IMG/VR virus record: IMGVR_UViG_2541047122_000009
Length of the DNA stretch: 10,826 bases
Source: a virus
Taxonomy: Duplodnaviria; Heunggongvirae; Uroviricota; Caudoviricetes
Strand: one strand, 5' to 3'
How positions within the stretch are numbered: position 1 is the first letter of the stretch; each line of letters opens with the position of its first letter. Below are positions 1 to 10,826 of the stretch, one piece after another. The notes below the pieces were generated by a model. The model saw only the letters and a program-made list of their open reading frames with translations. It had not been told where the DNA came from and did no database searches. Position numbers and translations under genes: made by a program.

Positions 1-147
1 TGTCATATCCTGCTGTTTCAGCATGTCTTTTTCCCTTTTCCGGTTAACGTGACATACCAATAACTCTTGTCGAAAAAGCCAGCAAGTTGAAAGACCGGTA
101 TTAATAACCACCAGCGAATTTATTGCGCTGCTGTATATTACGGACAC

Positions 148-168
148 AAAAAAACCACCTTCCGGTGG
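148..168 (-). terminator. Putative rho-independent terminator downstream of the ORF6N gene
   Basis: Plus strand reads aaaaaaa-CCACC-ttcc-GGTGG; on the minus strand this is a 5-bp GC stem with a tetraloop followed by a run of seven T. The stem is short, so this is tentative. Confidence 0.4.
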
Positions 169-267
169 CTTCCTTGTGCGAAAAAAACTTGCGTTTCGCC
201 TCGCGATACAGCTTTGCGAAGCGTACCGGAATTGAAGCAGTTTATGGCTAAAATTGCAAGAACTTTT

Positions 268-879
268 TTAAAGCTGCATCAGCCTTTCCACCAGTTTATC
301 TCTGCGAACAACAAACCAACCATTGGCTCTCGCCAGTTCCAGCCATGACTCAAGGGAAATAACAATATCATCATCCCGCAACTGAATTGTGGAAACAGTG
401 ACACCGCCTCGCTGATAACAGAGAACTCGCGTGTCGTAACTTTTCTGGCATGCAACTGGCGCTGACGGATCCTTTTGACTGAAATAGCAGTCTTCCAGTT
501 TTTCGAACACTTCCCACGCCTGATCGGTTTCGAGCATTTTTGCGTGACGGGCTGCGCCGCGTTCTGTCCAGAGGATGAGGGAGCGGGCTTTCGGGGAAAT
601 TTGTAACCCTCTTAAAGATGGTTGCAAATTTTGTGAGTTACTTAAAGTAACCCGCAAATTTTGTGAGTAGTTTAAAGCTACCCGCAATTCTTTAAGGTCA
701 TTACCAACAACTTTGAAAAAGTGTTTCCCTTCAACGAAGCGTACTTTGTTCTCATGATGATTCTGGCGAATACGCACCGGCTCAGTGCCGTAAAGCTGCG
801 CCAAAAGTTCGGTGGTAATAACAGGAATCTGGTTATGGGTGATCGGGGAGAGAGTTTCAACAGAAATTTTAGTTGTCAT
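268..879 (-). CDS. ORF6N-domain antirepressor-like protein (Ant/Roi-like), 203 aa
   Basis: ATG at 879..877 preceded by AGAGGG with 7-nt spacing. The N-terminal block VITTELLAQLYGTEPVRIRQNHHENKVRFVEGKHFFKVVGNDLKEL matches my recollection of the ORF6N (phage antirepressor N-terminal) domain. The middle of the protein is encoded by 30-bp in-frame tandem repeats. Confidence 0.75.
   Translation of the reverse strand: MTTKISVETLSPITHNQIPVITTELLAQLYGTEPVRIRQNHHENKVRFVEGKHFFKVVGNDLKELRVALNYSQNLRVTLSNSQNLQPSLRGLQISPKARSLILWTERGAARHAKMLETDQAWEVFEKLEDCYFSQKDPSAPVACQKSYDTRVLCYQRGGVTVSTIQLRDDDIVISLESWLELARANGWFVVRRDKLVERLMQL
594..713. repeat. About four tandem 30-bp units carrying three phased palindromes centred at 614, 644 and 674
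   Basis: Units 624..653 (gcaaattttgtgagttacttaaagtaaccc) and 654..683 (gcaaattttgtgagtagtttaaagctaccc) are near-identical, with degenerate units either side. Palindromes are GTTACTTaAAGTAAC (637..651), GTAGTTTaAAGCTAC (667..681) and GTAACCcTCTTaAAGAtGGTTGC (603..625). Confidence 0.85.
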
Positions 880-1037
880 AATGACGCCCTCTGGTGGTTT
901 CTTAATAACTCACCACCGACGACGCCAATCGTCTGGTGGTGAACTGTGCAGGGTTGGCGTAACCGGGAAACCGACCGGCGCGGATCTCTCCGCCCCCACA
1001 CAGCCCACCATAATTCAGATGTGCGCGTGCATACGAC

Positions 1038-1062
1038 AATAAAAAACACGCTCGCGGCGTGT
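1038..1062 (-). terminator. Putative rho-independent terminator between ninE and the ORF6N gene
   Basis: Plus strand aataaaaaa-ACACGC-tcgcg-GCGTGT; on the minus strand a 6-bp stem is followed by TTTTTTATT. It lies 90 bp downstream of the ninE stop. Confidence 0.5.
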
Positions 1063-1153
1063 ATCTGTCGCGGTCTCTATCCAGGACGCCAATCCCGACG
1101 CCAGATTTTGCTGGCGTTTGAGGAATATAGCCCCGAATAAATCATCACGTCAA

Positions 1154-1336
1154 TCACCTTGTTTTCCTCGCACGATGTCTTAGCCACCGGATATCCCACA
1201 GGTGAGCCGTGTAATTGAAGGTTTTTACGTCAGATTCTTTTGGGATTGGCTTGCGTTTATTTCTGGAGCGTTTCGTTGGAAGGTATTTGCAGTTTTCGCA
1301 GATGATGTCGGTGATACTTCGTCGCTGTCGCCTCAT
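1154..1336 (-). CDS. ninE: NinE-like protein, 60 aa
   Basis: ATG at 1336..1334 overlaps the TGA stop of the methyltransferase (ATGA coupling). Product [60 protein letters not shown] matches my recollection of lambda NinE. The tracked 90-aa ORF is an upstream extension overlapping the methyltransferase. Confidence 0.7.
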
Positions 1337-1860
1337 GCAGCCCTCCTGACGCCCAGCCCGATCGCCATCAATGCCGCTTTGGATACGGTAGTAAACATCC
1401 GTCGAGGACTGATGAACGGTCGCCAAATCAGCAACATTGAGCCTTTGCTGTTTCCCTTCTTCTCCAGCCCTGTCGATGGTTCGATAAAATTAATCCGTCC
1501 ATCAGTGATGATGCGAACTTCGTCAACACTCTCCAGAGCCTTGCTGAACCATCCGACAGACATATCCTCTGGCACAAGCATCACTACCGTCTGTCGCTGT
1601 TGTATGCACTGCTCAGCGGCTTTTTCCACCCACGGCCTGATATTGCTGTACGGTGGGTTATTCCAGATTGCACCGTGGCTTATCCACTCAGAATTTAGCG
1701 CGTCGTCAGCCTCAGTTAGCCAGTGAGCGCACAGAGCGTTTTTGTCGCTCGCAGCTGAATCCAGCCAGAATCCAAACTCAATATCCAGCGCATCAAAAAG
1801 CCAGAGCGGCGTTTGCCAGCAGTCCTTGTCGTGTGCTGGCGTATTTGATTTGATAGTCAT
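1333..1860 (-). CDS. Phage orphan DNA N6-adenine methyltransferase (Dam-like), 175 aa
   Basis: N-terminal [24 protein letters not shown] and the catalytic NPPY motif are typical of phage N6-adenine methyltransferases. I prefer the start at 1860 (ATGA overlap with the ninB stop, RBS AAGGGAAGG); the tracked ATG at 1887 would add 9 residues. Confidence 0.85.
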
Positions 1861-2303
1861 GCAGCCTTCCCTTTTCGTTGTGACCATTCATACTCTCGCC
1901 GGGAGTCATCACTCCACCGCACGTTGCGCTCTGAGCCGAACCAGAACATGATTTCGATAAGCTCAGTCATGCTGGCCTTTCGCATTTTGCTGGTACGCAC
2001 GCCAAGCATGACAACGCCACCGTCGATACCAGGCGCACTTCTTTGCTCCAGTTTTTTGGTCTTAAGCCACAGGGCAGTGAACAGGTCTTTCCAGTCTTCC
2101 GGCGCCAGCCGTTGACCATGCCATAGCACCTGACGCGAAACATCGTTCAGCATCGGCCACATGCGGTCATTCTGCGCTTTGCTGCGCTTGGGTTCTTTAA
2201 CGTGGACTTCGTGGGGTGACTTGTCGTCGATGGGTAGTGAGAGAATGGCGTCTATGGCGTTATTTCTGATTGCTTCGTTGCGAAGCAGAAAGGTTTGCTT
2301 CAT
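1857..2303 (-). CDS. ninB: NinB recombination protein (Orf-family), 148 aa
   Basis: From MKQTFLLRNEAIRNNAIDAILSLP the protein aligns with lambda NinB as I recall it, including the NDRMWPMLNDVSRQVLWHGQRL block. The tracked ORF start at 2405 is a spurious 34-codon extension; a GGAGAG RBS precedes the ATG at 2303. Confidence 0.85.
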   Translation of the reverse strand: MKQTFLLRNEAIRNNAIDAILSLPIDDKSPHEVHVKEPKRSKAQNDRMWPMLNDVSRQVLWHGQRLAPEDWKDLFTALWLKTKKLEQRSAPGIDGGVVMLGVRTSKMRKASMTELIEIMFWFGSERNVRWSDDSRREYEWSQRKGKAA

Positions 2304-2496
2304 CTCCTGCTCTCCGGTTCCATTTTTCAGTAGCCGCAGCAACTGATGGTGCCCATGCCACCCTGGCTTCACAGAGGTCACATTCTGCATAGCCCCACAC
2401 ATCAATATTTATTCCGGCCTCAACCCACAGACGAGCATTACCGCCGCAAAACGGACATTCTTTTAGCTTTGGCTGGGTTAATGATAGGTCGCTCAT
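2260..2496 (-). CDS. lar: Lar-family restriction alleviation protein, 78 aa
   Basis: Start MSDLSLTQPKLKECPFCGG with a second cysteine pair in AECDLCEARV, the small CxxC...CxxC signature of Lar-family proteins. RBS AGGAGTGA precedes the ATG at 2496. The 3' end overlaps the ninB start by 44 nt. Confidence 0.65.
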   Translation of the reverse strand: MSDLSLTQPKLKECPFCGGNARLWVEAGINIDVWGYAECDLCEARVAWAPSVAAATEKWNRRAGDEANLSASQRSNQK

Positions 2497-2506
2497 GCTC
2501 ACTCCT

Positions 2507-2722
2507 TCACTTAAAATCCAGACTCCGGATAATTCTGTTGCGCTGAAACTCATTGTTGAGTTTGAACAACCGTCGAAGAACACGGTCACGCGGATAGCGT
2601 CGTGCGGCAGGTGAATGCTCATACAACTCATCAAGCGGCAAACTGGACGATGAACGATACCGATACCAACGCACCAACTCTTCACGAAAATTAGCCCTGA
2701 CAAGCTCAGCTATCGTACTCAT
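2507..2722 (-). CDS. Hypothetical small phage protein, 71 aa
   Basis: ATG at 2722..2720 with a GAGGAGG RBS about 9 nt upstream; basic, Arg-rich product (MSTIAELVRANFREELVRWYRYRS...). Tightly packed ahead of lar. I do not recognise the family. Confidence 0.6.
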   Translation of the reverse strand: MSTIAELVRANFREELVRWYRYRSSSSLPLDELYEHSPAARRYPRDRVLRRLFKLNNEFQRNRIIRSLDFK

Positions 2723-2854
2723 TTCTTAAAACCTCCTCAAACGCATTCTGACGCATTTTTCATTCTCGCTGCTTATCGGTATACCTTGCACGTGCTTACC
2801 TCACCACAGAGCGATTGTGATGCCTTAAAAGCGATTTATTGAAGTGATATTTGC

Positions 2855-3133
2855 TTAATCGAAATTCTTTTCTTTGATTCCTGCGGCCCTGATGGCTTTC
2901 ATTACTGCAATTACCGTTTTGTCACGCCCATCCTCATAACCCATCGCATAAGCACCTTCTTCACCATCTTTCCAAAGGTCGTCATTCGATTCGGGCCAGT
3001 CGATATCCAGTTCAATAGCAGAGCGCGATGCCTGCCATATCACCCAGGCAAACTCTTTTAATTCATCGTCTCCCGTGAACTGGCTTTTGTCTTTTGACCA
3101 CCAGTTTTCAAACTGTCGGTAGCTATCGTTCAC
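2855..3133 (-). CDS. Hypothetical acidic phage protein, about 92 aa
   Basis: The tracked ORF begins with TTG at 3148, not ATG. A GTG at 3133 follows GGGGGAGAGGGAA directly after a terminator hairpin, so the start is ambiguous (3133 or 3148). Product is Trp- and acid-rich (FENWWSKDKSQFTGDDELKEFAWVIWQ...) with no recognised family. Confidence 0.55.
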   Translation of the reverse strand: MNDSYRQFENWWSKDKSQFTGDDELKEFAWVIWQASRSAIELDIDWPESNDDLWKDGEEGAYAMGYEDGRDKTVIAVMKAIRAAGIKEKNFD

Positions 3134-3146
3134 TTCCCTCTCCCCC

Positions 3147-3178
3147 AAATAAAAAGGCCTGCGATTACCAGCAGGCCT
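3147..3178 (-). terminator. tR2-like rho-independent terminator between the helicase and nin-region genes
   Basis: Minus strand reads AGGCCTGC-tggtaatc-GCAGGCCT followed by TTTTTATTT: a perfect 8-bp stem. It sits 26 bp after the helicase stop, where lambda has tR2. Confidence 0.6.
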
Positions 3179-3203
3179 GTTATTAACTCAGTGATGTAGA
3201 TGG

Positions 3204-4580
3204 TCATACGTCAGCCCCTTGTGCATATCGTCTGCCACGCGCAGCAGGTGCATTTGATGCTGTGCAAATCTGTCTGGCTTCATCCTGGTCACATGCAACA
3301 AAGTGTCCGTTACAGAACCGCTGGTAAACTGTACCAAGCGAGCCAAAACGGTTTTTCGTCACGATGATTTCAGCAAATGGCGCGGCGCTACTGTTCTCAT
3401 CATATACCGCTTCCCGATAGAGCATGATGATTGAGTCTGCGTCCTGTTCAATGCTTCCTGAATCACGCAAATCTGCGTTTGTCGGGCGTTTGTTTGGTCG
3501 CTTCTCAACATCGCGCGAAAGCTGACTCAGGGAGATAACCGGTGTTTTCAGGTCTTTCGCCATCGCCTTCAGGCTTCCGGAGATGTGAGCAATTGCGAGG
3601 TCGTTGCGGTCTGCTTTCGGCTTCTCAATCAGGCCAAGATAATCCGCCATGATGAGTGACAGGTTTGGATTTTCCTGCTTATGCCGTTCTGCGATTGAGC
3701 GTATTTCTTCGACCGATAACCGCGAAGCATCGACTACCCATACATCCAAATCTGCAAGCTGACTCATGCCGTTAGCAACACGTGCCCAGCCCTCGTCATC
3801 CATCGATGCAGGATTTCGCAGTACGCTAACCGACATCCTCCCGGCGTTGGCAATGCTTCGCTCTGCAATCTGCAATGCGCTCATTTCCATTGAGAAAATC
3901 AATACCCCGCGCCGGACGTCAGAACCAGGAATAACGCGGCTTGCCACACCTTCGGCAATCTTCAGCGCCAGTTCGGTTTTCCCCATACCAGGACGAGCGG
4001 CGATAATCACCAGGTCTTCTGCGTTCATCCCTCCAGTGATAGCGTCAAGCTCTTCGATTCCGGTCTTCAGGGTATCTGACTCTTCTCCGTTCCTCAGACG
4101 CCTGTCAAGCGTGTCAGTGTAGTCAGTGATGATTTCCCCTAACCGTACAGGTTTAACCTCGTCACGGGGCTTTCTGATGGCTGAAAGACGCTTTACAAGT
4201 TCATCCATCGCCTGACTCGATGCGTCGATGGTTCCGCTTTGGATTGGTTCACGCATTTCATCCATGATTTCCAGCACCAGACGGCGGTGATAGTTATCCG
4301 CGACCATTCCGGCATATCCCTTCAGGTTTGCGGCACTCGGGCAGTTTTTGCTGGTCATCAGGATTGACGTGAAATGCTCCTCTCCGCACGCCTCGGCAAC
4401 CATCAGCGCATCGATTAGGTTTCTGTTTCTCGCCTGCTTGCGAATAACCTCGAAGGCTTTCCGGTAGAGCGGAATTGAAAACGCTTCCGGCTCCAGCGTT
4501 GCCAGAACGTCACTGGCGGTTGGAGTTAATCCACCAATCAGCAGGCCACCGATAACGCTAGCTTCGATATCCTGTCTCAT
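3204..4580 (-). CDS. Replicative DNA helicase, DnaB family, 458 aa
   Basis: DnaB-like N-terminus ([13 protein letters not shown]), Walker [13 protein letters not shown], and the DnaB C-terminal block [41 protein letters not shown]. The ATG at 4580 overlaps the O stop (ATGA). Confidence 0.9.
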
Positions 4581-5398
4581 GCAATCCCCCTGTCTGCAAA
4601 CTTCCCTTCCCGAACTCCCGTTAACGAATCTTCCCTCAGCAGGTAATCAAAATCTGCCGTCCAGCCCGTGTCGTTGTCTCCGAAGTAAAACGGCTTGGCC
4701 TGATGCACAAACGCCCTGACATACGCTCTGAAACCGTCCACGTTTGGCGTTTTCAGTTGCGGGATAATTTTCTTCAGGCGGCGTTTTCGTTTCTCGTTGA
4801 CCGCAACAGCGTGTGGAAGTCTGTCACCGACTTCGGTGTTGTAGGCGTTCAGGAAGGATTCGTAGTCGATTCGTTCTGCCTTGCGACGTTCAGGTTTAAC
4901 CTGCCCATCGCCATCCCCGTTAGGGGGTAAGGGGGTATTTGTATTTATTGTCTTTTGTATATTGTCTTTTGTGTTTAGCTGACTTGGCTTATACCCATTA
5001 GCCGACTTGGCTAATGTTTTATTAGCTGTTTTAGCTAATGTTAAGCTGTCCTGGCTAATCCACTGAGAAACCACCTTGTTCACTCCGATTTTCACGCCAT
5101 CAGCAATGAGGAATTTACGCTCAATAAGCTGGCGCTTGGCAGCGCAAACATGAGTGTGATGAATACCTGTCATGGCTGCTATCTGCGTGTTTGTGAGTCG
5201 ATCCATCGGCTTATTGAATCCGTATGTCTTGCGCATGATAGCGAGCATCACCTTCAACTGCCGGACGGTTAAATCAGCCATCAGCAGACTGTCGGTAATC
5301 TCGTTAGCAACGCGCATGAAACCATCTTCGGTATCTGCCACGCGATGCTCCACGACCTCCAGTTGAGGCCTGTAATCAGCTAACTTAACGACGCCCAT
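4577..5398 (-). CDS. O: Replication initiator protein O (lambda O family), 273 aa
   Basis: N-terminal domain [51 protein letters not shown] parallels lambda O as I recall it. RBS AGGAGTGA precedes the ATG at 5398. Iterons and an AT-rich tract are embedded mid-gene, as in lambda. Confidence 0.9.
4921..5060. repeat. Putative replication origin: iterons plus AT-rich tract inside the O gene
   Basis: Two 18-bp iterons, TTAGCTGACTTGGCTTAT (4975..4992) and TTAGCCGACTTGGCTAAT (4998..5015), match at 16 of 18 positions, followed by partial copies. Adjacent are duplicated ATTGTCTTTTGT (4947..4972) in an AT-rich block and duplicated AGGGGGTA (4922..4938). In O-sense the order is iterons then AT-rich, as in lambda ori. 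Confidence 0.6.
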
Positions 5399-5546
5399 GT
5401 TTCACTCCTGCTTTGGCTAGTCTGTAAACACCAACAAGGCGCTCTGCGAACGCCCTGTTATTTGCTGCGGCTACCACTAATCCCTCAGGTGAATCAGGGT
5501 GTCGAATCTCTTCTTTTTCCTGGTATTTCTTACGACGTTTTGTCAT
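5385..5546 (-). CDS. Candidate small basic protein, 53 aa, between cII and O
   Basis: Below the track cutoff. ATG at 5546..5544 is preceded by AGGAG with a 5-nt spacer; product is [53 protein letters not shown]. The 3' end overlaps the O start by 14 nt. No homology recognised. Confidence 0.4.
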   Translation of the reverse strand: MTKRRKKYQEKEEIRHPDSPEGLVVAAANNRAFAERLVGVYRLAKAGVKHGRR

Positions 5547-5578
5547 AATTACTCCTGTGGATTGATCCAGTAATTCCC

Positions 5579-5875
5579 TCAGAATTGCATATCAATTTGC
5601 TTAAAATCCTCGGTGGCAGCCGGGGATTTTTTCTTTGTGATTTCATCAAGCGCATACTTAAAAGCCCTGCTAATCGGACTGATGTCTGATGCCATTCCGA
5701 AAGCACACAAGACCGAAGCAATAAACCGCCAGTCCGTTCTGCTTATCTTCGATTCATGACAGCCAATCATCTTTGCCAGACCGCGCTGTGTAAGCGTTGA
5801 CAGGTTGATGAGTAAATCTGTTTCTGCGCGATCAACGTCGCGCTGTGATAGTTTGCTGTAACTTGTTCGTTCCAT
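5579..5875 (-). CDS. cII: CII-like transcriptional activator, 98 aa
   Basis: The C-terminus KKKSPAATEDFKQIDMQF matches lambda CII (KKRPAATERSEQIQMEF) as I recall it, with a central HTH-like block. Position immediately downstream of cro and nutR fits. Confidence 0.8.
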   Translation of the reverse strand: MERTSYSKLSQRDVDRAETDLLINLSTLTQRGLAKMIGCHESKISRTDWRFIASVLCAFGMASDISPISRAFKYALDEITKKKSPAATEDFKQIDMQF

Positions 5876-5960
5876 TTCTTAAGATTTCCAATAGTGAATA
5901 GTTAGTTGAAAGGTATGCGTGGAAACGCATATGGCCTTAGTTGGTCAGATATCTTGGGAC

Positions 5961-6006
5961 TCGCTTTTCAGCGACGTAGGACGAATGTCCGTTGTTACAA
6001 AGAGCG
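5961..6006 (-). promoter_or_regulatory. nutR: boxA (5992..6006) and boxB hairpin (5961..5974)
   Basis: Minus strand reads CGCTCTTTGTAACAA (boxA-like), a 17-nt spacer with a small hairpin, then TCGCT-GAAA-AGCGA (5-bp stem, GAAA loop). It starts 11 nt after the cro stop. Confidence 0.6.
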
Positions 6007-6016
6007 GCTCCGCTTA

Positions 6017-6232
6017 TTAAGCGGCTTTGTGCTCCGGCGGGAACACGTCATCAAGACTTACTTTTGCGCCTAACTTGTTTAGACACGCAACAAGAGCACG
6101 GCATGTTTTAAGGTCTGGGAAGCGACGACCAGATTCCCAATGTCCGATAGCTCCCTGTGTGCATCCAACTGCCTTAGCAAGTGTTGTTTGAGAGATATTC
6201 AGTGACTCTCGATATTTTCGTAGGTTGCTCAT
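6017..6232 (-). CDS. cro: Cro-like HTH repressor, 71 aa
   Basis: ATG at 6232..6230 with GGAGGG upstream; HTH LNISQTTLAKAVGCTQGAIGHWESGRRFP closely parallels the CI HTH. The tracked 128-aa ORF is an upstream extension through the operator region. Confidence 0.85.
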   Translation of the reverse strand: MSNLRKYRESLNISQTTLAKAVGCTQGAIGHWESGRRFPDLKTCRALVACLNKLGAKVSLDDVFPPEHKAA

Positions 6233-6349
6233 ATGCCCTCCATAGTAACCACGAATAAAAAAATACAATATGTACTTCTCAAATACAAGTAAAAATACAC
6301 ATTGTGCATGGATGGTTCCAGTACAGAGCGTAATAATAAGGACATGAAA
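6233..6349. promoter_or_regulatory. Divergent OR operator/promoter region (PR toward cro, PRM toward cI)
   Basis: AATACA(A/C) half-site motif occurs three times (about 6262, 6282, 6293) with a near-palindrome TACAatATGTA at 6264..6274. Candidate PR on the minus strand is -35 TTGTAT (6288..6283), 17-nt spacer, -10 TATTTT (6265..6260). PRM could not be pinned down. Confidence 0.6.
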
Positions 6350-7003
6350 ATGAAATGGTATGAACTGGCTAGATCCAGAATGAAAGAGCTCGGCATAACT
6401 CAAGAGAAGTTAGCCGAAGAGCTAGGTATGACGCAGGGTGGAATTGGACACTGGTTGCGCGGATCTCGTCATCCATCTCTTAGTGATATTGGTGTGGTGT
6501 TTAAATACCTTGGTATTGATAACATATCATTCAACCACGACGGGACATTTTCACCTGTTGGCGAATACTCATCGGCCCCAGTTAAAAAACAATATGAGTA
6601 CCCTGTTTTTTCTCATGTTCAGGCTGGGATGTTCTCTCCAGAACTCAGAACCTTTACCAAAGGTGATGCGGAGAGATTGGTAAGCACAACCAAAAAAGCC
6701 AGTGACTCTGCATTCTGGCTTGAGGTTGAAGGTAACTCAATGACCGCACCAACAGGTTCCAAACCTAGTTTTCCTGACGGGATGTTAATTCTGGTTGACC
6801 CTGAGCAAGCTGTTGAGCCCGGCGATTTCTGCATAGCCAGACTTGGTGGTGATGAATTTACCTTCAAGAAACTGATCAGGGATAGCGGTCAGGTGTTTCT
6901 ACAACCACTAAACCCGCAATATCCAATGATCCCATGCAATGAGAGTTGTTCCGTTGTGGGGAAAGTTATCGCCAGCCAATGGCCTGAAGAGACGTTTGGG
7001 TAA
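6350..7003 (+). CDS. cI: CI-like prophage repressor (HTH plus S24 LexA-like autocleavage domain), 217 aa
   Basis: N-terminal [31 protein letters not shown]-terminal S24 signature with an AG cleavage dipeptide (VQAGMF), catalytic Ser in [10 protein letters not shown] and Lys in FTFKKLIRD. Start chosen at 6350 (AAGGA 7 nt upstream); alternatives are 6344 or the tracked TTG at 6302. Confidence 0.9.
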
Positions 7004-7377
7004 AGAGGATAGATGGAGTTTAATGGCCATGAGTATCAAGCGGTCAAAAAGAAGTTCATCTATTCATTGAAAGCATAAGGCCATCTGAGTATATCCGTAA
7101 TGATCTGGATATTGTCTATAACATCAATGACCGGACGATAGATATCGGTGAGCAGCGTCCTGTATGGCAGGGTGAGGCAGGTGAAAAAACGTCCTGCCAT
7201 CAACAAGAATCAAGTGCATCCGCTCTCTGGACAGATGGAAAATTTATTGGATGCAAAAAGATATGAAATAACACCTGTATAGCACGGAGCTTTCTCTGAC
7301 CGATGCACTTGAAGTTGTTAGGGCTGACCCAGCCTGCTGTTTCTTTAGGTAAGAGAAAAGAGATTTAGGAGATGAAA

Positions 7378-7401
7378 GGTCGCAGAGGTGCGGCCTTTTT
7401 T
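7378..7401 (+). terminator. Rho-independent terminator downstream of cI
   Basis: GGTCGCA-gagg-TGCGGCC is a 7-bp stem with one G-U pair, extendable by flanking AAA/TTT, followed by TTTTTTATT. Confidence 0.6.
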
Positions 7402-7443
7402 ATTGAGAGTGGATCTTGAACGGAAATTCTCAAGACTTGAGTC

Positions 7444-7472
7444 TTGCATGCAAATCAATTCCTGGATAAACT
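7444..7472 (+). promoter_or_regulatory. Candidate sigma70 promoter for the 173-aa accessory gene
   Basis: -35 TTGCAT (7444..7449), 17-nt spacer, -10 TAAACT (7467..7472), about 30 nt upstream of the ATG at 7505. Just upstream is a perfect inverted repeat CAAGAC-ttga-GTCTTG among several TCTTGA/TCAAGA repeats (7410..7447). Confidence 0.4.
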
Positions 7473-7504
7473 CGATCTGAGTCAATAACTTAGAGAGAGA
7501 GCAA

Positions 7505-10826: not shown

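What the first reader, a model, noticed from the sequence alone, without database searches (positions are those of the whole stretch)
594..713. Three phased palindromes with compensatory arm changes inside the ORF6N gene
Within the coding sequence are tandem 30-bp in-frame units, each carrying a palindrome centred on CTTAAAG/TTTAAAG at 614, 644 and 674, exactly 30 bp apart. Arms differ between units yet stay self-complementary: GTTAC...GTAAC at 637..651 versus GTAG...CTAC at 667..681 (two full compensatory pair swaps and one T-G pair), and GTAACC...GGTTGC at 603..625. That covariation argues for selection on an inverted-repeat site or RNA hairpin, not just on the encoded decapeptide repeat (LRVALNYSQN / LRVTLSNSQN). 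The T-G pair works as U-G only in a plus-strand (antisense) transcript. It could be a binding array for a dimeric protein, possibly the product itself, or a structured antisense RNA.
Basis: seen in the sequence. Interest (0 to 1): 0.6.

Follow-up and report, generated by a model that had tools for sequence, protein, structure and literature searches.

The report
Coding palindrome array in antirepressor gene
The three phased palindromes are real and are the local, triplicated copy of a DNA palindrome found at the same spot in hundreds of related phage antirepressor-like genes; its two arms stay complementary while the encoded peptide changes freely, but there is no sign that it acts as an RNA hairpin or as an operator for the gene's own product.

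Summary
Observation confirmed. Window 594-713 holds three in-frame 30-bp units with dyad centres at 614, 644 and 674, inside the ORF6N gene 268-879(-). This gene is a homologue of Gifsy-1 AnrP and lies behind an isrK/orf45-like leader.

The palindrome is a family-wide feature. In 138 unique proteobacterial and 120 unique Gram-positive phage homologues, a palindrome sits at the same place with unrelated arm sequences up to 16 bp. A strong palindrome occurs in 75% and 57% of genes, against 4% and 2% after synonymous-codon resampling and 0% elsewhere in the same genes. All 11 core pairs covary.

- Mismatches show no G·U excess on either strand.
- Symmetry runs into the dyad centre.
- There is no antisense promoter or terminator.
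- No second copy exists in the genome.
- Identical palindromes occur with unrelated recognition-helix cassettes.

The segment encodes the low-confidence tip between two strands of a winged-HTH-like fold, and copy number varies from 1 to 4.

Best reading (0.42): a DNA-level coding palindrome kept symmetric by arm-to-arm template switching and amplified by slippage. A functional cis-acting DNA site remains a live rival.

The parts
268..879 (-). ORF6N-domain gene (203 aa), homologue of Gifsy-1 AnrP and of the Stx-phage 'Ant'. It hosts the palindromes.
   Evidence: Pfam ORF6N, E=5e-19, residues 12-115. 52.7% identity over 200 aa to Gifsy-1 STM2616 (H61), which is itself ORF6N. Annotated as 'putative Ant antirepressor' in Stx2 phage 1717.
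655..693 (.). Palindrome unit C, dyad centre 674. Core is GAGTAGTTTAAAGCTACCC at 665-683. Encodes LRVALNYSQN (first unit in gene order).
   Evidence: Read directly. The same core is found in homologues with 1-2 units.
625..663 (.). Palindrome unit B, dyad centre 644. Perfect 15-nt core GTTACTTAAAGTAAC at 637-651. Encodes LRVTLSNSQN.
   Evidence: Arms 625-643/645-663, 19 nt, 84% complementary. Phage 1717 has this unit twice and pPE4 lacks unit C.
597..631 (.). Palindrome unit A, dyad centre 614. Core is AACCCTCTTAAAGATGGTT. Encodes LQPSLRGLQI (last, most diverged unit).
   Evidence: Arms 597-613/615-631, 17 nt, 88%. The core AACCATCTTTAAGAGGGTT (sense strand) is shared by many homologues.
624..687 (.). 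30-bp in-frame tandem repeat. Copy number is 1-4 among close relatives.
   Evidence: TRF: period 30, 2.1 copies, 85% matches. Variable-segment lengths in homologues.
876..1049 (-). orf45-like leader ORF. Its TGA stop overlaps the ATG of the ORF6N gene (ATGA at 879-876). True start codon not verified.
   Evidence: ORF list. The same arrangement is described for Gifsy-1 orf45/anrP (PMC4825925). A C4-like fold lies at 932-1015(-), 66.7 bits.
1041..1117 (-). isrK sRNA gene with its promoter-like site (1153-1124) and terminator (1062-1046). Context only; not complementary to the palindromes.
   Evidence: Rfam RF01394, 74.7 bits. Promoter and terminator scan. Duplex test negative.

Best explanation
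What it is (shown). The three units are a tandem, in-frame amplification of a 'coding palindrome'. This is a dyad-symmetric stretch of duplex DNA, with a core of about ±13 bp centred on the second base of one codon. It sits at one fixed place in ORF6N (AnrP/'Ant'-type) phage genes, in the segment between the two beta strands of a winged-HTH-like fold. That segment is hypervariable in sequence and length, and the model has low confidence there.

How the pattern is kept (inferred). The symmetry is a DNA-level property. When one arm mutates, the change is either reverted or copied into the other arm by replication template switching between the arms (quasipalindrome correction). The arms therefore drift in sequence but stay complementary, and the encoded residues are dragged along as reverse-complement codon pairs (V<->N/Y/H/D, L<->Q/E/K, T<->S, S<->R, P<->G). 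The protein tolerates this because the peptide appears to be a flexible loop tip. Slippage between the AAATTT(T)G-flanked units changes the copy number (1-4).

On this reading the 'compensatory' changes are footprints of arm homogenisation. No RNA hairpin or operator function is required, although one is not excluded.
For: (1) Position-specific and family-wide.
- 140 of 208 strong odd palindromes in the proteobacterial genes fall 31-75 nt upstream of the WTERG anchor, almost all centred on codon position 2.
- In the Gram-positive phage set, 104 fall in the same bin.

(2) Beyond the peptide.
- Mean 11.85 of 16 Watson-Crick pairs, against 6.82±0.17 after synonymous resampling and 4.26 elsewhere in the genes.
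- Best score >=8 in 75% vs 4% vs 0% of the proteobacterial set, and 57% vs 2% vs 0% of the Gram-positive set.
- Perfect arms reach 16 bp (L066, L042).

(3) Covariation. 89.9% of cells are paired, against 57% when shuffled and 28-37% when slid. All 11 pairs change on both sides.

(4) Strand-symmetric, so not RNA.
- No G·U excess on either strand.
- Sense and antisense stability are equal.
- Symmetry persists at d=1-2, where a hairpin cannot pair.

(5) Permissive host segment.
- AF2 pLDDT is 78.9 overall but below 50 at residues 75-91.
- Strands 54-58 and 100-104 flank the segment.
- Homologues carry 1-4 units.

(6) An intermediate is seen: GTT/AAC (VTLSN), then GTG/AAC (L056, one arm changed), then GTG/CAC (VTLSH).

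(7) Published precedent. Perfect inverted repeats in Proteobacteria are conserved more than expected, which the authors attribute to template switching (PMC5941160). Coding palindromes exist in Nematomorpha mitochondrial genes (PMC6649704).
Against: - Retention across homologues only about 35-40% identical (Proteobacteria and Firmicutes phages) is long for an element with no function. Published correction rates, recalled from memory, are only of the order of the point-mutation input for a 30-bp palindrome.
- The dyad centre prefers A/T over symmetry. Central Leu is TTA in 46 of 48 cases (TTA is 19% of Leu codons in these genes). Gln is CAA 10: CAG 0 and Asp is GAT 5: GAC 0, although CAG and GAC would extend the palindrome. 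A C-G pair at d=3 is present in 68 of 87. Both features look selected.
- Comparable palindromes are absent from other parts of these genes, so the site is special.
- Template switching was not observed, only inferred.
- The 39-nt windows used were chosen for being palindromic. The unbiased tests are.
Confidence: 0.42

Rival explanations
1. A functional cis-acting DNA element. The inverted repeat is selected as a duplex or cruciform-type site. It could be a structure-specific or symmetric binding site (possibly for the winged-HTH product itself, giving autoregulation or a roadblock as reported for HK022 Roi). It could also be a hairpin-prone recombination hotspot that promotes cassette exchange in these mosaic genes.
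For: - Deep conservation of position in two phyla of hosts.
- Strand-symmetric constraint reaching the dyad centre.
- A/T-rich centre and a C-G pair at d=3.
- The fold resembles MerR-like/winged-HTH domains, which bind palindromes as dimers.
- Tandem amplification would multiply sites.
- The wing segment and the alpha2 cassette re-assort among close relatives, and window vs pPE4 has a mosaic junction at the repeats.
- The O gene of the same window shows that in-gene arrays of dyad repeats (ori iterons, 4977-5059) are an established lambdoid design.
Against: - No half-site is shared across the family, although the helices flanking the wing are nearly invariant.
- Inner arms differ between the three units of one gene.
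- Identical cores occur with 8-10 unrelated alpha2 helices.
- The site is single-copy in the window and in the whole proPhi2 genome.
- Most arms are 7-13 bp, which is short for cruciform extrusion.
- Gifsy-1 AnrP, the only studied member, has only a 5-bp-arm remnant.
Confidence: 0.3
2. An RNA hairpin. It would act either in the anrP mRNA (pause, RNase III or stability element) or in a plus-strand antisense transcript.
For: - Structure is conserved without sequence, with strong covariation.
- Hairpins of about -12 kcal/mol on average.
- In this window the + strand folds better (-41.5, z=-3.9) than the mRNA strand (-32.4, z=-2.4).
- The gene lies in an sRNA-controlled operon (isrK/C4-like).
Against: - No G·U over A·C excess on either strand, and transversion mismatches are as frequent as chance predicts.
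- 33 windows favour the sense strand, 34 the antisense and 20 are equal.
- Complementarity extends to d=1-2, inside any possible loop.
- No promoter or terminator in or near the repeats.
- No Rfam hit at threshold (best is rivX, 21.7 bits against a gathering score of 100).
- No special complementarity to IsrK or the C4-like RNA.
Confidence: 0.1
3. Protein-level selection or chance. The decapeptide repeat is what is selected and the palindromy is incidental.
For: The peptide lies in a DNA-binding-like domain, and some pattern is conserved ([LHN]R at the start, S/L then Q/V at the end).
Against: - Synonymous resampling removes most of the complementarity (6.82 vs 11.85 pairs; >=8 in 4% vs 75%).
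- Synonymous third positions of Val, Arg, Leu and Ser track their partner bases.
- Rare codons (CGA, AGA, TTA) are used where they pair.
Confidence: 0.03

Closest known systems
Quasipalindrome / inverted-repeat arm homogenisation by template switching (Proteobacteria: PMC5941160; yeast coding sequences: PMC8604942)
   Same: Short inverted repeats stay perfect or near-perfect over evolutionary time. Changes appear symmetrically in both arms. Multinucleotide, protein-altering substitutions arise inside coding sequence.
   Different: Here one orthologous site is retained across a whole gene family in distant phage groups, with complete turnover of arm sequence and tandem amplification. Template switching itself was not demonstrated.
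Coding palindromes in Nematomorpha mitochondrial genes (PMC6649704)
   Same: Inverted repeats are embedded in functional protein-coding sequence, so both arms must encode acceptable peptide.
   Different: Those are long (up to 284 bp), numerous per genome, and cover conserved protein regions. Here there is one short element (15-33 bp) at a hypervariable loop of one phage gene family.
Lambdoid ori iterons inside the O gene (present in this window at 4977-5059)
   Same: Tandem units lie inside the coding sequence of a DNA-binding protein, each unit has internal dyad symmetry, and copy number varies among relatives.
   Different: Iterons share one half-site sequence (TTAGC...GCTAA) and have irregular spacing (20-24 bp). 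They belong to a Phage_rep_O initiator. The ORF6N units are exactly 30 bp, in frame, with different inner arms.
HK022 Roi binding a site within its own gene (Clerget & Boccard 1996, J Bacteriol 178:4077; recalled from memory, paper not held)
   Same: A nin-region 'Bro-network' DNA-binding protein with an intragenic binding site.
   Different: HK022 Roi is Rha-like plus ANT, not ORF6N. Its gene has no inverted repeat, only two 13-nt direct repeats 30 bp apart.
Gifsy-1 isrK-orf45-anrP-isrJ operon (PMC4825925)
   Same: The window has the same layout: isrK, a leader ORF with an AUGA overlap, and an ORF6N AnrP homologue.
   Different: The paper's main text contains no occurrence of 'palindrom' or 'inverted repeat'. 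Gifsy-1 has a single unit with a weak 5-bp-arm palindrome.

Membership tests
ORF6N domain proteins (Pfam PF10543) | Match to the ORF6N profile above the gathering score | tested here: met
   68.8 bits against a cutoff of 27.8, residues 12-115. The match is about 20 aa longer than in Gifsy-1 AnrP (12-96), which equals the two extra units.
Gifsy-1-type isrK-orf45-anrP module | isrK sRNA gene with promoter and terminator directly upstream | tested here: met
   RF01394, 74.7 bits, at 1041-1117(-). Promoter-like site at 1153-1124 and terminator at 1062-1046.
Gifsy-1-type isrK-orf45-anrP module | Leader ORF whose stop overlaps the anrP start (AUGA), and an AnrP homologue | tested here: met
   ORF 876-1049(-) and ATG at 879. 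52.7% identity to STM2616. The layout is described in PMC4825925.
Gifsy-1-type isrK-orf45-anrP module | isrJ sRNA at the 3' end | tested here: inconclusive
   No isrJ hit at the gathering score. The scan flagged one terminator-like stem-loop (155-168, + strand); reading its reverse complement as a minus-strand terminator below the stop codon is my own.
Cis-regulatory RNA hairpin or antisense RNA | Covarying base pairs | tested here: met
   All 11 pairs change on both sides, and 89.9% of cells are paired.
Cis-regulatory RNA hairpin or antisense RNA | G·U tolerated far more than A·C on the transcribed strand | tested here: not met
   9 vs 8 (proteobacterial set) and 7 vs 14 (Gram-positive set), beside 30 and 20 transversion mismatches. 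Stability is equal on both strands.
Cis-regulatory RNA hairpin or antisense RNA | Loop free of pairing constraint; own promoter and terminator for an antisense RNA | tested here: not met
   Complementarity at d=1-2 is above the resampled expectation. No promoter-like or terminator-like site in 594-713. No Rfam match at threshold.
Operator or iteron array for a dimeric sequence-specific protein | Units share one half-site sequence; further copies at regulated promoters | tested here: not met
   Inner arms are GTTAC, GTAGC and CCATC in the three units. No other copy in the window or in the whole proPhi2 genome.
Operator or iteron array for a dimeric sequence-specific protein | The site co-varies with the recognition element of the binding protein | tested here: not met
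   The same 19-nt core occurs with 8-10 different alpha2 cassettes.
Operator or iteron array for a dimeric sequence-specific protein | Physical binding | not testable with these tools
   Needs EMSA or footprinting.
Coding palindrome maintained by template switching | Inverted repeat inside a CDS, symmetric also at synonymous sites, with no strand bias | tested here: met
Coding palindrome maintained by template switching | Elevated, exonuclease-sensitive correction of single-arm mismatches | not testable with these tools
   Needs a reversion assay in wild-type vs xonA exoX hosts.

The most novel reading that the evidence does not exclude
The palindrome is a selected, built-in diversity and recombination device. 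It would be a hairpin-prone dyad placed exactly in the wing-tip-coding segment of a winged-HTH phage regulator. Through template switching, slippage and break-induced exchange it would generate multi-residue changes and cassette swaps in a specificity-determining loop. Alternatively, it serves as a structure-specific cis site bound by the protein it encodes. Either way it would be a conserved cis element whose sequence is free but whose symmetry is selected, shared by ORF6N antirepressor-like genes of Gram-negative and Gram-positive phages.
Probability: 0.2. Interest if true: 0.8.

Novelty: new variant of a known kind. Interest (0 to 1): 0.62.

Why it matters
Inverted repeats rarely overlap coding sequence because they constrain the protein (PMC6649704). 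Here a whole family of phage regulators carries one at a fixed site: 1,935 clusters at 50% identity, including the 'Ant' genes of Shiga-toxin phages and Gifsy-1 AnrP. Its sequence turns over completely and it dictates which amino-acid pairs the loop may contain.

If it is mutationally self-maintained, it is an unusually clean natural case of arm-to-arm homogenisation shaping a protein over deep time. It is also a warning that covariation alone does not prove an RNA structure or an operator. If it is functional, it is an undescribed cis element in the control or evolution of antirepressor modules that influence prophage induction. Synonymous recoding would test either case directly.

Tried and rejected
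- **IsrK / C4-like RNA pairing with the repeats.** The repeat window is among the weakest duplex partners in the gene and is no better than shuffles.
- **Rfam.** Nothing at threshold in 450-900.
- **HK022 roi as a direct homologue.** Its N-terminus is Rha-like and it has no inverted repeat. The paper could not be retrieved, so this stays an analogy recalled from memory.
- **Extra synonymous constraint downstream of the palindrome (a hidden RNA or DNA element).** Raw third-position identity is higher downstream (0.635 vs 0.44). This vanishes once amino-acid identity is controlled (same-codon fraction 0.53 vs 0.49).
- **Remote operator of the immunity switch.** No inverted repeat in 5850-6330 and no consensus copy elsewhere.
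- **Internal promoter or terminator.** None found.
- **AF2 with a shallow alignment.** It failed (pLDDT 42), so the run with a 73-sequence alignment was used instead.
- **Sequence search of PDB.** Nothing found.
- **Literature.** The 'ORF6N' and antirepressor/palindrome searches returned no title or abstract describing this element; only one hit was opened.

Full report
**1. The observation**

Reading window 590-720 confirms every coordinate given. CTTAAAG lies at 611-617 and 641-647, and TTTAAAG at 671-677, so the dyad centres are 614, 644 and 674. The arms are GTTAC/GTAAC (637-641/647-651), GTAG/CTAC (667-670/678-681) and GTAACC/GGTTGC (603-608/620-625).

Units B and C differ at five bases. 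Four of them form two symmetric pair swaps (T-A to A-T, A-T to G-C) and the fifth turns C-G into T-G.

The symmetry is longer than reported: arms of 19 nt (625-643/645-663, 84%) and 17 nt (597-613/615-631, 88%). TRF calls a 30-bp repeat at 624-687.

The units are in frame in the 203-aa gene 268-879(-) and encode LRVALNYSQN, LRVTLSNSQN and LQPSLRGLQI.

**2. The gene and its setting**

The product carries an ORF6N domain. Directly upstream on the same strand lie three features:
- An isrK sRNA gene (1041-1117, 74.7 bits) with a promoter-like site and a terminator.
- A C4-like fold at 932-1015.
- A leader ORF whose TGA overlaps the ATG of the ORF6N gene.

This is the layout of the Gifsy-1 isrK-orf45-anrP operon, in which IsrK switches on translation of orf45 and of the antirepressor-like AnrP (PMC4825925). 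Gifsy-1 STM2616 is 52.7% identical to the window protein and is itself ORF6N. In Stx2 phage 1717 the orthologue is annotated 'Ant', between ninE and roi. The main text of that paper contains no occurrence of 'palindrom' or 'inverted repeat'.

**3. Copy number**

Phage 1717 has one more copy of unit B, and Actinobacillus phage pPE4 lacks unit C. More distant Stx-phage homologues (phi346, Lys19259Vzw) have a single unit, and it is still a palindrome with other arms: GAGTAGTTAAAAGCTACTC and GGTAACTAAAAGTTACTC. Across 160 fetched loci the segment between KHFFK and LWTERG holds 1-4 units.

**4. A family-wide palindrome**

*Position.* In 138 unique proteobacterial sequences, strong odd palindromes cluster 31-75 nt upstream of the WTERG codons (140 of 208). 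Almost all are centred on the second base of a codon.

*Arm diversity.* Arm sequences are unrelated between lineages and reach 16 perfect base pairs, for example AATTTGCGACTGACTT-a-AAGTCAGTCGCAAATT and CCGAGCAGAGGGTCTT-a-AAGACCCTCTGCTCGG.

*Unbiased statistic.* The best palindrome score in the variable segment has a median of 9.8. It is >=8 in 75% of sequences, against 4% after resampling synonymous codons with the peptide fixed, and 0% in an equal span of the 5' part of the same genes.

*Pair counts.* In 87 distinct 39-nt windows, 11.85 of 16 positions are Watson-Crick paired, against 6.82±0.17 when resampled and 4.26 elsewhere.

*Formal covariation count on 55 windows.* 89.9% of cells are paired, against 57% when shuffled and 28-37% when slid. 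All 11 pairs change on both sides. These windows were chosen as palindromes, so carry the weight.

*Synonymous sites follow their partners.*
- Val GTA/TAC 18, GTT/AAC 13, GTG/CAC 7, GTC/GAC 1, against 7 non-matching cases.
- Arg is CGA, CGG, AGA or AGG where it faces TCN (60 of 60), although CGC and CGT make up 61% of Arg codons in these genes.

*Consequence for the peptide.* The peptide is constrained to reverse-complement codon pairs: V with N/Y/H/D, L with Q/E/K, T with S, S with R, and P with G.

*Gram-positive phages.* The same holds in 120 unique homologues from Gram-positive phages. These are the prototype ORF6N+ORF6C 'antirepressors' of lactococcal phages and relatives of the *Bacillus anthracis* phage Carmel_SA homologue. 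104 palindromes fall in the equivalent bin, and 57% score >=8 against 2% resampled and 0% control. Arms reach 15 bp, as in AGAACCACTTCGATAATATCGAAGTGGTTCT.

*Exceptions.* Some lineages lack the palindrome (Brevibacillus Davies, *C. difficile* CDKM9) or keep only a remnant (Gifsy-1: ACCCG-aaacaat-CGGGT).

**5. RNA or DNA?**

If an RNA helix were selected, G·U should far outnumber A·C on the transcribed strand. Counted once per lineage and position:

| Set | Sense G·U | Antisense G·U | Transversion mismatches |
|---|---|---|---|
| Proteobacterial | 9 | 8 | 30 |
| Gram-positive | 7 | 14 | 20 |

This is the spectrum of random asymmetry. Other evidence points the same way:
- Predicted hairpin stability favours the sense strand in 33 windows, the antisense in 34, and neither in 20.
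- Complementarity extends to d=2 (0.70-0.97 observed against 0.25-0.55 expected) and partly to d=1, inside any possible loop.
- No promoter-like or terminator-like site lies in the repeats.
- No Rfam model reaches threshold.
- IsrK and the C4-like RNA are not complementary to the repeats.

**6. An operator for the product?**

*Evidence against sequence-specific self-recognition.*
- The three units of this gene have different inner arms.
- No half-site is common to the family, although the flanking helices are nearly invariant.
- Identical 19-nt cores occur with 8-10 unrelated versions of the putative recognition helix alpha2, which is itself a swapped hypervariable cassette.
- The element is single-copy in the window, which includes the immunity region, and in a complete lactococcal phage genome.

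*A caveat on the first point.* The bona fide ori iterons in the O gene of this same window (4977-5059) share one half-site, TTAGC...GCTAA. Yet they also show one C-G to T-A symmetric difference between units. Unit-to-unit covariation alone therefore does not discriminate between the models.

**7. Best explanation and rivals**

The data show a strand-symmetric, DNA-level dyad. It is kept through complete sequence turnover and sits in a coding segment that tolerates almost any peptide and 1-4 copies.

The simplest process producing exactly this is arm-to-arm correction by template switching at a quasipalindrome, plus slippage between the AAATTT(T)G-flanked units. Lavi et al. attribute the excess conservation of perfect inverted repeats in Proteobacteria to this process (PMC5941160). 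Coding palindromes are documented elsewhere (PMC6649704). A one-arm intermediate is visible: GTT/AAC, then GTG/AAC, then GTG/CAC. I give this explanation 0.42.

Arguments against a purely mutational account:
- The depth of conservation.
- The A/T preference at the centre even where G/C would extend the symmetry (TTA 46 of 48; CAA 10: CAG 0; GAT 5: GAC 0).
- The C-G pair at d=3.
- The absence of such palindromes elsewhere in the genes.

A selected cis-acting DNA site (structure-specific binding, cruciform or recombination hotspot) therefore remains a serious rival at 0.30. An RNA hairpin gets 0.10. Protein-level selection or chance is excluded (0.03).

**8. Novelty**

I found no description of this element. 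It is a new variant of known kinds: coding palindromes, template-switch-maintained inverted repeats, and in-gene dyad arrays such as ori iterons. It is notable for its phylogenetic breadth and for dictating the amino-acid pairs of a protein loop.

Noticed in passing
window 932-1117 (-): Rfam hits to isrK (1041-1117, 74.7 bits) and C4 antisense RNA (932-1015, 66.7 bits) lie directly upstream of the ORF6N gene. A promoter-like site is at 1153-1124 and the isrK terminator at 1062-1046. This is a Gifsy-1-type isrK-orf45-anrP module inside an Stx-phage-like nin region.
   Followed up: partly
window 742-789 (-), codons 31-46 of the ORF6N gene: A second hypervariable cassette covers the putative recognition helix alpha2 (EPVRIRQNHHENKV vs EINNIKVNYTRNSE and others). 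Identity drops to 3-6 of 15 nt between otherwise about 90-100% identical genes, and the cassette re-assorts freely with the palindrome segment.
   Followed up: partly
window 4977-5059: Four iteron-like direct repeats (16-22 nt, spacing 23, 24 and 20 bp), each with internal dyad symmetry (ATTAGCC..GGCTAAT), lie inside the Phage_rep_O gene 4577-5398(-). This is presumably the lambdoid origin. One C-G/T-A symmetric difference is seen between units.
   Followed up: partly
window 9948-10006 (+): Lambda cIII thermoregulator element (RF01804, 88.5 bits) at the start of a cIII-like ORF.
   Followed up: no
window 476-879 vs L002 (Actinobacillus phage pPE4) 1501-2082: Mosaic junction at the repeats. From the repeats to the 3' end of the stretch aligned (window 476-690) the two genes are about 97-100% identical; the full-length match is 83% in DNA and 86% in protein. 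The 5' third (714-879) is visibly much more diverged. An E. coli-type gene in a phage deposited as infecting Actinobacillus is itself odd.
   Followed up: partly
L005 (HK022) 5257-5305, inside roi: Two 13-nt direct repeats 30 bp apart (CGGTCAACACAAA / CGTTCACCACAAA) lie in the ANT-domain part of roi. They could be the published Roi binding site, but this was not checked.
   Followed up: no
window 145-180: The scan flagged one stem-loop, CCACCTTCCGGTGG, at 155-168 on the + strand. Read as its reverse complement, it is followed by a T run and would be a minus-strand terminator about 100 nt below the ORF6N stop codon, where isrJ sits in Gifsy-1. The scan did not call it on the - strand, and no isrJ hit reached the Rfam gathering score.
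   Followed up: no

Follow-up and report, generated by a model that had tools for sequence, protein, structure and literature searches.

An optional methyltransferase gene between ninB and ninE of a lambda-like phage is bordered on both sides by a short connector common to many nin junctions

The window, that is, the whole stretch of 10,826 nucleotides analysed here, contains the gene run ninB-dam-ninE (Table 1). Profile searches assigned the three products to NinB (PF05772), Dam (PF05869) and NinE (PF05322), with all scores far over the cut-offs. The ninB-dam-ninE region is 100% identical to its annotated counterpart in Stx2 phage 1717, and the closest relative of the window as a whole is Stx2c phage 2851 (99.9% over 96% of the window length). 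A longer open reading frame that would start the methyltransferase at 1887 was dropped in favour of a start at 1860, since the TIGR01712 match runs from residue 2 of the 175-aa form; annotation likewise supports 1860, and a Shine-Dalgarno sequence lies upstream of it. Beyond ninE, the first nine bases of ninF are retained, past which the window changes to an isrK/C4/ant module. Judged from its sequence, the ninE/ninF site is a further mosaic joint at which the connector has been retained.

Table 1. Genes and junction features of the ninB-ninE region, in window coordinates.
Feature	Position	Strand	Description
ninB (allele label ninB_A)	1857..2303	-	148 aa; PF05772, E = 2e-48; product class orf-family recombination mediator; ninB also annotated in phage 1717
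dam (phage N-6-adenine methyltransferase gene)	1333..1860	-	175 aa; PF05869, E = 3e-64
ninE	1154..1336	-	60 aa; PF05322, E = 8e-44
Left connector GGAAGGCTGCATGA	1857..1870	-	ninB/dam junction
Right connector GGAGGGCTGCATGA	1333..1346	-	dam/ninE junction
Catalytic NPPY codons	1648..1659	-	dam residues 68-71; from translation and sequence
ninE/ninF connector and first ninF codons, GTGATTGAC	1149..1157	-	as in lambda and HK620

The initial annotation had reported a 14-base direct repeat at both junctions of the methyltransferase gene, with an ATGA stop/start overlap in each copy and Ala-Ala at the end of both upstream proteins, and all three observations held. The repeat is present where it was described, and its two copies are equal at 13 of 14 positions, the sole difference being one purine in the Shine-Dalgarno part; the exact run common to both spans 10 bases, GGCTGCATGA. 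The left connector comprises the K-A-A-stop end of ninB, a Shine-Dalgarno-like GGAAGG and the ATG of dam overlapping the TGA of ninB, while the right connector comprises the R-A-A-stop end of dam, a Shine-Dalgarno GGAGG and the ATG of ninE overlapping the TGA of dam. Both junctions accordingly present a Shine-Dalgarno-like run, a 4-5 base spacer and then ATGA, in which TGA closes the upstream gene and ATG opens the next, so that dam overlaps each neighbour by four bases. The translations agree, with NinB ending in ..RKGKAA and the methyltransferase in ..GVRRAA.

At up to two mismatches, the 14-mer matches the window at these two sites only, against a chance expectation of 0.15, and at least two matches arose in 3 of 200 shuffles; TCATGCNGC likewise occurs in the window at the two connectors only. 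The window contains 52 direct-repeat families of at least 12 bases, and the connector repeat falls outside the 20 largest, so its weight lies in its position and not in its length. Neither promoter-like nor terminator-like sites were found flanking dam, the ends of the module lack inverted repeats, and neither junction forms a hairpin, both folding less stably than shuffled controls (z = +1.4). Such weak folding fits an open ribosome-binding site. These junction features suggest that dam and ninE are expressed by coupling to upstream translation, a dependence predicted because promoters, terminators, hairpins and inverted repeats are all missing from the module ends.

We compared 406 loci, comprising the IMG/VR surroundings of relatives of the methyltransferase, NinE, three NinB alleles and NinC, together with the annotated phages lambda, HK620, ST64T, Oslo, phi345 and VT2-Sakai. 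The NinB alleles were labelled ninB_A (window type), ninB_L (lambda type) and ninB_C (HK620 type). The gene after ninB_A or ninB_L is dam, ninC, ninD, an HNH gene or ninE. Behind these two alleles we found the order dam-ninE; further orders after ninB were dam-ninC-ninD-ninE, dam-ninC-ninE, ninC-ninD-ninE (as in lambda), ninD-ninE and HNH-dam-ninE. Direct joining of ninB_L to ninE was observed in several distinct contexts, for example at loci L126 and L187, and ninB_C is joined directly to ninE in 80 of 80 loci. The methyltransferase gene is thus a module present or absent between ninB and ninE. No ninB_A/ninE empty site occurred among the 406 loci compared, and when a synthetic ninB_A/ninE query was run against phage and E. 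coli collections, the best 30 matches from each were all two-piece and dam-occupied.

For the methyltransferase gene, 244 phage records reach 95-100% identity, beyond which identity falls to below 80%. Furthermore, dam more than 95% identical was found behind ninB alleles that are otherwise unalignable with each other. High identity in such settings is the signature of a recently exchanged mosaic module.

Comparison of the junctions delineated a core, GGGCNGCATGA, an interrupted 11-mer in which positions -7 to +3 are nearly invariant (the A of ATG being position 0). The string GCNGCATGA is present in 70 of 78 distinct junction contexts, across 11 gene pairings: ninB_A/dam, ninB_L/dam, HNH/dam, ninB_L/ninC, dam/ninC, ninB_L/ninD, ninC/ninD, ninB_A/ninD, ninB_L/ninE, dam/ninE and ninC/ninE. 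The core of the left connector also precedes dam where the upstream gene is an HNH gene or either of two unrelated ninB alleles, and the right connector reads mostly GGAGGGCGGCATGA in relatives. Across lambdoid phages, the core closes ninB, dam, ninC and the inserted HNH gene and opens dam, ninC, ninD and ninE, and therefore borders any optional gene between ninB and ninE on both sides. Whichever optional gene is considered, the connector before it and the one after it are the same, so that its gain or loss leaves a working junction.

We then located where the identity of the upstream gene gives way to that of the downstream gene. Per-position mutual information placed upstream-gene information at or before -8 and downstream-gene information at or after +4. 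One position between these limits departs from the pattern: the wobble base at -3, which lies in the penultimate alanine codon of the upstream gene, tracks the downstream gene. Only junctions that open ninE have G at -3, whether the upstream gene is ninB_L, dam or ninC; where it is ninB_L, all 5 contexts leading into ninE have G and none of the 16 leading into dam, ninC or ninD do (Fisher p = 5e-5, a value that overstates the support since the contexts share ancestry).

Homology breakpoints between mosaic relatives fall inside the core. Upon alignment, ninB_A/dam and ninB_L/dam regions were unalignable up to GGCTGCATGA and identical from there on, and since identity begins at the core, at least these joints were not made inside ninB. 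The empty site at L126 consists of a ninB_L left flank and a dam/ninE right flank joined within the core, and the BLAST segment ends, at query positions 585 and 1100-1121, coincide with the two connectors. From the positions of these breakpoints we infer that recombination took place at the core. A related expectation, that a phage without the module would carry a single copy of the repeat, was borne out in part: L126, L187 and other ninB_L/ninE sites have a single copy of the core, but the HK620-type ninB/ninE junction, GGAGGTAYGAATGA, lacks the core.

The 14-mer as a whole did not prove to be the conserved unit. Among 143 distinct dam-containing regions, the two 14-mers agree at 10 of 14 positions in 67 cases and at 12 of 14 in 35, and in 112 of the 143 the exact run ending at ATGA is 6 bases long, placing the window, with 13 of 14 and a 10-base exact run, in the upper tail. 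In VT2-Sakai the connectors, GGTAGGGCTGCATGA and AGGAGGGCGGCATGA, agree at only about 11 of 14 positions. With relatives mostly at 10-12 of 14, the conserved unit is the interrupted 11-mer. Nor does the repeat mark a dam cassette in particular. In lambda, the core occurs at ninB/ninC, ninC/ninD, ninG/ninH and bet/exo, and GCNGCATGA is found at 4 of 21 ATGA junctions between open reading frames, three of them in nin; the expected share of ATGA junctions with this string is about 1%, estimated roughly from codon and amino-acid usage in E. coli. This estimate and the lambda junctions outside nin served as the background, since the opening 50 kb of the E. coli K-12 chromosome hold about one annotated 4-base overlap, fixC/fixX, and a chromosomal control would take megabases. 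The proposal of the initial annotation, a cassette swapped in at a short conserved junction, therefore stands as regards an optional dam gene whose boundaries lie in sequence common to many junctions, but not as regards the 14-mer or its specificity for dam.

The connector also extends beyond close relatives. Outside nin regions, Enterobacter phage BHUENT3 and 80 relatives in IMG/VR carry a methyltransferase clade with only 50% amino-acid identity that likewise ends in REAA-stop with GGGAGGCCGCATGA; in 14 of these 80 loci, GGAGGCGGCATGA again precedes the methyltransferase gene. Diverged ninC alleles, compared at their 3′ ends only, share the AA-stop end with all four wobble bases and differing downstream genes, although one ninC clade has VVA-stop in place of AA-stop. 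The 50%-identical clade and the ninC tails indicate that the connector is older and wider than this locus and was kept in vertical descent. Such vertical maintenance is as compatible with selection for expression or for the protein tail as it is with recombination.

We assign a probability of roughly 0.7 to the reading that the 14-mers are translational-coupling connectors, each composed of a purine run, two alanine codons (GCN GCA) and an ATGA overlap, and hold with equal confidence that this shared connector spread by viable breaks within it, the joints themselves arising from rare microhomology-dependent or illegitimate events. New joints would form rarely, within the core or immediately before it, by microhomology-dependent annealing or illegitimate exchange, and would survive when the upstream frame is closed and the downstream ribosome-binding site is intact. 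Incoming genes would thereby gain an Ala-Ala-stop tail, and in this way the connector would spread. Two HNH insertions illustrate how termini are inherited: the phi345 HNH gene has the lambda-type ninB tail KARWGDRAA at its end, and an HNH homing-endonuclease-like open reading frame in L324, L319 and L137 starts with the first nine codons of dam. Joints here fall inside gene ends, and incoming genes take over the termini of their neighbours.

Crossing-over within the core itself would be very rare. Efficient Red recombination has been quoted to need roughly 30 bp (PMC3945230), far above the 6-10 exact bases available; runs of this length do lie within the 5-13 bp over which RecET recombination proceeds at about 1e-8 (PMC2327257). 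Most present-day transfers of dam would probably go through long ninB/ninE homology and not through the core.

We next weighed whether functional convergence might suffice, with each gene keeping by itself a strong Shine-Dalgarno sequence, an ATGA overlap and a harmless Ala-Ala tail, the module moving solely through ordinary homologous recombination within the long stretches of ninB and ninE beside it, and the core being no crossover point. Several observations are compatible with this account. Translation alone explains the purine run and ATGA, the AA-stop tail is kept with free wobble bases in the 50%-diverged dam clade and the diverged ninC alleles, exact identity between the two copies is typically 6 bases only, and ninB and ninE supply hundreds of bases at more than 95% identity. 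Nevertheless, the remaining parts of the connector are poorly explained by it. Other lambda ATGA junctions (A/W, W/B, Z/U, H/M, O/P, P/ren and R/Rz) use unrelated spacers, so the GCNGC spacer and the Ala-Ala tails are not needed for coupling. Moreover, the wobble base at -3 goes with the downstream gene although its alanine codon belongs to the upstream one, and the near-identical dam genes behind unalignable ninB alleles begin their identity at the core. This linkage pattern of the spacer and the tails argues that joints were made in or just upstream of the core, and we regard convergence alone as unlikely, though it is the strongest competitor of the shared-connector reading.

A more ambitious interpretation is that the core is a selected portable linker, preferred as a crossover point by phage annealing proteins with NinB/Orf as their mediator, or that the shared C-terminal Ala-Ala weakly marks proteins for ClpXP in the manner of an ssrA tag. 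Either would account for a tail that lasts across 50% protein divergence with free wobble variation. If the former were true, the ninB-ninE interval would be a genuine cassette-exchange site; if the latter, NinB, Dam, NinC, NinG and Bet would have a short half-life in common. We consider both improbable.

Less probable still is a dedicated mobile-element mechanism, whether an integron-like cassette site, a transposon target-site duplication or a homing-endonuclease footprint. A single gene flanked by a direct repeat is superficially like a target duplication, and HNH genes do invade this region, in the ninB-dam gap of phi345 and within the dam 5′ end in L324, L319 and L137; yet the HNH insertions have other breakpoints, and the core is also found at ninG/ninH and bet/exo, which show no presence/absence polymorphism. 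The lack of inverted repeats at the module ends, of a stable junction fold and of any integrase or transposase adjoining the dam module led us to discard the integron and transposon readings. A moron was likewise rejected, as dam overlaps both neighbours and brings neither promoter nor terminator with it. Finally, a chance likeness of two unrelated junctions, for which the many other repeats of the window and the occasional two-match shuffle might speak, is scarcely credible against a core that recurs in most junction contexts, across 11 gene pairings, and also occurs in single copy at empty sites.

For lambdoid phages, the proposal that modules are exchanged at short conserved boundary sequences is attributed to Susskind and Botstein (1978) and to Clark et al. 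(2001), the latter on HK620 (both as cited in PMC3029335 and PMC2327257). The system so described shares several elements with the present locus: a short sequence at both module ends and at the module-less junction, coinciding mosaic breakpoints and a lambda-like nin region. Here, in contrast, the boundary consists of only 11 interrupted bases, which also serve as coding sequence and as a ribosome-binding site. An equally established competing view holds that illegitimate recombination makes the joints and that selection for function then sorts them. The Hendrix/Juhala model of lambdoid mosaicism reportedly predicts no shared sequence at joints. The present joints resemble that model in lying at gene ends and in inserted genes that carry remnants of their neighbours, namely the ninB tail on HNH, the nine codons of dam and the nine ninF bases, but differ from it in the shared core present at the joints.

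Tight packing of the nin genes by ATGA overlaps was likewise reported previously, by Kroger and Hobom (1982) and Cheng (1995) as cited in PMC8022706. The ATGA overlap, the Shine-Dalgarno sequence inside the preceding gene and the lack of intergenic promoters and terminators are the same here, whereas the GCNGC (Ala-Ala) spacer belongs to a subset of such junctions only, those 4 of 21 in lambda. Set against these accounts, our finding is already known in kind, a tidy instance of phage mosaicism in sequence identical to annotated phages. No new kind of element is involved, since the methyltransferase, nin ATGA packing and the boundary-sequence idea are all in the literature. The locus provides a compact, well-sampled case of how single accessory genes are swapped without operon damage in lambda-like phages, and it bears both on the reading of Shiga-toxin prophage mosaics and on the old dispute between linker-mediated and illegitimate recombination.

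Lastly, we examined the enzyme that the module encodes. The dam product scored 216 bits against PF05869 (cut-off 28) and 264 bits against the TIGR01712 equivalog (cut-off 97); its NPPY motif is intact and its 175-aa frame uninterrupted. It is identical at 173 of 175 residues to M.EcoVT2Dam, the Dam of VT2-Sakai, an orphan methylase reported to target GATC (PMC6602927), from which it differs by the substitutions I60V and L169Q. The two genes share their position between ninB and ninE, the NPPY motif and the lack of a partner endonuclease, and differ in these two residues and in the lower agreement of the VT2-Sakai connectors. We predict, on this identity, that the window enzyme is a GATC methylase of the M.EcoVT2Dam type, in which case its methylated motif has already been reported for a 99%-identical protein. 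It is an orphan in the window as well, with ninB and ninE as its immediate neighbours and no partner endonuclease adjoining it. Shielding of phage DNA from restriction, the role initially proposed, is plausible for this predicted methyltransferase. Virion DNA of lambda and P22 is under-methylated by host Dam (PMC8022706), and maintenance of the lysogen has been suggested as an alternative role (PMC3342100).

HNH endonuclease genes have entered the region around the methyltransferase gene dam at two points among the compared loci (L-numbers). In three of these loci, L324, L319 and L137, an HNH ORF of 184 aa is inserted just within the 5′ end of dam, where it takes over both the connector of dam, that is, the short stop/start overlap sequence at the gene junction, and its first nine codons (MTIKSNTPA), while dam gains a new start, ATGATTAAG. 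In phage phi345 (L166), an HNH endonuclease gene lies instead between ninB and dam; its 3′ end consists of the last ~9 codons of lambda-type ninB (KARWGDRAA), and the ninB located 5′ of it has an ending different from this tail.

The 3′ tail of dam itself reads GGGCAGGGTGTCAG in relatives such as L024 and GGGCTGGGCGTCAG at 1347-1366 (-) of the window. The L024-type tail matches the HK620-type ninB 3′ tail, GGTCAGGGTGTCAG (1484-1497 of HK620, L002), at 13 of 14 positions, and both are read as AIGQGVR in their respective proteins; this agreement suggests that the tails of dam and HK620-type ninB share a common ancestry. In the phage record of Stx2a_F349 (AP012530.1, 19115-19640), the same dam gene carries a pseudogene annotation, and its alignment is split into two segments over a span longer by one base; the methyltransferase is therefore not always maintained intact.

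Features of the window and of related loci.
Feature	Position	Strand	Match or content
ant-like antirepressor ORF	window 268-879	-	
C4 antisense RNA	window 932-1015	-	Rfam, 66.7 bits
isrK Hfq-binding sRNA	window 1041-1117	-	Rfam, 74.7 bits
ninE|ninF GTGA connector and first ninF codons	window 1149-1157	-	GTGATTGAC
Three tandem imperfect 22-base repeats	window 4974-5042		23-24 base spacing
Lambda cIII thermoregulator element	window 9948-10006	+	Rfam RF01804, 88.5 bits
HNH homing-endonuclease-like ORF, 184 aa	L324 1917-2471; also in L319, L137		
HNH endonuclease gene, ninB-dam interval	L166 (phi345) 908-1510		

The ninF gene is absent from the window, yet its connector with ninE and its first codons are kept, placing the mosaic joint after ninE 9 bases into ninF. 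Directly 3′ of ninE lies isrK, with a promoter-like site immediately 5′ of it (1153-1124, -); its 3′ end carries a site resembling an intrinsic terminator (1062-1046, -). Together with the C4 antisense RNA, located 5′ of the ant-like ORF, and that ORF itself, isrK forms one module that stands in place of the ninF and later genes of lambda and HK620.

The match to the closest phages, 2851 and 1717, ends near position 473, within the ant-like ORF, leaving ~1-472 outside. In phage 1717, moreover, dnaB is separated from an HNH gene by ISEc8 and further DNA, both of which the window lacks. Elsewhere in the window, the 22-base repeats are located within the replication O-like gene and are probably origin iterons.
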